A DNA stretch of 64,000 nt, taken from sequence record OQ067374.1, one strand, 5' to 3'. Positions 1-64,000 of the stretch are shown here, one piece after another. The translations under genes were made by a program, and so were the position numbers. Below the pieces are notes generated by a model. It made no database searches. It was not told the origin of the DNA and worked only from the letters and a program-made list of their open reading frames with translations. The DNA comes from Escherichia phage a20. Position 1 is the first letter of the stretch; every line of letters starts with the position of its first letter.

Positions 1-2178
1 TTTAAGCTTAGGTTCAGCGTATCTGGTTCCTTCCATATCCCACACGTTTAATGCATAACGTTTCTTACCAGTCCAGAATCCACCAATACCTTTAGAACCG
101 AGCGGAGGACCAGCGATAGCTTCTCGGTCCATGAACATCAAATGTTGCTTATTATTCATGTATTCGCACATTTCACGGAAACCTCTATCAATAGCAGGTT
201 CCATACGTTCACGAGCGAACTTATCTAAGAAGTCTACCCAATGGTTGGTATCACGGAATTTAGATTCACCAACCTTATCGATAATTTTATCAGCAGATAC
301 GTAAATAGAGTCTGTATCACCATATAGAACGAAAGCTTCACCTTCTGTACCACAAACTTCATTCAGATATTCATTAACTTTACGTTCAATCCACTGTAAA
401 GCCATTTGACCAAATGTTGTGATTGCAGTAGCATTACGCAAATCATAATAACGGAACCAAACGTTGCCAAGTGCACCATAAAGTGAGTTGATAAGCAATT
501 TACGGTTAATCTGTGCAGTCATACCTGCAACTTCAGTACGTTGAGCTCTAAACAACATTTCATTAAGAGATTTAGCAGACAACTTTTTAATCTTTTCTTT
601 AATCTCATCACTGAAGTCGAAACGATAATCAACATCTAATGGTTCGTCAACAGAAAGATTAGGATTATGCAATGCCTCTTTAATTATTTCACCATTACGT
701 TGAGCTGCAAGCATGTAACCTTTATGTTCTTTACGTTGATTAAAGACCTTAGTGATTTCAGTTGGAACTACACCATCACGGTCTTTATAATACATCATGC
801 CGTTAGGAGAGCAACTGTACACATCTGAAGGACGTTCAGCGATTGCGTTAATATAATCATGCAGTGGAGCTACTTTAAACGTTCCTGCTATTGTTTCCGG
901 GCTAATATTCACTTGGCGAATAATACTTGGATACAGAGATGTAAGGTCGAAACTCATTACATATTTGTATCGATTTGGAATAGGTTCCTTAACAAAAGCG
1001 CCAGGATAAGGTTGAACCGGGTGAGAACGACCTTGTGGAATCACCTTGTTCTGCTCTTTAAGGCTATTAAAAATAATAGCATCCCATGTTTTAATTGGAC
1101 TGAACACAGATTGAATCTGAATTTTAGCATAATAACCCATGTCCAAGCTCAAGTTAATGAACTGGCGTTTAGCATCAATTTGCAATACACGATATACGTC
1201 GATGATGTTATAGCTTATATATCGTTGATGATTACTTTCGCGAAGTTTAGAAATAGGACCGTCATATTTCAGTTTACCAACGTTCAATTCAAATTCTGAA
1301 ATGTAATCCAGAGAATACGACGGTTGATTGGTAAAAGAGAATTTTTTGTAAAGGTCAATGTAATCAAGAACAGAGATACCGAACAATGTAATGATTTCAC
1401 GAGAACCATACATGTTTTCGATAACTTTAACACGAGTTTTACGATGCGGTGATAAACGTTTCGCAGTAGATTCGCCAAAAATATTCTTGATTCGGTTATA
1501 CACATATGGAATATCAAATGACTCAACGTTCCATCCAGTCAAAATGACAGGAGTTTTCTGTTGCCAGAAGTTGAGATATTCCATCAACAATTCTTTTTCG
1601 TTATCGAACGGCATATAAATGATTTTATCGATAATTTCAGATGGAACTTCATCACCGCCTTGTTCTTGAAGCTTAGCAGCGATTTCAATAGACCATTCTT
1701 CTACATTACCATACGGAGAATTCAATAGATCAAATACGTAGAACCTGTCGTCAATTGAGTCATAATGGGTGATAGCATCAATCGGATGTTTTGCTTGTGA
1801 CGGCTCAGGGAACCCATCCGGAGATGTTACTTCGATGTCGAAGTTAGCCACACGAATTTTTGTATGGTCGTATTTGATTTCATAGTTATAAGTGTCAGAC
1901 AAATACGCCAATTTGAAATCGTCCATGCCAAGTGCTTCAAGTCCGATATCTTCCATGCGTTTAATCCATTGGGAGGCATCACGCATATTAGCGAACAACT
2001 TACGAGTACACGGTTTACCGTAGATATCGAAATATTTCGTAGCCTGACTTTCTGGACAATGAGCAAACAGTGATGGTTTATATTCTACTTCACGAGTACG
2101 TTCACGGCCATTAGAATCGATGTAACGTTCAAAAATTGAATCACCAATCTGTTCAACCGTTAAGTAAAATTCTTTCAT
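1..2178 (-). CDS. 43: DNA polymerase gp43, N-terminal part (gene continues beyond window start)
   Basis: Reverse-strand translation from ATG at 2178 reads MKEFYLTVEQIGDSIFERYIDSNGRE, matching T4/RB69 gp43 N-terminus; SD AAGGAAA upstream; partial ORF not in ORF track. Confidence 0.9.
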   Translation of the reverse strand, partial: MKEFYLTVEQIGDSIFERYIDSNGRERTREVEYKPSLFAHCPESQATKYFDIYGKPCTRKLFANMRDASQWIKRMEDIGLEALGMDDFKLAYLSDTYNYEIKYDHTKIRVANFDIEVTSPDGFPEPSQAKHPIDAITHYDSIDDRFYVFDLLNSPYGNVEEWSIEIAAKLQEQGGDEVPSEIIDKIIYMPFDNEKELLMEYLNFWQQKTPVILTGWNVESFDIPYVYNRIKNIFGESTAKRLSPHRKTRVKVIENMYGSREIITLFGISVLDYIDLYKKFSFTNQPSYSLDYISEFELNVGKLKYDGPISKLRESNHQRYISYNIIDVYRVLQIDAKRQFINLSLDMGYYAKIQIQSVFSPIKTWDAIIFNSLKEQNKVIPQGRSHPVQPYPGAFVKEPIPNRYKYVMSFDLTSLYPSIIRQVNISPETIAGTFKVAPLHDYINAIAERPSDVYSCSPNGMMYYKDRDGVVPTEITKVFNQRKEHKGYMLAAQRNGEIIKEALHNPNLSVDEPLDVDYRFDFSDEIKEKIKKLSAKSLNEMLFRAQRTEVAGMTAQINRKLLINSLYGALGNVWFRYYDLRNATAITTFGQMALQWIERKVNEYLNEVCGTEGEAFVLYGDTDSIYVSADKIIDKVGESKFRDTNHWVDFLDKFARERMEPAIDRGFREMCEYMNNKQHLMFMDREAIAGPPLGSKGIGGFWTGKKRYALNVWDMEGTRYAEPKLK

Positions 2179-2206
2179 TTAATTTCCTTTAGACGAGTTA
2201 TTGTCT
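2179..2206 (-). promoter_or_regulatory. Candidate gp43 translational operator: AGAC/GUCU stem with AAUAACUC loop next to SD
   Basis: Minus-strand RNA AGAC-AAUAACUC-GUCU then AAAGGAAAUUAA-AUG; loop resembles remembered T4 gene 43 operator. Confidence 0.4.
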
Positions 2207-2236
2207 TTTGTTTGTTGATGAACTTATTATACTCCA

Positions 2237-2256
2237 AATGGGACCGAAGTCCCATT
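2237..2256 (-). other. RNA hairpin AAUGGGAC-UUCG-GUCCCAUU immediately 3' of regA stop
   Basis: Perfect 8-bp inverted repeat with UUCG tetraloop on minus strand; no U-tract follows. Confidence 0.5.
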
Positions 2257-2259
2257 GCT

Positions 2260-2628
2260 TTAATTACCAATTGTATATTTTGCTTTCAAAGTCCAGTCAT
2301 CTTTCTGTTTAAAAGAGATAACACGAAAGTTATTAGTCAGGCCAAACAGATCTTCACGAGCAGAGTCTTCAATAACAATCAAGCCCCAGTCTTCAAGCAA
2401 CTGGGCAATCGAATCACGTCGCTGATAGTCTTCACCGTCAATATCAACCTGACGTCCATCCATACGCAACATTTCTTTAAAGTGGACGATGTAATATTTA
2501 CCTTGCTTTTGGAGTATATGACAGGACTGATAAAGGACTTTATCCTTGTTATTAGCGATGCCCATACGGGTCAAAGTCTCTTTGACTTTCAGAAAATCTT
2601 CAGGGTTCTTCAATTTAATTTCGATCAT
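2260..2628 (-). CDS. regA: Translational repressor RegA
   Basis: MIEIKLKNPEDFLKVKETLTRMGIANNKDKVLYQSCHILQ matches T4 RegA; start taken at internal ATG 2628. Confidence 0.9.
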   Translation of the reverse strand: MIEIKLKNPEDFLKVKETLTRMGIANNKDKVLYQSCHILQKQGKYYIVHFKEMLRMDGRQVDIDGEDYQRRDSIAQLLEDWGLIVIEDSAREDLFGLTNNFRVISFKQKDDWTLKAKYTIGN

Positions 2629-2630
2629 TT

Positions 2631-3194
2631 TTACCATTCCAATGCTAATTTTTTAAATTGTTTTTGTTCTTTCACATTTTTTGTAACTTCTTTGAGAAAC
2701 TCATCAGTGACCATGGCCTTCAGTTCTTTAAGGACTATTGGCAACTTGTTATTTTTTTCAAGGAGCCGCTTATACTCGGTAGCATCATTCATGTTGATTG
2801 TGTAATGTTTCATCAACAGTTTGATAACTAGTAACTCTGAAGTGTCTTCAACTAGTTTAGCCCATTTAGAGAATCGACGACCACGCGGAATTGCCGCCAT
2901 CATATAGTTGAAGTGTGCTTCATCACTTAATTCAGAACCGACTAAGTTCATCATGTAAACAGCTGGCATACATTCCGGGAACTGGGATAATGAGTTCTCA
3001 ACCATAAATTTTGAGTAGTCGACCTGAGCAATTGACATAGATTTCTTTTCATTAATAGCATTAATGATTTTAAAGAATTCATTCTCAGGTTTTTCTTTAA
3101 ACATATCAGCACATTTTTGAATCGCATCAGCGTCATTAGACTTCCATGCAATTTGGTGCTCGTTAAGCCGGACGTCATCATCGAATAAGTTCAT
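2631..3194 (-). CDS. 62: Clamp loader small subunit gp62
   Basis: 187 aa, [17 protein letters not shown]...[16 protein letters not shown] matches T4 gp62. Confidence 0.9.
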
Positions 3195-3195
3195 A

Positions 3196-4158
3196 TTATT
3201 TCCAAGTCAGTTCACAAGTCAATTGAAGAAGCATATACATAACATGTAATTCAATATTACTAGCTAGTCCATGAAACTTATTATTTTCGCCTGCAATTTC
3301 GTAAAGCGAAATAATACTTTTACCAGGTGCAACTTGGTCATAACATTCTGAAACTAATTTATCGATGAACCATGAATAATCTGCAGCATATTTTGGAGCT
3401 AATGCACGAAGTTGTTTGATATCTTTGTTCTTCATTGCTTCGATAACATCAGAGACTGTGCCACGGTCATTAGTTACGATAGACAGAATACCTGCATCGA
3501 GAACACCTTTAGACGAGTACTGGTCTAATTGTCCAATTGTACGACGAAAGTCCGGGAAGTTCTTTTTAACCAGAGCTGCAACAACTTTCATATCAGCGAT
3601 TTCGATATTTTCGTTCTTACAGATTTCAACCATACGATGAATCATTTTCTTCATCATCGAGATTTTATCTTCTTCGGTTGGACGTCCGAATTCGATAACT
3701 CGACAACGACTACGTAATGGTTCAATAATTCCATCGATGTTGTTAGCAGTAATAATAATAGAACAGTTACTAGAGAATTCTTCCATGAATGTACGAAGGT
3801 GCCGTTGTGATTCAGCAAGGCCACTACGGTCAAATTCATCGATAACGATAACTTTCGGCTTGCCTTCCATTGAGACTGAACGAGCGAATGCAGTTAACGG
3901 ACCACGCACAAAATCAATCTTACAATCAGAACCGTTGACGAACATCATTTCAGCGTTGATATCGTTACATAATGCTTTTGCTACGGTTGTTTTACCTGTA
4001 CCAGGAGAAGGAGAGTGCAAAATAATATGAGGAAGTTTTCCTTTAGATACTAAAGACTTGAATGTTTCATGGTCATACGCAGGCAGAATACATTCGTCAA
4101 TGGAAGAAGGACGATATTTCTGTTCTAGAATGTGTTCTTTGGAATTGATAGTAATCAT
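3196..4158 (-). CDS. 44: Clamp loader large subunit gp44 (AAA+ ATPase)
   Basis: 320 aa, Walker [11 protein letters not shown], Walker [10 protein letters not shown]4 gp44-like. Confidence 0.92.
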
Positions 4159-4183
4159 GTAATTTTCCTCATTATCATTAAAC

Positions 4184-4201
4184 TGGAGGATTTCTCCTCC
4201 A
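4184..4201 (-). other. RNA hairpin UGGAGGA-GAAA-UCCUCCA in 45/44 intergenic region
   Basis: Perfect 7-bp inverted repeat with GNRA-type loop upstream of gene 44 SD. Confidence 0.45.
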
Positions 4202-4233
4202 TAATCGTACTACATTAAACGTAAAGCTTTGAC

Positions 4234-4920
4234 TTAGAAGTCGTGAGTAGAATCGGCTTCCATCGCAATAACATAACTTACTTGAGAGCTTTCAAACTTG
4301 GCTGCAACTTTATCACCAGCTCCCCACAACATTACTTTATAGTTACCTGGCTGGATTTTCATATTAGCCATATTGATTACGAAGTTAAAGTTGTTAGAAC
4401 CATCATAATCGGTAAGAGTCAAAGAATACTTAGGACGAGTTAGTCCAGAATCTTCAACTTTATTATAGCCGTTGATAACAATTTTACCATCTTTATTTGT
4501 AATAGCAATTGTATCAATCTGAAGACCACGTGAAACTCGAAGCAATTGTTGAAGGTCTTCGGCTTTAATTTCAGTAATCACAGAAGCCACTGGGAATTGA
4601 ATTGGCTTATTAGGAAAAACAATGGTGCTCTTGTCAGCGGCAGGCCAATAAACTGTGGAACGTGTGTCTGCAATTTTAATATTGCCATCAGTGTGCATTG
4701 AAATTTCAGCATCATCAGACACTAGACTCAAAATGCTTAAGAAGCTATTCAAATCATAAAGTGCTACGTCAAAATCAATTTCATCGGAGATATTTGCTTC
4801 CGCATAAGTGGTGCCATTAACTGCACGAGTCATAATAAATTTACCTTGACTCAGCAGAATGCCGGAGTTAATAGAGGCAAAGTTTTTCAGAATAGCGATA
4901 GTATCTTTAGACAGTTTCAT
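4234..4920 (-). CDS. 45: Sliding clamp gp45
   Basis: MKLSKDTIAILKNFASINSGILL...EADSTHDF matches T4 gp45; start at internal ATG 4920 (228 aa). Confidence 0.92.
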   Translation of the reverse strand: MKLSKDTIAILKNFASINSGILLSQGKFIMTRAVNGTTYAEANISDEIDFDVALYDLNSFLSILSLVSDDAEISMHTDGNIKIADTRSTVYWPAADKSTIVFPNKPIQFPVASVITEIKAEDLQQLLRVSRGLQIDTIAITNKDGKIVINGYNKVEDSGLTRPKYSLTLTDYDGSNNFNFVINMANMKIQPGNYKVMLWGAGDKVAAKFESSQVSYVIAMEADSTHDF

Positions 4921-4962
4921 TTTATTTCCTTTCAAGACAATTCAAAGTTTATAACAAATTTA

Positions 4963-5379
4963 TTATGCAGCAACCATCTGCTTTTTAATAGCTTCAGGCA
5001 GTGATTCAATATATTCTGGAATTTTAGAAGCAACAATTTCGCCAGCTGCAATTAGTTGTTCGTCGGCATCAACACAATAGAAATCTTCCAGACGCTCAGA
5101 ACCGTCTTTATCAAGAACGATTTTTCCGCCAGCTTCAATAGAATCTTTATAGTGCTTACGCATCAGATGAATCCACATATCAGATACATCGTTATCAATA
5201 AAACCATAAATCATAAAACGAGTTTCTTGTGGCAAAGATTGGAGTTTTTTAGCACTTGCGTCATCACAATGCAGGACCCATGCTTTACGAACACGATTAT
5301 GGTTATGTGGGTTAGCGTCAGTACGGATAGAAGTAACTTTCAGATCAGCAGCAGTGAAACCTTTAGCAGTAGTAAACAT
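4963..5379 (-). CDS. rpbA: RNA polymerase binding protein RpbA-like (by position and size)
   Basis: 138-aa ORF directly downstream of gene 45 as in T4; sequence not independently recognised. Confidence 0.5.
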   Translation of the reverse strand: MFTTAKGFTAADLKVTSIRTDANPHNHNRVRKAWVLHCDDASAKKLQSLPQETRFMIYGFIDNDVSDMWIHLMRKHYKDSIEAGGKIVLDKDGSERLEDFYCVDADEQLIAAGEIVASKIPEYIESLPEAIKKQMVAA

Positions 5380-5391
5380 ATTATTTCTCTC

Positions 5392-5583
5392 TTATTCGTA
5401 GAAGTCGGTAACTGTCCATGCGGAATTGCGATTAGACATTATTTTATTATACTCATCTTTAAAAGCAGATTTGAGCATTTGTTCAGTAACAATATGTTCT
5501 TCACCTGAAAACGTATTGGTCAAAACATATCTTTTAATTTCAGGGACAACGAGAAGATGTTGTCCGGTTGAATACTCCGCCAT
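5392..5583 (-). CDS. Hypothetical protein (45.2-like)
   Basis: 63-aa ORF in T4 45.2 position. Confidence 0.55.
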   Translation of the reverse strand: MAEYSTGQHLLVVPEIKRYVLTNTFSGEEHIVTEQMLKSAFKDEYNKIMSNRNSAWTVTDFYE

Positions 5584-5607
5584 TATAAATCTCCGTGATT
5601 AAAGCAA

Positions 5608-5615
5608 TATAAATA
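5608..5615 (+). promoter_or_regulatory. T4 late-promoter-like TATAAATA box upstream of HNH gene
   Basis: Exact TATAAATA 45 nt upstream of ATG 5661; SD AAGGA precedes the ATG. Confidence 0.4.
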
Positions 5616-5660
5616 GGTTTATCAATTTATCTGTTGCTGTATCAAATAAGGATTTAGTAA

Positions 5661-6377
5661 ATGAATTATAACTCAATATACGAAAAGCTTATCACCAATG
5701 CTAAATCAAGAAGTTTAGATGGTTATACAGAACGTCATCACATTATACCACAATGTTTAGGTGGAAGTGATGATGCTTTAAACTTAGTAGACTTAACACC
5801 GGAAGAACATTATTTGGCACATCAACTGTTGGTAAAAATCCATCCAGATAATGCCTCTTTAATATATGCCGCTCGTATGATGACCATATCATCTCCTAAA
5901 GCAGATAGAAGCAAAAACAAATTATTTGGATGGCTTCGACGTAAGAATCAAGAAGTTCAAAAGAATAAAGAATTCACTGCTGAAACCCGTAAGAAAATGT
6001 CCGAGTCTGCAAAAAATAAACCAAAGATTACCTGTCCACATTGTGGTTTAACTGGAACTGAAGGAAACATGCGACGTTGGCATTTTGATAATTGTAAACA
6101 AGGTCCAACGCCTAAAATAGTAAAACTTGATCAAGAAACAAAAGATAAAATAATTAAAACCATGGCCACGAAAATTTGGAAAGAAGATTCTTGCCCGTTT
6201 TGTGGCTTAACTACTAAGTTATCGGCGTTAAAGCCACATATAAAATTCTGTAAATCAAATCCTAACAGAAAGAAAAAAGAGGACAAGAAAATTAAATGTC
6301 CTCATTGCGATAAAATAGGGATCCCTGCTAATATGCATCGTTGGCATTTCGATAATTGTAAATATAAGCCTCATTAA
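5661..6377 (+). CDS. HNH homing endonuclease with three C-terminal zinc-finger-like repeats
   Basis: N-terminal HHIIPQCLGGSDDALNLVDLTPEEHYLAH (HNH motif); repeats CPHCG..RRWHFDNCK, CPFCG..HIKFCK, CPHCD..HRWHFDNCK. Confidence 0.85.
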   Translation: MNYNSIYEKLITNAKSRSLDGYTERHHIIPQCLGGSDDALNLVDLTPEEHYLAHQLLVKIHPDNASLIYAARMMTISSPKADRSKNKLFGWLRRKNQEVQKNKEFTAETRKKMSESAKNKPKITCPHCGLTGTEGNMRRWHFDNCKQGPTPKIVKLDQETKDKIIKTMATKIWKEDSCPFCGLTTKLSALKPHIKFCKSNPNRKKKEDKKIKCPHCDKIGIPANMHRWHFDNCKYKPH

Positions 6378-8062
6378 GAGGCTTTCATTACAGTAAATCG
6401 TCCAACTTTGCTCATTTGAAGATGTTGTCCATAAGCTTGTGGGTCATGGTCTCTGTGACTAATTATAAACACGTTTGCATCGGTTAGAGAGTTAAGAATT
6501 GTTGAAATAGCTTTAATACCTTCAGAATCAGTCGCGGAATCCATGACTTCGTCCATAATTAATGTATTGATTCTAACGCCAGAGACCTTTTCAGCGATAT
6601 CTCGCCATGTAAACAACAATGCGATATCGATACGTGCCTTTTCACCTTGACTAAACGAAGCATAACTGAATTCTTCACGTCCACGTGATTTTATAGATTC
6701 ATTGAATTCTTCGTCAATAGAAAACACATAATCAGCTTCCATGATTTTAAGATAATGGTTAATCTGCTTGTTGAACAGAGGCACATATTTTTTAATGATA
6801 GCACCTTTAATACCAGAATCTTTTAACATATCTGTGATAATACCGCGATGGTATTTTTCAAGAACGATATCCGATTTTGTTTTAATGATTTTATCAAGTT
6901 CTTTTTGAAGCAAAGCTATCTCATCGGCATGGTCGATAAATTCCGCCGAGGCTTGTTCTATTGCAGCTTTAACTTTCTTAGCTTTATCAATAGTGGCAAT
7001 CATTGCTTGTTTCTTGGTACGAATATCAGATGCAAGGTCCTGTTTAGTCTTAACATTAGCTCTATATTCGTCCACTAGGACACTCAGATTATCTCTGTGA
7101 CATGTAAGTTGCTCGAATGAGTGATTACATTCGTGAAGCTTATCGGTAATCTTAGAGACAATAGGATCACCCTGGTGCAACTGTGATGCACAAGTAGGAC
7201 ATGTACCGCCATCATGATACATCTTAATAACTTTGTTATATGAGTCAATTTTAGATTTAATCAAGAATGCTTCTTGTCCTATCTTGTTGAATGCCTCAGT
7301 AGGGTCTTCGTCAAGAACGATATTAAGTAGACGCTCGTTAGCTTCTTCGATTTCTGCTTTTAATGAACGAGCTTCTTTGGCTAGGTCGTCATACATATTC
7401 TGTAGACGCGCTACATTATCACCAGATAATTTCTTTTGGCGTTCGATATTCTCGTTATAAATCTTAATTTGTTGGATAACACCATCTTTCTTGGCATCGA
7501 GAACTTGTCCCTGGGAATTAAGTTCTCGAACTTGAGACTTATTGATTTTATCCATTTCAGCGAGTGTGCCGACTTCTAAAAGGTCTTCGACAAGTTTTCT
7601 ACGAGCAGGGGTGCTAAGAGCCATGAAAGGGGTATACCCTGCCGTCCCAAGCACAACGATTTGTTTAAAAGACGCGTATGACATTCCGATGCTACGTTCA
7701 AATTCTTCTTGGAAGTCACGACTGCTGGCAGATTCATCAAGACGAACACCGTCAACGGAGATTTCGAAAATATTGGGCTTTTGGCCACGTCTAATGAAGT
7801 ATTTTTTATCATCGAATTCCATCCAAAGCTCAACTAAGAGCTCTTTCTTGTTCGTGCTATTAATGATTTGTCCTTTCTTAACATCACGAAATGGTTTACC
7901 GAAAAGTCCGAAAGTAATGGCTTCTAACATCGTAGATTTACCACCGCCATTTTTACCAGTGATTAATGTCTTTTGGACTTTATCTAATTGGATATCAATA
8001 GGATTCCCACCTACCGACATGATGTTTTGATAACGAACACGATTTAATTTAAATGATTTCAT
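6374..8062 (-). CDS. 46: Recombination endonuclease subunit gp46 (Rad50/SbcC-like)
   Basis: 562 aa, Walker A GKNGGGKSTMLEAI, coiled-coil middle, zinc hook CPTC, T4 gp46-like. Confidence 0.92.
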   Translation of the reverse strand: MKSFKLNRVRYQNIMSVGGNPIDIQLDKVQKTLITGKNGGGKSTMLEAITFGLFGKPFRDVKKGQIINSTNKKELLVELWMEFDDKKYFIRRGQKPNIFEISVDGVRLDESASSRDFQEEFERSIGMSYASFKQIVVLGTAGYTPFMALSTPARRKLVEDLLEVGTLAEMDKINKSQVRELNSQGQVLDAKKDGVIQQIKIYNENIERQKKLSGDNVARLQNMYDDLAKEARSLKAEIEEANERLLNIVLDEDPTEAFNKIGQEAFLIKSKIDSYNKVIKMYHDGGTCPTCASQLHQGDPIVSKITDKLHECNHSFEQLTCHRDNLSVLVDEYRANVKTKQDLASDIRTKKQAMIATIDKAKKVKAAIEQASAEFIDHADEIALLQKELDKIIKTKSDIVLEKYHRGIITDMLKDSGIKGAIIKKYVPLFNKQINHYLKIMEADYVFSIDEEFNESIKSRGREEFSYASFSQGEKARIDIALLFTWRDIAEKVSGVRINTLIMDEVMDSATDSEGIKAISTILNSLTDANVFIISHRDHDPQAYGQHLQMSKVGRFTVMKAS

Positions 8063-8313
8063 ATGTATTCTCTTCGAATGAAGTCCTCTACATATTTTAA
8101 CATGTCATCCCTATCAGCAAAATATTCATCTAGTTCTGCATACATAACAACACCTGGTGCGTACTCACAGGTAACATACATTGTTCCAAAGAAACGAGGA
8201 GTTGATTCCTCGTAATTCTCAGTCCATTCAACGATACCAATATAACCGTCACCAATACTAAATTCATGACGATGGATTTCATAATCAGTCTTCGTCATTA
8301 TACGCATCCTCAA
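8059..8313 (-). CDS. Hypothetical protein (46.1 position)
   Basis: 84-aa ORF overlapping gene 46 start by 4 nt. Confidence 0.6.
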   Translation of the reverse strand: MRMRIMTKTDYEIHRHEFSIGDGYIGIVEWTENYEESTPRFFGTMYVTCEYAPGVVMYAELDEYFADRDDMLKYVEDFIRREYI

Positions 8314-8542
8314 TACACGCTTCAGCCATTTTAAGAATAGAGCCAGGAGTATCGTTGTCCATTATATTAAAGCTAAATTCAATAGCCCAGTCGGTGCAGA
8401 CATGAACTGCTTTAACTTCATTGCCTTCAACGCGTAATGGCTCAATCCAATACTTGATAGTGTTCTCGAATCCATCATCATCTTTAACGTCCATTTCAAC
8501 TTCAAGCCTGAGTCCAGCATTGTTAAATTCATCTAAAGTCAT
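8285..8542 (-). CDS. Hypothetical protein (46.2 position)
   Basis: 85-aa acidic ORF between 47 and 46. Confidence 0.6.
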   Translation of the reverse strand: MTLDEFNNAGLRLEVEMDVKDDDGFENTIKYWIEPLRVEGNEVKAVHVCTDWAIEFSFNIMDNDTPGSILKMAEACIEDAYNDED

Positions 8543-9558
8543 TGTGTTGCCTCAATATAAAGTTCGTTGGAATATTTGACCAGCGCTTCTCTGTCTTCGT
8601 CTGAGATATCTGGAATCGCGTCAATATATTCTTTAATGATATCTTGAAGTGATTTAATCTCGATTTCCTGGTCGTCATCAGATTCAACACTGTTATCAAC
8701 TTTAGAAACCATACGAAGAGAGTGAACTACTTTTTCAAGTTCAGATTCAAACTTAGTCAACTCTGAATCAATTTCTGATACTATAACACGTACAGCTAGA
8801 TTAGTATAATCAGAATAATTGATTTTGCCTTTAAACGGATAAGTGATTCGTCGATGCCATGTTGTTTCATTAGGAATAAATTCCATACGTTCAACATCAG
8901 TGTCAAATACCCAGAATCCGCGCGGGTCGTTCTCATCACCTGCAGTAAGGGTCCATGGTGTCCCAATATATTTGACGTTAGCAGCTTCAGAGATTGTGTG
9001 GAAGTGGCCAGACCAGACTTGTTTATAAGTCTTTAAGAAATCAGGTTCAAGCCCATGAGACTTCATCCCTTTATAGAAATAAAAGCCATTCAGTTCCCAG
9101 TGCCCAACACAATACGCTGCAGAAGAAGTCTTGATGTGCTCTAAGATTTCACCTGTATTTTCTTCACACATCCATGGAACGATATCAATCAGACATCCGT
9201 CAAAATCTACAGTAGTTGGATGCTCGTAAATAGTAAAGTTTTCAAATTGAGTTAACAATTCAGAAACAGTGTTAGGTGTTATTGTATTCTTAAACGCCAT
9301 GTCATGGTTTCCTATCGTGACATGAACGTGAATGCCTGCTTTAGAAATCATATCAACGATTTCACGATTGAATTCCATTGTACGATGTGTTATTGCTTTA
9401 CGGACGTCGAACCAATCACCGTACTGAATCCAAGTTTTAATCCCGTGTTTCTTAGAGTATTCAATTGCTTGACGAATACCATCACGTTGAATATCTTGAA
9501 CCCATGGGTCGTCTTGTTTGACTCCGATATGGAAGTCGCCTAAGTGCAAAATTTTCAT
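8539..9558 (-). CDS. 47: Recombination endonuclease subunit gp47 (Mre11/SbcD-like)
   Basis: 339 aa, MKILHLGDFHIG phosphoesterase motif I, GNHD motif, T4 gp47-like. Confidence 0.92.
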   Translation of the reverse strand: MKILHLGDFHIGVKQDDPWVQDIQRDGIRQAIEYSKKHGIKTWIQYGDWFDVRKAITHRTMEFNREIVDMISKAGIHVHVTIGNHDMAFKNTITPNTVSELLTQFENFTIYEHPTTVDFDGCLIDIVPWMCEENTGEILEHIKTSSAAYCVGHWELNGFYFYKGMKSHGLEPDFLKTYKQVWSGHFHTISEAANVKYIGTPWTLTAGDENDPRGFWVFDTDVERMEFIPNETTWHRRITYPFKGKINYSDYTNLAVRVIVSEIDSELTKFESELEKVVHSLRMVSKVDNSVESDDDQEIEIKSLQDIIKEYIDAIPDISDEDREALVKYSNELYIEATQ

Positions 9559-9581
9559 ATTATTTCCTCATTAGTTAATTC

Positions 9582-9605
9582 ATTTTATCATCCGTTTATA
9601 AAGCA
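9582..9605 (-). promoter_or_regulatory. Middle-promoter-like element (MotA-box TGCTTTA, 11 nt, TAAAAT)
   Basis: Minus-strand TTTTGCTTTAtaaacggatgaTAAAAT upstream of gene 47. Confidence 0.3.
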
Positions 9606-9628
9606 AAAAAGGAACTCCGAAGAGTTCC
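9603..9628 (-). terminator. Rho-independent terminator (GGAACUC-UUCG-GAGUUCC, then U6)
   Basis: Perfect 7-bp stem, UUCG loop, followed by UUUUUU on minus strand. Confidence 0.6.
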
Positions 9629-9801
9629 TATCCACATAGTACACCGTACAGAGGCTCATTTGAACTTTTAAATCGAATGGGCTTGTACGTAATAGTTCCT
9701 TCGGCTTTAGCTTTATCATAAGACTCTTTAAAACGTCTCGTTCTTTCTGCTTTGCCTTTACGGATTTTATCGAAATTTTCAGAAGTCGGGATGTTCGTCA
9801 T
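9628..9801 (-). CDS. Hypothetical small basic protein (57 aa)
   Basis: ORF MTNIPTSENFDKIRKGKAERTRRFKESYDKAK... with SD GAGAGGTG; below ORF-track size cutoff. Confidence 0.45.
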   Translation of the reverse strand: MTNIPTSENFDKIRKGKAERTRRFKESYDKAKAEGTITYKPIRFKSSNEPLYGVLCG

Positions 9802-9840
9802 GCATAAGCACCTCTCAGAAAATGCCTAAATCAATTTCTC

Positions 9841-10062
9841 TCATCGTTTCCACCATTTCTTAACTTGAAATGAATCGACCCACACGAGTTGTTTTGGGTC
9901 TGCCTTTACAATAGGCGGACAAATTTCTGTAATAGAACCGTCGTGATATTCCTTTTCAGAAATTTTAACACAAAGAGGACCTCCCAATTTAAGGGTGAAC
10001 CCTGCGTTCAGCTTCAGACGTTTAAACTTTGTTTGAACTAGCGCCATTAATGATGTCCTCAA
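9841..10062 (-). CDS. Hypothetical protein
   Basis: 73-aa ORF; start uncertain, overlaps upstream ORF. Confidence 0.4.
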   Translation of the reverse strand: MRTSLMALVQTKFKRLKLNAGFTLKLGGPLCVKISEKEYHDGSITEICPPIVKADPKQLVWVDSFQVKKWWKR

Positions 10063-10345
10063 TAGCCTGACGAGTAGTAACCCACTGGATTTTAATTAAC
10101 TTGTCATTATATGGTTGTCGTAGAATATCCCGAGATTTCTTAATAGCATATTCGTAAGCTTCGAAGTTGTTTTGAATTGCTGCTTCTTGAGCATGAGCAT
10201 AAAGACGGTTTAGTTCAAAACGATTCTTTTTAAGAATCTTTTCGGATTTTTTACGTGCTTCAGCTTCATTTTTCTTTTGGATTTCTTGTAGCATTTTAGC
10301 TACTGCATCTTCTGCTTCTTTATTTTCAATAATCTCGGTAGTCAT
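10022..10345 (-). CDS. Hypothetical helical protein
   Basis: 107-aa ORF MTTEIIENKEAEDAVAKMLQEIQKK... Confidence 0.55.
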   Translation of the reverse strand: MTTEIIENKEAEDAVAKMLQEIQKKNEAEARKKSEKILKKNRFELNRLYAHAQEAAIQNNFEAYEYAIKKSRDILRQPYNDKLIKIQWVTTRQAIEDIINGASSNKV

Positions 10346-10346
10346 A

Positions 10347-10562
10347 TTATCTCATTAAATTAAAATAAAAACGTCCATCCTCTTCAATACAGAACTCATA
10401 CTCAACCGGAGTCCCATTTATCGAAAATGACACGTCATGTGGGTTCAAAGGGTCGATGTCAAAATTAATTTTAAATTCACGACCCAACAGTTTTACCAAA
10501 TAAGGGATTGCTTCGTCAAAAGGTTCTTCTAAGTAGTTAGAGATGTCAATTGTCATCCTCAT
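10347..10562 (-). CDS. Hypothetical protein
   Basis: ORF track start 10640 overlaps gene 55 by 95 nt; internal ATG 10562 ([13 protein letters not shown]) preferred. Confidence 0.5.
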
Positions 10563-11103
10563 ATAAAAAATCCAAACTAGGCGAATCGCTAACAACTTCC
10601 TTCTTTTCAGCCCCAGGAGCTTTATAAGCGGATTCTTCATAATGCGTCATTTTATCGTAGATGTCTTGAATAAACGTTTCATCTACCAACGCTACCATAT
10701 CATCGTCATGACTGTCGTAGACATTATGAACGAAGTAACTATATTTCTTTGCAACTTCCTTACGTTCTTTTTTGATACGTTGGACAAAAGCATTAAAACA
10801 AGCTCGAGTTATGTATGCATGTGGGTTATTGTACTTAGTTTCGTCGAAATTATGAAGTCCCTTAATAGAGGCTTCAATCCCATCTGCAATCATCTCCTGC
10901 TTCCAAGACTGGGTATATCCTGAAAAGTTGAAACGTTTGGACAGGCCTTCGGCGATAAGCATAATTGCTAAACCGATGGTATCATTCTGACGAATAATTT
11001 TGTTTGGGTCTTTATTATTTAAGAGCTCCTTTTTCCACTCGATTATAGCGGCGAGAAGCTCTTTATTATTCACATAGTTATTTTTAGGTTTTTGTTCAGT
11101 CAT
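10546..11103 (-). CDS. 55: Late sigma factor gp55
   Basis: 185 aa, [20 protein letters not shown]...[48 protein letters not shown] matches T4 gp55. Confidence 0.92.
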
Positions 11104-11175
11104 AAGTACCTCTTAGCTCAATTCATAGGTCTATTATATCATAATATTTAGAGACCTATCTTAAAGCACGAGATA

Positions 11176-11445
11176 CTATCGGAGCAAACAATAAGCCTGA
11201 AACACTTTTTCCATTAAACGTTTGAACTCATGGATATCGATATAAAGCTCAGTAAGACCGGCATTATAAAGAAAATCTAAAAAGTTCTCATGTGTTTCGT
11301 TATAGTCGCCTTCGTTTAATTGAGATACATGAGTTTCCCAAAAACCAACACCTTTAACGAATGGAAAATACGTGACTTTCATGTATTCGTCAACATAAAA
11401 TTCGCCCAGCTTTTCTTCAGTTATACTGATTCGAGTTAATTTCAT
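11176..11445 (-). CDS. Hypothetical protein
   Basis: 89-aa ORF, 4-nt overlap coupling with the next ORF. Confidence 0.6.
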   Translation of the reverse strand: MKLTRISITEEKLGEFYVDEYMKVTYFPFVKGVGFWETHVSQLNEGDYNETHENFLDFLYNAGLTELYIDIHEFKRLMEKVFQAYCLLR

Positions 11446-11669
11446 TCTAGTTCCTTTGCTGCTTCAAGAGCAGCATCCAGCGAATCAAATTGGTCAACGA
11501 AATCAATATTCAACGCATCGTCAACCGTAGCATATAACCACCATTGTTTGAATTCATATTCTAGGATAAATCCAGGCCCTTCAATCTGAGGAAGACCTAG
11601 GCTATTTGTACCAACTTCGTAACCAGCTAGACGCAGGTCATTAATCAAAGTTTCTGTTAATACGCTCAT
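11442..11669 (-). CDS. Hypothetical acidic protein
   Basis: 75-aa ORF. Confidence 0.6.
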   Translation of the reverse strand: MSVLTETLINDLRLAGYEVGTNSLGLPQIEGPGFILEYEFKQWWLYATVDDALNIDFVDQFDSLDAALEAAKELE

Positions 11670-11998
11670 TTTACCGCCTTAACAATTTTCAGGTCAACGA
11701 ATTTTTTCTTACGTTGATTTTTCATACGACGGATAGTCTTTTCAGAGATTTCATGTTTCTGATAAGCTTTAGATTCAACACCAAATGCAGTAACGTCAAA
11801 TTCAGAAAGAATATATTGTACTAGAATTTCACGAATAGAATTACGTCCAATTTTCTGGTCGTGTTTTTGCATGATTTCATAAAGACGGAATTCCCACGCG
11901 TCAAGAACTTGAGGAGTAACAATATTGCCGGATTCCAGAAGAGCAACAACTTTATCGAAAGCGAAAGAATTAACTACGTTTTTGATTTTAGTAGACAT
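11666..11998 (-). CDS. Hypothetical protein
   Basis: Start moved to ATG 11998 (MSTKIKN) with SD GAGGAAAA; longer ORF-track start lies inside promoter hairpin. Confidence 0.55.
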   Translation of the reverse strand: MSTKIKNVVNSFAFDKVVALLESGNIVTPQVLDAWEFRLYEIMQKHDQKIGRNSIREILVQYILSEFDVTAFGVESKAYQKHEISEKTIRRMKNQRKKKFVDLKIVKAVK

Positions 11999-12064
11999 AT
12001 TATTTTCCTCGGTTATTTTATTATCCAACGAGAGAATTATACTCATCTCTCAAGAGTTTGTATA

Positions 12065-12304
12065 CTATTTTTTAAGCATGAAAAGTAAGTAATTTGTATC
12101 ACGTGGAGTAATATCAACACCCATATCAAAGATGCCTTTATAGATTGGGTATTTGTTTTCGGTTGTATCGAAGCTGAAACTATTTCCATCACAACTAACA
12201 GTAATAGCATCTGTTAAAATGTCATACTCAATCCTAACAATTGAATCCCCAATTTTAACGTCGAGGTGTTTTTTGAATTTGATAAAATCTAATTCTTGGG
12301 CCAT
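12065..12304 (-). CDS. Hypothetical protein
   Basis: 79-aa ORF. Confidence 0.6.
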   Translation of the reverse strand: MAQELDFIKFKKHLDVKIGDSIVRIEYDILTDAITVSCDGNSFSFDTTENKYPIYKGIFDMGVDITPRDTNYLLFMLKK

Positions 12305-12367
12305 GATATTTTCCTCATTTTAAGACGATAGGAAGATAATAACATGACTTCCTATCGTTGTACATTA

Positions 12368-12568
12368 TTAACCGAACTTTTTAGCGCCTTTCCAGCCTTC
12401 GTACATAACTGCACAAGTCAGTAGTACAGCGTGCTGGCATTCTTTGTATTTGTAAATCCAGAACCAGCGTAAGAAGTCTTCATCCTCAACGCCGTTGAGT
12501 TTCATATTGGCAAAGAATTCGGCACGTTCTTCACGAAGTTTTTGAGATAACATAGATTCAGGATTCAT
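12368..12568 (-). CDS. Hypothetical protein
   Basis: 66-aa ORF. Confidence 0.55.
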   Translation of the reverse strand: MNPESMLSQKLREERAEFFANMKLNGVEDEDFLRWFWIYKYKECQHAVLLTCAVMYEGWKGAKKFG

Positions 12569-12792
12569 TTTATATTCCAGACCCCATTTTCATCGATGAA
12601 CTTAATCCAGTCATTTACAGACCATTTAGTTGTATCACCCTTTGGATTAACATTTAAAGTGTAGAACCCTTGCTTAAAAAGCCAGCGTTTGATATTCATA
12701 ATTTCCTCAACTGTAACGATAACATTCGTTAGCTTTACGTTTGGCTTCAGTATGAGAAGTATTATAATCATAATCTTCTTTACTGTAAACAT
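12565..12792 (-). CDS. Hypothetical protein (start probably internal, MNIKRW)
   Basis: 75-aa ORF; overlaps next ORF if full length. Confidence 0.4.
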   Translation of the reverse strand: MFTVKKIMIIILLILKPNVKLTNVIVTVEEIMNIKRWLFKQGFYTLNVNPKGDTTKWSVNDWIKFIDENGVWNIK

Positions 12793-13000
12793 CTTTTTTC
12801 AACTTACGAACTTCTTTGCGGAGTTGTCGATTCATTTCATTCTTGACTTCAGAATCAACGCCTTTCATACGTTTCCATTTATCTGAGCGGAAAATGTTTT
12901 CAACCATGTCTTTGTGGCTAACACCGTCAGGAGCTTTACGCTTACCAAAATAGTCGTAATCGCGAACTTTCAAATCTTTACGACGATATGTTTTACCCAT
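12707..13000 (-). CDS. Hypothetical basic protein
   Basis: Start at ATG 13000 (MGKTYRRKD) with SD GAGGTACTT. Confidence 0.55.
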   Translation of the reverse strand: MGKTYRRKDLKVRDYDYFGKRKAPDGVSHKDMVENIFRSDKWKRMKGVDSEVKNEMNRQLRKEVRKLKKDVYSKEDYDYNTSHTEAKRKANECYRYS

Positions 13001-13007
13001 AAGTACC

Positions 13008-13256
13008 TCAGAGGTTGATTGATACAATGCGTTTGATAAAATTCACTTCACTTACTGAAAGGTCTTTAAGGCCAATTGCTTCTAAACGCTGAGTAAGCGT
13101 CAACATCGGGATATAATCCCATTGAGTTTTATTTGCTTGATAAGTACGAACGCCATTAGCAATTTCAACATGCAAATCGGAAATGGTAACGAATACCGGT
13201 CGCTCGTCATTAACTTTAAGGGTTAGAACAACTTTCTTTGAATCTAAACTAATCAT
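13008..13256 (-). CDS. Hypothetical protein
   Basis: 82-aa ORF. Confidence 0.55.
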   Translation of the reverse strand: MISLDSKKVVLTLKVNDERPVFVTISDLHVEIANGVRTYQANKTQWDYIPMLTLTQRLEAIGLKDLSVSEVNFIKRIVSINL

Positions 13257-13555
13257 GGCTTAATTTCCTTCGCAATTGAACAGAAGATACCACGGTCACA
13301 AAGCATTTCGCCAATTTCTGGATATTTGATTGAACGGTACCAAACATCCAGGCTTGAAACTCTGGTTATCTGTACTGCATTACCGTTGACGGAATAGTAC
13401 TGGTCAACCTTAATTTCTTTATCTTCAATTGTCATTTTATTTTCCTCTATAGTAGATGGTTTAATCTTAACACGTCTATTGAGGATGTAAACTGTTTTAT
13501 GAAAATATTTTCGATTTGAGAGGGGCACAAGGAGATAGTGAAGTGAAGATTCCAA
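13253..13555 (-). CDS. Hypothetical protein (true start may be internal, MTIEDKEIK)
   Basis: 100-aa ORF. Confidence 0.45.
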   Translation of the reverse strand: MESSLHYLLVPLSNRKYFHKTVYILNRRVKIKPSTIEENKMTIEDKEIKVDQYYSVNGNAVQITRVSSLDVWYRSIKYPEIGEMLCDRGIFCSIAKEIKP

Positions 13556-13600
13556 TGGATTATATTAGAAATGAGATAAAGAAGACCAGGCGGCACCTGG

Positions 13601-13909
13601 TCAATCTTCTATGATATCAGAGTCATATCCTAATGAAATCAAGGACTTTTTAAACTCTGCAATATTCTTTTGTTTCTTATCATTTAAAAATATGACAGGA
13701 TAACGAATATTAAGTGAAGTGAATCCTGCACGTTTAGCAAGAGATACGATTAAAGGACGGTCATATTCAATCTTACCATTATTAGTGAGGACTTTATAAA
13801 ATGTATAAGGAGCATTGAGCTCCTTTAAAAGTTTTGTAACAGTATAACATCCTGGACAACGTCCTACTTCTTCAGGGATGCCATAAATTTCAATCTTGTT
13901 GTGTTCCAC
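13601..13909 (-). CDS. nrdH: Glutaredoxin-like NrdH
   Basis: 102 aa, CPGC redox motif, YGIPEEVGRCPGCYTVTKLL, T4 nrdH-like, next to nrdG/nrdD. Confidence 0.8.
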   Translation of the reverse strand: MEHNKIEIYGIPEEVGRCPGCYTVTKLLKELNAPYTFYKVLTNNGKIEYDRPLIVSLAKRAGFTSLNIRYPVIFLNDKKQKNIAEFKKSLISLGYDSDIIED

Positions 13910-13911
13910 AA

Positions 13912-14124
13912 TTATTCCTTGCCAAGAACAGAATTCAGTTTATTAGTAATTTTGTCCAAACGTTCATTGAATTCGCTGGAGGATAAACCCTTTTCCGGAG
14001 AAATTAAACTAATCACGAAAAATACAACAGTAAAAGGAATAAGAAAAATAGCTCCAACTGCCATAAACAAAAAGAATGTTACAGTTGTAAGAAAATCAGC
14101 TAAACCTTTACGAAATTTATACAT
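13912..14124 (-). CDS. Hypothetical membrane protein
   Basis: 70 aa with hydrophobic segment FLFMAVGAIFLIPFTVVFFVISLI. Confidence 0.55.
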   Translation of the reverse strand: MYKFRKGLADFLTTVTFFLFMAVGAIFLIPFTVVFFVISLISPEKGLSSSEFNERLDKITNKLNSVLGKE

Positions 14125-14234
14125 ATTTACCCTTAATTAACTAAGCATTGATAAGCACTAAACTATATTGGGAATAAAATTCTGGACCAAAATGAAAAAT
14201 CATATCATTTATAGTATCCATAATATAATTCAAT

Positions 14235-14705
14235 TTAATCATGTTTCCACACCCCATCGGTATTTGTCCAAAGTCGCTGATTATCTGATCCTCGCCACAG
14301 CTTTTTAGTCGGAAGATTTTTCTCATACTTCCCATCAATAATAACATCAACATATTTAAGCATTTCTAGCTGTTTAATATCTTCAAACTTATATCCTGTC
14401 CACAACCAAATGCTTTTATTTGGATAAAGATTTTTTACTGTTTGAGCAATGCAATGAATAACATCTCGATTGTCAGGATAGAGAGGGTCTCCTCCAGTTA
14501 TAGTCAATCCTTCTATATAATCATTATTCAAACATTCAATTAATTGTTCTAGTGTTTCACCGGTGAATGGAATACCATTTCTAGCATTCCATGTTGATTT
14601 ATTATAACACCCTTCGCATTTATGCAAACAACCTGTAACGAAAAGAACGACCCTGCAACCAGGGCCATTCACAAAATCGCAAGGATAAAATCTATCATAA
14701 TTCAT
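14235..14705 (-). CDS. nrdG: Anaerobic ribonucleotide reductase activating protein NrdG (radical SAM)
   Basis: 156 aa, CLHKCEGC cluster motif, T4 NrdG-like. Confidence 0.9.
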   Translation of the reverse strand: MNYDRFYPCDFVNGPGCRVVLFVTGCLHKCEGCYNKSTWNARNGIPFTGETLEQLIECLNNDYIEGLTITGGDPLYPDNRDVIHCIAQTVKNLYPNKSIWLWTGYKFEDIKQLEMLKYVDVIIDGKYEKNLPTKKLWRGSDNQRLWTNTDGVWKHD

Positions 14706-16519
14706 TGGTGTTTAACCCTATGCATGATTTCTTTATTTTTGCCTAGATTAAATCCGCGTTCGTTCGGATTTCCAAGATAACCGCATGTTCTTCTTATGGT
14801 GTTCATCTTTTTAGGATCAGTTTCTCCACAAACTGAACAAACAAATCCGTTTTCAGTAGGAGTCATTTCATGGGTACTTCCGCATGTAAAACATTTATCT
14901 ACTGGCATATTAACACCAAAATAATCTAAATGTTGTGCAGCATAATCCCATACAGCCTCAAGTCCTTTTAAGTTATTTTTCATATCAGGAAGTTCAACAT
15001 AAGAAATATGACCGCCGGTCGCTATGAAATGATATGGCGCTTCACGAGAAATCTTTTCAAACGGAGTAATATTTTCTTCTACTGAAACATGGAAACTATT
15101 AGTGTACCAGCCTTTATCAGTGACATCCTTTACACTTCCATATTTTTCTGTGTCGAGTTTACAGAAACGATAACACAAGTTTTCGGCAGGAGTAGAATAT
15201 AAACTAAAAGCAAAACCGGTTCTTTCGGTCCACTGCTTAAGACGAGCATTCATTTTAGTTAAAATTTCCTGTCCAATATCACGACCGACAAGAATATTCA
15301 ATTCGTGAATACCAATGTATCCTAGGGACACTGAACTTCTACCGTTTTTAAATAACTCAATTATATCGTCATCAGGTTTAAGACGAACCCCGAATGCACC
15401 TTCTTGGTAAAGAATAGGAGCAACAGTCGCTTTAACTCCTTTTAAGGAACTAATTCTACACATCAAGGCTTCAAAACACAGGTCCATTCGTTCGTTAAAT
15501 AGCTCAACAAATTTCTGTTCATTGAACTGTGTTCCAATATAAGAATCTAATGCTATACGAGGAAGATTCAGTGTTACAACGCCAAGATTATTACGACCGT
15601 CAAGAATTTCATTTCCAGTTGAATCTTTCCATACACTCAAGAAACTACGGCAGCCCATTGGAGAAACAGGAACAGATGAACCGGTAATAGCTTTATTATT
15701 CTTAACCGAAATAACGTCAGGATACATTCTTTTGCTTGCACATTCTAACGCAAGTTGTTTAATATCATAGTTTGGATCGTCTTTATAAAGATTAACACCT
15801 TCTTCAATGAACATAACAAGCTTAGGGAAAATAGGAGTTATCCCATCACGACCAAGACCTTTAATACGATTTTTCAGAATTGCTTTCTGAATCATTCGTT
15901 CAGTCCAGTCAGTTCCCGTACCAAATGTAATTGTTACAAAAGGCGTTTGTCCGTTTGAACTAAAGAGAGTGTTTACTTCATATTCATAAGCTTGGAATGC
16001 GTCATAGACATCTTTTTCTGTTTTGGATTGAGCATAATTCAACGCATCAGCGATTTGCCATTTTTCTGCATCTTCAATATGTTTTGCATAGGTGCGTTTA
16101 ACATAAGGAGAAAGTACTTTATCTACATTAGCAAAAGTCGTTCCGCCGTATTGGTGAGAAGCAACCTGTGCAGTAATTTGTGCCATAATTGCAGTAGCAA
16201 CGCCAATTGATTTAGGAGTTTCAATCTGCGCATTACCTAGCTTAAATCCGTTTTCAAGCATTCCTTTTAAATCTACTAAACAACAATTAGTAAATGGAAG
16301 AGCAGGGGAATAATCAATATCATGGAAATGGATAATTCCGCTTTCATGTGCTTTCATAATAAAAGACGGGACCATATTTTTGGCAATGTGTTTAGACACA
16401 ATACCAGCCATAAGGTCCCGTTGAGTTGGAAAAACACGAGAATCTTTATTAGCATTCTCGTTTAAAAGGTCTTTATTAGTTTTATGAATCAATCCTTCAA
16501 TTTCTTTTTCAATTGTCAT
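14702..16519 (-). CDS. nrdD: Anaerobic ribonucleoside-triphosphate reductase NrdD
   Basis: 605 aa, C-terminal glycyl radical motif RRTCGYLG, zinc ribbon CFTCGS...CSVCG; uninterrupted ORF. Confidence 0.95.
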   Translation of the reverse strand: MTIEKEIEGLIHKTNKDLLNENANKDSRVFPTQRDLMAGIVSKHIAKNMVPSFIMKAHESGIIHFHDIDYSPALPFTNCCLVDLKGMLENGFKLGNAQIETPKSIGVATAIMAQITAQVASHQYGGTTFANVDKVLSPYVKRTYAKHIEDAEKWQIADALNYAQSKTEKDVYDAFQAYEYEVNTLFSSNGQTPFVTITFGTGTDWTERMIQKAILKNRIKGLGRDGITPIFPKLVMFIEEGVNLYKDDPNYDIKQLALECASKRMYPDVISVKNNKAITGSSVPVSPMGCRSFLSVWKDSTGNEILDGRNNLGVVTLNLPRIALDSYIGTQFNEQKFVELFNERMDLCFEALMCRISSLKGVKATVAPILYQEGAFGVRLKPDDDIIELFKNGRSSVSLGYIGIHELNILVGRDIGQEILTKMNARLKQWTERTGFAFSLYSTPAENLCYRFCKLDTEKYGSVKDVTDKGWYTNSFHVSVEENITPFEKISREAPYHFIATGGHISYVELPDMKNNLKGLEAVWDYAAQHLDYFGVNMPVDKCFTCGSTHEMTPTENGFVCSVCGETDPKKMNTIRRTCGYLGNPNERGFNLGKNKEIMHRVKHQ

Positions 16520-16989
16520 TTTAAACTCTTTCTAAGTTGCTTCTTAAATGAAGCTATTAACTGTGTTTTGGTGTCAGATTCATTATATTCAAATCCTCTT
16601 TGAAGCATCTCAGCCATCATTTCCTCTTTACCTAGTCTTGAGAACTCTTTAGTTTTGTCTGGAACAAAATTAGGATGGATATTATTATAAGAATAATCTT
16701 GTTTCAAATAAGCAAGAAGAGCTTCAAGCCATTCGAGGTAGTCAACATCACGTCCTTTAAGACCGGAACGGTTGAACTTATGCTTCATTTGACCTTCTGC
16801 TGCGTTGCACAGATTACAGAGTAATCCACGAACTCTACCGGCTTTTGGCCCGTTTAATTCGTGGTCGTGGTCAAGATGGTTACCTTGAACATCAGGGTCT
16901 AATTCACGGTGGCAAATAGGACACTTACCATTCTGTGCATCATAAAATTTTTGTTTTTCTTCTTTATATTTTGCGCCTGATAATAACAT
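16516..16989 (-). CDS. 49: Endonuclease VII (Holliday junction resolvase) gp49
   Basis: 157 aa, KYKEEKQKFYDAQNGKCPICHREL...HLDHDHELNGPKAG...LLCNLCNAAEGQ matches T4 endo VII. Confidence 0.92.
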   Translation of the reverse strand: MLLSGAKYKEEKQKFYDAQNGKCPICHRELDPDVQGNHLDHDHELNGPKAGRVRGLLCNLCNAAEGQMKHKFNRSGLKGRDVDYLEWLEALLAYLKQDYSYNNIHPNFVPDKTKEFSRLGKEEMMAEMLQRGFEYNESDTKTQLIASFKKQLRKSLK

Positions 16990-17028
16990 GATAAACCCTT
17001 ACCTTAAATAGATAAGGGTATTTATAAT

Positions 17029-17199
17029 TTAGTAAACGTTATAAAAGTTACGATGAGAACGTTTAGCTTTGCGAAGCTGACGTTTAGTAGGACGAACTGT
17101 AAATGGTTGTCCGGAGAAAAAATTCGGATCGGTTTTAATAAGCAAATACCAATCATGCTTGCCATTTTTTAATAAACGGTACAATAATTTAACTTGCAT
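17029..17199 (-). CDS. Hypothetical small basic protein (56 aa)
   Basis: ORF MQVKLLYRLLKNGKHDWYLL...; below ORF-track cutoff. Confidence 0.4.
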   Translation of the reverse strand: MQVKLLYRLLKNGKHDWYLLIKTDPNFFSGQPFTVRPTKRQLRKAKRSHRNFYNVY

Positions 17200-17327
17200 A
17201 ATAATCTCTTCCCATTTCCATATTAATTAATTCATTTATTGAAGGTTCATCATAACACGTTTCTTCGTCGTTGTAAACTGTTTCGACGTCTGGCTCGACT
17301 GTCTCCCATCGAGCCGAATACCACGGT

Positions 17328-17663
17328 TTAACCGCGGAGCTTATCGAGCTCTTCATAATCAATCCAGGATTCTAGTCCGGACGGCAAATCAGATTCAACA
17401 TTCCACAGAAGCTCTTCGATGGCTTGTAGGCGATTATATTCTTCAACAGTAATAGTAACCATTGTTTCAGGCTTTTTAACCATCATGTCATTCATCAGAA
17501 TGTACAGGTCTTCACAAACAGCTGGGTCGTCCCATGTCCATATTTCAGCATCTCGAACCAATGAAGCCGGAATCAAATTTAAAACTTCAAGCTTAGTAGG
17601 AGCGTCAGGGCCGAGAAGAGTTGCTACAAATTTATATGCTTTGGCGAAATCAATATTGTTCAT
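17328..17663 (-). CDS. Hypothetical acidic protein
   Basis: 111-aa ORF coupled to nrdC by 4-nt overlap. Confidence 0.6.
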   Translation of the reverse strand: MNNIDFAKAYKFVATLLGPDAPTKLEVLNLIPASLVRDAEIWTWDDPAVCEDLYILMNDMMVKKPETMVTITVEEYNRLQAIEELLWNVESDLPSGLESWIDYEELDKLRG

Positions 17664-17923
17664 TTAAAATATTCTCGCAGTTGGTCAAATCCACCAATGT
17701 GACTTCCGTCAGGAGCAAACACTTGAGGCATAGTCAATCCGACTTGTGATTCACGACCAAGCTTAACCAGAAGCTCAGCAATTTTCTCATCATCGAACAC
17801 ACCTTTTTCTGGCATAACATTAATGAATTCGAATGGCTGTTTCTTAACAGTCAGCAATCTTTTCGCATTATCACAGAAAACACAACGGTGAATAGTAGAG
17901 TCATACCCGTACACTTTAAACAT
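17660..17923 (-). CDS. nrdC: Thioredoxin/glutaredoxin NrdC
   Basis: MFKVYGYDSTIHRCVFCDNAKRLL...GGFDQLREYFK matches T4 NrdC; start at internal ATG 17923. Confidence 0.9.
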   Translation of the reverse strand: MFKVYGYDSTIHRCVFCDNAKRLLTVKKQPFEFINVMPEKGVFDDEKIAELLVKLGRESQVGLTMPQVFAPDGSHIGGFDQLREYFK

Positions 17924-18329
17924 TATTTTTCCTTTCATCGATTAAATATGCAACACCAAATACAATACATGTAATAAAACCTGTGATACCGATAGAGAAC
18001 ATCAACACTGTACCAAAGAACCAAATCAGGTTATCTTTAGTAGTTTGTTTGATATCCATCTCACGAATTTCTATAGCTATCGTATCACCTTTATTCAGAA
18101 GCGTATAAAACGACGGTGATACACGCCTGTCAAAAACTCGTCCTTGCTCATCTTTATAGACGGCAATAAATTCTAATTTAGAATATTTTCCTGTAGATTG
18201 ACCTGAAATTAATTCCACTACCTCCACAGGAATTACTTTAGTTTCCATGTAAGTATTCTGGCTGTTCCAAATGAATGGAATGATGGCAAAAACTAAAGCT
18301 GCAATAAAACAACGAAGGCTATATCTCAT
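17916..18329 (-). CDS. Hypothetical membrane protein
   Basis: 137 aa with N- and C-terminal hydrophobic helices. Confidence 0.6.
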   Translation of the reverse strand: MRYSLRCFIAALVFAIIPFIWNSQNTYMETKVIPVEVVELISGQSTGKYSKLEFIAVYKDEQGRVFDRRVSPSFYTLLNKGDTIAIEIREMDIKQTTKDNLIWFFGTVLMFSIGITGFITCIVFGVAYLIDERKNNV

Positions 18330-18634
18330 TATAATGTTCTCTCAAATTTGTGGAAGCATTTACGGCATTTCAATTTCAAGTTATCAGTGGTCCAGTTAAC
18401 CAGTTGGACTTGGATAGTTCCACATTCTGGGCATGGATGTTTTGCTGCCGATTTGGCAGCATTTTCACGTCGTTCAACCATTTTCATGATTTCGTTCCAT
18501 GCCGGAGGAACGAACTCTTCTTCACCGTGGATTTTATCTCGCTGAACAAATTCAATCTTTGAACTATCATCAATAAACTTAACCAAGTCATGATTAGTGC
18601 TCATATCAATATCCTCTAAAAGACGTAGTTTCAT
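18329..18634 (-). CDS. Hypothetical zinc-ribbon protein
   Basis: 101 aa, CPECG...CRKC motif. Confidence 0.6.
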   Translation of the reverse strand: MKLRLLEDIDMSTNHDLVKFIDDSSKIEFVQRDKIHGEEEFVPPAWNEIMKMVERRENAAKSAAKHPCPECGTIQVQLVNWTTDNLKLKCRKCFHKFERTL

Positions 18635-19584
18635 TATAAAACCTCAATGGCATTTCGTAAACCATCCGCTTTCGCATTCAGAGCTTTTAACGATTTAGTT
18701 TGTTCTGCAATCTGGGCTTCGACTTCTTTCAGACGAGATTTGAGATATTCGCGTTCTTCTCTTAAGTTATCAACTTTTTCTGCTTTAGGCTCTTTAATAG
18801 GCTTAGGTTTATACGTATTAGGGTTCTTCAGTTTAATTTGAATTCGAGAACTGAATAACATTGAACCGTTATCTTCGGTTTCACTGTGTATTTCTACCAC
18901 GTCCATGATTCTTAACATCATGCGAAGTTTATAAGACAGCGAACGAACGGTTTTATTGTGCTTCTTAATTTCTTCAGCTTTCATGGTGCCGAGATTACGT
19001 GAGTAGTAATAAGGAACCTGAATATCAATTGATAATGATGCGGTACCATTACCGGTTGGTTTGAACACTGCAGTAACCCAATCTTTAGCATGAACTGTAT
19101 TTGTACGATCATCGCCGCCTGTGAATAATTTACGAGAATGTTTAAAAAGCATATTCACTTGGTTATTGAATTCACAAGCAAATTTATCAGCAAATTTAGT
19201 TTCAGGAATGGTAGTTAACCAATCAGCCAAATGAGTCTTTTTAACATCATTAACAATAGTGAATTCAACCAAATCGGTTTTAGATGTCACAGATTTAATA
19301 AAGCTCGGCTTCATAAAGTTTTTAATGTTATCGCGAGCTACAGTAGAAGATAATAAACGAGAACGTTTGAACCATTGAAGCAACGTCCCTAACGAATGAG
19401 AATACGCATTTTGAGTATCTTTACAGATATGATTTTCTTGGCCTATGTATGTACCAAAATCGCGAAGAATACCACTTACTACATCTCGGTGTGGAACATC
19501 AAATCCTAGTGCACCAGAAGCACGTTGGGCATGAACGTTAGCGATAAGACCTGCAAAGTATTCAATGTAATGTGAACGTGTCAT
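18634..19584 (-). CDS. Hypothetical protein, paralog family member A with C-terminal coiled coil
   Basis: 316 aa; shares motifs such as RDNIKNF with the next two genes; heptad-like C-terminus. Confidence 0.7.
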   Translation of the reverse strand: MTRSHYIEYFAGLIANVHAQRASGALGFDVPHRDVVSGILRDFGTYIGQENHICKDTQNAYSHSLGTLLQWFKRSRLLSSTVARDNIKNFMKPSFIKSVTSKTDLVEFTIVNDVKKTHLADWLTTIPETKFADKFACEFNNQVNMLFKHSRKLFTGGDDRTNTVHAKDWVTAVFKPTGNGTASLSIDIQVPYYYSRNLGTMKAEEIKKHNKTVRSLSYKLRMMLRIMDVVEIHSETEDNGSMLFSSRIQIKLKNPNTYKPKPIKEPKAEKVDNLREEREYLKSRLKEVEAQIAEQTKSLKALNAKADGLRNAIEVL

Positions 19585-19612
19585 AATATTTTCCTCTCGT
19601 TAAGATAGATTC

Positions 19613-19642
19613 ATTATACTCCAACCATCCTTGGTTGTAAAC
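19613..19642 (-). promoter_or_regulatory. T4-early-type promoter (GTTTAC-N18-TATAAT) with CAACCA/TGGTTG palindrome in spacer
   Basis: Minus-strand GTTTACaaccaaggatggttggagTATAAT, then SD GAGAGGAAA and ATG 19584. Confidence 0.45.
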
Positions 19643-19646
19643 TATT

Positions 19647-20606
19647 TTATGATTTTAACGCATTCATTGCGTTAAAAAGTTTAGAATACTGCAACTGGAG
19701 ATTCGTTACAACACTTTGAGCATCACGAAGCTTAGCTTGTGCTTTGTCAAGTTCAACAGACAGTTGGTCCATAGTGGCCTTGATTTGATTGTAACGGTAA
19801 TCTTCGGCCGGAAGAAGGTCATTAGAAACATTTAGTTTTACTGCAGACAGTTTGCACACATTTGGCAAACCTTTAAACATTGATTTACCCGAAGTAGAAT
19901 AAGCACTTAGGACTTCGGCCTGTTCAATTGGGGTCCCAGTAAGCGATGCTTCAAACAATGCATTTTCCTTTTTAAGATTTTGATAATATTCGGAGTCTTT
20001 GTGCCACCATGGCGCAGGAACCTTTTTACCAATAGATACACGAGCCTGGATAGCGATATGGCCCTTATTCTTGATAGGGTCGATAATATTAAGCTCACGA
20101 GAATAAATTGCTTTAATCTGGTGGATATTATCACCTAAAACTTCCAACGCTTGGTGGAATACACGAGCAACGTTATCATTCTTAGGTTTATACGTAAGAG
20201 TGAACTCGTTCTCACTGATAACCATGATTTCTAACTTATCGTAAGTATATTTCAAATGTTTCATGTTAATTGCTTGAGGACGAATACGAGAAGCAATGGC
20301 CATCAGATTGTTAAGGTTATTCCGGAACTGCTTAGCGAAATATTGTCCTTCACCACCAATACAAAAATTACGAAGTTTCTGTTTGGCTAATAAACGGCTG
20401 AACTCACCATTTTTAATGAACTCTTTAACGGGTGTGTTAGTAACGCATTCAAATTGAGTAAACTTACGAGAAGTAATCCCATAATATGAACAGATTTCCT
20501 CAATCTCTTCAGGAGTCTTTACAGGCATACGGATAGGATTAGGTCCTGGAGTATATGCGTTCGAGGTAAATTCTTTGATAAGTTCTCTACGTGTAATAAA
20601 AGCCAT
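19647..20606 (-). CDS. Hypothetical protein, paralog family member B with C-terminal coiled coil
   Basis: 319 aa; motif FRNNLNNL; near-identical upstream promoter element to member A. Confidence 0.7.
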   Translation of the reverse strand: MAFITRRELIKEFTSNAYTPGPNPIRMPVKTPEEIEEICSYYGITSRKFTQFECVTNTPVKEFIKNGEFSRLLAKQKLRNFCIGGEGQYFAKQFRNNLNNLMAIASRIRPQAINMKHLKYTYDKLEIMVISENEFTLTYKPKNDNVARVFHQALEVLGDNIHQIKAIYSRELNIIDPIKNKGHIAIQARVSIGKKVPAPWWHKDSEYYQNLKKENALFEASLTGTPIEQAEVLSAYSTSGKSMFKGLPNVCKLSAVKLNVSNDLLPAEDYRYNQIKATMDQLSVELDKAQAKLRDAQSVVTNLQLQYSKLFNAMNALKS

Positions 20607-20661
20607 TTTATATTCCTCATGTTGAAAAATTTATTATACTCCAACCATCCTTGGTTGTACA

Positions 20662-21657
20662 TCATTCCTTAAGAAGTTTTACTACTTGAATAAGATTAGC
20701 TCGTTCTGTTTTATTTTTACCGTTTAAGCCTGCTAATCGTGAGATTTCATCGTCAGTCTGTTGAATAGTTACATTAAGTTCGTTAATCAAAGCTTCAAAG
20801 TATTTGATTTGCTCAGCATGTTTTGATTCAAATTTCTGAACCGGAATAACGTCTTGATTCAGTTCATCAATAAGGTCTTTAAGAGCATCTTCTTGGTTGA
20901 TATCATATTCAACTTCTTTTATTTCTTCAACGAGCTCGTCTTTATATCTAACGTCTTTTAGTCCTGGAGCTGGTCCTAAAATCTCTTCTTTAAGAGTACA
21001 AACATATCCAATACGATATCCAGTGCCGTCTCGCTTGATATCAACTTCGTCGATAAATCCACAATGTTTAAGACCAGAGCCGATTAGGTTAAAATATCCT
21101 TGACGTCGTCCTTCAAACGTTACACGAACTACTAAGACGGTTTTGCCACTGACCTTTTGAAGCTCACATTTATAAAAGTCTGTTGAACCTGAATAACATG
21201 GATGAGTTTTAAAGTTCATCTGACGATCTAGACCCATTTGTAAGCGTGCTGATACGGCCATAAAACGTGTTTGGTTCTCGTTAAGATGAGCAACAATCCA
21301 TTTCAAAGGCATTTTACACTGTTCACGACCGAACAAATCAGTACGTCCTAGATTACGCAGGATGTTGTTAGAGTTAATCATCGACAGAACGTTAAGTTTA
21401 TTCAGCGCGCTGAAGATTCCATCAGCCATTGATTTTCCGTAACCTTTACACGCTTTAATAAGCGCTCGCGGCAGATTAGTATAGATTTCAGACGGCATAT
21501 GAAAATCAAATTTACTAGTCAGTAATTGATGAACTTGGATAGCAATTTGCTCATAATTAAGTGCTCTGCGATCATTATGGTCTTTAAACCACACTTTAAT
21601 CTGTGAAGCACATAAACCGTTAATTTCATGTTTTACCGCATCAGATGTAATGCTCAT
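20662..21657 (-). CDS. Hypothetical protein, paralog family member C with C-terminal coiled coil
   Basis: 331 aa; motif NNILRNLGRTD; same promoter element upstream. Confidence 0.7.
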   Translation of the reverse strand: MSITSDAVKHEINGLCASQIKVWFKDHNDRRALNYEQIAIQVHQLLTSKFDFHMPSEIYTNLPRALIKACKGYGKSMADGIFSALNKLNVLSMINSNNILRNLGRTDLFGREQCKMPLKWIVAHLNENQTRFMAVSARLQMGLDRQMNFKTHPCYSGSTDFYKCELQKVSGKTVLVVRVTFEGRRQGYFNLIGSGLKHCGFIDEVDIKRDGTGYRIGYVCTLKEEILGPAPGLKDVRYKDELVEEIKEVEYDINQEDALKDLIDELNQDVIPVQKFESKHAEQIKYFEALINELNVTIQQTDDEISRLAGLNGKNKTERANLIQVVKLLKE

Positions 21658-21719
21658 AACTATTTCCTCAGATTGAATTGGAACTCAAAACCATTATAAC
21701 CCGTCCTTGGGTAAAGCGT

Positions 21720-22247
21720 TTATGCGTGAACCGTCTTTAAACGTTCTTCAAATTTCCGAAGAGTACTAATACGTTCTGCTTTCTGTTTTGTATAGTTTGC
21801 AATACGTTCTGAAGTGAGAGCGTATCGTTCGTTTACTGTTTCTTTCATGAAGTCAGGGATTTCACGAGAAGCTTTAATTTCATCAAACTTATCGAGTACT
21901 GCCTGGTCTTCAGCGATTAAATTTTCGTACATCTCGATATCTTTCTTGATAAACTCGATATCTTCCTGGGTTACTTTGGATAAACGAGACGCTTTATCCT
22001 TTTTGTACTGCTCGTTAGTTTCACGAGACCAGAATAATGTACGTTTTTTGTTAGTGTTTTTGTAGACTTCCACAATTCCAACTGAATCGATGATAGCAAT
22101 CCAATTCCAGCGAGATTTGAAAATCTGACCTCCATCCACGGTAATCTCGTTACCATAAGCAACGTCATTAAAGAACTTGCTTTGTGCTTCAGATTTAAAT
22201 TTACCGTCGTTATAATTTACCAGGTTGAAAATATCTTTAGCGTTCAT
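21720..22247 (-). CDS. Hypothetical protein with C-terminal coiled coil
   Basis: 175-aa ORF, SD TGGAGGT. Confidence 0.65.
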   Translation of the reverse strand: MNAKDIFNLVNYNDGKFKSEAQSKFFNDVAYGNEITVDGGQIFKSRWNWIAIIDSVGIVEVYKNTNKKRTLFWSRETNEQYKKDKASRLSKVTQEDIEFIKKDIEMYENLIAEDQAVLDKFDEIKASREIPDFMKETVNERYALTSERIANYTKQKAERISTLRKFEERLKTVHA

Positions 22248-22274
22248 GTTTTACCTCCAGTAGTTGATAGGTCT

Positions 22275-22303
22275 ATAATAACATAACCATAGACCTTGTA
22301 AAC
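22275..22303 (-). promoter_or_regulatory. T4-early-type promoter (GTTTAC-N17-TATTAT with TG extension) inside GGTCTAT/ATAGACC inverted repeat
   Basis: Minus-strand GTTTACaaggtctatggttatgtTATTATagacctatcaactac. Confidence 0.4.
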
Positions 22304-22305
22304 AA

Positions 22306-22593
22306 CTAAAAGAAACTTTTTTCGGTATTTTTTCCACTGAACCAAACAGACTTCGGTATTTTTTGTAATTTTTCAGATTTAAGTTTCTCTTCCTGTTCTT
22401 TCTTATATGCATCCTTGTCGTACTGGAACAACTCTAGGGCATTCTTTTGTAGACGGTCTAAGGTAATTAAGGCTTTAGTTTTTCCTTTCAAGGAAGAGTC
22501 CTGGCGAACCTCCTCGCTATATTGCATCGTAGAACTAACCATACGATGAGCATACAGTTCGACTGCGGCTTTAATTTTTTGCATAAAATCCAT
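22306..22593 (-). CDS. Hypothetical protein
   Basis: 95-aa ORF with SD AAGAGGA. Confidence 0.55.
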   Translation of the reverse strand: MDFMQKIKAAVELYAHRMVSSTMQYSEEVRQDSSLKGKTKALITLDRLQKNALELFQYDKDAYKKEQEEKLKSEKLQKIPKSVWFSGKNTEKSFF

Positions 22594-22731
22594 AACATAT
22601 CCTCTTTGATTTGTACACCATTATTTTTAAATATTTCTATGCCCTCAGTAAGTTCCTGGTGTCCTTCTTTGAGGTAAGCCATATGATTATTCATCTTTAT
22701 GGCTTTTGTTACCTCAGAACTTCCTATAAGC

Positions 22732-23712
22732 TTATTTCAGTAAAGTTACTTCAGAGATTTCCTCCCAACCATCTTTATCAGTTGAAATAAAATCCGCTAC
22801 ATAAAGAGCCGTACGTAATGATACATTGCGAAGACGAGATACGTTAGCCTTCATCCAGGACAATGCTTTATACGTTTCTGCATCCGTCAGGCCACGTTTC
22901 TGCATCATGTCAGTAGATAATATTACATCTTCAACTCGAACCATAATCTCTTCATTAGAGTGTACTCCAAGGTCCAAATACACTGAACGAGATACTAAAG
23001 CTTGAAGGTGCGGAGCAAGTTTCGAACCGCGTTCTAACTCTTTATCGATATCAACGTTTGTAATGAAAACGATAGTACCTTCAAACTCAAATTCTTTATC
23101 AATACCCTTATCATCGAGATAAGATGACGCAGTGCTCCAACAAACTTTGCGTTTATCTCCGGTATCTAATGCTGCTTTAAGAAGGTTCAAGATGTCCATA
23201 TCTGAGAATACATCAACGTCGTCGATTAAGAGAACGCTGTATGCATCACGGTTGAGCCAAAGTTGTTCGTAAAGGCCAATACCAGAGATTTTACCATTAA
23301 TGCTTTTGTATTTGATGAAACCATTATCATTAGCATTATTAAGTGCTTTATCCAGAGAATACGTCTTACCAATACCAGCTGCACCTGAAATAATGAGTGA
23401 ACGAATTTTGCCATCGATAATGCCGTTCGTCATCATGTTCATTACTTTAAAGCGTTTGTTGATACGAGTTTTCATATCTTCAGTGCTTTCAACAACTGCA
23501 ACTGGTGATGTCTCAACTCCTTCCATTACGATGTCTGATTTGAAGACCCATACTCCACGTTCAGAACCATCAATCATAACGAAAATTTTACCATCACCTA
23601 AGTGGGAACATTCAGGATTAAGCTTTGCCGGGAACCAGGTCTTTGTGGCAACATAAGAACCAGAGATTTCGTTATTACGATAGATACCTTTTTTGATTTG
23701 AACGTTGAACAT
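22732..23712 (-). CDS. P-loop NTPase (AAA-like) of unknown function
   Basis: Walker A ISGAAGIGKTYS, Walker B VLLIDDVD, TIVFITN; start at ATG 23712 (MFNV) with SD GGAG. Confidence 0.65.
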   Translation of the reverse strand: MFNVQIKKGIYRNNEISGSYVATKTWFPAKLNPECSHLGDGKIFVMIDGSERGVWVFKSDIVMEGVETSPVAVVESTEDMKTRINKRFKVMNMMTNGIIDGKIRSLIISGAAGIGKTYSLDKALNNANDNGFIKYKSINGKISGIGLYEQLWLNRDAYSVLLIDDVDVFSDMDILNLLKAALDTGDKRKVCWSTASSYLDDKGIDKEFEFEGTIVFITNVDIDKELERGSKLAPHLQALVSRSVYLDLGVHSNEEIMVRVEDVILSTDMMQKRGLTDAETYKALSWMKANVSRLRNVSLRTALYVADFISTDKDGWEEISEVTLLK

Positions 23713-23829
23713 TTTATTCTCCAATTTACTCATTTCGTTTCGATAGGTCTATAATAACATATCCTAAAAGCATGTACACTACTTTTTTAAATATTTTAAC
23801 CCCCTAAAGGGACCCGAAGGTCCCCACAT

Positions 23830-24096
23830 TTACTTATCGCACTTAGCAACATAATTAGGCATATCACAGAATACAGAGCGAGTAACTACTCGGCCCTTTG
23901 ACCATGCTTCAGTTGCTTGTCCGGCCGTGCTATTAATATAGCTTGATTTAATGTTCTCAATACCCTGAGAATGTGATGCATTTACCGAACCGTTGGAAGG
24001 CCCAGAAGACTGGTTACCACCAGCTCCTGCACCTGTGGTAGCACCAACAGAGAATGCCATCATTACTGCGAATAAACCAATTACTAATTTTTTCAT
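23830..24096 (-). CDS. Small secreted protein (signal peptide)
   Basis: 88 aa, MKKLVIGLFAVMMAFSVGA signal, Gly/Ser/Asn-rich mature part. Confidence 0.6.
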   Translation of the reverse strand: MKKLVIGLFAVMMAFSVGATTGAGAGGNQSSGPSNGSVNASHSQGIENIKSSYINSTAGQATEAWSKGRVVTRSVFCDMPNYVAKCDK

Positions 24097-24127
24097 ATTT
24101 ACCTCAAGTTAAGGGTTATTTATCTAT

Positions 24128-25114
24128 TTATTTATAGTAAGAATTATGATTTTCGAGATAGACTTGCTCAAGGAAATCATCCCAGAAACTCATATCTACT
24201 TTTTGTTGCATACCGTTCTTAGCGGCTTGTTCCGATGCTTGTTCAACTTGGTCAACGATATCTTCTAGGAATTCTTGTACAGTTTTAAACGTATGTTTAC
24301 CAAGCTTAACATCGAGAATAAATGGAGCATCCTGAAGTGGGTAAACTAAGTCGCCGGTTTTGTAAATTTCCAATAGTTGAAGTCCACCACGACATGCATG
24401 ACTCAATGCTTTCCAGTCAATACCTTCGTTGGCTTCCGCCTTACGAGCACGTTCACCGTAGTTCTCTTCCAGTTTAACCAGGATGGCATTGAACTCTTTA
24501 TTGGTTAACGTATCTTGGAATTTACGGTCTAACAGATTATAGAATGTTTGCTTACCTGTTTTCTCGTTTTCGGTTTCAACCCACGAAGCAAATTCACCTA
24601 TAGGCAGAACATTCTTCATATGTGATAAACGAATTACTGCACCATTATCAAAGTATTGTCCCCATTCATTAGAACGTTTAAGGGCTTGACGAAGAACAGC
24701 CAGTCGAGAACCCTTGACACCGTATTTAGAAGCTTGCTTACGGACATACCCTAAATAAGATTTCATGTTAGTGGTATAGAAACGAGACCTGTTATCTTGA
24801 ATATACTTCCATACATCAGGCAAATCAGATTTAACTACTAGACTTTGTGGAGTGTGAAGCATATCTAATGCGACGGTTTCACCATCTGCAGCTAGTTTAA
24901 AGAAATATTTGAGACTATATAACTCATGGTCTACGTCGTCTTTTGTGTTCTTAGAAGATGTGTTATTCGTGTTCTTGCTCATGTGTTCTTTAACGTTACC
25001 GGTCAAGATATCACGAGCATGAGGGACATAAATTTCTTTAAAATCAACGTCAGATTCAGGGGTAGACGTTCCATAAAGGTGGCTACCAAAGTAAGCCTTA
25101 ACAATCGTTTTCAT
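24128..25114 (-). CDS. Pol-beta-superfamily nucleotidyltransferase-like protein
   Basis: N-terminal FGSHLYGTSTPESDVDF fits the hG[GS]...D.[DE] NTase motif; 328 aa. Confidence 0.6.
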   Translation of the reverse strand: MKTIVKAYFGSHLYGTSTPESDVDFKEIYVPHARDILTGNVKEHMSKNTNNTSSKNTKDDVDHELYSLKYFFKLAADGETVALDMLHTPQSLVVKSDLPDVWKYIQDNRSRFYTTNMKSYLGYVRKQASKYGVKGSRLAVLRQALKRSNEWGQYFDNGAVIRLSHMKNVLPIGEFASWVETENEKTGKQTFYNLLDRKFQDTLTNKEFNAILVKLEENYGERARKAEANEGIDWKALSHACRGGLQLLEIYKTGDLVYPLQDAPFILDVKLGKHTFKTVQEFLEDIVDQVEQASEQAAKNGMQQKVDMSFWDDFLEQVYLENHNSYYK

Positions 25115-25880
25115 TATTCACTTTCCTTTCATAATCTTCAATGAACTGTAATATTAAGCGTTGGTAATTTGATTTAGGATAACCCATTTTACTAATATGG
25201 GTTCCGAAAGCCCCACGCTTAGGTCGATTCAATTTAATCCAAAGTTCGTAAAGCATATCATAATCTTCCCAGTGTTTACCAGTTCGTTGTCTAGCTTTAG
25301 ACGCTTCAGACTGTCTCTTTTTAGTTTCTGGATTATCTAGGGCCTTTTTAACAGCTCTTGAATGCCGTTCTTTAACATCATCTCTCTTAAAGGCCTCTTT
25401 GATAGCAGTAGATATTTTTGCTTTAACTTCAGGTCTATTCTGTGCCTCTATTTGAGAATCTGACATTTTAGCCTTTATCTCAGGGAGGCTCATGGTCGCT
25501 GAACGCTTATCACGATATTCTTGTGATTCCCATATATCTTTCATTCTATTAGAGTGAATTTCTGAAAACTTTTCCCTTACGTCTTTATAGCCTCTTGAGG
25601 TTAATTTAAGATTTCGTCCTAAAGCATCTTCGCCTAAATTATAGAACGCCCAGTAAGCGTAAATCAATCCTTCAGAGTTTGGGTGAATTTTTGATAATAA
25701 CCAATGAGCGATAAAATGTTCCCTGGCAGTCAATAAAACTTTATTACTCGGGTCATCACTCCCTCCAATACATGAAGGGATTATGTGATGGGATTCAGTA
25801 TAATAATTCAACTCAGACTTATCACTGCCTCTAAGTTTTCCTCGTTGAATTATTGCATCATAACATTTGATATAATTCAT
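25098..25880 (-). CDS. HNH homing endonuclease (MobD-like by position)
   Basis: SHHIIPSCIGGSDDPSNKVLLTAREHFIAH HNH motif; paralog of ORF 5661-6377; Lys/Arg-rich C-terminus. Confidence 0.8.
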   Translation of the reverse strand: MNYIKCYDAIIQRGKLRGSDKSELNYYTESHHIIPSCIGGSDDPSNKVLLTAREHFIAHWLLSKIHPNSEGLIYAYWAFYNLGEDALGRNLKLTSRGYKDVREKFSEIHSNRMKDIWESQEYRDKRSATMSLPEIKAKMSDSQIEAQNRPEVKAKISTAIKEAFKRDDVKERHSRAVKKALDNPETKKRQSEASKARQRTGKHWEDYDMLYELWIKLNRPKRGAFGTHISKMGYPKSNYQRLILQFIEDYERKVNNENDC

Positions 25881-26353
25881 TTGCCTGGCTTGTATTCAAG
25901 AGTAGGACACACTTTAGCTTTACGAGCTTTTAAAAATTCAACGATAATCGATTTCTTACGTTCAATAGGCTCAAGTCCATTTTTAATTCGTTCTTGGTTT
26001 TGTGCAATGAGCTCAATTTCTTTATAATATTTTCTGTCGTTATATTTGTCTAACAACCAAGACGGACCAATTACCAACCCGGTAGCAATAAAAGCCATGA
26101 CTGCTACCATTAAAATGCCTACACCAATTGAAGCCAGAACTAATGTCCATAGACTGCTAAAAACAAAGAATTTAGTTAAAATTTCCTGGCCAATGATTGT
26201 GACTGCTGCTAAAATCGCAAATCCAATAATTGAAGCAGCCAATACCGGGAGAAACGTTTTCCAAAAATAAGCACACAACGTTTTCGGACGATTCCATGTA
26301 CTATTGAACGCGGCATAAATTTTAAAATGCCAAGAGTTTTCATTGATAATCAT
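25877..26353 (-). CDS. Hypothetical integral membrane protein
   Basis: 158 aa with 3-4 hydrophobic helices. Confidence 0.6.
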   Translation of the reverse strand: MIINENSWHFKIYAAFNSTWNRPKTLCAYFWKTFLPVLAASIIGFAILAAVTIIGQEILTKFFVFSSLWTLVLASIGVGILMVAVMAFIATGLVIGPSWLLDKYNDRKYYKEIELIAQNQERIKNGLEPIERKKSIIVEFLKARKAKVCPTLEYKPGK

Positions 26354-26362
26354 AATAATTCC

Positions 26363-26893
26363 TTATTTCAAAGTTGGGATAATAGAATCGAGATAAGCTT
26401 TAAGAGCAACTGCTTCATCTTTGTCTAATGTAATGATATGTTGACGAAGGTCATCAATTTGGCGAATAACTACGACATCACCGTCTTCATAAGAAGGATT
26501 AACTCCCAGGACTGTTGTATAGTCAGGGCGATCCTGATTTGTAATAAAAGCATTACGGCATTTAGCCCATTGAAGTTTGGCCTTTTTGGCTGTTTCAGAT
26601 TCCATGAATTCTTTCACCTTAGTGACAAATGTTTTCCAATTATTAATAGAAAAACATTCATCTTCGGTTTCGATATTAACCCCACTATAAAGTCCGTGAT
26701 AAAAACGAACTTGAAGGTCTTCGTCAATGTTAATTACAGATGCATGACCTGGTGGATTGAGTTTCAAAATCTTGTCTAGTTCCATAGGAAGAATAGTAAC
26801 AACATCATCTTCTTGCGTCAGAACGTACGCATAACCACGTTTTTCGATACATAAATCACCAAACAACTCAGTCGTTTCAATTACAGTTTTCAT
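26363..26893 (-). CDS. Hypothetical protein
   Basis: ATG 26893 (MKTVIETTELF) preferred over TTG 26905. Confidence 0.55.
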   Translation of the reverse strand: MKTVIETTELFGDLCIEKRGYAYVLTQEDDVVTILPMELDKILKLNPPGHASVINIDEDLQVRFYHGLYSGVNIETEDECFSINNWKTFVTKVKEFMESETAKKAKLQWAKCRNAFITNQDRPDYTTVLGVNPSYEDGDVVVIRQIDDLRQHIITLDKDEAVALKAYLDSIIPTLK

Positions 26894-27158
26894 ATTATTC
26901 ACCAATTAAAGTTTCAACAAAATTCACCAAATCATTCTGACGAGCATCAACCTGATTTCTATAAAAATTAAATAAGATCCATTTCACAGGTCATTTTACC
27001 ATACTCGCTTCAATAAGATTCATTACACCATTTACCATGTTATACGTAAACATCGGATAATTGTATTGTACTACAACATAAGCGATAAGCAAAAGTTTCA
27101 TTTTGTTCTCCATTTGTTTTGGTAGGACTACTATAACATAGTCCTACCAAGTTGTAAA

Positions 27159-27365
27159 CTACCGATTGTGTTTTAAATGTTGATAAAGTTCTTCAACTTG
27201 TTTAGGGTCCAAAACAATTAAGTCATTTTCTTGACGAAGATAAATCCATCCCTTATCCCCAGGGCCATTTTTACAAAACATCGCCACCATATCATCATCT
27301 TCAGCGCTTTCAGGTAAAAGTTCAAGTACACCGTCTTCAGATTTTCCAGTATAATCGTAAAGCAT
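27159..27365 (-). CDS. Hypothetical protein
   Basis: Start at ATG 27365 (MLYDYTGK) with SD GTGAGGAT, 8 nt after upstream stop. Confidence 0.5.
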   Translation of the reverse strand: MLYDYTGKSEDGVLELLPESAEDDDMVAMFCKNGPGDKGWIYLRQENDLIVLDPKQVEELYQHLKHNR

Positions 27366-27372
27366 AATATCC

Positions 27373-27552
27373 TCACATAATCTCGTTAACATACATTTGC
27401 AATTCGGTGTGGGCATCAGCCATCTTTTTCATAGCTCTGTTAATGTCGATGTCTCCATCTTCGCAACCATGAGCATTTTCCCAATCAGATACCGCATTAG
27501 CGTACTCTTCAATCAAAAACATTAACTTAGAAATTTTTTCTTTACGTGTCAT
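27373..27552 (-). CDS. Hypothetical small protein (59 aa)
   Basis: ATG 27552 (MTRKEKISKLMFLIEEY) with SD GAGGAGAA; ORF-track TTG start lies inside the duplication. Confidence 0.5.
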   Translation of the reverse strand: MTRKEKISKLMFLIEEYANAVSDWENAHGCEDGDIDINRAMKKMADAHTELQMYVNEIM

Positions 27553-27756
27553 AACGTTCTCCTCTAGTAAGTAAGGTTTACTATAACACAACCTGAGGAG
27601 AAGTAAACTGATAGATGCCAAAAAGCCCCTACTCTTCAATCAAAAACATTAACTTAGAAATTTTTTCTTTACGTGTCATAACGTTCTCCTCTAGTAAGTA
27701 AGGTTTACTATAACACAACCTGAGGAGAAGTAAACTGATAGATGCCAAAAAGCCCC
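27503..27756. repeat. Perfect 127-bp tandem duplication (2 copies) of promoter/SD/5' gene-end/terminator-stub cassette
   Basis: 27503-27629 and 27630-27756 identical base for base on my reading; no flanking microhomology. Confidence 0.9.
27580..27608 (-). promoter_or_regulatory. T4-early-type promoter (GTTTAC-N17-TATAGT); second copy at 27707-27735
   Basis: Minus-strand GTTTACttctcctcaggttgtgtTATAGT; upstream arm TTCTCCTC complementary to downstream SD GAGGAGAA. Confidence 0.45.
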
Positions 27757-27774
27757 AACCTTTCGGAAGGGGCT
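27745..27774 (-). terminator. Rho-independent terminator downstream of rI
   Basis: Minus-strand AGCCCCUUCCGAAAGGUUGGGGCU followed by UUUUU. Confidence 0.6.
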
Positions 27775-27780
27775 AGTAAA

Positions 27781-28083
27781 TTAGATAGATGTAGGCTCTA
27801 ATTTTATTTTCATGAACTCGGCAAATTGTCTGGCAGTTTTTATGCCTTGTTCGTGACATTCAAATGCATCATCACAGGGGCTATTTTTGTAATGCTTTGC
27901 CATATACTTATAGAATTTTTCAGAATTCTCGACATTTTGAATTTCAAACAAAGTATATACGTTTTTAATCCCTGATTCCATAAAGTTATCAAAATATGGG
28001 TCGATATATGCAGTACCAACGATAGGAGTTGTTGCTGCAAAAAACCCCAGCATCGCCATGACAGCTATCGCTCTTAAGGCCAT
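27781..28083 (-). CDS. rI: Lysis inhibition regulator RI-like membrane-anchored protein
   Basis: 100 aa, MALRAIAVMAMLGFFA anchor, DPYFDNFMESGIKNVYTLFE...YKNSPCDDAFEC resembles T4 RI; position upstream of tk. Confidence 0.7.
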   Translation of the reverse strand: MALRAIAVMAMLGFFAATTPIVGTAYIDPYFDNFMESGIKNVYTLFEIQNVENSEKFYKYMAKHYKNSPCDDAFECHEQGIKTARQFAEFMKIKLEPTSI

Positions 28084-28095
28084 ATAGGCCTCCTG

Positions 28096-28308
28096 TTAAT
28101 TTTGGCCAGTATTTATTTTTCGCCTTTGGACGGCCTTAACATCTGTGAGGTATTTTTCCAGCTTGCGCTTGCGTGTATAATCAGCTTTAGAACCAGTTTG
28201 ACGGATATCCTCGTTTAAATGAGAAATAGAATGTCCTAATTCTCTTCGGATTTCATCCAATTGGGTTACAGTAAGATTACGAAGTTGTCTTTCGTTTAAT
28301 TGCTGCAT
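28096..28308 (-). CDS. Hypothetical protein
   Basis: 70-aa ORF. Confidence 0.55.
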
Positions 28309-28335
28309 ATATACCTCTTGGTTAGATATTAGTAT

Positions 28336-28917
28336 TTATAACAATCCTGTCAAATCATTCCAATGCTTCCGGCATAATGACACATATCTATCAGTATCAC
28401 CAATTTCAATTTGACTGCCATCTGTAATTGGAAGTCCGTCTTCCGTGACTCTAGCTACCATTGTGGCCTTTTTACCACAATGACAGACACCTTTAAGTTC
28501 AACAAGCTTATCGGCAATAGCCATTAATGCTTGAGAACCTTCAAATAGATTACCTTTAAAATCTGTTCGTAGTCCATATGCCATTACCGGCACATTGTAT
28601 ACGTCAACAATACGACTAAGTTGATACACCTTTTCAGTAGTTAAGAACTGAGCTTCGTCAACAAATACGCAGTGAATATCCTTTTGTGCTGCAGCCCATT
28701 TATAGAATTCAAAGATATCCATGTCTTTTGTAATTATATTGGCATCTTGACGAATACCAATACGGGAGACTATTTCACCCTTTGAATCACGAGTATCAAT
28801 AGCCGGTTTAAGAACTAATACACCCATGCCACGTTCTTTATAGTTATGTGCGGCAGTAAGTAATGAAGCAGACTTACCAGCGTTCATAGCGGCATAGGTA
28901 AAAATTAAACTAGCCAT
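28336..28917 (-). CDS. tk: Thymidine kinase
   Basis: 193 aa, P-loop AAMNAGKSASLL, FVDEAQF, zinc ribbon CHCGKKA...CRKH. Confidence 0.92.
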   Translation of the reverse strand: MASLIFTYAAMNAGKSASLLTAAHNYKERGMGVLVLKPAIDTRDSKGEIVSRIGIRQDANIITKDMDIFEFYKWAAAQKDIHCVFVDEAQFLTTEKVYQLSRIVDVYNVPVMAYGLRTDFKGNLFEGSQALMAIADKLVELKGVCHCGKKATMVARVTEDGLPITDGSQIEIGDTDRYVSLCRKHWNDLTGLL

Positions 28918-28926
28918 AAGAGTCCT

Positions 28927-29109
28927 TTATAGTGAATTCACGTAGTCAATGAGTTCTTGTTCTTTCCTGTCAAATGATTCCATCAATGCGTGATATTCTT
29001 CATCTGTTAAAGGAGCATATTCATCGTACGCATTGGTGGCTGCTTGCTCATCCAATAGGTCATGGATAAGTTCGAACAGTTTAGCTTTCTCTTCTTTAGT
29101 TAATTTCAT
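28927..29109 (-). CDS. Hypothetical acidic protein
   Basis: 60-aa ORF. Confidence 0.5.
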   Translation of the reverse strand: MKLTKEEKAKLFELIHDLLDEQAATNAYDEYAPLTDEEYHALMESFDRKEQELIDYVNSL

Positions 29110-29333
29110 TTAGGTTCACCTTCTTTAACGAAATCTGGGTAAGGGTAAAATCCTGAGTAAAACCCTTCACCTTTATGATTGCTACAACCTTTGTTTGAAC
29201 AGTAACACCAATAATCAAAATCACAGGCCATTTCGTCATTGCATAGAGCAAATACTACAGGCCATTCACACTTTTCGCATTTAGCGCCTTTAATAATTTT
29301 TGTTTGACTCATAACCATTTGACCTGCATGCAA
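29106..29333 (-). CDS. Hypothetical Cys-rich protein
   Basis: 75 aa with multiple Cys pairs. Confidence 0.5.
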   Translation of the reverse strand: MHAGQMVMSQTKIIKGAKCEKCEWPVVFALCNDEMACDFDYWCYCSNKGCSNHKGEGFYSGFYPYPDFVKEGEPK

Positions 29334-29521
29334 TATTCTTCGACATGCTTTTTACGACCTTTCTTATCAATAAAGGTATATTCCATAAAGCGTCCATGAT
29401 AACGACGTTCAACATCGTGAGGGGTGTTAATAGGACACTTAGTCTGACGAATTTCTTCCCATTCACGAATAATAACTGCTTTATTCTTTGGGTCATACGG
29501 GTGAGGATAATGCACATTCAT
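29309..29521 (-). CDS. Hypothetical protein
   Basis: Start probably at MNVHYPHPYD; preferred over overlapping frame 29290-29517. Confidence 0.45.
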   Translation of the reverse strand: MNVHYPHPYDPKNKAVIIREWEEIRQTKCPINTPHDVERRYHGRFMEYTFIDKKGRKKHVEEYCMQVKWL

Positions 29522-30015
29522 AACAATGGTTCCCAATCAACAATCACAATTTCTAGTTTAGTGGAATATGTATCAAGAATTTCTTCAATGATATCCCAGT
29601 TTCCACCACCTATACCTGCTCCAATTCTTGGCATGTAAATCACAGGCTTTGCTATCTTATTCTTTCCGAATTTATTTAATTCTATTATACAATTCATTAA
29701 AGCAGAGTACTCAAAATTAGGTCCGGGCTCAAACTGTGTATAAAGATTAAAGCAATAAGCTTTATGGGTCTTAAAATATTTTTCATAAACCGAATAGGAA
29801 CCGAGTTTAGACTCGTCTCCGAATTCGGTTTGAAGTTTATCGGCTTCTAAAATTTTTGGATAAGCCTTTGCTAATTGGCCTGCTACACCGGCGCCCATTG
29901 TATGAAAACAATTACACCCATGAGCAATATTATTACCTTTAGAAAACAGGGCGACAATATCGCCCTTGATATAGTTTTTAATCACTTGCTGCAAGTCCTC
30001 TATTATAAGAGTCAA
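29518..30015 (-). CDS. Macro-domain-like protein (putative ADP-ribose binding/hydrolase)
   Basis: NIAHGCNCFHTMGAGVAGQLAKA resembles the macrodomain NAAN...GGGVAGAL signature; 165 aa. Confidence 0.6.
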   Translation of the reverse strand: MTLIIEDLQQVIKNYIKGDIVALFSKGNNIAHGCNCFHTMGAGVAGQLAKAYPKILEADKLQTEFGDESKLGSYSVYEKYFKTHKAYCFNLYTQFEPGPNFEYSALMNCIIELNKFGKNKIAKPVIYMPRIGAGIGGGNWDIIEEILDTYSTKLEIVIVDWEPLL

Positions 30016-30325
30016 CTAGACGGTCCACCATAGAATTGCATGCTGCCTTATCTTTAGGTTCCGCCACCGAGCATTCTAATATTTGCCATTTTTTATAGTA
30101 TCTTTTAATTAAGGTAGACGCCTTGAACCTACTAGACGCCCCATCTTTTTCTCCGTCTTTATACGCATATAACAATTTTTGTGAAAAATCTACTTTACAC
30201 TCTTGACTTTTACCACAATAATCAGACGCCGTTCTGTTTGTATACTCCGTTACATCAGTATATGTAGTATTAGCAAGAGCGTTAAATGAAACCAAGCCAA
30301 CTATTAAAGCCAACATTTTGGTCAT
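29978..30325 (-). CDS. Hypothetical secreted protein
   Basis: 115 aa, signal peptide MTKMLALIVGLVSFNALA. Confidence 0.55.
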   Translation of the reverse strand: MTKMLALIVGLVSFNALANTTYTDVTEYTNRTASDYCGKSQECKVDFSQKLLYAYKDGEKDGASSRFKASTLIKRYYKKWQILECSVAEPKDKAACNSMVDRLVDSYNRGLAASD

Positions 30326-30864
30326 TCTTTTATTTCCAGTAGTTTATTTGATTTAAGGTAATTAGCCTTTTCTAGGACTTCAGAAGCATATTTACTTCCA
30401 GCACTTGTCTTCCATCCCGCATTATATGAGGATATAGCTTTTCTTATATCCCCGTTATGTATATTTAACCAGTAAGAAAATTCGATATAAGCCCATCTGG
30501 TTGAATTAGACCGCTTAGATAGCATTTTCTTAATTTGGGCATCAGTCATATTATAACCAAGCTGGTTAATTCTTGCCCTCATTGTTGGTAGATAATTTTG
30601 GAACATTCCATACGCATGGTGACCTTTCTTATCTTTAAGATTAATGCCGGCAGATGATTCTTGCCATAGTATTGCGGCCATTATGTATCCAAGTCCTTTC
30701 TTATGCATATTTTCATGCGTTTTAAATTTTCCGTCCTTAGAAAACTGTTCCCCAAACTGATAAGCATAATTCAAGTTATCGAGTTGGACATTACTAAAAG
30801 TATGCTCGGAGCTATGTGCTGATAATGAAAGAGCAAATAGACCAGCGAGTAGTGCTTTTCTCAT
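30322..30864 (-). CDS. Secreted lytic-transglycosylase-like protein
   Basis: Signal peptide MRKALLAGLFALSLSA; AAILWQESS...YGMFQ resembles SLT catalytic ES...GLMQ motif. Confidence 0.6.
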   Translation of the reverse strand: MRKALLAGLFALSLSAHSSEHTFSNVQLDNLNYAYQFGEQFSKDGKFKTHENMHKKGLGYIMAAILWQESSAGINLKDKKGHHAYGMFQNYLPTMRARINQLGYNMTDAQIKKMLSKRSNSTRWAYIEFSYWLNIHNGDIRKAISSYNAGWKTSAGSKYASEVLEKANYLKSNKLLEIKE

Positions 30865-30872
30865 GTTTACCT

Positions 30873-31331
30873 CTAGATTTTAATCACTGCTTTAGAAGCT
30901 TTTCCTGGTAGTCGTTTACTGTTAATAATAGCCATTCTGCATTGAAGAGTCTTCATTTTGAATGCCGGATTTTCGCGACAAACTGTAAGTCCCAACCAAA
31001 GATTTCCATCAGTTATTTCTAAACGGCCTGGACGGTATTCGACACCTTCGACAAAATCTTCATCAACATCTGGACGTGCCGGCATTGATAAAAATTCTGC
31101 AACTTCTTTAACATGATTTTTTACTTTACGAAATAATTCAAAAACGTAATTCTCATCTATTTCTCTCTGGATGGCACGATCTAAGAGATGTTGAGAATAC
31201 TTGATATGAAAGCCTGGTAGTCCAAGAGACTTTGCAGCATCTTTTATACTGGCATTTATTTTGCGGAACTCCGTTTCAAAGATTCGACGGAGTTTATTAC
31301 GGCGGATAAAAACGTCTGAATTGATAGTCAT
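30873..31331 (-). CDS. regB: Endoribonuclease RegB
   Basis: 152 aa, MTINSDVFIRRNKLRR...LQCRMAIINSKRLPGKASKAVIK matches T4 RegB. Confidence 0.9.
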   Translation of the reverse strand: MTINSDVFIRRNKLRRIFETEFRKINASIKDAAKSLGLPGFHIKYSQHLLDRAIQREIDENYVFELFRKVKNHVKEVAEFLSMPARPDVDEDFVEGVEYRPGRLEITDGNLWLGLTVCRENPAFKMKTLQCRMAIINSKRLPGKASKAVIKI

Positions 31332-31359
31332 TTTGATTTCTCCTCTAGTTGACAGGTCT

Positions 31360-31388
31360 ATAGTAACACAACTAGAGGAGAAGTAAAC
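31360..31388 (-). promoter_or_regulatory. T4-early-type promoter (GTTTAC-N17-TACTAT) nested in 12-bp inverted repeat that includes the regB SD
   Basis: Arms TCTCCTCTAGTT / AACTAGAGGAGA at 31339-31381 flank the -10. Confidence 0.45.
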
Positions 31389-31392
31389 TACT

Positions 31393-31608
31393 TTATTGAT
31401 AAAATGGAGTTAAAGCCCAAGATTCTTTAGATACCATATTGGCGAAATGCCTCATCTCTTCGATTTGGCGACGACGCTGGTCAGCATAGTCTTCTTCGCC
31501 TTCTTCCTTACAATCTTCAAGGTCTTCTTCAAGATACTTTAAGTATTCACTACAAATTTTGTTGACTTTTTCTTGGAAGTCCAATAACCCAGTAATAGTA
31601 GAAGCCAT
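31393..31608 (-). CDS. Hypothetical acidic protein
   Basis: 71-aa ORF. Confidence 0.55.
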   Translation of the reverse strand: MASTITGLLDFQEKVNKICSEYLKYLEEDLEDCKEEGEEDYADQRRRQIEEMRHFANMVSKESWALTPFYQ

Positions 31609-31853
31609 TAGTATTTTTCCTCAGGCTGAAATACTGCGCGGCAAGCCCACATACTAGCTTCCTTTAGACGCTCTTTAGCACAGTTAAGTTGGGACAAAGC
31701 CGTCAGAGCTTCAGGAGTATTTGCTGATAATGCTTCTTCTGCCAGGGCGTCCAGAATAAGTCCTAAACGAACTTCAGCATCTTTGATAGCATTCACTTTA
31801 CCGATTTTATCATCGGTATGCGGCTTGTAGCCTTTGATGTCTTCAATCGACAT
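31608..31853 (-). CDS. Hypothetical protein
   Basis: Start at ATG 31853 (MSIEDIKGY) with SD GAGGAAAT. Confidence 0.5.
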   Translation of the reverse strand: MSIEDIKGYKPHTDDKIGKVNAIKDAEVRLGLILDALAEEALSANTPEALTALSQLNCAKERLKEASMWACRAVFQPEEKY

Positions 31854-32067
31854 AAGGAATTTCCTCATCGGTGGCAAGGTCATATTCGACCAATTGGATA
31901 GGCTCATTAATACCATATCCACGTACAGTGATATCAGTTGTCGGATAGTTTCCAGTAATATCACCCGTTCTAAATGCTTCAATGAATGATTGCTCGCCTG
32001 AGCAACTAAACCAGGCGGCAAAACATTTTAAAACATCTTCAGACCCTTCTATAATCAATTTAGCCAT
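31843..32067 (-). CDS. Hypothetical protein
   Basis: 74-aa ORF. Confidence 0.5.
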   Translation of the reverse strand: MAKLIIEGSEDVLKCFAAWFSCSGEQSFIEAFRTGDITGNYPTTDITVRGYGINEPIQLVEYDLATDEEIPYVD

Positions 32068-32429
32068 TATAGACTCTCAGTAAAGGTACGAGCGATAACG
32101 TCGCGCTGCTGTTCCGGAGTCAGAGAGTTAAAGCGAACTGCATATCCGGATACACGGATGGTCAGCTGCGGATATTTTTCCGGATGCTTAACTGCATCTT
32201 CCAGAGTTTCACGACGCAGAACGTTAACGTTCAGGTGTTGACCACCTTCAATTTTAACTTTAGGTTGATGTTCAATTTCAATTTCACGAGCATGCAAACC
32301 GTAGAAAATTTCCGGGTCTACAATAGCGTCTTCTTTAAAAGTCTTAGAGACAATAATCCGGGCTTGAGTACTGTCTTCAAAATAAATAGTGCCTTTATGT
32401 GCACCTTCAAGAATTTGATATGCTTTCAT
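32067..32429 (-). CDS. Autonomous glycyl radical cofactor (GrcA/YfiD-like)
   Basis: [28 protein letters not shown] is the glycyl-radical signature of PFL C-terminus/YfiD; T4 is known to encode such a protein. Confidence 0.8.
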
Positions 32430-32435
32430 ATAACC

Positions 32436-32744
32436 TCAATTAGAAAATAAATTTATCCAAGATTTTTCTTTAATCAAAAATGGGTCGGAATTAAACGCCA
32501 TTAAACTTTGAGTGATTAATCCCTTAAATGGCCCATCAATAAATTCCATTTTGAAATGCGGAATACTAGTCATCAACCGTGCATTAGGAGCAGTACAAAG
32601 AACCTGCTGCCCTGCGAACGGACCTTTAGTCAAACGATATCGTTTAGGTTTAAAATGGTAAATCTCATAATTTTCTACAAGAGCCCTTTTATTGCATACT
32701 GGGCTGTTATAACAATACTCAAAAACTTCAATAGTGGTCATCAT
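32436..32744 (-). CDS. Hypothetical protein
   Basis: 102-aa ORF. Confidence 0.55.
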   Translation of the reverse strand: MMTTIEVFEYCYNSPVCNKRALVENYEIYHFKPKRYRLTKGPFAGQQVLCTAPNARLMTSIPHFKMEFIDGPFKGLITQSLMAFNSDPFLIKEKSWINLFSN

Positions 32745-33280
32745 TGCATTCCAATCACAAAAAATTGAGGACGAGCATTACCGCCGATGCAATATTTGCT
32801 TTTGCAGCAGTGCTGTACTGTTTTAATGTGGACATTGTAAATCTTATCCATATCAGGAGCTTTAATAGGCTCGTCAATTATATACAGAATACGAGAAAGC
32901 GTTAATCCACGAAATTTAGAACCTTCATTGCCAATAAAACTACGAACAGAATCAGTAAATAAACGGAATCGAATATCATCGCTAGAATAACGAGAAAATT
33001 CTTTTTCAATGTTGCCAGCAGAAATTTTAGCGTAAGCTGAAGTATTAGAAAGAACAATAACTGTTCCACCATCATACAGCCAATTAACAGCAAAATTAGT
33101 TACTGCGGTCGATTTACCTGATTGTCTGCCGCCGTCTAAACGAAGTGTACAGTACTGCTTGAGTACGTCTTCAAATGGTGGGGCATAACCGTTCTTACAA
33201 ATTTCTTCTACTCTAGCATCAGAATGGTGTGTAAAAGCATTCATCAGGGATAGATAAGGACCAGTTAAAAATGTTCTCAT
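32741..33280 (-). CDS. Hypothetical P-loop protein
   Basis: GGRQSGKSTA Walker A-like motif; 179 aa. Confidence 0.55.
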   Translation of the reverse strand: MRTFLTGPYLSLMNAFTHHSDARVEEICKNGYAPPFEDVLKQYCTLRLDGGRQSGKSTAVTNFAVNWLYDGGTVIVLSNTSAYAKISAGNIEKEFSRYSSDDIRFRLFTDSVRSFIGNEGSKFRGLTLSRILYIIDEPIKAPDMDKIYNVHIKTVQHCCKSKYCIGGNARPQFFVIGMQ

Positions 33281-33452
33281 TTAGTTTCTCTTTTAGGTTG
33301 GGCCATTCCGTGGCACATGTTAGGTCCTTCGACTCGCTATGTAAACCCATTACCGCATTGCGCTCGACCTTATTACAGGTTGGAAAAGGTACATCACTCA
33401 GAGGACTCGACGTTCATGAGGAGAGGTTGCGTTTCCCTTTATTAGGCAAGAA

Positions 33453-33782
33453 TTATACTCTAGGCTTTTGAGCTTGTTTGGTATTGGATTCCCATGCGGC
33501 TTTGGTAATTTTGTTAGCGGCATAACCAAAGGCATTAGATAGAACACCTTTAGAGTTGAATACATCCAATCCAATAAGTACACCGGCTGTGTTAAATTTA
33601 GGAGCAAAGTACGCATTAGTTTTAGAAAGAGCTTTTTTCAATTCAGGGTCTTGAACCAAGCCATCAAAAACGCCTTTACTATTTACTTTGTATGTTACTT
33701 TGGGATTTTTACCTTCTTCGATAGCAGCTTTCTGTTCCGCAGATAATGTAACTTCAGTGATAAACTCCTGATATGTTTTCAT
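33453..33782 (-). CDS. Internal-protein-like (capsid-targeting N-terminus MKTYQEFITE)
   Basis: N-terminus matches T4 IP capsid targeting sequence MKTYQEFIAE; variable C-terminus. Confidence 0.7.
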   Translation of the reverse strand: MKTYQEFITEVTLSAEQKAAIEEGKNPKVTYKVNSKGVFDGLVQDPELKKALSKTNAYFAPKFNTAGVLIGLDVFNSKGVLSNAFGYAANKITKAAWESNTKQAQKPRV

Positions 33783-33807
33783 TTTGTTCCTATTGTTTTA
33801 ATTTATG

Positions 33808-34122
33808 TTATTCTTTAGGGAAGTTTTTAGAGTATGCATCATAAAGTTTATTACCAATACGACGGAAGACTTTAGCTGCAAAACGGTTTTCAGGGTTTTT
33901 AATCATGATTTGCATCATGTAAGTTCCTGCATCCGAAAGAGCTTCTTCATAGTACCCATTAATTTCTTTAAGAGTCCTACGTTTACCACCAGGACCGTCA
34001 ACAGTAATTTTCCATTTACCTGTAGAAGTGCGGCTCGGTGGCTCAACTTGTTCAATCCAAATATAACCACCTTCAACGCGTTGGTTGGCGGATTCTGCAA
34101 TAAATTCTTTATACGTTTTCAT
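33808..34122 (-). CDS. Internal-protein-like (MKTYKEFIAE N-terminus)
   Basis: CTS-like N-terminus; early promoter GTTTAC-N18-TATAAT upstream. Confidence 0.7.
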   Translation of the reverse strand: MKTYKEFIAESANQRVEGGYIWIEQVEPPSRTSTGKWKITVDGPGGKRRTLKEINGYYEEALSDAGTYMMQIMIKNPENRFAAKVFRRIGNKLYDAYSKNFPKE

Positions 34123-34185
34123 TTTTGTTTCCTTGTTTGTTTTGATAGAGTAATTATACCATATTAATACTTAAGCGTAAACAAT

Positions 34186-34446
34186 TTAAGCTTTACCGCC
34201 AGAAATAATTCCGAAGTTGTTAAAATCATATCCAATATCGTCAACATCTACTTTAGGACTTGCTACAACATAAGCAATTTCACTACGTTTTGCATAGGTG
34301 TTGATTTCTTTACCATCGCCACCTAAGAAAGAATACCCATTACGTTTTAATGAGCCAAAGTCTTCCGCATCACCAATGAAAGCTTTAACTTTAAATTTAG
34401 GACCTTTGGCATCTGCTTCAATGATAAATTCTTGATACATTTTCAT
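34186..34446 (-). CDS. Internal-protein-like (MKMYQEFIIE N-terminus)
   Basis: CTS-like N-terminus, 86 aa. Confidence 0.65.
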   Translation of the reverse strand: MKMYQEFIIEADAKGPKFKVKAFIGDAEDFGSLKRNGYSFLGGDGKEINTYAKRSEIAYVVASPKVDVDDIGYDFNNFGIISGGKA

Positions 34447-34452
34447 TTTTCC

Positions 34453-34866
34453 TTAGTAAATTGATTTACCATAGTATTTGTACCAAGTCGGACGTTGAGC
34501 AATTTTTTCATCTAAGCGTGCTTGACTTATCGCAATGGACGCTTCGGACGGGACATAATTATTACGAAATTCGGCAGGGATGTCGGAAATATCCTGGACT
34601 GTCGTGTCCTTGATTTTGAAACCACGTTTCAAACATTCAGCGATTAGCTCGATTTGACGTAAACGTAAAAATTCGAGTTTGTCGTAAAAGAATGTTACGT
34701 GACCTGTGCCTAAGATAAATGTTGGAGAGATTTTAAAATCCTTTACACGTTTACCGTTTTGAACATGTTTACGGACTGCACCAAATACGCGTGGTAATTC
34801 ACGATACTCAGCCATAAGATGTTGGTCGGACAGTTCAGAAACAAGTGTTAAATTGATACGAGTCAT
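34453..34866 (-). CDS. denV: Endonuclease V (pyrimidine dimer DNA glycosylase) DenV
   Basis: [34 protein letters not shown]... matches T4 endo V; ATG 34866 with SD GGAGGAAA. Confidence 0.92.
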
Positions 34867-34893
34867 AATTTCCTCCAAGTAGTTGATGAATGT

Positions 34894-34922
34894 ATAGTAT
34901 CAAAGTCCTTGGAGGAAGTAAA
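34894..34922 (-). promoter_or_regulatory. T4-early-type promoter (GTTTAC-N17-TACTAT) nested in 10-bp inverted repeat that includes the denV SD
   Basis: Arms TTCCTCCAAG (34870-34879) / CTTGGAGGAA (34908-34917). Confidence 0.45.
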
Positions 34923-34924
34923 CA

Positions 34925-35206
34925 CTATTTTTCTGAAGCGCCTGAAATATATTTTTCAAGACGTTGTTTCATTAGCGAGCCGTTCTTAGCGATTTCTTCC
35001 GGTTTATCGCACATACGCAACAATGCTTCAAGCTTAACGATATCGCTGGTGCGCTCAAATTTGCGAGTGTCTATCTTACTAGCAAGTTCAGAAATACGTG
35101 CTAATAGACTTTCAGCTTCAACCAAAGCTGCACCTAGCTTAGTTGCAAATGTGTCAGTAGCTTCATTAAGAATAGATTCTGATAAAAATTCACTATATGT
35201 TTTCAT
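34925..35206 (-). CDS. Internal-protein-like ([11 protein letters not shown]-terminus)
   Basis: CTS-like start at ATG 35206; helical C-terminal region. Confidence 0.6.
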
Positions 35207-35691
35207 ATATACGCTTTCCAAGTTCCTGTTTTAAATGTTGAGATTACGCGTTTCGCGCGATTAGGTGTCTGACGATACCATTTAGATTGGGCGAGATTTA
35301 CTGCCGCCTCGTCCCAACGTTTCTGTTGAAGCATACGAAGAGAATTAGTAAAACCAGCGACGCCTGCTACACCCATTTGGAAGACCATATTGACCAATGC
35401 ACATCGACGAACCGCATCTAAAGAATCATATACCGGTTTAAGTTTAGCATTACCCAAGATTCCGCGAACGGCTTTATCAACGTCTTCATTAAATAGCTTT
35501 TCAGCCTCATCAAGGGTAATTGTACCGTTGCATTTACGACCGATCATTCTGTCAAGTTCAGCTTTAGCTACGGCTAAAGACGGATTCTTTGTTACTAAAT
35601 GGCCTATGCCAATCGTCCAAAAGCCTTCAGTGTCTTTGTATAAAGTCAGTCTAAGACCTTCGTCATTACGAAGCATTTCAAATATATTCAT
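35203..35691 (-). CDS. e: Endolysin (T4 lysozyme)
   Basis: [32 protein letters not shown]...; catalytic E11/D20/T26 context conserved. Confidence 0.95.
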
Positions 35692-35694
35692 AAT

Positions 35695-35730
35695 ACCTCC
35701 CACGTTTATAGGAGGTATTTATTACTTATA
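35695..35730 (-). promoter_or_regulatory. SD-sequestering hairpin with embedded late-promoter-like box upstream of e
   Basis: Minus-strand AATAAATA then ACCUCC-UAUAAACGUG-GGAGGU-AUUAUG; same arrangement as described for T4 gene e. Confidence 0.5.
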
Positions 35731-36184
35731 GGAGGGTAGTGAGCACCTTATATAATGATTTGCCCATTACATATTCCCATTGAGAAGGTTTAATTAAAGC
35801 GAATGCATCAAATTCAGGAATCTGACGTCCGTCTGGGAATGTATGATAGGAATTACAAACACTATTTCTGAATTGCTCGTGCTCTACAGGGATGGTATAT
35901 AAGAACAGATGAATATTCTTATTGTCTGAGTAATGATGTTCACCTAGGTCTTTCAGGAAGGCAGGGTCATATTGTGTAAACCCAGTTTCTTCTTCGCATT
36001 CACGAATAGCGGCTTCAATAGGAGATTCGCCAGGTTCGACACGGCCTTTAGGAATATCCCACCGATGAGCTAAAGAACCTTTAGGACGAGAACCAGTTAC
36101 ACGCCCCATGAATAATTCTTTATCTTCGGTAAGGAAAATAATACCGGCTGATAGTTCTTTCACTTTATTTTTCTTACTCATCAT
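35726..36184 (-). CDS. nudE: Nudix hydrolase NudE
   Basis: Nudix box GRVEPGESPIEAAIRECEEETG; 152 aa. Confidence 0.85.
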   Translation of the reverse strand: MMSKKNKVKELSAGIIFLTEDKELFMGRVTGSRPKGSLAHRWDIPKGRVEPGESPIEAAIRECEEETGFTQYDPAFLKDLGEHHYSDNKNIHLFLYTIPVEHEQFRNSVCNSYHTFPDGRQIPEFDAFALIKPSQWEYVMGKSLYKVLTTLL

Positions 36185-36425
36185 CTCGGTCCCATGATTT
36201 GGCCATTAATTCGGACATAAATTCTTCAATGCGCGTTTCTTTAGATGGACTTTCACTATTAGAGACCGCAAGTTTGTAATCTGCAATAGGACAGAACATA
36301 TCAAGGTCCATATTAAGATCGTCTTTGATTTTTTCTTCTGACACATCTTTATCGTATGTGTACAGATAACTATCACATGATTCTGATTTAATGTAAATTG
36401 CTATACTCATCTCAAATTCCTGCAT
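36174..36425 (-). CDS. Hypothetical acidic protein
   Basis: 83-aa ORF. Confidence 0.55.
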   Translation of the reverse strand: MQEFEMSIAIYIKSESCDSYLYTYDKDVSEEKIKDDLNMDLDMFCPIADYKLAVSNSESPSKETRIEEFMSELMAKSWDRDDE

Positions 36426-36886
36426 TCGGTAATAAAACGTTCAACTTCATTATTCTTGGCCTTTATCTTGTCTTTACGTTCTTGTAAACTACTTTTAACA
36501 AGATTAATAATGATGCCTACAGTACCTCCACCAATAATACCACCAATAATACTTACAATAGTAGATGCTAATAAGATAGCGATAATATCTAGTACAGCAA
36601 AGGCACTTACTTTAGTACTAAAAAACCATACCGACGGTACAAATATAATCCATCCTGTTATCCATTGGCACTTATTGAAAAACTTTTCAAGCTCAGCTTG
36701 GGTTGTTCGTATTACTTCATCGATAGGTTGATATCCATTAATGTATCTGTTCACGATAATACCTGCTGGCTGGTTGATTTTAAATTCTTGGCAAATATGT
36801 TTCACTAAGTAGGATGGACATCCTGTCCAATCTACTGAATAGTATGAAATACCTTCGTCGCCATCGTCTATATTATTGTTAATCAT
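36407..36886 (-). CDS. Hypothetical membrane protein
   Basis: 159 aa, hydrophobic helices with GG-rich segment IIGGIIGGGTVGII. Confidence 0.6.
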   Translation of the reverse strand: MINNNIDDGDEGISYYSVDWTGCPSYLVKHICQEFKINQPAGIIVNRYINGYQPIDEVIRTTQAELEKFFNKCQWITGWIIFVPSVWFFSTKVSAFAVLDIIAILLASTIVSIIGGIIGGGTVGIIINLVKSSLQERKDKIKAKNNEVERFITECRNLR

Positions 36887-37368
36887 TACCAGCCTTCCAT
36901 AGGGAATTCCAGATAAACTTGGGCATTGACACGAATTTCATTGGTAATCTTTTTAACTCGGTCTGTATTACGAGATACACGTCCGAACCAACGCCATCCG
37001 TTACTAATTGCACGAGAACCAGTGTGCCATGTTTGCCAATCAAACTGAAGAAGAGTACGATCTGGAGCTTCCCATTCAGTGTTTAAACAACAAACAGACC
37101 ATGTAGGAGCAACGAAATCGGTGAATCTAATATCATGGTCTGCAACTAGTTTAGCAATAGCTCCGATATCATGAATCATAATACCTGGGGCTAATAAAGA
37201 TTTTCTGCTATGGCTAGCCGTTTTCTCGGTGGTCTCATAAGAAGACGACCAGTACCATTTACGTCCAGTTGCAACATATCGTAATGAATCAACTAAAGAC
37301 GTAGGTGGATTTACCTTATCTCGGAACTCTTCGAACATTGAGTCAATATCATTATTTTGGTTTCGCAT
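36886..37368 (-). CDS. Hypothetical protein
   Basis: Start at ATG 37368 (MRNQNN) with SD AAGGAG; Trp-rich. Confidence 0.55.
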   Translation of the reverse strand: MRNQNNDIDSMFEEFRDKVNPPTSLVDSLRYVATGRKWYWSSSYETTEKTASHSRKSLLAPGIMIHDIGAIAKLVADHDIRFTDFVAPTWSVCCLNTEWEAPDRTLLQFDWQTWHTGSRAISNGWRWFGRVSRNTDRVKKITNEIRVNAQVYLEFPMEGW

Positions 37369-37417
37369 GTTAACTCCTTTATTATCCAAAAGGAGGACCG
37401 GAGTCCTCCGTATTATT

Positions 37418-38010
37418 TTATTTCAAAGAGTTAATATATTCTTGTACATCAGCAGAAGTGGTTTCGACGCCGGCTGGAGTGCCATTGAACGTTTCAACAC
37501 GAGTCAGAGTGTCTTCGATATCAACCTTAGTCAGTGCAGCTATTTCAATTACATCATCGGCCGTAGAGATACCAAGGGCATTGGCTGCTCGAGTTTCACG
37601 AATGTATTCGAGTTTGATTGCCAGGTTCTGACGAGCATCGTCAAGTTCAACCACCTTACGAGCAATTTCAATTCGCATAGCGGCATACCCGTCAGCCTTT
37701 GTATTAAGTTGTTCGGCAGTTCGACGATACAGAAGACCAAGCTTAGCATGCATGGTAACATCTTGTCCTTCAGCCAGGAGCTTACGAATTTCACGTTCCT
37801 TAGAAGCGGCTTGCTTGTTCTTTTCATTAACAAGTTCGCGAATACGTTTTTCTTCATTAATAGATTTAACAGAAGCCGTTTTTAGTTCTTTGATTTGGGT
37901 AATCAACTTATCTGCAGCTGCGTTATACTGTTCTTCGACAGTCAGATTTTTAGCCATAGCAGTACCCAGTTTAGTGCGGATGAATTCGACAAGTTTCTTC
38001 AGTGTGTTCA
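37418..38010 (-). CDS. Hypothetical coiled-coil protein (possibly PspA/IM30-like)
   Basis: 197 aa, long helical heptad-like sequence; ATG 38010 (MNTLKK) with SD AAGGT. Confidence 0.5.
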
Positions 38011-38081
38011 TATTATTACCTTTCAATTGGTGGTTTATTATCCAACGAGAGCATTATACTCTGCTCTCAAGAGTTTGTAAA

Positions 38082-38309
38082 TTATTTTTTAATCAAATTG
38101 ACATAAAACTTGGCGTCTTCGGGGTGCATGCCTTCGCAGTATTCTTCAACCATGAACTTCTTAACAGCTTCATAAGGACCACTCAGATTAAGCTCAGTTG
38201 TCCAGAACTTGGAATCTTGGACTGAATCGATACGAACTTCAGGGTGTCGGTTGCGAATAACTTCTTCGGTGTATTCATAATCAACGACATCAATACTAAC
38301 TTTAGCCAT
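38082..38309 (-). CDS. Hypothetical acidic protein
   Basis: 75-aa ORF. Confidence 0.55.
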   Translation of the reverse strand: MAKVSIDVVDYEYTEEVIRNRHPEVRIDSVQDSKFWTTELNLSGPYEAVKKFMVEEYCEGMHPEDAKFYVNLIKK

Positions 38310-38355
38310 TTTGTTTTCCTCTTGATTTGATAGGACTACTATAACATAAACTTAC

Positions 38356-38520
38356 TTAGATGTAAATTATTTCAACGTCACCTTTAGCTGCTTTATAACC
38401 TTCAGCCCAAGATACAACAGAGTTTTTATCTGAGGATTCAAATTCAGGCATTGGACTTTCACCAATATTCACACAGTATGTTTCTTCATTTTCATCGAAC
38501 CAAATAATTAAAGTAGTCAT
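38356..38520 (-). CDS. Hypothetical small protein (54 aa)
   Basis: ORF MTTLIIWFDENEETYCVNIG... with SD GAGGAG; below ORF-track cutoff. Confidence 0.45.
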   Translation of the reverse strand: MTTLIIWFDENEETYCVNIGESPMPEFESSDKNSVVSWAEGYKAAKGDVEIIYI

Positions 38521-38588
38521 TTTGTTTACTCCTCTGTAGTTGATAAGTCTATAGTATCACCATCCTTGGTGCTTGTACATCATTATTT

Positions 38589-38894
38589 TTAATTTTTCCA
38601 ACTTAACAACTTGTAGTGTCCTTCATTCATACGTGGTTTATCCCAAGAAATACTAATATATGATTCACTGTCAATAGAAATCGCCGGGTTTTTCTCTACC
38701 GTAAGACCTTCACTTTCCAGCCATTCAATAGTATTTGCGCATAAATCGGAAGAACACCTCATCGGGAACCGGCAAGATTTTTCACCTTTAGCTGCAGTGT
38801 TATACATCTTTTCTAAAATACGCTTTTGCACGTTTTTAAAAATAGTTTCAGCAGATTCTTCAGATTTTTTATTCAGTTCAGTGTAAAGACTCAT
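38589..38894 (-). CDS. Hypothetical protein
   Basis: 101-aa ORF. Confidence 0.55.
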   Translation of the reverse strand: MSLYTELNKKSEESAETIFKNVQKRILEKMYNTAAKGEKSCRFPMRCSSDLCANTIEWLESEGLTVEKNPAISIDSESYISISWDKPRMNEGHYKLLSWKN

Positions 38895-38982
38895 AATATT
38901 CTCCTCTGTGGTTGATAAGTCTATAGTATCATGTCCTTAGAAGAAGTAAACATCTTTATGAAATATTTTTATGCCCTAGATG

Positions 38983-39011
38983 CCAAAAAGCCCCAACCAT
39001 AAGGAAGGGGC
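38983..39011 (-). terminator. Rho-independent terminator (repeat family)
   Basis: Minus-strand GCCCCUUCCUUAUGGUUGGGGC followed by UUUUU. Confidence 0.55.
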
Positions 39012-39017
39012 ATTCTA

Positions 39018-39482
39018 TTATTTAATTTGTTTAGCAGACCAGATACGGTCTTTAATAAGTTTTTGGATATCTTCAACATACTCAAGGCTATGAGCGTGAG
39101 GATTATCTTTGAAGCTATGTGCTCGTGCCAGTTTCTGTCCTTCTGTTTTGATTACTAAAAGCTCTTTAAGAATTGCTTCATACTTAGAAATAATTCCTTT
39201 GGCGATATTTTTTTCTTGAGCTGCTTTAGGGTCCGCTTTTGGCGCAGGTGCTTTACCTGTAGCTTTCTGGAACAATTCACCTGATGCAGCTAGGCTTTTA
39301 AAAACTCGGCTAACAGTATTAGCATTAGTAAAACCTTCGGCTTTAAAATCTCTAATAAAACGGAAACGTTCTTCATCAGAGGCGTCTTTGTAAGAATATT
39401 TACCTGCTTGAATTGCTGCAATCGCAGCGGCTTTTACATCTGAACTAGATTGTTCAGTCAAAAATTCAGCGTATGATTTCAT
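39018..39482 (-). CDS. Internal-protein-like (MKSYAEFLTE N-terminus)
   Basis: CTS-like N-terminus; 154 aa, Lys/Ala-rich. Confidence 0.6.
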   Translation of the reverse strand: MKSYAEFLTEQSSSDVKAAAIAAIQAGKYSYKDASDEERFRFIRDFKAEGFTNANTVSRVFKSLAASGELFQKATGKAPAPKADPKAAQEKNIAKGIISKYEAILKELLVIKTEGQKLARAHSFKDNPHAHSLEYVEDIQKLIKDRIWSAKQIK

Positions 39483-39526
39483 GTTGCTTTTCCTAAGTTA
39501 ATTAACTTATCTATTTATTATTATGC

Positions 39527-39555
39527 CAAAAAGCCCCAACCTTTCGGAAGGGGCT
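39527..39555 (-). terminator. Rho-independent terminator (repeat family)
   Basis: Minus-strand AGCCCCUUCCGAAAGUUGGGGCU followed by UUUUU. Confidence 0.55.
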
Positions 39556-39599
39556 AAGCCTTGCGGCAACCTTGTCGGGGTTTCCACCTGCTAAGGCAA

Positions 39600-39860
39600 G
39601 TGTTTGTACGAAACGCCGGGATTCGAACCCGGTTATTAAGCAGTTGACGCTACTCAATATTTTTAAAAGGCCATATCTCGACCATATCCGAACGTTCCGT
39701 CAAAAACGCTACTCGGCTTACGGCAAAGATATTTCCTCGAATCGATAATTCTGTGCGCCGTTTCTGCTGTGATGTAAGGGGATATTAACAAATCGTAAAG
39801 ATTTATTAAGACCAGTCCTTACTCAGGGAACATCAGTCCGACGACTTACCGGTAGCGACC
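39600..39860 (-). ncRNA. Candidate stable small RNA / tRNA-like locus
   Basis: 385-bp ORF-free gap next to tRNA cluster; CCGGGUUCGAAUCCCGG T-arm motif at 39616-39632; no full cloverleaf found. Confidence 0.3.
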
Positions 39861-39867
39861 CGGCTTC

Positions 39868-40212
39868 TTATTTTGGCATATCATCAATTTGCTCTCGACG
39901 CCGACGCCATAGATTAATCGCTTCATTAACACATTCGGCGTTTGGTATATGACGGCAATAATATAATGATTCGCGTTTCTGGAATCGATGTTGCAATGGG
40001 ATTTCGTTTAAAAGGTCTTTACGGTCAAAGTATTCAAAACTAGTTAACCCGTAACGATTTTTAATGAACTTCCAATGTCCAAATTCATTTTGAACATAAA
40101 TGTAATCGGCATGCTGATACAGCGAATTAATCAATCGATGAGAAATAACTGTATCATATTCGTTAAAATAAAACGTTAAATCATGAACTACCAGATAAAT
40201 ATTGCCTTTCAT
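39868..40212 (-). CDS. Hypothetical protein
   Basis: Start at ATG 40212 (MKGNIYLVVHD) with SD GAGGAAAAT; ORF-track start would overlap tRNA-Arg. Confidence 0.55.
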   Translation of the reverse strand: MKGNIYLVVHDLTFYFNEYDTVISHRLINSLYQHADYIYVQNEFGHWKFIKNRYGLTSFEYFDRKDLLNEIPLQHRFQKRESLYYCRHIPNAECVNEAINLWRRRREQIDDMPK

Positions 40213-40230
40213 ATTTTCCTCACTTAAAGT

Positions 40231-40306
40231 TGGTCGAGACAGAAGGATTCTAACCTTCAACCTACGGATTAGAAGTCCGTTGCTCCATACAATTGAGCTA
40301 TGCCTC
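40231..40306 (-). tRNA. tRNA-Arg (anticodon UCU), CCA encoded
   Basis: Hand-folded cloverleaf: acceptor CGAGGCA/TGTCTCG, anticodon stem ACGGA/TCCGT, loop CTTCTAA, T-arm GAAGG-TTAGAAT-CCTTC. Confidence 0.8.
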
Positions 40307-40312
40307 GAATAT

Positions 40313-40386
40313 ATGACCCAGACCAGATTCGAACTGGTAACCTTTCCCTTATGAGGGGACTGCTGCTAACCATTGAGCTACAGGGC
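40313..40386 (-). tRNA. tRNA with anticodon CAU (Met or Ile2), CCA not encoded
   Basis: Hand-folded: T-arm ACCAG-TTCGAAT-CTGGT, anticodon loop CTCATAA, acceptor with one U-U mismatch and one G-U. Confidence 0.65.
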
Positions 40387-40448
40387 CTAAATAACTTTCT
40401 ATTATGAAAGGCACTTTAGAGCACCTTTGGTAATAGAGGGTACGAATT

Positions 40449-40474
40449 AATAATAACACATAATTCTTAAAGCA
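40449..40474 (-). promoter_or_regulatory. Middle-promoter-like element upstream of tRNA genes
   Basis: Minus-strand TGCTTTA, 12 nt, TATTAT. Confidence 0.3.
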
Positions 40475-40982
40475 AATCAATCATTTTAACAGTCGGCAAA
40501 ACAATTTCTTCTTCAATATAAGCGAATTCAACACGTTCAACTACACGCAAGAAATCATAGTCGTAGTATTCAGAAGCATAGCCAAGAATATCAATAAGTC
40601 CTTGAGATATCTCATCGCCTTTCACAAAGAACAGGTCGAATACACGCGATTCGTCTTCTTCAGATTTATTACCAAGGTCGACTTCAATATCAAAGACCTT
40701 TTTAATGAATTCTGGATAAAGCTGGTCTGAGAACAGCCCTTCAACCAAGTATTCATAGATTAAAAGCGAGCAATCACTGAATGGTGTATTACCACAGTAA
40801 CGTTCAGCTTTAGTGCTGGAATGACGACTCTTAAATTTCTTCAAGAGATATTTAAACTGTTGGAGCTCATGCTCTTCCACACCAAATAATGTTTTGGTTT
40901 TATAGTTGTCGCCGTCATTTTCCCAAGTAGTGACATCAATTACGTAACCCTTAGGAATTGTACTGCCTAAACAAATATTCAT
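40467..40982 (-). CDS. Hypothetical acidic protein
   Basis: 171-aa ORF with SD GGTGAG. Confidence 0.6.
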   Translation of the reverse strand: MNICLGSTIPKGYVIDVTTWENDGDNYKTKTLFGVEEHELQQFKYLLKKFKSRHSSTKAERYCGNTPFSDCSLLIYEYLVEGLFSDQLYPEFIKKVFDIEVDLGNKSEEDESRVFDLFFVKGDEISQGLIDILGYASEYYDYDFLRVVERVEFAYIEEEIVLPTVKMIDLL

Positions 40983-40986
40983 TTAC

Positions 40987-41277
40987 TCACCGTACCATAT
41001 TAATGTAATTATATTCAATGCAACGTAATTTCAAAGGATTCTTGAAAATATCATATTCAAGAGGGCCTTTTTCTGTTTCAATAAAGAAATCAAAGTTAAC
41101 TGTGTTAAATTTATCATCTTCACAGAGTAATTTAACCTGTGAAGATGAACGGTCGATATAAACCTTTTCAACCTCAAAGTTAGTCAGAATACCGTAGTCA
41201 TCGACTAGTGCTTTAGCTGCACGTTGATCGCTTTCATATCCATTCTCAATGGACGATACTTTAGCATAAAGAATCAT
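40987..41277 (-). CDS. Hypothetical protein
   Basis: 96-aa ORF. Confidence 0.55.
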   Translation of the reverse strand: MILYAKVSSIENGYESDQRAAKALVDDYGILTNFEVEKVYIDRSSSQVKLLCEDDKFNTVNFDFFIETEKGPLEYDIFKNPLKLRCIEYNYINMVR

Positions 41278-41636
41278 GAATGTTCCACCACTTCAAAAGT
41301 ATGTGCACTGACAATCTGGTACCAGTCAAAATTTTCTTCAGCATTTTTGTAGATTTCACGAAGAGCTTCAACAGTTTTTCCTGTAGCAACAAGATCGTCA
41401 ATACCGCCAAGAGGATAACAGTCGTAACCAGCAAACAGAAGGAAATTAATAGTTTCTGTAGGTTCTGGATGCAGAATACCGTTATCATCTACCACTTCAA
41501 AGAAAGTGTAAGAAGGAGTACAAGTTTTAATCCAAGCCCATGCTTGAGCCGCTGAATCAAATGGTCTGCGTATCAAACGACAATCATGGTCTTTAGAAGG
41601 ATTTGCTTCAAAATCCGCATATACATGATATTTCAT
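41274..41636 (-). CDS. Hypothetical protein
   Basis: Start at ATG 41636 (MKYHVYADFE) with SD AAGGTGGG. Confidence 0.55.
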   Translation of the reverse strand: MKYHVYADFEANPSKDHDCRLIRRPFDSAAQAWAWIKTCTPSYTFFEVVDDNGILHPEPTETINFLLFAGYDCYPLGGIDDLVATGKTVEALREIYKNAEENFDWYQIVSAHTFEVVEHS

Positions 41637-41637
41637 T

Positions 41638-41844
41638 TTACCCACCTTTTGCAATTTTATCCATAACGATAGCGATTAAGCCGATTAGAAATGCTACTAC
41701 CAATGAGATAGAATTTTCTGTTGTTGTCAGTAGTCCACAAATGAATCCTACAAACATCGAAAAACTAAAAGCCATTGAAGCAATTACTACAGCAACATTA
41801 CGAATCAGTTCAGCGCGTTTCATTTTATTTCTCCATTTACTCAT
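41638..41844 (-). CDS. Hypothetical small membrane protein
   Basis: 68 aa with two hydrophobic helices. Confidence 0.55.
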   Translation of the reverse strand: MSKWRNKMKRAELIRNVAVVIASMAFSFSMFVGFICGLLTTTENSISLVVAFLIGLIAIVMDKIAKGG

Positions 41845-41860
41845 TTGTTTTGATAGGACT

Positions 41861-41890
41861 ACTATAACATAGTCCTATCAGCATGTAAAC
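41861..41890 (-). promoter_or_regulatory. T4-early-type promoter (GTTTAC-N18-TATAGT) inside perfect 10-bp inverted repeat
   Basis: Arms GATAGGACTA (41852-41861) / TAGTCCTATC (41870-41879) flank the -10. Confidence 0.45.
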
Positions 41891-41893
41891 TAC

Positions 41894-42181
41894 TTACAGA
41901 AGAGTTTTTGCAATAATTTTAAGCTGAGCTACAGAAATATGCTTAGCTTTAAACAGTGCAGTCTCTTCAGCCGGAGAGATAACAATAGTAGCGCCATCTT
42001 TCTTAGCAGACCATCCATCCCCTAAGTAAACAGTACCTTTTACTTCTTCGCCGTCAACCAGGCCGATCATTGGTTTACCCTCACGTCCTTTATTTGCTTT
42101 AATAACTTCGGAAGTAAGGGTTGCTTCGGTTAGAGTAGAAACGTTAGCATCAGGTGATATAAATTCTTTATAGGTTTTCAT
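41894..42181 (-). CDS. Internal-protein-like (MKTYKEFISP N-terminus; ipI-locus position)
   Basis: CTS-like N-terminus; directly upstream of 57B as ipI is in T4. Confidence 0.65.
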   Translation of the reverse strand: MKTYKEFISPDANVSTLTEATLTSEVIKANKGREGKPMIGLVDGEEVKGTVYLGDGWSAKKDGATIVISPAEETALFKAKHISVAQLKIIAKTLL

Positions 42182-42215
42182 TTTATTTCCTTGAGGTCGT
42201 TTATTTGATAGGATG

Positions 42216-42245
42216 ATAGTAACACGCCATCATCCTTATGTAAAC
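42216..42245 (-). promoter_or_regulatory. T4-early-type promoter (GTTTAC-N18-TACTAT) inside 8-bp inverted repeat
   Basis: Arms AGGATGAT (42210-42217) / ATCATCCT (42229-42236). Confidence 0.45.
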
Positions 42246-42257
42246 TGTTTTGTGAAA

Positions 42258-42943
<686 letters not shown>

Positions 42944-42947
42944 TTTA

Positions 42948-43682
42948 TTACCTTAAGATTGTTTCAATTTTAGAATAAAGCTCTTCTAAAGAGCCGTCGT
43001 TTGTAATAACTAAATCGCCTTCTTCAATAGGCAACCCAGCTTCTGTAATATGTTTATCTGTGGATTCCGTACCAGAGCGAACCACATGAATAACTGTAGC
43101 ACCCATCGCTCTAGCGGTTTCCATTTCATGGACTTGGCGTGTATCGGTTACAACATAGTAATCGAAATCACTTCCAATATAATCCATATAGTTTAATGCA
43201 AAAAGTTTAACCCAATACATACGGTCAAATAAATTAACGACAACATCCGTACCGAGGGCTTGCATAAGACGGCGGATTGACCATGTGTCGTTGATATTAT
43301 TTATAGCTTCACGCAGGGCTTCATATGGTTTAATATCTAGATATGAATACCCACCTTCTAATGATGATAATACTTTAACATTATTAATTGGTAAATATTG
43401 ACTTTGTAAATAAATTAGCGCTTCTTCCATTAATTCAATAACATCCAACTTATTGAGATTTAATGGTGTTTCACGGTCGTATCCAATGCCTTCAAAGTAT
43501 TCGTATTTCAACTCTGTGAATACATCAGGATCTTCAGCATGTTTACGTCCCCAGGCTATTGCTAGAGCGTCTTTAATCGGATATGCCAATTGGTATTTTA
43601 CGGATTTAAAGTTTGAATTGATGTAATCAGCAGTAGTGTCTTTACCACTACGTTTGATGCCACTTAAAAAGATTAGCTCCAT
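42948..43682 (-). CDS. 1: Deoxynucleoside monophosphate kinase gp1
   Basis: MELIFLSGIKRSGKDTTADYI P-loop; RRLMQALGTD, MYWVKLFAL, T4 gp1-like. Confidence 0.9.
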   Translation of the reverse strand: MELIFLSGIKRSGKDTTADYINSNFKSVKYQLAYPIKDALAIAWGRKHAEDPDVFTELKYEYFEGIGYDRETPLNLNKLDVIELMEEALIYLQSQYLPINNVKVLSSLEGGYSYLDIKPYEALREAINNINDTWSIRRLMQALGTDVVVNLFDRMYWVKLFALNYMDYIGSDFDYYVVTDTRQVHEMETARAMGATVIHVVRSGTESTDKHITEAGLPIEEGDLVITNDGSLEELYSKIETILR

Positions 43683-43735
43683 AGGTTTTCCTCATATAAT
43701 TTATGAGTGATTATAACATACGGAGCTAGAAGCGA

Positions 43736-44320
43736 TTAACGCAAAGAAGGGTGTCTAGAAATGGATTTAGATTCGACCGCTTGTCGTGGTTGTTGAGATA
43801 CAATGACTTCGCCATCTTTTTCTATCGTCATATACGCATAGTGAATAGTTGCTACGCACGTAACGGCAGGGTCAGAGTCTTCAGTGTAACTAAATTCAAT
43901 TTCACTCAAATCAGAAATCCATGGTTTATAGAAATTTGCCGTCAAAACGACTTCAGTCTTATTGTTGTTTAAAATGTGCAAAGTAACAAACTCAGGACCA
44001 TCGGAGTGGGCCGTATTATGTCCGGTTATATAGTTATTAGTGCTGAGCATCCATTTATACATGTTCATCCAGGACGTCATGTCTTCATCAACTATAAATC
44101 GTACAATAAAAGGGTCATATTCAAATGTGGTGCCTGCACGCATTGCACGTCCTAACCCCATTGTGCCTGTCACAGTTTCAACAACAGGAATTCTCACACC
44201 TGGCAGTGGAGCCGTTTGGGCATTGAGCACAAAACCTGAAGTTCGTGTACTATCCGGGATATCCACAACAAAGTTTGTTATATTTGTTTGGTTAAAAATC
44301 TGTCTCGTTGGACGAGTCAT
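43736..44320 (-). CDS. 3: Tail completion/sheath stabilizer protein gp3
   Basis: 194-aa ORF between genes 1 and 2 as in T4; start at ATG 44320 with SD GAGGTG. Confidence 0.7.
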   Translation of the reverse strand: MTRPTRQIFNQTNITNFVVDIPDSTRTSGFVLNAQTAPLPGVRIPVVETVTGTMGLGRAMRAGTTFEYDPFIVRFIVDEDMTSWMNMYKWMLSTNNYITGHNTAHSDGPEFVTLHILNNNKTEVVLTANFYKPWISDLSEIEFSYTEDSDPAVTCVATIHYAYMTIEKDGEVIVSQQPRQAVESKSISRHPSLR

Positions 44321-44422
44321 AAGCACCTCAAAAACGCTTTAATAAAAATGCAGTATAATGGTTTTAGGTCTCTTCCATTAATCTGGTTCAACAGAATATC
44401 AGAAGAACGGAAGAGAATAGAA

Positions 44423-45244
44423 TTAAGATTTCCAAACAGTATTCGCAGAGAAACGTTTTCCTTTTGACATAAACTGCTGAGTAGGTAACATGATTATGTT
44501 GGCCCAGTCTTTAGGAGCTATTTCTGTTATTGTTCCTCTAATGTGGCCTGGCAGGTATGCTTTAATCATTTTGTCCGCACCTTGAAATCCTTTCACCTTG
44601 CTCCAGTCTATCTTCAACTTTGTGTTATTAGTAATAGTAGTTGTGCTAGCATATTGCTTCAGCAATTCTTCAAGAAACTGTTGTCGTGCTTTAGGTGGGA
44701 TATAGTGCAAGTTTAACCCATACATCAAATTATGTTTACCTAATCCTAAATAAATAATCAAAGGATATCTGTCCCAATACGGCAGAGTATCTTTATGTTT
44801 AGCATCATACACGTAAGTATAAATTTTGCCTGGCGTAGGCTTGACTACTTTATGACCTTTTACACTTTTCTTAATTGTTTCAACAAACCACTTAGATGAT
44901 TTGTTGTTTACTGCTGCGCCTTCATTTCTAATCTTTTCTCGTATTGAACTGCGAAACGAGTTTATCATCAGAAGTTGACGTTCTTGCTTATTGAGTTTAT
45001 TTTTAGGTTTAGATTCAAGCGTTTCAATTTTCTGTGCAGTCTTAATAGATGATGCATATCTAGACATTGCAGATGTAAACGACGAGTATTTTATTCCTTT
45101 TGATTCTGCAAATGCTTTTGCAGTGATTCCTTTCTCTTTAGCTTTCTTGTATTCTAATCCTATCTCAATCCATTTTCTTTCATTCATAGACTGAGCAATC
45201 TTAGGGGCTTGTACGCCTTCAGATATAATTTGGAATATGCTCAT
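44423..45244 (-). CDS. 2: DNA end protector protein gp2
   Basis: 273-aa basic protein in T4 gene 2 position. Confidence 0.8.
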
Positions 45245-45246
45245 AA

Positions 45247-45696
45247 TTACCCCTTGTATCCGAGTTTTCTAAGTCCGTCTTCGGTTAGAACTCGAAATTT
45301 TATATTTCTCTTTTCAGCAACAGCTGAGGCAGCTTTCCATTTATCACAGTTCACAGACCACACGTAGATCTCGTTCATATAACGTTTCTTTGCTGCAGTC
45401 GTAAGATTTGCAGGCTTAATAGGTGGTTGAGTTTCTTTCTTTGGTTTTATTTCTACAAAGAACTCTTGACCTGATGCATCTTTCATCCATATGTCCATAT
45501 AGTATCGACGTTTCTTACCTTCAGCATTACAAAAATATGGAATTACTGCTGTTTCACTACCCCATGCAATAATTTCTGGATTTTTATCCAACCATTCGAA
45601 AAAGAATTTTTCCCAGTTTGAACGATACGTTATTTTGGTATGGTCTCCACGGTATTTTTTTAAATTTTTTGGGACCCATTTACCAGAGTAGGCCAT
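45247..45696 (-). CDS. 4: Head completion protein gp4
   Basis: Start at ATG 45696 ([17 protein letters not shown]) with SD AGGAGG, 150 aa as T4 gp4; longer ORF-track start rejected. Confidence 0.8.
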
Positions 45697-45757
45697 GTTG
45701 TCCTCCTTATAAATAGTATTATTATTTATACCAATTTCATATTGGAAGGAGACTATC

Positions 45758-46333
45758 TTGTTATTTACATTCTTCGACCCAATAGGATATAGTGCTAAAA
45801 CAGTTAATAAGAATGCACCTACTATTCCTATGACAGACATATTTCGTAACTATAAAGAGTACTTTAAGCGTGTTGCTGCCAATTATAGATTACGTTCTTA
45901 TTATATTAAAGGCTCTCCGCGTCCTGAAGAACTAGCAAACATAATTTATGGCAACCCTCAATTATACTGGGTCCTTTTGATGTGTAATGATAACTATGAT
46001 CCGTATTATGGTTGGATTACATCTCAGGAAGCAGCGTATCAAGCTTCTATTCAGAAATATGCTAATGCAGGCGGAGACCAAATTCTTTATCATATTAACG
46101 AGAACCGTGAGAAATTTTACAATTTGGTTTCATATCCAGACGAGCCTTTAGTGTGGTACGATAAAGGTGATGAAGCTCGTAAGTATCCGCAATATAAAGG
46201 ACCTTTAGCTGCAGTAGATACTTATGAAGCGGCAGTATTAGATAATGAAAAACTTCGTAAAATAAAAATTGTTGCAAAAGAAGATATAAACTCGTTTATT
46301 ACTGATTTGATTCGTGAGATGGAGATTGCATAA
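45758..46333 (+). CDS. 53: Baseplate wedge protein gp53
   Basis: MLFTFFDPIGYSAKTVNKNAPTIPMTDIFRNYK matches T4 gp53; apparent TTG start with SD GGAAGGAG. Confidence 0.9.
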   Translation: MLFTFFDPIGYSAKTVNKNAPTIPMTDIFRNYKEYFKRVAANYRLRSYYIKGSPRPEELANIIYGNPQLYWVLLMCNDNYDPYYGWITSQEAAYQASIQKYANAGGDQILYHINENREKFYNLVSYPDEPLVWYDKGDEARKYPQYKGPLAAVDTYEAAVLDNEKLRKIKIVAKEDINSFITDLIREMEIA

Positions 46334-48066
46334 TGGAAATGATTAGCAGTAGCCTTAATTGGTTCGTGGGTGTTGTCGAGGACAGAATGGACCCATTAAA
46401 ACAAGGGCGAGTTCGAGTGCGAGTAGTTGGGCTTCATACCGCACAGAGAGTACAAGGCGATGTGCAGGGTATTCCTACAGAAAAACTTCCATGGATGACT
46501 GTTATTCAACCTATTACGTCTGCATCAATGTCAGGTATTGGTGGTTCTGTTACAGGTCCTGTTGAAGGAACTCGAGTATATGGTCATTTCTTAGACAAAT
46601 GGAAAACAAACGGTATTGTACTTGGTACATATGGCGGAATCGTACGTGAAAAGCCTAATAGACTTGAAGGTTTTTCAGACCCGACGGGCCAGTATCCACG
46701 ACGTTTAGGTAATGATACGAACGTATTAAACCAAGGTGGTGAAGCTGGTTATTATTCGAACTCTAACGTAATTCAAGATAACAACTTAGATTATGGTATA
46801 AACCCAGACGATACAGATTTAGCAAATATTCCAGAAGATGACGACCCTAATTTTACAATAACAGAAATGTTACGTCGTGACGAAGGTCTTCGTGATAAAG
46901 TGTATTGGGACCATCTCGGGTATCCTACAGTAGGTATTGGACACCTTATCGTAATGGAAAAGACCCGAGATATGTCTCGAATTAATAAATTGTTATCTGA
47001 TCAAGTAGGGCGTGAAGTAACAGGAAATCCGGGAACTATTACATTAGAAGAAGCAACAGCGTTATTTGAGAAGGACCTTGCTAAGATGCAGAAAGACATT
47101 CGTTCTAATTCTAAAGTAGGTCCTGTTTATGCTAAAATGAACAGATCTCGCCAAATGGCATTAGAAAACATGTGCTTCCAAATGGGCGTTGGTGGTGTAG
47201 CAAAATTCAATACTATGCTTAAAGCAATGGCCGAAGGTGATTGGAAAACTGCATACAAATCCGGGCGCGATTCATTATGGTTCCAACAGACTAAAGGACG
47301 CGCTTCACGTGTAACAACAATTATTTTAACCGGTAACATGGAATCATACGGTGTTCCTGTTAAAACACCGCCTTCACCAGGAGTTGGTGCCGATTTAGTT
47401 ACTAGAAATACCGATTCAGAAGACCCGGCTGGTCCTCCTGTTCCATTAGATTCACGCATCCTTTTTAAAGAACCGGAATCAAGTTATCGTGGTGAGTATC
47501 CATATGTTCATGCTATGGAAACAGAAAGCGGTCATATCCAAGAATTTGACGATACTCCAGGTAATGAACGTTATCGTTTAGTTCATCCAACAGGGTCATA
47601 TGAGGAAGTTTCTCCGTCTGGGCGTCGTACTCGTAAAACTGTAGAAGACCTTTTTGACATCACTAATGGTGATGGGAACTTCTTGATTTCTGGCGATAAG
47701 CTTGTTAACGTTGGTGCTAATGAAATATATTATAACATGGCAGACCGCCTCCATCAAATAGACGGCAATGACACAATCTTTATTCGTGGTAACCAATCTA
47801 AAACTGTTGAAGGCGATGGAACTCTTTACGTTAAGGGTAATATCAAAATAGTTGTTGACGGAAATGCAGATATTCTTGTTAAAGGTGATGCTAAAACTCA
47901 GGTCGAAGGGAATCATGATTACACCGTCAACGGAAACGTTAAATGGACTGTTAATGGTAATGTTGATATGACTGTTGCCGGGGATTGGGCAGAAACAATG
48001 TCTACAATGAGCTCAGTAGCTTCAGGACAATACACTGTTGACGGATCTCGTATTGATATTGGGTAA
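46333..48066 (+). CDS. 5: Baseplate hub / tail lysozyme gp5
   Basis: MEMISSSLNWFVGVVEDRMDP...; lysozyme domain DEGLRDKVYWDHLGYPTVGIGH; C-terminal VxG beta-helix repeats. Confidence 0.95.
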   Translation: MEMISSSLNWFVGVVEDRMDPLKQGRVRVRVVGLHTAQRVQGDVQGIPTEKLPWMTVIQPITSASMSGIGGSVTGPVEGTRVYGHFLDKWKTNGIVLGTYGGIVREKPNRLEGFSDPTGQYPRRLGNDTNVLNQGGEAGYYSNSNVIQDNNLDYGINPDDTDLANIPEDDDPNFTITEMLRRDEGLRDKVYWDHLGYPTVGIGHLIVMEKTRDMSRINKLLSDQVGREVTGNPGTITLEEATALFEKDLAKMQKDIRSNSKVGPVYAKMNRSRQMALENMCFQMGVGGVAKFNTMLKAMAEGDWKTAYKSGRDSLWFQQTKGRASRVTTIILTGNMESYGVPVKTPPSPGVGADLVTRNTDSEDPAGPPVPLDSRILFKEPESSYRGEYPYVHAMETESGHIQEFDDTPGNERYRLVHPTGSYEEVSPSGRRTRKTVEDLFDITNGDGNFLISGDKLVNVGANEIYYNMADRLHQIDGNDTIFIRGNQSKTVEGDGTLYVKGNIKIVVDGNADILVKGDAKTQVEGNHDYTVNGNVKWTVNGNVDMTVAGDWAETMSTMSSVASGQYTVDGSRIDIG

Positions 48067-48069
48067 TAT

Positions 48070-48585
48070 ATGGCACAAATACTTCCTTTAAATACCGACT
48101 TAGGAGAAGACATGGAAGGGGCGTCTATTGACGTCCTTTTTACTCCACAGTTAGAAACAACCGAAACTTTAGTGTCAATAAATATAACAGATTATGAACC
48201 GACACAAGGCATTACGGTAGATGGTAATCGTTTATATGGAACATATGAAAGTGTGTTTAGCTTTTCTTCGGACGCATTGAAATACCGATTAAATGACGAT
48301 TTTGAAACCGCATCTTCATGGGATGATTTACCAAAAGATGAGTCCACACAGTTATATTTGTGGAGAGCTCCTCAGAATCTTCGTAAAGTGTTTAGTTATA
48401 CGGTTGAAATGATTTATAACTACCAAGAAGAAAGTTCATCAGGCGGTTCTAGAAGTGACTCTGGTACAGAACCTCCACCGGCTCCAGTACAAAAAACTCT
48501 TACTAAGGTTTATACAAAAACTATAGTAGGAAATTGGAGCAAATGGGCTCATCAATTACGAAACTATGTTTATGTGAGGCCGTGA
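48070..48585 (+). CDS. 5.1: Hypothetical baseplate-associated protein (5.1 position)
   Basis: 171-aa ORF directly after gene 5. Confidence 0.6.
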
Positions 48586-48587
48586 AA

Positions 48588-48881
48588 ATGTCTGGCTTAA
48601 GTTACGACAAGTGCGTTACAACAGGTCATGAAGCATGGCCTCCTACTGTAATAAATGCTTCCCAATCTAAAGTGTTCACCGGCGGTATTCCTGTTCTTGT
48701 AGCAGGAGACCAAATAACACCTCATACAGAAATTAAAAAACCATACGAGACTCATGGAGGTGTTACTGAACCTCGTACATCTAAAGTATACGTCACCGGT
48801 AAAAAGGCCGTTCAAATGGCTGACCCAATTTCATGCGGGGATACTGTTTCTCAGGCCTCGTCAAAAGTCTTTATCAAATAG
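48588..48881 (+). CDS. 5.4: PAAR-like spike tip protein (gp5.4-like)
   Basis: 97-aa ORF from ATG 48588; PAAR-like motifs ([15 protein letters not shown]); position before gene 6. Confidence 0.6.
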
Positions 48882-48889
48882 GAATTAAA

Positions 48890-50863
48890 ATGGCAAACAC
48901 TCCTGTAAATTATCAATTAACCCGAACAGCGAATGCTATTCCCGAGATTTTTATCGGGGGCACATTTGCCGAAATCAAACAGAACATTATCGAATGGCTT
49001 AATGGGCAGAATGAATTTCTTGATTATGATTTTGAAGGTTCACGCTTAAACGTATTGTGCGACCTTTTAGCATATAACACTCTTTACATCCAACAGTTCA
49101 GTAATAGTGCAGTGTATGAAAGTTTTATGCGTACTGCAAACTTGCGTAGTTCTGTTGTACAAGCGGCTCAAGATAACGGATATCTGCCTTCATCTAAATC
49201 AGCAGCACAAACAGAAATTATGCTCACATGTACGGATGCATTAAATAGAAACTATATCACCATTCCACGTGGCACTCGTTTCTTAGCATACGCTAAAGAT
49301 ACTTCTGTTAACCCGTATAACTTTGTTTCTACTGAAGATGTCATTGTAGTTAAAGACAAAAATAACCAATATTTTCCACGTCTTCGATTAGCTCAAGGAC
49401 GTATTGTTCGCACTGAATTAACATTTGATAAATTAAAACCTATCATTATTCGTGATAAGAATATTGACCGTAATTTGGTTAAGTTGTATGTTGACGGAGC
49501 AGAATGGATTAACTGGACTCGTAAGTCGATGGTTCACGCTGGTTCTACGTCAACAATCTATTATATGCGTGAAACAGTTGACGGGAACACCGAATTTTAT
49601 TTTGGTGAAGGCGAAATCTCTATTAACACGTCAGAAGGTGCGTTAACGTCTAACTATATTGGTGGCCTTAAACCTGTTCAGGGTTCTAAAATCGTAATTG
49701 AGTATATTTCTACTAATGGCGCAGATGCTAACGGTGCTGTAGGATTTTCTTATGCTGATACATTAGCTAATATCACTGTAATCGGTATTAACGAGAACCC
49801 TAGCAATAACCCAGACTTTGTTGGGGCCGATGGTGGTGGTGACCCTGAAGATATTGAACGTATCCGCGAATTAGGCACAATTAAACGCGAAACTCAACAA
49901 CGTTGTGTAACCGCTTCCGACTATGACACATTCGTCTCTGAGCGGTTTGGTTCTATTATTCAAGCGGTTCAAACATTCACAGATTCATCTAAACCAGGGT
50001 ACGCATATATTGCTGCTAAGCCTAAATCTGGATTGTATTTGACTTCTGTCCAACGCGATGATATCAAAAACTATTTGAATGATTATAACTTAGGGACTAT
50101 TACACCTGTTGTTATTTCGCCTGATTATTTGTTTATCAAAATGAATATCAAAGTTACATACGCGTTGAATAAACTCCAAGAATCAGAACAATATCTTGAA
50201 GGGCAGATTATTAATAAAATAGACCGATATTATATTGAAGATGTAGAAATTTTTAACTCATCGTTTGCAAAATCTAAAATGCTAACTTATGTCGATGATG
50301 CAGATATTTCTATTATTGGTTCTTCAGCTACCATTCAAATGGTTCGCGAAGTACAAAACTTCTATAAAACGCCTGAGGCCGGTATTAAATACAATAATCA
50401 GATTAAAGATAGATCGATGGAATCTAATATATTCTCGTTTGATTCGCACAGACCTAATCCAGAAAATGCAAACGAAACTATTAAATACGGTGTTCGCATA
50501 GTATCTTCCGACCGTAATGACCGTGGCATAGGTCAAGTTATTATTGGTCCATTTGCAGACGGTGATGTTGTTGAAAACGAAAATATACAACCTTATACAG
50601 GTAATGATTTTAATAAACTTACTGTTACTGACGGACGAAACAAATACTATTCAATTGGTGAAGTGAATTATCCTGCCGATTCGATTTATTGGAACATTGC
50701 TAAAATTGACCTCACTTCAGACCGTTTTGAAGTTCAAACAATTGAACTTTATTCCGACCCTGCAGATGATATTATTTTTACAAAGGATGGTTCTTTAATC
50801 GTATTCGAAAATGACTTACGTCCTCAGTACTTAACTATAGATTTGGAGCCTATTTCACAATGA
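48890..50863 (+). CDS. 6: Baseplate wedge protein gp6
   Basis: MANTPVNYQLTRTANAIPEIFIGGTFAEIKQNIIEWLNGQ matches T4 gp6; start at ATG 48890. Confidence 0.95.
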   Translation: MANTPVNYQLTRTANAIPEIFIGGTFAEIKQNIIEWLNGQNEFLDYDFEGSRLNVLCDLLAYNTLYIQQFSNSAVYESFMRTANLRSSVVQAAQDNGYLPSSKSAAQTEIMLTCTDALNRNYITIPRGTRFLAYAKDTSVNPYNFVSTEDVIVVKDKNNQYFPRLRLAQGRIVRTELTFDKLKPIIIRDKNIDRNLVKLYVDGAEWINWTRKSMVHAGSTSTIYYMRETVDGNTEFYFGEGEISINTSEGALTSNYIGGLKPVQGSKIVIEYISTNGADANGAVGFSYADTLANITVIGINENPSNNPDFVGADGGGDPEDIERIRELGTIKRETQQRCVTASDYDTFVSERFGSIIQAVQTFTDSSKPGYAYIAAKPKSGLYLTSVQRDDIKNYLNDYNLGTITPVVISPDYLFIKMNIKVTYALNKLQESEQYLEGQIINKIDRYYIEDVEIFNSSFAKSKMLTYVDDADISIIGSSATIQMVREVQNFYKTPEAGIKYNNQIKDRSMESNIFSFDSHRPNPENANETIKYGVRIVSSDRNDRGIGQVIIGPFADGDVVENENIQPYTGNDFNKLTVTDGRNKYYSIGEVNYPADSIYWNIAKIDLTSDRFEVQTIELYSDPADDIIFTKDGSLIVFENDLRPQYLTIDLEPISQ

Positions 50864-53800
50864 CAGTAAAAGCGCCAGCAGTCACAAGTCTCAGAATATC
50901 CAAGTTGTCCGCTAACCAAGTTCAAATACGCTGGGATGACGTTGGTGCTAATTTCTACTATTTCGTAGAAATCGCTGAGACTAAAACGGCAGACGGGGAG
51001 ATAATTCCACCTGCCAGCTACAGATGGATAAATTTAGGATATACTCCTAATAGCAACTGGTTCGAAAGTAGCTTAGACCCATTAACTTCTTATATTATTC
51101 GTGTATCAACTGCCGCCGAAGGCTTCGAGAGATCTGATTGGGTATATACCGAAATATTTGAATCATTTCAGACTAACGCGTATACATTTCAACATATGAT
51201 TGAAATGCAATTGGCTAACACTTTTATTAGAGAAAAATTTACAAATAACAACATGGCTTATGTCGATTTTAATAACGACACTATAATGGCAGCTCTAATG
51301 AATGAATCGTTCCAATTTAGCCCTGCTTATGCAGATATTTCATCTATTAAAAATTTCATTATTGGCGAAAATGAGTATCATGAAATTCAAGGTTCGATTC
51401 AACAGGTGTGTCATGATATAAACCGTGTTTATTTGATGGAATCCGAAGGAATTCTTTATTTGTTTGAACGGTATCAGCCTGTGGTTAAAGTCTCTAATGA
51501 TAAGGGACAAACCTGGAAATCGGTTAAATTGTTTAATGACCGTGTAGGGTACCCTGTATCAAGAACAGTGTATTACCAGACAGATTACACCACGTATGTT
51601 CTTGGGTATGATAAATTATTTTACGGCCGTAAATCAACTGACGTTCGTTGGTCTGCTGATGATGTGAGATTTAGTTCTCAAGATATAACATTTGCTAAAG
51701 TTGGTGACCAGTTAAATTTAGGATTTGATGTAGAAATATTTGGTAACTATGCATCATTACCTGCTAACGTATCACGTATTGCAGAAGCTATCGTTTGCAA
51801 TGACGATTATGTATACGTTGCTGCTCGAGATAAAGTTCGTTTTATTAAAACTAGTAATGCCCCTATTGATTCAGACCCGTTATCTCCGACATATTCCGAA
51901 CGTTTGTTTGAACAAGAAACATTTAACATCACAGGTAACCCTAAGGCAGTTTGCTATAAAATGGATTCTGTCGGTGGTAAAATATTTGCACTGATTATCG
52001 GTGAAGTTGTTAATCTTAATGACGACCCGAGGACTACTCCTATTGTTGATTCTGCTGATAAGGGTGTTTACGTTCTAGACCATGATGCTGGCACATTTAA
52101 ACGTGTGTTTGGTAATACTGAAGAAGAACGCCGTCGTATTGAACCTGGGTACACCAGTATGTCTACTGATGGTGTTGAGTTATCTATTTCATCTAGTAAT
52201 TTTAAATTTTTAGAATCAGATATTGTTAATGACCCAAAAACACAAATCAAGTACGGTTTAATCGGTGCTGTTAAATATGAGTATCCTCGCGAATGGTTGG
52301 CTGATAAACATTATCATATGATGGCATTTATTTCAACTGAAGACTCTCAATGGGAATCGTTCACTCCTCAACCGATGGAATACTATGCCGAGCCATTCTT
52401 TAGTTATTCTAGAAAGTCTGGTACTCGATGTTGGATTAATAACTCAGACAAGGCCGTTGTAATTTATTCTGATTTACTTTACACTAAGGTTATTGAGAAT
52501 CATCCACTTAGTTCTTCAGACCGTGAAGTTCATGAATATTGGAAGGACGGTGACTGTACAATAGTGATGCCTAACGTAGATTTCACCGGATTTAAAAAAT
52601 ATGCATCCGGCATGATTTTCTATAAATCATCAGGTGAGATTATTTCTTATTATGATTTTAGTTATCGTGTTAGAGATAATGTTTCTATAATTTGGAAGCC
52701 TACTAATATATTCTTAACAGCATCGTTACAAAACCAAGAAAAAGATACCACATGGACTCCTGTAGAAGAGAATGGTATTGCAGACCCAGATTTACGACCA
52801 TTGCTCACTACAATGATGCCAGAGTCTTATCTTTTAGATAATACAAACTTCGAAGCATTCTGCGAGGCTTATATTCAGTATCTTTCTGACGGTTATGGGA
52901 CCCATTATAACAACCTTTTGAATCTTATTAAAAATCAATATCCGCGCGAAGAACATGCGTGGGAATATTTATGGTCTGAGATTTATAAACGAAACATTTA
53001 CTTAAACGCCGAAAAACGCGACTTAGTGTCTCGTTTCTTTGAATCAAGAAGTTATGACTTCTATTCAACTAAAGGAACTGAAGCATCATATAAATTCTTG
53101 TTTAAAGTGCTTTATAACGAAGATGTTGAAATTGAAATTGAATCTAGTTCCGGGACCGAATATGATATCATCATTGAATCTGATTCGTTGACAGAAGATT
53201 TGGTCGGACAAACCATATACACCGCGACAGGACGTTGTAATGTGACGTATATCGAGAGAAGTTACTCTAAAGGTAAATTACAATGGACTGTAACAATTCA
53301 CAACCTCTTAGGACGTTTAATCCAAGGACAGGAAGTTAAAGCTGAAAGACTCCCTGGTTTTGAAGGTGAAATTGTTCGTGGTATTAAAGGTAAAGAGCTT
53401 TCTCAGAACAACATCGATTACATAAATCGTGGTAGAGCATACTACGTAATGAAGATTAAATCTAAACTTCCATCATCTCGTTGGAAATCAGACGTATTAC
53501 GTTTTGTTCATCCGGTTGGATTTGGATTTATCGCAATTACCCTTCTCACAATGTTTATTAACACCGGATTAACACTTAAACATGTTGAAACCATTATTAA
53601 TAAATACAAAAACTATAAGTGGGATTCTGGATTACCGACTAAATATGCAGACCGAGTGGCTAAATTAGACCCACAAGGAAATGTTGAGTTTGACCCTATT
53701 ACAGGTAAAGCGATATATGAAATAGGCCCTATGGCTGGTCAAGATTATCCATTACCTGAAGATTATAACGCTGAAAACAATAACTCCATATTTCAAGGTC

Positions 53801-53958
53801 AACTTCCATCGGAACGACGTAAACTGATGAGCCCATTATTTGATGCGTCCGGAACAACATTCTCTAGATTTAGAGATTTGGTTGAACAACGGTTAATCGA
53901 TAATGTAGGAAATCCAAGAGACCCCGTGAATCCACCACAGGTTAAATTAGATGAATGA
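50860..53958 (+). CDS. 7: Baseplate wedge protein gp7
   Basis: 1032-aa ORF in T4 gene 7 position, 4-nt overlap with gene 6. Confidence 0.9.
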   Translation: MTVKAPAVTSLRISKLSANQVQIRWDDVGANFYYFVEIAETKTADGEIIPPASYRWINLGYTPNSNWFESSLDPLTSYIIRVSTAAEGFERSDWVYTEIFESFQTNAYTFQHMIEMQLANTFIREKFTNNNMAYVDFNNDTIMAALMNESFQFSPAYADISSIKNFIIGENEYHEIQGSIQQVCHDINRVYLMESEGILYLFERYQPVVKVSNDKGQTWKSVKLFNDRVGYPVSRTVYYQTDYTTYVLGYDKLFYGRKSTDVRWSADDVRFSSQDITFAKVGDQLNLGFDVEIFGNYASLPANVSRIAEAIVCNDDYVYVAARDKVRFIKTSNAPIDSDPLSPTYSERLFEQETFNITGNPKAVCYKMDSVGGKIFALIIGEVVNLNDDPRTTPIVDSADKGVYVLDHDAGTFKRVFGNTEEERRRIEPGYTSMSTDGVELSISSSNFKFLESDIVNDPKTQIKYGLIGAVKYEYPREWLADKHYHMMAFISTEDSQWESFTPQPMEYYAEPFFSYSRKSGTRCWINNSDKAVVIYSDLLYTKVIENHPLSSSDREVHEYWKDGDCTIVMPNVDFTGFKKYASGMIFYKSSGEIISYYDFSYRVRDNVSIIWKPTNIFLTASLQNQEKDTTWTPVEENGIADPDLRPLLTTMMPESYLLDNTNFEAFCEAYIQYLSDGYGTHYNNLLNLIKNQYPREEHAWEYLWSEIYKRNIYLNAEKRDLVSRFFESRSYDFYSTKGTEASYKFLFKVLYNEDVEIEIESSSGTEYDIIIESDSLTEDLVGQTIYTATGRCNVTYIERSYSKGKLQWTVTIHNLLGRLIQGQEVKAERLPGFEGEIVRGIKGKELSQNNIDYINRGRAYYVMKIKSKLPSSRWKSDVLRFVHPVGFGFIAITLLTMFINTGLTLKHVETIINKYKNYKWDSGLPTKYADRVAKLDPQGNVEFDPITGKAIYEIGPMAGQDYPLPEDYNAENNNSIFQGQLPSERRKLMSPLFDASGTTFSRFRDLVEQRLIDNVGNPRDPVNPPQVKLDE

Positions 53959-54955
53959 TTCAAGTGTTATCTATCGTGCAATAGTTACATCAAAATTTAG
54001 AACAGAGAAAATGCTGAATTTTTATAATTCAGTTGGGGATGGAGATGATAAGAACTCCATTTATATTACGTTTGGACGTTCAGAGCCTTGGGCGTCAAAT
54101 GAAAATGAGGTGGGCTTCGCCCCACCTTATCCTACAGATTCTGTTCTTGGTGTTACTGATATGTGGACCCATATGATGGGTACCGTTAAAGTTTTACCTT
54201 CAATGTTAGATTCTGTTATTCCTAGACGTGATTGGGGAGATGTGCGATATCCAGACCCTTACACGTTTAGAATTAACGATATAGTCGCATGTAATACTGC
54301 TCCGTACAACGCGACAGAAGTTGGAGCCGGTTGGTTAATTTACCGTTGTTTAGATGTCCCTGACGTAGGGCTCTGTTCAATAGAATCTTTAGATAATAAA
54401 GATGAATGTCTTAAATTAGGTGGTAAATGGACTCCGTCTGTTCGTTCTATGTCTCCTCCTGAAGGCAGAGGCGATGCTAATGGGGTTATCGAAACCGGTG
54501 ATGGATATATTTGGGAATATCTTTATGAGATTCCTGCCGATGTGTCAATTAACCGTTGCACTAACGAATATCTTGTAGTTCCATGGCCCGAAGAAATTAA
54601 AGAAGACCCCACCCGTTGGGGATATGAAAATAACTTAACTTGGCAACAAGATGACTACGGTTTGATTTACCGTGTTAAAGCTAATACGATGCGGTTTAAA
54701 GCATATTTTGATTCTGTTTATTTCCCTGAGGCAGCTTTGCCTGGTAACAAGGGTTTTAGACAGATATCAATTATCGCAAACCCGTTAGAAGCTAAGAAAA
54801 ATCCAAATGACCCTAATGTTAAAGCAGAAAAGGATTATTACGACCCTAGAGACCTGCAACGTCATTCCGGTGAAATGATTTATATGGAAAACCGACCACC
54901 TGTTATTATGGCAATGGACCAAACAGAAGAAATTAACATTTTGTTTATGTTTTAA
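53951..54955 (+). CDS. 8: Baseplate wedge protein gp8
   Basis: 334 aa, T4 gp8 size and position. Confidence 0.9.
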   Translation: MNDSSVIYRAIVTSKFRTEKMLNFYNSVGDGDDKNSIYITFGRSEPWASNENEVGFAPPYPTDSVLGVTDMWTHMMGTVKVLPSMLDSVIPRRDWGDVRYPDPYTFRINDIVACNTAPYNATEVGAGWLIYRCLDVPDVGLCSIESLDNKDECLKLGGKWTPSVRSMSPPEGRGDANGVIETGDGYIWEYLYEIPADVSINRCTNEYLVVPWPEEIKEDPTRWGYENNLTWQQDDYGLIYRVKANTMRFKAYFDSVYFPEAALPGNKGFRQISIIANPLEAKKNPNDPNVKAEKDYYDPRDLQRHSGEMIYMENRPPVIMAMDQTEEINILFMF

Positions 54956-54958
54956 TTA

Positions 54959-54983
54959 GGGAGCCTTCGGGCTCCCATTTTTG
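54959..54983 (+). terminator. Rho-independent terminator (GGGAGCC-UUCG-GGCUCCC, AUUUUUG)
   Basis: Perfect 7-bp stem, UUCG loop, U-tract, 4 nt after gene 8 stop. Confidence 0.7.
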
Positions 54984-54987
54984 TATC

Positions 54988-54995
54988 TATAAATA
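54988..54995 (+). promoter_or_regulatory. T4 late promoter TATAAATA upstream of gene 9
   Basis: Exact TATAAATA 33 nt upstream of ATG 55028. Confidence 0.5.
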
Positions 54996-55027
54996 GAATA
55001 TAATATCGGACAACAAAAGGCAGAATT

Positions 55028-55900
55028 ATGGCATTTTTTAAGCAAACTCCTAAACAATTAATTGATACCGGCGAAATTGGTAATGCCTCAACAGGTGATA
55101 TCTTATTCGACGGTGGTAATAAAATAAATGACGATATCAACGCTATTTACAATGCATTTGGCGATCAACGTAAAATGGCCGTAGCAGATGGAACCGGACC
55201 TACAGGTCAAACTATTCATGCCACAGGTTATTATCAAAAAGGAAAGGCGGTCGATTATCAAACTCCTATTAAACCAGGCACTATGCATGATATTGATGCT
55301 TCTGATGGTGGTGTGATTGTTATTATTGACCGTCCTGAATTAGGTGACTCTGTAGAATTCATAAACTCTAATGGGTCTATTTCTGTTAACAATCCTTTAA
55401 GTATCCAAGTAACCGACGGTTCGATTAAAGGTGTTCTTAATAATCTTGTTATTTCAACCCCTTATACCCATGTTGTTCTTCGCTGTGTTGAAATTAATGG
55501 GCCAACTTCAGTATGGAATTATTCTACCGATAGCATGTTTGGGCAGAAAGAATCTCCTGTCGATGGGACTTGGAGTCTTACAGGAAACACAGTTTCTATT
55601 CCTCTGTTTTATCGCACAGATTATAACACGGCTAAATTGCTTGTTACATGCCAATCCGCTGACGGTAGAAAAATAAAAACATGCGAAATAAATATTCTAA
55701 TAGATACAATTAACTCAGAAGTTCTTTCTACCGAATTTGCAGTAATGCGAGTTGGTAATGTAGATGAAACCGACGAGATTGCTAATATTAGCTTTAGTAT
55801 TATTAACAACTTTGCTACTATGACGATTACATCCGATATTATTGGATTACGTTCAGCAGTTAAAATTATCTCAACTCAGAAAATTGGGGTCGCTCAATAA
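55028..55900 (+). CDS. 9: Baseplate wedge / long tail fiber connector gp9
   Basis: KQLIDTGEIGNASTGDILFDGGNKINDDINAIYNAFGDQRKMAV matches T4 gp9. Confidence 0.92.
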   Translation: MAFFKQTPKQLIDTGEIGNASTGDILFDGGNKINDDINAIYNAFGDQRKMAVADGTGPTGQTIHATGYYQKGKAVDYQTPIKPGTMHDIDASDGGVIVIIDRPELGDSVEFINSNGSISVNNPLSIQVTDGSIKGVLNNLVISTPYTHVVLRCVEINGPTSVWNYSTDSMFGQKESPVDGTWSLTGNTVSIPLFYRTDYNTAKLLVTCQSADGRKIKTCEINILIDTINSEVLSTEFAVMRVGNVDETDEIANISFSIINNFATMTITSDIIGLRSAVKIISTQKIGVAQ

Positions 55901-57705
55901 TGAAACAAAATATTAAAATTGGTAACGTCGTTGATGACGGACAAGGCGATTACCTTCGTCGAGGTGGTGAAAAAATAAATGAGAACTTTGACGAAATCTA
56001 TTATGAATTAGGTGACGGTGAAGTTCCTTATGCCGCTGGCGCATGGAAGACTTATGATGCGGCTGATGGTCTTAATCTTAAGGCTGCTTGGGGTAAATCT
56101 TATGCAATTAATACTACTTCTGGACGAGTTTCGGTAAATCTTCCTAAAGGGACAATTGCAGACTATAATAAAGTTATTCGTGCCCGTGACGTATTTGCAA
56201 CTTGGAACATTAACCCTGTTACTTTAATTCCGGCAAACGGAGACACGATTAAAGGTTCTTCATCTCCGGTGGAAATTAACGTTCAGTTCTCTGATTTAGA
56301 ATTAGTTTATTGTGCTCCTGGACGTTGGGAATACATCAAGAACAAACAAATTGACAAAATAGTTAGCTCTGACATTAGTAACGTTGCTCGTAGAGAATAT
56401 CTGGTTGAAACCCAAGGTCAGACCGATTTCATGGATGTTTTTAACGGGACCTCTTATAATGTTAACAACATTCGCGTAAAACATCGTGGCAACGAATTGT
56501 ACTATGGTGATGTATTCAGTGATAATAGTGATTTTGGTTCTCCAGGCGCTAATCCTGGTGAACTGGTTGCACTCGATGGATTTAATATTAGATTACGCCA
56601 ACCGTGTAATGTTGGGGACACTGTACAAATTGAGACATTCCTAGATGGTGTTTCTCAGTGGCGTAGTTCATATACTCGTCGCCAAGTTCGCATTTTAGAT
56701 AGTAAATTGACTGCTAAAAAGTCTATTGATGGAAGTATTTACGTCACTGATTTGAGTACGTTCCGGTCTATTCCATTTACAGCATTTGGTATTAATCCTA
56801 CGGAACCACCTAACCCGAATTCTTTAGAAGTTCGCTTCAATGGTATTCTCCAAGAATTAGCTGGTACTGTTGGAACTCCTATTTTCCGTTGTGAAGGCGT
56901 GGATGCTGATTCTGAAGAGTCATGCGCTAATCTCGGTGGGACATGGACTCAATCGTATACAGATTACGCGATTGAATATACTGATAATATCCCTAGCGCA
57001 ATTCTGTTTGACCGTCAATTTGAAGACCAAGACATTATTACCATCACATGGTTTAATAACGATTTAGGAACTCTTCTTGAAATGGAAGAAATCCTTGATG
57101 TCGCTGATGAGAAATATGTTTCTCAAGGGTCTAACATTGAAATTACTGGTGACGTTGCATTAACCGATTTCGATAAAATTGGATGGCCTAATGTAGAACC
57201 TGTTCCTAAGTATGAACGTGAATTCTCGACTATCTCAGCAATATTTGATACAATTTATCCTGTCGGGACTATTTACGAAAATGCGGTTAACCCTAATAAT
57301 CCGGCAACTTATTTAGGTTTTGGTTTGTGGAAAATTTGGGGACAAGGCAAAGTATTAGCAGGTTGGAATGACGACGCATCCGATCCTAATTTTGCATTAA
57401 ATAATAATGACCTTGACGTCAATGGTAACCCTACTCATACCGCAGGTGGTACCGTTGGTGTAACAACCATCACATTAGAAAATGCTGATTTACCAGCTAC
57501 ACAAACCGATGAAAAGGTTCTTATTTCTGATGATAATGGTACAGTAATTATAGGCGGTTGCCAATATGACCCGGATGAAGAAGGTCCTATTTACACTAAA
57601 TATCGTGAAGACCATGCAAAGACTAATGGATCTCATGTTCCAGCGCGTTCTATAACTAATATTCAGCCATCTATAACTGTATACCGTTGGGTAAGGATTG
57701 CATAA
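55900..57705 (+). CDS. 10: Baseplate wedge / tail pin protein gp10
   Basis: 601 aa, T4 gp10 size and position. Confidence 0.9.
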
Positions 57706-58364
57706 TGACTGTACTTAATACAAAGGCGGGAGTTATTTCCCGTCATGCTGATTTTTTGAATTACAGAAAAAATCCAGCTCAAATTGATGTTTTAAACAAC
57801 CAAGCTGTAGGTTCCGTGACTATTTCTCAGTTAGCTCGCGGTTTTTATGATGCTAACGTAGAATCTGCAATAAATGATGTCCATAATATGGCACGAGCTG
57901 ATATTGGTACTGTTGTCACAAACACTTCAGGCGTATCGCCTGAAGGTACAGCACAAGTTGATTATTGGACTTTTTCTGGTGATGTTCTCGACGATACTTT
58001 GACCACTGGAACGCCAGTCGTTATTAACGTATTTGGACTTGCTGTTAAAGCAACAATCGGTATGACTGATAACGAATTAACGGCACAAGTTCGTATAGCT
58101 TTACAAGAAGCCATTGCTAATCAAATCGCTATTTCTTCTTATAAAGACCATCCATCCGAAGGTAATAAACTTCAGGTGACATATTTAGATAACCAACGTC
58201 ATGTGTTGCCAACATATGCTTCGTTTGGTGTAACAATTTCGCAAGAAATTTTGTCTGAAGCAAAATCCGGATACGGAACATGGAATTTATTAGGTGCCCA
58301 AACGGTTACTCTTGATAACCATAGTACTCCTACCGTTTTCTACCACTTTGTGAGAGCCTCATGA
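57705..58364 (+). CDS. 11: Baseplate wedge / tail pin protein gp11
   Basis: ATG 57705 overlaps gene 10 stop; [17 protein letters not shown]...[14 protein letters not shown]...TPTVFYHF matches T4 gp11. Confidence 0.9.
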
Positions 58365-59944
58365 GTAATAACAATACATACCAACACGTTTCAAATGAAT
58401 CTATTTACGTTGAATTCGACCCTACTGGGTCGAATTTTCCAGATACAGTCACTAATGTCCAAGCCGCATTAGCTGCTATTTCTCCTTCAGGTGTTAATGG
58501 TGTACCGGAAGCAACAACTACTACACCTGGAATTATTCAAATAGCTACTCCACAAGAAGTTATTGATGGATTAGATAATAGTAAAGCTGTTACTCCGGCA
58601 ACACTGAATGCTCGTCTACAATATCCTAATGCAACCGAAACTCAATATGGCTTAACTCGTTATGCTACTGAAGATGAAGCAGTAACTGGAGCTATTGACG
58701 ATGCATCAATTACTCCGCTTAAATTGAATCAAAAAATAGACAATGTATTTCAGACAAAAGTGTCAACAGAAGCAACAAATGGTGTAATTAAAATTTCAAC
58801 TTCTGCTGCGGCATTAGCTGGTTCTGACGATACAACGGCAATGACCCCGTTAAAAACCCAGCAATTAGCAATTAAACTTATTTCACAAATTGCTCCAAAT
58901 AATAGTGACGCCAGCGAATCTATTACCGGTGTTGTTCGTTTGGCTACAGTTGCTCAAGCACAACAAGGCACCCTGCGTGAAGGCTATGCAATTTCACCTT
59001 ATACCTTTATGAATTCAGTAGCATCAGAAACTAATAAAGGTGTCGTTAAACTAGGGACACAGACTGAAGTAAATAGTAACAACTCTTCAGTTGTAGTGAC
59101 CGGCGCAACATTAAACGGGCGTGGGGCTACAACTTCTTTACGTGGAGTTGTTCGTTTAACTACACAAGCGGGTAGCCAATCAGGTGGTGATGGTTCTTCT
59201 GCCCTTGCTTGGAATGCTGATGTTATCCACCAACGAGGCGGTCAAACTATTAATGGCACGCTTCGCATTAATAATACGTTGACGGTTGGTTCTGGTGGTG
59301 CTAATATAACGGGTAATGTCAATATGACCGGTGGTTATATTCAAGGCAATCGTATTGTGACTCAAAATGAATTAGACCGAATTCTTCCAGTTGGCGCTAT
59401 TACAATGTGGGCTGCAGATAGTTTACCGAGTTCTGACTGGCGCTTCTGCCACGGTGGGACCGTTTCTGCTTCAGAATGTCCGGTATATGCTTCTAGAATT
59501 GGGACACGATATGGTGGTAGTTCTTCTAACCCAGGCTTGCCTGATATGCGTGGATTATTTGTTCGCGGCTCAGGTCGTGGTAACCATTTAACTAACCCTA
59601 ATGTTAATGGTAATGACCAATTCGGTAAGCCTCGTCTGGCGGTAGGTTGTACTGGTGGATATGTCGGTGAAGTGCAAAAACAACAGATGTCGTATCATAA
59701 GCATGCTGGTGGTTTTGGCGAACATGACGATTCCGGTGCATTTGGTAATACTCGTCGTTCAAACTTTGTTGGTACTCGTAAAGGACTTGACTGGGATAAC
59801 CGTTCATATTTTACTAACGAAGGATATGAAATTGATCCAGCGTCTCAGCGTAACTCTAAATATACCATGAATCGCCCAGAATTAATTGGAAATGAAACTC
59901 GTCCATGGAATATTTCTTTAAACTATATCATTAAGGTAAAATAA
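58361..59944 (+). CDS. 12: Short tail fiber protein gp12
   Basis: 527 aa, [23 protein letters not shown]..., C-terminal [24 protein letters not shown] matches T4 gp12. Confidence 0.95.
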
Positions 59945-61392
59945 TGGCTGATATAACTCTGGTAGATTTACCATATGTTGACGGCCCGCCAGACGCGGGT
60001 CAGAGTCGTATTGAATGGATTAAAAACGATGAAGAAATAACAGGTGCTGACACAAAATACGGTTCTGAAGGTGTAATGAACCGTCCTATTGTTGAAGTTC
60101 AACGTAACGTAGAAGCGTTAGATGTTAATATTAAAACTATAGCATCTTCTTTGAATACGGCCAATGAAGATATCAAAGTTATTCAAGGTATTTTAGATGT
60201 TTCTGGGGATGTTGATGCTCTTGCACAGATAGGCCAGAACACCCAAGATATCGATGTCATTAAAGTCACAGTTCAAACCCATGCCAGTGAATTGAATGAT
60301 TTGAATGAACATATTGATGCGAATACTGATGATATTGGTGTTTATAATCAGGAAACGGATTCAGTTTATAGAACGGTTCGTAATGACCTGCTTTGGATTA
60401 AAAATGAATTAGGACAATATACTGGTCAAGATATTAATGGGGTTCCTACTCCAGGAAATGATAGCACTGGTATGAAACGCCGTATTATGACTAATAGCTC
60501 CGTAATTGTTGACCACGGTGTTCGATTAACCGATTTAGAAACTAAATTTGCTGATTCTGACGTCGGCTCTTTAACTATTGAAGTCGAACACTTGCGCGAA
60601 GAAATGGGGCCTCGTACTTCTTTCACTACTCCAGTGTTTAGTCGTCTTTCCAGTATTGATTTAACTTTGTCGCGTCAAAATGCTGACTTGGATGGCATTA
60701 AACAGTCTATTGGGTATCCTAATACGACTTCTATTATTACTACAACTAATGCGAATAGTTCAGCAATAAACGACATTAATCTTGAGCTCAATCAATCCGG
60801 TGGTATTAAACCTCGTTTGACTACAGTAGAAACTGCCATTGGCGCTGATGATTTGCCTACTACAATCCAAGGACGTATTAAACTCAATACTGATGCTATC
60901 GGAGCATTGAACACTGTTGTCGGCTCTGATTCTTCGTCAGGATTGCGTTTTAATGTGTCATGGTTAAATAACGTAGTTGGTGTTGACGCTTCAGGTGGGA
61001 AACCGGAACCAGACGGCTCTTTGCTTTATCGTACTCGAGAGCTTGAAGGAACTATCAGTGGGATGAGTAATGACATTCAGAACATTCAAACTGATGTTGG
61101 GACTAATTCCACAGGAATTAAGGGTTCTGTAAACACATTAAATACTCTTATAAATGGCACCAACCCAAATGGTTCAACTGTTGAAGAACGCGGTATATTG
61201 CCTACAGTTAAAAGTCATGATACGACAATTAATGGTTTAACTTCTAGAATTGCTACTCTTGAAACTGATTTGGCCGCTGCAGAAGCTGAAATCCAAACTC
61301 TTAAGGACGCTGGATATATTGAAGATGCTCCTTCAGACGGTAAATTCTATGTTCGCAAAGATGGCGCATGGGTTGAACTTCCTACAGCTTAA
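59944..61392 (+). CDS. wac: Fibritin (whisker) Wac
   Basis: 482 aa coiled coil; C-terminal foldon-like GYIEDAPSDGKFYVRKDGAWVELPTA. Confidence 0.92.
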   Translation: MADITLVDLPYVDGPPDAGQSRIEWIKNDEEITGADTKYGSEGVMNRPIVEVQRNVEALDVNIKTIASSLNTANEDIKVIQGILDVSGDVDALAQIGQNTQDIDVIKVTVQTHASELNDLNEHIDANTDDIGVYNQETDSVYRTVRNDLLWIKNELGQYTGQDINGVPTPGNDSTGMKRRIMTNSSVIVDHGVRLTDLETKFADSDVGSLTIEVEHLREEMGPRTSFTTPVFSRLSSIDLTLSRQNADLDGIKQSIGYPNTTSIITTTNANSSAINDINLELNQSGGIKPRLTTVETAIGADDLPTTIQGRIKLNTDAIGALNTVVGSDSSSGLRFNVSWLNNVVGVDASGGKPEPDGSLLYRTRELEGTISGMSNDIQNIQTDVGTNSTGIKGSVNTLNTLINGTNPNGSTVEERGILPTVKSHDTTINGLTSRIATLETDLAAAEAEIQTLKDAGYIEDAPSDGKFYVRKDGAWVELPTA

Positions 61393-61397
61393 TGAAA

Positions 61398-61413
61398 AGG
61401 GCCTTCGGGCCCT
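61398..61413 (+). other. GC hairpin AGGGCC-UUCG-GGCCCU between wac and gene 13
   Basis: 6-bp stem with UUCG loop; no strong U-tract. Confidence 0.45.
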
Positions 61414-61424
61414 AAAGGATTTAT

Positions 61425-62351
61425 ATGTCAGGTTATAATGCACAAAACCCTAAAGAATTAAAGGACGTAATATTACGTCGTTTAGGCGCTCCTATTGTAA
61501 ATGTTGAATTAACTACAGACCAAATTTATGATTGTATTTCACGAGCGTTAGAACTTTATGGCGAATACCATTTTGACGGGTTGAATAAAGGGTTCCATGT
61601 ATTTTTTGTTGATGACGAAGAAAAATACCGTCACGGCGTATTTGATATGCGTGGTTCTAACGTATTTGCTGTAACAAGAATTATAAGAACAAATGTTGGC
61701 TCTATTACTTCAATGGATGGTAATGCAACTTATCCATGGTTCACTGATTTCCTTTTAGGAATGGCTGGTGTTTCAGGTGGTATGGGTAGTAATTGTGGTA
61801 AATTCTACGGCCCGAACGCTTTTGGCGCTGATCTTGGGTATTATTCTCAATTAGTATCTTATATGGGTATGCTTCAAGATATGATTGCTCCTCTTCCAGA
61901 TTTTTGGTTTAACTCTGCAAACGAGCAATTAAAAGTAATGGGTAACTTTAGACAGAAAGATGTCATTATCGTTGAATCGTACGTTCGCTCTTATATCGAG
62001 ACCCATAAGATGGTAGGAAATACAGTAGGGTACGGTCAGGTTGGTCCTCGTGATTCATGGACTATTTCTGAACGTTATGATAATCCAGACCATAATTTGG
62101 TCGGACGCCGAGTTGGTGAAGATCCTGCAACCAAACAAGGCGCATATAACAACCGCTGGGTTAAAGATTATGCAACTGCATTAGCTAAAGAGCTTAATGG
62201 ACAAATTCTTGCTAAACATCAAGGTATGATGTTACCAGGCGGCGTCACTGTTGATGGTGTTCGATTAATTGAAGAAGCTCGTTTAGAGAAAGAAGCTTTA
62301 CGAGAAGAGTTATATTTACTGGACCCTCCTGCAGGTATTTTGGTAGGTTAA
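61425..62351 (+). CDS. 13: Neck protein gp13
   Basis: 308 aa, T4 gp13 size and position. Confidence 0.9.
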
Positions 62352-62352
62352 T

Positions 62353-63117
62353 ATGGCAACTTATGATAAAAATCTTTTCGCCAAACTAGAAAATCGTGGT
62401 GGCTATTCTAAAACTAATGAAACCGAGATTTTAAACAAATACGTGAACTTCAACAAATACGAAAATAGTCAAACCCTAGCTGATGTGTTAGTAGCAGAAA
62501 GCATACAGATGCGCGGTATTGAATGTTTTTATGTTCCACGTGAATATGTTGCCGTGGACCTTATCTTTGGTGAGGACCTTAAAAATAAATTTACTAAAGC
62601 ATGGAAATTTGCTGCATATCTGAACTCTTTTGAAGGTTATGAAGGAGCGAAATCGTTCTTCAGCAACTTCGGAATGCAAGTTCAAGACGAAGTTACATTA
62701 TCTATTAACCCGGGTCTTTTCAAACACCAGGTCAACAATCAGGAGCCCAAGGAAGGTGATTTAATATACTTCCCAATGGATAACAGTTTGTTTGAGATTA
62801 ACTGGGTTGAACCATATGACCCATTCTATCAAGTAGGTAAAAATGCGATTCGTAAAATTACTGCAGGCAAGTTTATTTACTCTGGCGAAGAAATCAATCC
62901 GGTGCTTCAGAAAAATGAAGGTATCAATATACCTGAATTTAGTGACTTGGAACTTAACCCTGTTAGAAATCTTGACGGTATCCATGACATTAATATCGAT
63001 GAATATTCTGAAGTTGAGCAAATCAATTCAGAGGCAAGTGAATACGTTGAACCGTACGTAGTAGTTAACAACCGTGGTAGACAAAATTCACCATTTGACG
63101 ATGGGTTTATGAATTAA
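62353..63117 (+). CDS. 14: Neck protein gp14
   Basis: 254 aa, T4 gp14 size and position. Confidence 0.9.
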
Positions 63118-63169
63118 TAAATAGATAAGATAAAGCAAACACCGGTCGAAAGGCCGGTTAGGAGAAATG

Positions 63170-63991
63170 ATGTTTGGCTATTTTTACAACTCGTCGTTCA
63201 GGCGATATATCACAATGATGGGCGATTTGTTTTCAAATATCCAAGTTAACCGTCAATTGTCTACAGGCAATAAATTAATTAGAGTTCCTATTACGTATGC
63301 ATCTAAAGAGCACTTTATGATGAAACTTAATAAATGGACCTCTATAAACTCACAAGAAGATGTGGCTAAAGTCGAAACTATTCTACCACGTATAAATCTC
63401 CAAATGGTAGATTTCGTTTATAACCCAACGTTTAAAACGAATATATTGAATAACTCTCTTTTGAGTAAATCAACTAAGGATATTGTAGACCAATACAACC
63501 CATCACCAATTAAAATGATTTTTGAACTGAGCATCTTTACTCGTTATGAAGATGATATGTTCCAAATCGTTGAGCAAATTATTCCATATTTTCAGCCGCA
63601 TTTTAATACGACTATGATTGAGCAATATGGGCAGGATATTCCATTTGAAAGGGATATTAAAGTCGTATGGATGGCAGCAGCAATGGATGAACAAATAGAC
63701 GGTGATAATTTATCCCGTCGACGTTTAGAGTGGTCATTAACATTTGAAGTAAATGGATGGATGTATCCTCCGGTAGGCGCAGCTGAAGGCCTTATTAAAA
63801 CGACTTATCTTGATTTTCATGCTAATGAACGAGACCTTCAAACAGCCGCCAGTGTTTTTGAATCAGTTGATACAGAAATTAAACCGAGAGACGTTGAAGC
63901 ACAAGATTGGAATGGTGAAGTTGAACAAACTTATACTCATGATATTCCAATCCCGACTCCACCAACCCCTCCTGGTCCTAGAAAACAATAA
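63170..63991 (+). CDS. 15: Tail sheath stabilizer / tail terminator gp15
   Basis: MFGYFYNSSFRRYITMMGDLFSNIQVNRQL matches T4 gp15; start at second ATG 63170. Confidence 0.92.
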   Translation: MFGYFYNSSFRRYITMMGDLFSNIQVNRQLSTGNKLIRVPITYASKEHFMMKLNKWTSINSQEDVAKVETILPRINLQMVDFVYNPTFKTNILNNSLLSKSTKDIVDQYNPSPIKMIFELSIFTRYEDDMFQIVEQIIPYFQPHFNTTMIEQYGQDIPFERDIKVVWMAAAMDEQIDGDNLSRRRLEWSLTFEVNGWMYPPVGAAEGLIKTTYLDFHANERDLQTAASVFESVDTEIKPRDVEAQDWNGEVEQTYTHDIPIPTPPTPPGPRKQ

Positions 63992-64000
63992 GAGGTAAAT

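Follow-up and report, generated by a model that had tools for sequence, protein, structure and literature searches.

A small family of terminator-like hairpins at the boundaries of exchangeable gene cassettes in an RB69-like phage

We describe here three near-identical hairpins at minus-strand gene ends of a Mosigvirus, an RB69-like phage of the T4 type. These hairpins are probably both the terminators of early and tRNA minus-strand transcripts and a portable 27-34-bp stretch of homology at the edges of gene cassettes. The evidence comes from the hairpins themselves, from the organization of the genes around them and from comparison of the window (the whole 64-kb stretch of DNA that was analyzed) with related genomes. 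Base by base, the locus illustrates the exchange of small accessory genes by T4-type phages, with neighboring transcription left undisturbed and the terminator serving as the joint.

A repeated hairpin at three minus-strand gene ends

The motif ATGCCAAAAAGCCCCAACC-N4-GGAAGGGGC is present in the window at 27742-27774 (site A), 38980-39011 (site B) and 39523-39555 (site C). Its first part, the 19-mer ATGCCAAAAAGCCCCAACC, matches the plus strand exactly at 27742, 38980 and 39523 and with two mismatches at 27615. These four matches are to be compared with a mean of 0.05 in shuffled sequence, and four were reached in 0 of 100 shuffles. The full hairpin pattern was found three times against an expectation of 0 in the window. 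The first-pass annotation of this DNA had reported near-identical hairpins at three minus-strand gene ends, and both counts bear it out.

Read as minus-strand RNA, sites A and C are GCCCCUUCC-GAAA-GGUUGGGGC-UUUUU-GGCAU, and site B is the same but with the loop UUAU; the loops, the U5 tail and the GGCAU flank previously noted can be read directly at all three sites. The predicted fold of each full copy is GCCCC-UU-CC-loop-GG-UU-GGGGC with U5 directly behind it, a structure of five G-C pairs, a 2x2 U.U internal loop, two C-G pairs and a tetraloop. The minimum free energies are -16 to -17.7 kcal/mol in 51-nt contexts and -13.0 to -13.9 kcal/mol for the hairpin alone. The identity observed among the three sites is limited to 27-34 bp, and the promoter parts near the hairpins fall in separate repeat families (D1, D3, D5 and D8). 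The closest full genome record in the database likewise holds exactly three copies of the hairpin.

A G+C-rich hairpin of seven pairs, interrupted by a 2x2 internal loop and followed by U5, has the form of an intrinsic terminator. The placement of the hairpins is also appropriate, starting 6-7 nt past the stop codons of rI (site A) and of a 154-aa ORF (site B) and, at site C, following rnaC. TransTerm called the orthologous copies in RB69 as terminators, at 58141-58162 ('mobD.2a<--rI', site A) and 74086-74107 (site C) (Nolan 2006, PMC1524935, Additional files 3 and 6), and records OL960576 and MK373782 carry a terminator annotation for the site B hairpin. This anatomy, together with the third-party predictions, suggests that A, B and C are Rho-independent terminators. 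They were missed by a simple terminator scan because its stem rule allows no internal loop, and we replaced that scan with an RNAfold scan of our own to list the terminators of the window. The remaining credible minus-strand terminators (stems from 9654, 14670, 37409 and 61443) are unrelated in sequence to A, B and C, and the identity of these three is therefore not imposed by terminator function alone. Searching Rfam at its gathering and E-value thresholds returned two tRNAs only, with no family for the hairpin, rnaC or rnaD.

Site A lies between rI and a mobD.2a-like gene, and has the following features.

27742..27774, minus strand: site A terminator, with the hairpin at 27752-27773, U5 at 27747-27751 and the GGCAU flank at 27742-27746
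27707..27734, minus strand: early-type promoter of site A, TTTACT-N16-TATAGT with a TGn extension, 17 nt past the stem
27781..28083, minus strand: rI antiholin gene (Pfam PF24205 at 4e-24, phrog_1246), whose transcript site A would terminate
27373..27552, minus strand: mobD.2a-like ORF of 59 aa (DUF7438), which lies downstream of the site A module
27503..27756, minus strand: perfect 127-bp tandem duplication, units 27503-27629 and 27630-27756 (repeat family D2)

The site A promoter is followed by the Shine-Dalgarno sequence GAGGAG and an ATG at 27552; its RB69 equivalent is the predicted early promoter Pe:58138, which abuts the hairpin (Nolan 2006, PMC1524935). The early promoter is present in both units of the tandem duplication, together with the hairpin's 3' arm and tail and codons 1-16 of the mobD.2a-like ORF. 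Where the two units meet, within the hairpin, a TAG stop is created. At 27615-27629, unit 1 ends in the hairpin's 3' arm and tail; this is the truncated half copy that had been reported within the duplication, and it forms no terminator hairpin. The duplication, which may be genuine or an artefact of assembly, is present in no relative among the best 30 of 164 matching records (1271-1277 bp against 1401 bp), and a search for microhomology at its junction found none. In BEU50, which is 97.6-99.3% identical to the window in aligned blocks, both the duplication and a 410-bp insert at 29118-29527 are missing. Excluding the duplication, the site A module occupies about 116 bp at exactly the place where T4 has 1042 bp with four additional genes, rI.-1, mobD.5, mobD.4 and mobD.3.

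The cassette locus behind rnaC

Sites B and C lie close together, on either side of the 154-aa ORF, in the following arrangement.

38589..38894, minus strand: RB69ORF146c-like gene, 101 aa, predicted to be expressed from the site B module
38923..38950, minus strand: early-type promoter of site B, TTTACT-N16-TACTAT, 39 nt past the stem and with an A/T-rich stretch upstream (repeat families D3 and D5)
38980..39011, minus strand: site B terminator, after the 154-aa ORF, with the hairpin at 38990-39011 (loop UUAU), U5 at 38985-38989 and the GGCAU flank at 38980-38984
39018..39482, minus strand: internal-protein-like gene, 154 aa (phrog_2280), the cassette cargo between B and C
39512..39519, minus strand: putative late-type promoter box AATAAATA, 29 nt upstream of the start codon (ATG) of the 154-aa ORF
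39523..39555, minus strand: site C terminator, closing the tRNA/rnaD/rnaC unit, with the hairpin at 39533-39554 (loop GAAA), U5 at 39528-39532 and the GGCAU flank at 39523-39527
39556..39873, minus strand: homologue of rnaC (species 1) and rnaD (species 2), on the conserved side of site C
40231..40387, minus strand: tRNA-Arg(UCU) and tRNA-Met(CAU), upstream of site C in one transcription unit with rnaC/rnaD

The 154-aa gene is enclosed by direct repeats of the hairpin 543 bp apart (repeat family D10). Its product begins MKSYAEFLTE, identical at 6 of 10 positions to the MKTYQEFIAE of T4 IPII/IPIII, and the closing L-T-E agrees with the (L/I)-x-E ending of T4 internal-protein leaders of that type. 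Residues 1-43 also give a weak match (E = 0.008) to the internal virion protein phrog_7857. The leader of T4 internal proteins serves as a capsid-targeting sequence, and these proteins are an injected class that includes anti-defence functions. From its N-terminus, the 154-aa product would be packaged in the head as an internal protein, in keeping with the earlier description of the modules as flanking an internal-protein-like gene.

The site B promoter, like that of site A, is followed by the Shine-Dalgarno sequence GAGGAG, here with an ATG at 38894. With a T4-type early promoter attached to each, A and B would each close one transcription unit and open the next. The first-pass annotation had two of the hairpins followed within about 40 nt by an early promoter, which is correct for A (17 nt) and B (39 nt), whereas site C has a late-type box. 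In the 46-nt gap between the site C motif and the ATG we looked for early and middle promoters; neither a -35/-10 pair nor a MotA box (TGCTT) was present, and the late-type box appears to be the sole promoter element that fits this gap. The perfect sequence TATAAATA is found at the equivalent position in WG01, EC121, L055 and L014, and A or T is common at late-promoter position -13 in these phages (PMC1524935). The box AATAAATA alone is weak evidence, since AATAAATA or TATAAATA occurs 18 times on the two strands of the 64-kb window. No late promoter was predicted upstream of RB69 ORF149c (Nolan 2006, PMC1524935). Use of a late promoter at site C is best regarded as putative.

Comparison with relatives defines the edges of the variable DNA. 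The rnaC/rnaD region and the site C hairpin (39523-39873 of the window) are 92.6% identical to T4 over 352 nt. Homology to RB69 ends at 38906 and restarts at precisely 39528, where the A5 run of the hairpin begins. The left breakpoint at 38906 falls within the D3 repeat (38901-38931), a promoter/5'-UTR element, just downstream of the site B -10 hexamer. Between these breakpoints the window has 621 bp, containing the promoter, site B and the 154-aa ORF, and RB69 has 1201 bp containing e.8, ORF148c and ORF149c. T4 has the order rnaC-hairpin-GGTATCTAAGCCTTTCC...-e.8, with a single orthologous hairpin, and is thus an empty site; one copy of the hairpin is present in the 22-kb stretch of T4 examined (56000-78000). 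In SF the order is rnaC-hairpin-(late box, 154-aa ORF, hairpin)-GGTATCTAGGCCTTTCC...-e.8, and the T4 and SF intergenic regions align end to end. SF, EC121 and the lineage of the window have at the T4 empty site a cassette of about 540-560 bp composed of the late promoter, the internal-protein-like gene and a second hairpin. The cassette in EC121, a phage of the same genus as T4, is 559 bp long, is located at the same place and has the perfect TATAAATA.

Other phages carry other cargo. Behind the hairpin orthologous to site C, RB69 carries a different gene of internal-protein type, and ChristianSchoenbein has both cassettes in tandem with a hairpin at the end of each. RB69 looks like the ChristianSchoenbein arrangement minus its first cassette, which would have been lost by a crossover in the hairpin. 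Across clustered loci from phage records and IMG/VR, the rnaC-side flank of site C meets five different downstream flanks. The site C cargo genes encode N-termini of internal-protein type, MKSYAEFLTE, MKTYAEFLTE, MKTYNEFLTE, MKSYTQFL and MYTVNEFLAE. The positions of A and C are kept in all relatives examined. A search of related T4-like genomes, suggested with the first-pass annotation, accordingly found the motif present and bracketing variable gene content, with the RB69 breakpoint at 39528, the site empty in T4, filled in SF and EC121, and doubly filled in ChristianSchoenbein.

We propose that site C is the ancestral copy, a conserved terminator behind the tRNA-rnaD-rnaC unit that is present in T4 too, and that its hairpin is where cassettes have been gained, lost and swapped, each made up of a late promoter, an internal-protein-like gene and a further hairpin. 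The most likely mechanism would be phage homologous recombination between hairpin copies, including the excision and re-integration of cassette circles. Such recombination would leave direct hairpin repeats around the cargo, the arrangement in which B and C enclose the 154-aa gene. Passage through circles should be read as a candidate route; for deletions and mini-circles formed by recombination between copies during infection, the RB69 and T4 topologies and the allele exchange between copies give indirect support only. The 27-34 bp that the copies share is a short stretch for homologous recombination, at the low end of the range.

An alternative is that the hairpins are ordinary terminators with no role in recombination, B having arrived with its cassette, A having arisen by one old local duplication, and the indels ending there only because gene ends are where terminators are found. 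We consider this unlikely. It can draw on there being a family of only three, on the stable positions of A and C in the relatives examined, on the shortness of the 27-34-bp homology and on the intergenic nature of terminators; and because terminators stand at gene ends by definition, some overlap with indel boundaries is expected without any causal role. However, the RB69 breakpoint lies inside the terminator, where tail and stem join, and not merely close by, comparison of T4 with SF and EC121 gives a cargo bounded by a duplicated hairpin, and loop alleles are common to A, B and C across phages, which requires exchange.

It is also conceivable that the hairpins act mainly on RNA, as 3' stabilizers or processing signals that form the 3' end of a tRNA/rnaC precursor or protect against exonucleases, although we give this very little credence. 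U5 follows the stem directly at 3 of 3 sites, which is terminator anatomy, and an RNA-level role leaves both the breakpoints at the hairpin and the allele exchange between sites unexplained. The location of site C directly after rnaC, rnaD and the tRNAs, the T4 counterparts of which are annotated as small stable RNAs, does fit such a role, as do the retention of site C from T4 to Mosigvirus and loops that are often GNRA. A role of this sort is nevertheless compatible with the hairpins being terminators and portable homology, rather than an alternative to it.

Loop alleles and the wider occurrence of the hairpin

The tetraloops provide a marker for exchange between copies. GAAA is found at site A in the window and RB69, at site B in AV111 and EC121, and at site C in most phages. 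UUAU is found at site A in L021 and L049, at site B in the window and others, and at site C in JM17. UUAC is found at site B in SF, DCP548, KAW3E185 and p000y, and at site C in KAW3E185 and ChristianSchoenbein. Since these alleles are 3-4 bases apart and each turns up at two or all three of the sites, depending on the phage, sequence has been exchanged between the copies. Convergence was considered as the source of the identity within a genome and was rejected for A, B and C on the basis of their shared flanks and shared multi-base loop alleles. These alleles and the breakpoints at the hairpin uphold the earlier suggestion that the hairpins mark the boundaries of exchangeable cassettes and that copies spread by recombination. 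That interpretation stands overall, with the refinements that this is a small family of three per genome, that C is a module of a terminator with a late promoter, and that the idea has already been published.

The exact hairpin also occurs much more widely, in unrelated phages (at least 25 contexts) and in scattered bacterial genomes (18 of them). A set of 2.9 million viral contigs gave 53 matches, and 596 Gb of bacterial genomes gave 18. Given its presence in unrelated phages and bacteria, part of this recurrence, including the scattered bacterial and unrelated-phage matches, may reflect convergence on a favored terminator design. The stem, including the unpaired AA/AA (UU/UU) internal loop, is identical in the phage contexts (at least 25, counts that are phylogenetically non-independent) and the loops vary. 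Searching with the pattern GCCCC-NN-CC-N4-GG-NN-GGGGC, we found AA/AA to be the commonest inner dinucleotide pair, at 18 of 89 GCCCC-NN-CC...GG-NN-GGGGC hairpins among the matches listed, a non-independent sample whose distribution we use as a hint only.

These figures could be taken to indicate that the hairpin is the recognition site of a phage recombinase, a homing-type nuclease or endonuclease VII that mobilizes the internal-protein cassettes, as attC is used in integrons. A protein of this kind was speculated on by Arbiol 2010 (PMC2839356), GGGC/GCCC occurs at T4 deletion endpoints according to Mosig 1998 as cited in PMC2839356, and the T4 homing-endonuclease genes mobD and segB adjoin the counterparts of A and C. 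We regard this reading as very improbable. No candidate protein was identified in our analysis, T4-type general recombination suffices for the patterns seen, and the context and dinucleotide counts are phylogenetically non-independent. Furthermore, the orthologous T4 hairpin is fully paired (GA opposite UU), from which it follows that the internal loop at site C is not shared between genera. It is similarly improbable that the hairpin is a dedicated attC-like recombination site at which the unpaired AA/AA step is read by a phage protein that captures cassettes of internal-protein and other accessory genes and shuffles them across T4-type genera; if true, reading of this type would explain why an identical stem and free loops are seen in at least 25 viral contexts.

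Relationship to known systems

Integron cassettes are small, end in an imperfect hairpin, can stand in tandem at one locus and share with the present cassettes a proposed movement as circles, and the likeness is an analogy only. Integrons need a tyrosine-recombinase integrase and attI, and attC is recognized as a folded single strand via extrahelical bases. An integrase of this type, attI and folded-strand attC recognition were neither found nor required at these hairpins. The morons of lambdoid phages are a second parallel, being self-contained promoter-gene-terminator units between resident genes. Morons have a G+C content unlike that of the host phage and are thought to come by non-homologous events (PMC1524935), whereas the cassette edges here are repeated phage sequence and the cargo is typical of T4-type phages.

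The rnaC terminator of T4 is the orthologue of site C in both position and sequence, with the same U5-GG tail. It differs in having no cassette and in its fully paired stem, GCCCCGACC/GGUUGGGGC, at -18.2 against -13.9 kcal/mol. The polymorphic internal-protein loci of T-even phages (Repoila 1994, EMBO J 13:4181, as summarised in PMC2839356 and PMC4122927) are comparable in organization, since in those summaries variable genes with a conserved internal-protein leader are swapped at fixed loci flanked by conserved regulatory sequence. The site C cargo genes similarly carry MK(S/T)Y.EF..E leaders, and this locus of internal-protein type sits directly behind rnaC. The stem-loops of the T-even loci are, however, AT-rich, weaker and generally without poly-G (PMC2839356), whereas the hairpin here is G+C-rich.

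The closest counterpart is the promoter-early stem-loop (PeSL) model, described for RB49/phi1 (Arbiol 2010, PMC2839356) and for PST/T4 and nt-1/KVP40 (Comeau 2014, PMC4122927). PeSL stems in RB49/phi1 are 'generally involving GGGG...CCCC', and recombination in the model needs <50 bp of homology (PMC2839356; PMC4122927). At sites A and B, as in PeSLs, a G+C-rich stem-loop terminator precedes an early promoter, behind which come a Shine-Dalgarno sequence and an ATG. This architecture would keep inserted or deleted cassettes transcriptionally insulated. As with PeSLs, the copies lie in hyperplastic early regions beside small accessory genes that vary among close relatives, crossovers and indel breakpoints are found inside the repeated regulatory element, and half or degraded copies adjoin rearrangements, here the 127-bp duplication. 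The conserved block, consisting of hairpin, tail and flank, is 27-34 bp as opposed to about 100 bp, and is not repeated on the PeSL scale. Three copies per genome, against dozens in RB49/phi1, and the late-type promoter that takes the place of the defining early one at site C, both count against the assignment. Mini-circles and terminator activity were measured in the published systems, and the equivalents here are sequence-based predictions, from the folds and from the TransTerm and HMM calls for RB69. The PeSL papers do not cover this hairpin stem sequence or the Mosigvirus lineage, and RB69 is absent from PMC2839356.

Taken together, the hairpin set is a further example of PeSL-type cassettes, for which the principle is published and the RB69 terminators were already predicted, and it raises no new question. 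With its putative late promoter, site C extends the PeSL model to a variant that combines a terminator with a late promoter. The relatives form a natural series over Tequatrovirus, Mosigvirus and Dhakavirus, with empty, single, alternative and double cassettes, that is convenient for the PeSL mini-circle model.

The predicted terminator hairpins

The window derives from an RB69-like T4-type phage (genus Mosigvirus), with Escherichia phage BEU50 as its top database match; its gene names are taken from annotated relatives. The 19-mer ATGCCAAAAAGCCCCAACC matches exactly at + strand positions 27742, 38980 and 39523, and with 2 mismatches at 27615, against a mean of 0.05 matches expected in shuffled sequence. 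The whole hairpin pattern occurs 3 times in the window, with 0 expected. These counts confirm the three near-identical terminator hairpins reported in the first-pass annotation:

27742-27774, minus strand: site A, 7 nt past the stop of rI (antiholin gene)
38980-39011, minus strand: site B, 6 nt past the stop of a 154-aa ORF (39018-39482)
39523-39555, minus strand: site C, at the end of a non-coding stretch, downstream of tRNA-Arg and tRNA-Met

The minus strand carries every gene of the hairpin region, and its RNA reads GCCCC-UU-CC-(GAAA or UUAU)-GG-UU-GGGGC-UUUUU-GGCAU. The predicted fold has 5 G-C pairs, a 2x2 U.U internal loop, 2 C-G pairs and a tetraloop, with a folding energy of -13.0 to -13.9 kcal/mol alone and -16 to -17.7 kcal/mol in a 51-nt context. 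Our own scan for hairpins with T-runs found further credible minus-strand terminators in the window, with stems starting at 9654, 14670, 37409 and 61443. Their stem sequences are unrelated to that of sites A, B and C, implying that the identity of the three is not imposed by function.

BEU50, the closest full genome record, has the same three hairpin copies only. That record (OM632671.1, loci L156-L159; 193 kb) bears the UNVERIFIED_ORG flag. Some of its segments match others within the record at 76-80% identity, and it looks like two T4-type phages assembled into a chimera. Predictions published in 2006 already include the RB69 terminators and the promoter adjoining site A, and two GenBank records annotate a terminator at site B. 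At site C, window 39523-39873 is 92.6% identical over the aligned span to T4 rnaC and rnaD plus the hairpin below them; Rfam has no family for the rnaC/rnaD homologues at 39556-39873. In some GenBank relatives (JM17, KAW3E185_00142) the stretch is covered by a 150-nt CDS labelled 'hypothetical protein', which is probably spurious.

The exact stem AAAAAGCCCCAACC-N4-GGAAGGGGC is found at 53 IMG/VR loci in at least 25 different flank contexts, some of them G+C-rich and unlike T4; the contigs include what we take to be RB43, RB16 and KP15. Bacterial genomes yield only 18 occurrences in 596 Gb, scattered over unrelated phyla. The recurrence of the stem could reflect spread of one terminator among phages, or convergence on a favoured terminator design. 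Recognition of the stem by a protein has a low probability. Across contexts the stem, unpaired AA/AA step included, stays the same; loops vary and are often GNRA. The internal loop is not universal, since T4's own copy is fully paired.

Predicted promoters behind the hairpins

At site A, TTTACT-N16-TATAGT with a TG extension lies 17 nt after the stem; a mobD.2a-like gene, with its Shine-Dalgarno sequence and ATG, comes next. At site B, 39 nt after the stem, an A/T-rich stretch and TTTACT-N16-TACTAT precede an RB69ORF146c-like gene with Shine-Dalgarno sequence and ATG. Both promoters agree with the UP/-35/TGn/-10 layout described for early promoters of T4 (PMC2988021). They also match the T4/PST consensus (TTTACW-N17-TAYWAT; PMC4122927) of promoter-early stem-loops (PeSLs), the published shuffling cassettes of T4-type phages, except for their 16-nt spacers and, in site A, a G as fifth base of the -10 hexamer.

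The first-pass annotation's modules of terminator plus early promoter thus stand at sites A and B; site C has a late-type box instead. There, the gap between the motif and the start codon (ATG) of the 154-aa ORF is 46 nt, and its only promoter-like element is AATAAATA (39519-39512). WG01, EC121 and two further loci (L055, L014) have a perfect late-promoter box, TATAAATA, at the equivalent position, and A or T at position -13 is common in these phages (Nolan et al.). Site C would therefore be a terminator plus late-promoter module. Late-type boxes number 18 in the window, both strands counted, and for the RB69 counterpart of site C Nolan et al. did not predict a late promoter.

Early-promoter regions are themselves repeated in the window. 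A 63-nt family (27099-27161, 34122-34184, 38307-38369, 41830-41892) is 62-81% identical to its reference copy, and three of the four copies have a dyad such as GGTAGGACTACTATAACATAGTCCTACC across the -10 region, similar to a dyad in the T4 ipI promoter. Two 62-nt regions 26 kb apart (12017-12078 and 38034-38095; family D13) are 90% identical and are another possible recombination substrate.

Cassettes and breakpoints across phages

The motif brackets variable genes in related T4-like genomes, as the first-pass annotation had anticipated. Homology between the window and RB69 runs to 38906 and picks up again at precisely 39528, where the A5 run of the hairpin starts. In between lie 621 bp in the window, comprising the promoter, site B and the 154-aa ORF, and 1201 bp in RB69, with e.8, ORF148c and ORF149c. 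The left breakpoint falls in a repeated promoter/5'-UTR element (38901-38931; family D3).

Anchoring sequences on the hairpin and aligning the intergenic regions gave a series of cassettes behind rnaC. T4 has the empty site, rnaC-hairpin-GGTATCTAAGCC...-e.8. In SF the order is rnaC, hairpin, an insert of late box, 154-aa ORF and second hairpin, then GGTATCTAGGCC...-e.8, the downstream intergenic region being the same as T4's. EC121, which belongs to the same genus as T4, has an identically designed cassette of 559 bp, and ChristianSchoenbein carries two cassettes in tandem (154-aa and ORF149c-like), each ended by a hairpin. RB69 keeps both the rnaC-side stem and the AGTTTGAATC flank, and so looks like the ChristianSchoenbein arrangement after loss of the first cassette by crossover in the hairpin. 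Among clustered phage-record and IMG/VR loci, the rnaC-side flank is joined to 5 different downstream flanks. The site A module spans ~116 bp, against 1042 bp in T4 (rI.-1, mobD.5, mobD.4, mobD.3).

Elsewhere, an RB69 block of ~3.9 kb (ORF132c to e.5; L003 12086-16043) is missing from the window at 37069-37076; this breakpoint is not at a hairpin, lying ~320 nt from the terminator at 37392-37409. Conversely, ~410 bp at 29118-29527, the tk.2/tk.4 boundary by RB69 annotation, are absent from RB69 and BEU50 and hold small ORFs (e.g. 29290-29517). In Dhakavirus (UGJNEcP3, L183; WG01, L184) a shorter hairpin lies downstream of the 154-aa homologue. The WG01 copy, GCCCC-GUCU-GGGGC plus U6-GG, keeps the motif's outer stem and lacks the inner UUCC/GGUU part; the copy in UGJNEcP3 is degraded. 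The shorter form looks as if it arose from the same terminator by deletion.

A Pfam search assigned no family to the 154-aa protein, which belongs to phrog_2280 (function unassigned). Its residues 1-10 (MKSYAEFLTE) resemble MKTYQEFIAE, with which T4 IPII and IPIII begin, a resemblance that justifies, in terms of sequence, labelling it internal-protein-like. Genes behind the hairpin in other phages begin similarly:

RB69 ORF149c: MKTYAEFLTE
WG01: MKTYNEFLTE
EC121: MKSYTQFL
L055: MYTVNEFLAE

Several more internal-protein-like genes in the window share such an N-terminus (families D7, D9). In an array of such genes at 33453-35206 and at 42184 the first ~30 coding bases are repeated, and these conserved 5' ends could be a second class of recombination joints. 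A 75-nt coding repeat (6024-6098 and 6288-6362; 71% identity) consists of neighbouring paralogous segments with Cys/His-rich motifs.

Exchange between copies and relation to PeSLs

The hairpin loops, whose alleles differ by 3 or 4 bases, serve as markers (RNA sense):

GAAA: site A in the window, RB69, BEU50 and L033; site B in AV111 and EC121; site C in most phages, including T4
UUAU: site A in L021 and L049; site B in the window, BEU50, SA79RD, APCEc01, AV109 and JM17; site C in JM17
UUAC: site B in SF, DCP548, KAW3E185 and p000y; site C in KAW3E185 and ChristianSchoenbein

UUAC was not seen at site A among the phages compared. Independent mutation to one multi-base allele at different sites is implausible, so the copies exchange sequence, by crossover or gene conversion. 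These common alleles support the recombinational spread of modules earlier proposed.

The truncated copy at 27615-27629, also noticed previously, ends unit 1 of a perfect 127-bp tandem duplication (27503-27629, 27630-27756) and forms no hairpin on folding. The duplication copies the early promoter and has its junction inside the hairpin, leaving a 16-codon ORF fragment whose TAG stop the junction creates. We found no microhomology at the junction, and did not see the duplication in relatives among the matches listed or in BEU50. In this it resembles the 'degraded or half PeSLs' of Comeau et al., who ascribe them to slippage during recombination. It may have arisen by slippage at the hairpin or, equally, as an artefact of assembly.

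On the best-supported reading, the hairpins are intrinsic terminators doubling as short portable homology. Recombination between copies would delete, insert or replace the intervening genes. Each module would close one transcript and open the next through its own promoter, so that the rearranged genome would stay properly expressed. T4-type recombination is reported to need <50 bp of homology (Singer 1982, as cited in PMC2839356).

This mechanism is that of the PeSL model (Arbiol et al. 2010, PMC2839356; Comeau et al. 2014, PMC4122927). The PeSL authors point to Mosig et al. 1998, for GGGC/GCCC at deletion endpoints, and, in both papers, to Repoila et al. 1994, for polymorphic internal-protein loci. 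The underlying kind of element is already known, and the main value here is that the arrangements (empty site, single, alternative and double cassette) form an unusually clean series over three genera. Sites A and B have the PeSL architecture, and the association with indels is shared; PeSLs, however, occur in many copies conserved over ~100 bp, which these hairpins do not, and have an early promoter where site C appears to have a late one. On these grounds we would file the hairpins as a small Mosigvirus-specific PeSL-type family, with a putative late-promoter variant at the internal-protein cassette site.

Follow-up and report, generated by a model that had tools for sequence, protein, structure and literature searches.

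Orthologues of the T4 stable RNAs rnaD and rnaC predicted beside the tRNA genes of Escherichia phage a20, with a tRNA-shaped fold for rnaC supported by covariation

The genes rnaC and rnaD of phage T4 were already known in the 1970s. T4 remains viable on laboratory hosts when the entire tRNA region is deleted, which makes any function of the two RNAs an accessory one. They rank among the oldest orphan RNAs of molecular biology, and papers from 2010, 2022 and 2025 still give no function for them. In T4, the primary transcript extends through the tRNA cluster to a 3' end beyond the species I gene (PMC2330249). RNAC has been seen by northern blot in T4, and both RNAC and RNAD are classed as late RNAs (PMC9697503).

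We analyzed a window of 64,000 nt from Escherichia phage a20 (OQ067374.1) in which positions 39556-39867 contain no ORF of at least 60 aa according to the ORF list of the window. A sequence-only reading had singled out this block as ORF-free, as lying next to tRNA genes and as a possible counterpart of the two stable RNAs of T4 or a degenerate tRNA. The block is indeed ORF-free up to the next listed ORF, and tRNA-Arg and tRNA-Met genes lie just upstream on the minus strand (Table 1). The T4 counterparts were recovered as well, since T4 rnaD and rnaC align with the block over its whole length. For rnaC, the mean column identity is 97% over the full length, with no gap within the RNA (alignment A1). 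For rnaD, the identity is 89% over the full length (alignment A2), and the core, apical hairpin aside, is nearly invariant. Judged by sequence homology, the block therefore consists of the Mosigvirus orthologues of T4 rnaD (species 2 RNA) and rnaC (species 1 RNA). The signal also exceeds chance by its folding z-scores, by its recurrence in 765 to 801 phage records and by its compensatory base changes. Function being left aside, we consider the identity of the two RNAs, the outline of their biogenesis and their structures, taken jointly, highly probable.

Table 1. Coordinates of the rnaD/rnaC locus and its neighbors in the a20 window
Feature	Position	Strand	Basis or remark
Intrinsic terminator of the tRNA/rnaD/rnaC unit	39527-39555	minus	hairpin GCCCCUUCC-GAAA-GGUUGGGGC, then UUUUU
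3' trailer, rnaC to terminator	39556-39606	minus	kept in T4 and JS98
rnaC orthologue, 139 nt	39607-39745	minus	ends by homology to T4 70908-71046
rnaC acceptor-like stem, 3' strand CGUUUCG	39609-39615	minus	MFE fold and pair counts
rnaC T-arm, stem CCGGG/CCCGG, loop UUCGAAU	39616-39632	minus	stem covariation
rnaC hairpin P5, 8 bp, 6-nt loop L5 CGUCAA (39644-39649)	39636-39657	minus	covariation
rnaC A-rich single-stranded joiner J, UUUAAAAAUA	39658-39667	minus	unpaired in MFE fold; alignments A3, A5
rnaC long arm P1b, P2, P3, P4a, P4b	39668-39737	minus	P2 and P3 covary
rnaC apical loop L4, UUUGACGG	39697-39704	minus	tip of long arm
rnaC acceptor-like stem, 5' strand CGAUUCG	39738-39744	minus	pairs with 39609-39615 in MFE fold
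Spacer rnaD/rnaC, 6 nt, A/U-rich (GAAUUA)	39746-39751	minus	sequence; spacing as in T4
rnaD orthologue, ~120 nt	39752-39871	minus	ends by homology to T4 71053-71171
rnaD closing helix S2, 3' strand CGGCGCAC, one bulged C	39753-39760	minus	pairs with 39839-39845
rnaD apical swappable hairpin	39779-39817	minus	alignment A4
rnaD 5' hairpin S1, 5 bp, invariant 7-nt loop GUCGCUA	39848-39864	minus	covariation
Next ORF	39868-40212	minus	114 aa, phrog_3355
tRNA-Arg(UCU)	40231-40307	minus	ARAGORN and Rfam; upstream member of rnaD/rnaC transcription unit
tRNA-Met(CAU)	40314-40387	minus	ARAGORN and Rfam; upstream member of rnaD/rnaC transcription unit

The a20 locus shares with T4 the order of the two genes (rnaD then rnaC), the 6-nt spacer, the trailer and the terminator, and in both phages the RNAs lie downstream of tRNA-Arg with rnaC as the last gene before the terminator. 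In JS98, the conserved trailer follows directly 3' of rnaD, as seen by comparison with the window and T4. The terminator had already been proposed from the letters and folds as expected; a simple consensus scan did not pick it up because of two U.U mismatches in its stem, and terminators are annotated at the equivalent place in the records of ATK47 and G4507. The context of rnaD differs, as it follows directly after the 3' end of tRNA-Arg in T4 and JS98, whereas the 114-aa ORF stands between the two in a20, a difference in context and not in the RNA itself. The RNA differs at its 3' end, which reads CACA in a20 and CACC(A) in T4, and in the sequence of the stem tip. The flanking gene content differs from that of T4 although the RNAs are 89 to 97% identical.

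The block is 100% identical to that of the Mosigvirus-like phage BEU50, and the record of the sister phage ATK47 carries an rnaC annotation at the same place. A covariance model of the rnaC family (R1) gave a single match in the window, at 39600-39748 with 166.7 bits. The two RNAs do not always travel together: rnaC occurs without rnaD in Karam-, Gelderland-, Teguna-, Winkler-, Kanagawavirus and Marfavirus, and rnaD without rnaC in Dhakavirus and in one Vequintavirinae phage. They occupy varying slots of tRNA arrays or stand apart from tRNAs. Two pattern scans of viral contigs for distant relatives yielded one new rnaC, the remainder being mostly terminase genes and chance matches. No homologue of either RNA was present in 5,426 E. 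coli genomes or in a plasmid collection, and on this basis the RNAs are not derived from the host. In existing GenBank records, the block is mostly blank or lies under spurious "hypothetical protein" CDSs, and one record calls it tRNA-Lys. For genes known for so long, another T4-like phage carrying them is a routine find, and the main gain here is a correction of the annotation.

Standard gene finders did not announce these RNAs. ARAGORN with default settings called no tRNA or tmRNA in the block, and Rfam gave no match there at gathering thresholds, both being silent because no family exists for these RNAs. These programs had been put forward as a check, with the absence of any covariance-model hit counted as a refutation. 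The check indeed returned nothing, and that verdict is too strict since Rfam 15 has no family for rnaC or rnaD, so a missing match does not refute them. With relaxed settings, the best Rfam match in the block was tRNA-Sec (16.6 bits, E = 3.4); this and an isrK match (Rfam E <= 10) were dismissed as chance-level. A weak YrlA match (14.7 bits) at 40282-40342 falls on the real tRNAs, outside the block. Relaxed ARAGORN drew a poor 92-nt "tRNA-?(Lys|Stop)" in the block, which we rejected since it relies on another acceptor pairing, one that is not supported, and on stems that are not canonical.

We also considered that the block encodes small proteins, for instance through its longest ORF, a 58-aa frame on the plus strand (39572-39748). 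The hypothetical CDSs laid over the block in many phage records would speak for this. However, the homologues share no reading frame, as those of a protein-coding gene would: the longest open frame switches strand and phase among them and reaches only 34 aa in T4. The homologues differ by indels of 1 to 2 nt, and their substitutions track base-pairing rather than codons. Small proteins are thus hardly credible here. The palindrome GAACGTTC that had been read in the block is present at 39690-39697, and so is the 9-nt direct repeat GAGTAGCGT, whose copies needed a small correction to their placing and lie at 39647-39655 and 39706-39714.

Nearly every helix in the block shows compensatory base changes when homologues are compared. 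For rnaC, covariation across ~10 genera of T4-like phages shows a predicted tRNA-shaped four-way junction. The MFE is -48.8 kcal/mol (z = -4.07), and the same junction appeared in independent MFE folds of the window, TG1, AS6, Melville and PM2. In the model, 99.3% of cells are paired and 17 pairs show double changes, and none of 500 shuffles was as good. The acceptor stem, P1b, P5, the T-arm and the kissing interaction described below together hold 16 double-changed pairs among 19 sequences from all lineages. The canonical T-arm noticed earlier (CCGGGTTCGAATCCCGG, 39616-39632, minus strand) is unique in the window with 2 mismatches allowed, with no match in 100 shuffles, and two of its stem pairs covary (121-133 GC/UA and 120-134 CG/UA). 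Two lineages, LC53 (UGCAUCC) and L133 (UGCAUGC), have lost the T-loop consensus.

The acceptor-like CGUUUCG lies directly after the T-arm, as had been seen, and its acceptor character is borne out; the partner given for it, CGGAACG at 39693-39699, is not. That pairing shows no double changes, leaves one position unpaired in 8 of 18 sequences and does not exist in the divergent group. By MFE fold and covariation, the true partner is the 5' end of rnaC itself, CGAUUCG (read from 39744 to 39738). A 12-bp extension of the CGGAACG/CGUUUCG pairing that we had drawn ourselves was rejected by the comparative counts and by the divergent lineages. The acceptor stem has 7 bp, including two U.U mismatches in most members, and is coaxial with the T-arm. 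Its covariation in alignment A5 is seen at pairs 7-142 (GC:14, AU:4, GU:1) and 5-144 (CG:18, AU:1), and in the TG1 and PM2 lineages the U.U positions become U-A and C-G or U-A. The experimentally derived ends of T4 rnaC lie 1 nt before and 2 nt after this stem. In a20, the 3' strand is followed by U39608 and A39607, the latter corresponding to the mature 3' end in T4, and then by CAAA. A U always comes right after the stem, and the lineages continue it with ACA, UCA or CCA: the window, T4 and Karamvirus encode U-ACA, and CCA is confined to the F48 family and PM2.

The D and anticodon arms could not be folded in the sequence-only reading for the good reason that none are there. The comparison shows that a long arm and an 8-bp hairpin, predicted to be locked by kissing loops, replace them in rnaC. 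All eight pairs of hairpin P5 are changed on both sides. The long arm is an irregular helix of 24 bp; its P2-to-P4a helix has 6 pairs changed on both sides, and P4 is invariant in group 1. The 6-bp kiss joins UUGACG of L4 (39698-39703) to CGUCAA of L5 and is backed by two independent compensatory changes (49-106 AU:15, GC:4; 50-105 CG:17, UA:2). PEi26 and F48, which carry the divergent "group 2" rnaC, have a second segment that is also complementary to loop L5. Joiner J varies in sequence, with 1 to 3 variable nucleotides among phages.

A reading in which rnaC is a decaying tRNA pseudogene and rnaD a non-functional spacer could appeal to the poor tRNA drawn by relaxed ARAGORN, to the GenBank tRNA-Lys label and to the degenerate CCA end. 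Against it, compensatory changes keep helices that no tRNA has as well as the tertiary kiss, the overall length of rnaC (148 to 151 nt) is kept across ~10 genera, and the identity to T4 persists in spite of the differing flanking genes. Stable accumulation of the RNAs has moreover been demonstrated in T4 (PMC9697503). Covariation strongly disfavors a pseudogene, which we consider very improbable; the idea of a degenerate tRNA survives in another sense, as a tRNA-like rnaC whose T-arm and acceptor stem are supported by covariation.

Several further features were examined and set aside. Two pairings, one between the 5' tail and the T-loop of rnaC and one between the rnaD loop and the UAGCG repeats of rnaC, are not kept across lineages. 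Joiner "CUUUUAA" could be viewed as a mimic of the tRNA-Lys anticodon loop, possibly a decoy for the PrrC anticodon nuclease; this was dropped because the triplet changes without constraint from phage to phage and the segment lies in a junction and not in a hairpin loop. We likewise rejected a tag ORF of the tmRNA kind that would stop at the conserved UAA ahead of the T-arm: this stretch forms the 3' strand of P5, which covaries, and in PM2 the frame is broken.

The second RNA, rnaD, is not tRNA-like. Comparison of its homologues shows a predicted 5' hairpin and a long irregular stem, whose internal loops are invariant and whose tip is swappable. Its MFE is -36.7 kcal/mol (z = -3.02), and among 18 homologues the structure is 98.3% paired, with 7 pairs changed on both sides. 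In hairpin S1, pairs 11-27 (AU/GC/GU) and 13-25 (CG/AU) covary, and closing helix S2 is 100% paired by RNAalifold and pair counts. The tip occurs in three unrelated versions among phages (alignment A4).

The conserved unpaired segments found in both RNAs raise the question of whether they are regulatory small RNAs, with the A-rich joiner of rnaC and the loops of rnaD pairing with host or phage mRNAs. Reviews and omics papers loosely use the terms small or regulatory RNAs for them (PMC9697503, PMC3014915). However, rnaC has a single long unpaired stretch, which differs among phages in both sequence and length, and as a whole the two molecules are built as compact structured RNAs. According to a 2010 review, no T4 trans-acting regulatory RNA had been characterized (PMC3014915). 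We regard regulation by base-pairing as quite unlikely.

In a20, the minus-strand transcription unit would comprise tRNA-Met, tRNA-Arg, the 114-aa ORF, rnaD, rnaC, the trailer and the terminator, by analogy with the unit known for T4. Maturation of T4 tRNAs is mentioned as involving RNase III and RNase P (references cited in PMC4810235; PMC11143913). Both a20 RNAs would be excised by the host tRNA-maturation enzymes: an endonuclease would probably cut within the A/U-rich spacers, the foot of the rnaC acceptor stem may be cleaved by RNase P or an activity like it, and 3' exonucleases would presumably trim up to the terminal helices. The ends of the a20 RNAs and their accumulation are transferred from T4 by homology and are thus predictions. 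Processing may differ from that in T4, as the 114-aa ORF stands between tRNA-Arg and rnaD and ends with a stop codon that overlaps the 5' end mapped for rnaD.

Such a scheme leaves room for the view that the RNAs are only cis-acting processing or stability modules of the tRNA operon, which as structured elements at the 3' terminus would keep 3' exonucleases off the polycistronic precursor or direct cleavage by RNase P, E or III, and would persist as stable by-products with no function in trans. This would fit their place as the 3'-terminal genes of the tRNA unit, with the terminator coming next in T4 as in the window, and also the spacers of only ~6 to 7 nt to neighboring tRNAs or RNAs and the part of RNase III and RNase P in T4 tRNA maturation. 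However, rnaC sits mid-array among tRNAs in Karam- and Gelderlandvirus, no annotated tRNA is adjacent to it in PEi26 and none immediately adjacent in F48-type phages. The unpaired loops, the kiss and the length are kept far beyond the needs of a protective hairpin, and a point mutation in rnaD alters host-specific virulence. A purely cis-acting role is therefore improbable in our view.

This mutation comes from the T4-like phage BW1, in which a single convergent SNP, placed on rnaD by the authors themselves and approximate in its placing, raised virulence on ECOR34 from 0.17 to 0.98 (relative bacterial growth score) in 3 of 3 lines (PMC12685909). The reading that we tentatively prefer, while giving it less than an even chance, is that rnaC and rnaD work in trans, as stable RNAs binding proteins of the host or the phage. 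In this model, rnaC may act as a non-chargeable tRNA mimic, offering its acceptor/T-arm "top half" to a tRNA-recognizing factor, and rnaD may be a host-strain-specific interaction partner, possibly of a defense system. Counting against the tRNA-mimic idea, the T-loop consensus is lost in LC53 and L133 and most members carry the U.U acceptor mismatches. A bolder and more doubtful proposal is that they are host-range or counter-defense RNAs, a tRNA-derived, deliberately non-chargeable rnaC and an rnaD whose tip is rapidly swapped. They would act by titrating strain-specific host factors or by being sensed by them, with tRNA-targeting toxins and RNA-sensing defense systems as examples of such factors. 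If true, it would account for dispensability on laboratory strains together with conservation in T4-like phages, and for the opening of host ECOR34 by one rnaD point mutation. The 2025 convergent SNP (PMC12685909) suggests a testable phenotype, and the comparative structures provide targets for mutagenesis and for the search for partners, namely the acceptor stem as corrected here, the degenerate CCA end, the kiss of L4 with L5 and the modular rnaD tip.

Compared with canonical tRNA (RF00005), rnaC resembles it in its 7-bp acceptor stem continuous with a 5-bp T-stem, its T-loop UUCGAAU, its four-way junction, its discriminator-like U followed by NCA and its membership of tRNA gene arrays. It differs in its length of 139 nt, in lacking a D-arm, an anticodon arm and an anticodon, in its two U.U acceptor mismatches and in ACA in place of CCA; rnaD has no tRNA feature. 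The tRNA-like domain of tmRNA is also similar in that an acceptor/T-arm minihelix sits on a long helix replacing the anticodon arm, and the rnaC 5' segment GAUUCGAGG resembles what we take to be the tmRNA D-loop analogue GGAUUCGACGG of E. coli ssrA. However, neither the ARAGORN tmRNA search nor Rfam found a tmRNA in the block, the G3.U70 pair is missing from rnaC except in PM2 (position 3-70 is A-U in a20), and rnaC has no tag reading frame, no tmRNA-type pseudoknots and, in most members, no CCA. YrlA, viral tRNA-like structures and mascRNA are stable non-coding RNAs with a tRNA-like module that is recognized by tRNA-processing or tRNA-modifying enzymes. Set beside YrlA and other processed tRNA mimics, rnaC has no sequence or covariance-model similarity and no rsr (Ro) gene context, and its arms kiss; what it may share with them, as an analogy, is the concept.

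The window comes from a T4-like phage. Escherichia phage BEU50 matches the ORF-free block with its flanks at 100% identity, and records of Mosigvirus and other T-even-type phages match it at 98 to 99%; every gene in this part of the window lies on the minus strand. In the sister phage ATK47 (98% identity), "rnaC; small stable RNA; species 1 RNA" is annotated within the block, and the T4 reference genome carries rnaC (70908-71046) and rnaD, the species 2 RNA (71053-71171), directly downstream of tRNA-Arg. Both aligned to T4 over their full length, rnaC with 97% identity and no internal gaps and rnaD with 89% identity, the differences lying mostly in the stem tip. On these alignments the block is identified as coding for the already known species 1 RNA and species 2 RNA of T4, and the proposal of the sequence-only reading that it is the counterpart of T4's two stable RNAs was essentially right. 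The features listed in that reading are real: no ORF reaching 60 aa runs into the block, the 17-nt T-arm occurs once in the 64 kb of the window against a chance expectation of none, and the 9-nt direct repeat is present, its position being corrected to 39647-39655 and 39706-39714. The interval then proposed, 39560-39867, falls on rnaD and rnaC and, at 39560-39606, on a 3' trailer that is conserved. The block was found in about 800 phage records and was not found in 5,426 complete E. coli genomes or the plasmid collection.

Features of the block and its surroundings, in 5' to 3' order on the minus strand
Feature	Position or extent	Strand	Remarks
tRNA-Met(CAU)	40387-40314	minus	first in order; ARAGORN, Rfam
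tRNA-Arg(UCU)	40307-40231	minus	second in order; ARAGORN, Rfam
ORF, 114 aa, phrog_3355, function unknown	40212-39868	minus	between tRNA-Arg and rnaD
rnaD	39871 to 39752, 120 nt	minus	T4 ends transferred
rnaD S1	5' hairpin, 5 bp	minus	loop GUCGCUA invariant; two pairs covary
rnaD long stem	S2 closes (7 bp + bulged C), then S3, S4	minus	S2 ends 1 nt before T4 3' end
Spacer rnaD-rnaC	6 nt	minus	T4 ends transferred
rnaC	39745 to 39607, 139 nt	minus	T4 ends transferred
rnaC long arm P1b-P2-P3-P4	39737-39668	minus	apical loop L4 = UUUGACGG
rnaC joiner, A-rich single strand	39667-39658	minus	
rnaC hairpin P5	39657-39636	minus	8/8 pairs covary; loop L5 = CGUCAA
rnaC spacer UAA	between P5 and T-arm	minus	
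rnaC T-arm	39632-39616	minus	two pairs covary
Conserved 3' trailer, ~50 nt, ACACUUGCCUUAGCAGGUGGAAACCCCGACAAGG...	39556-39606	minus	between rnaC and terminator
Hairpin then U-run (terminator)	39555-39527	minus	fold
Next gene past terminator	39482-39018	minus	

T4 has only 1 nt between tRNA-Arg and rnaD at the place of the 114-aa ORF, whose stop TAA (39870-39868) falls within the homology-mapped rnaD 5' end (39871). The trailer (fold z-score -2.1) is kept in T4 and also in JS98 (L005, about 1625-1690), where it directly follows rnaD because that phage has no rnaC.

Neither ARAGORN at default settings nor Rfam at gathering thresholds reported anything in the block, finding only the two real tRNAs, and the best block match in a relaxed Rfam search was tRNA-Sec (16.6 bits, E = 3.4). 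As Rfam 15 contains no family for either RNA, the refutation proposed earlier, the lack of a covariance-model hit, is inapplicable as worded. A covariance model built from the rnaC family gave a single hit in the window (166.7 bits), members scoring at least 119 bits and ordinary tRNAs no more than 36 bits. With its threshold lowered, ARAGORN drew a 92-nt "tRNA-?(Lys|Stop)" whose D and anticodon stems are non-canonical and whose acceptor pairing is that of the sequence-only reading. A 1-nt deletion raises this drawing over the default threshold in phage G4507 (NC_054919), where a 94-nt GenBank "tRNA-Lys(ttt)" (L003 1367-1460) corresponds to the 3' two-thirds of rnaC. "Hypothetical protein" CDSs are annotated across rnaC and rnaD in many phage records, and could be taken to favor a block coding for small proteins. 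We consider this the least likely of four alternatives, since no reading frame is kept among homologues (the longest open frame switches strand and phase, and in T4 spans no more than 34 aa), homologues differ by indels of 1 and 2 nt, and substitutions track base-pairing and not codons. Both kinds of annotation look like mis-annotations.

For rnaC, 28 distinct sequences were gathered from Tequatro-, Mosig-, Karam-, Winkler-, Teguna-, Gelderland-, Kanagawa- and Mosugukvirus, the Marfavirus F48 family and uncultivated viral contigs. Between fixed end motifs the RNA measures 148 to 151 nt throughout, including the members whose middle third could not be aligned. The model tested on the 18 alignable sequences, with five stems and a loop-loop interaction, left 99.3% of cells paired, with both-side changes in 17 of 40 pairs, and none of 500 shuffles did as well; sliding the partner columns lowered pairing to 33 to 44%. 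Loop L4 is exactly complementary to L5, and the pair reads UUGAUG/CAUCAA in Tegunavirus and UUGGCG/CGCCAA in the F48 lineage. These two independent compensatory double changes identify L4/L5 as a tertiary kissing interaction. In the divergent rnaC group a second segment just 5' of GGCC (GUUGACG in PEi26, L022; AUUGGCC in F48, L023) is likewise complementary to L5 and covaries with it, so that the L5 partner in this group is ambiguous between L4 and that segment. The rnaC 3' tail CGUACAAA (39603-39608) is a near-copy of L5 (39644-39649) and could pair with L4 in the unprocessed precursor, lineage changes being tolerated via wobble pairs; this may be a precursor-specific alternative fold. In the Winklervirus-type sequences LC53 (L027) and L133 the T-loop UUCGAAU has become UGCAUCC or UGCAUGC, with the T-stem retained.

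The acceptor pairing first proposed, CGGAACG with CGUUUCG, did not hold up: the comparative count gave no double-change pair, 8 of 18 sequences cannot pair at one position, TG1 breaks three pairs and the divergent group has no complementarity. CGGAACG actually belongs to loop L4 and the P4b stem. In the MFE fold of the window's rnaC it is the 5' end of the RNA, CGAUUCG (39744-39738), that pairs with CGUUUCG (39609-39615). This stem was counted in 19 sequences covering all lineages. At its 3-70 pair (tRNA numbering) T4-type phages have A-U, PM2 has G.U and most others have G-C, and 1-72 is C-G except in PM2, which has A-U. Tegunavirus replaces the two central U.U mismatches by U-A and C-G, and PM2 by U-A twice, giving perfect 7-bp acceptor stems. 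MFE folds of TG1, AS6, Melville and PM2, run independently, have an identical four-way junction. The T4 rnaC ends, annotated from RNA sequencing, extend past this stem by 1 nt on the 5' side and 2 nt on the 3' side, as processing back to a terminal helix would leave them. A U invariably follows the stem, then ACA (T4, window, Karamvirus), UCA (Tegunavirus) or CCA (F48 family, PM2), a series that can be read as a degenerate CCA end. The full U-CCA is encoded in the F48 family (L023, L026, L029, L032, L035) and in PM2 (L025), which also has G3.U70. A tRNA pseudogene, the third alternative in likelihood, is the reading that the tRNA-like calls would suggest; the comparative evidence demonstrates that rnaC is a conserved tRNA mimic and not a decayed tRNA.

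The rnaD structure rests on 18 distinct sequences, with 98.3% of cells paired and 7 pairs showing double changes; pair 43-115 occurs as U-A, A-U and G-C. The unpaired motifs GACUGA opposite GAAA, and UUCCCUGA, are invariant. The apical hairpin (39779-39817; columns 59-101 of A4, the rnaD alignment) exists in three unrelated versions on a core more than 90% conserved, and therefore looks like a swappable module.

The two RNAs also occur apart. Dhakavirus has rnaD without rnaC, and Karam-, Gelderland-, Teguna-, Winkler- and Kanagawavirus and Marfavirus have rnaC without rnaD. In Karam- and Gelderlandvirus rnaC sits between tRNA-Trp and tRNA-Gly with gaps of only 6 to 7 nt, and in Teguna-, Winkler- and Mosugukvirus it precedes tRNA-Trp; PEi26 rnaC has no adjacent annotated tRNA, and F48-type phages have none immediately adjacent. 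The Vequintavirinae phage A5-4 (L007 1499-1620) carries a full-length Dhakavirus-type rnaD directly after tRNA-Tyr (87% identity to Dhakavirus rnaD, compensatory changes preserving the helices). The presence of this rnaD in another subfamily points to the RNA gene having moved laterally as one unit; the A5-4 record also contains a second partial match. These placements fit self-contained RNA genes using the tRNA-processing machinery. The likeliest alternative to the reading we prefer, that rnaC and rnaD are cis-acting processing or stability modules, is weakened by them in one form, as independent occurrence at varied positions argues against a pure 3'-cap role for one particular operon.

In T4, both RNAs are thought to be excised from a primary transcript of ~1.75 kb that takes in the entire tRNA cluster and stops beyond the species I gene (PMC2330249). 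A 2022 omics study validated RNAC by northern blot and classed RNAC and RNAD as late; function is given as unknown there (PMC9697503), as in a 2010 review (PMC3014915) and a 2025 paper (PMC12685909). Co-transcription with the tRNAs and stable accumulation, known for T4, probably extend to a20. Excision would be the work of host enzymes: an endonuclease would cut within the A/U-rich spacers, RNase P or some comparable activity would cleave where the rnaC acceptor stem has its base, and 3' exonucleases would trim back as far as the terminal helices. In our preferred reading, which we hold only tentatively, both RNAs would act in trans by binding proteins: rnaC as a tRNA mimic that cannot be charged, with A in place of C at position 74 and no anticodon, and rnaD as the partner of a factor specific to the host strain. 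The sole functional genetics found, a convergent SNP that its authors place approximately in rnaD and that raised the virulence of the T4-like phage BW1 on ECOR34 (PMC12685909), points that way, and the mosaic rnaD tip fits a surface under diversifying pressure. Base-pairing small RNAs come second among the alternatives, after cis-acting modules.

Beyond the sequence-only reading, the analysis corrects the anatomy (the actual acceptor pairing, the degenerate CCA end, the L4/L5 kiss and the architecture of rnaD) and flags widespread mis-annotation of both genes. Compared with tRNAs, rnaD lacks a T-arm and shows no tRNA-like character; T4 rnaD ends 3' in GCGC-A-CC(A), the window's rnaD in CACA. 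RnaC has no D-arm, anticodon arm or anticodon, yet is tRNA-like both in its "top half", a 7 + 5 bp minihelix with T-loop and NCA end, and in its four-way junction.
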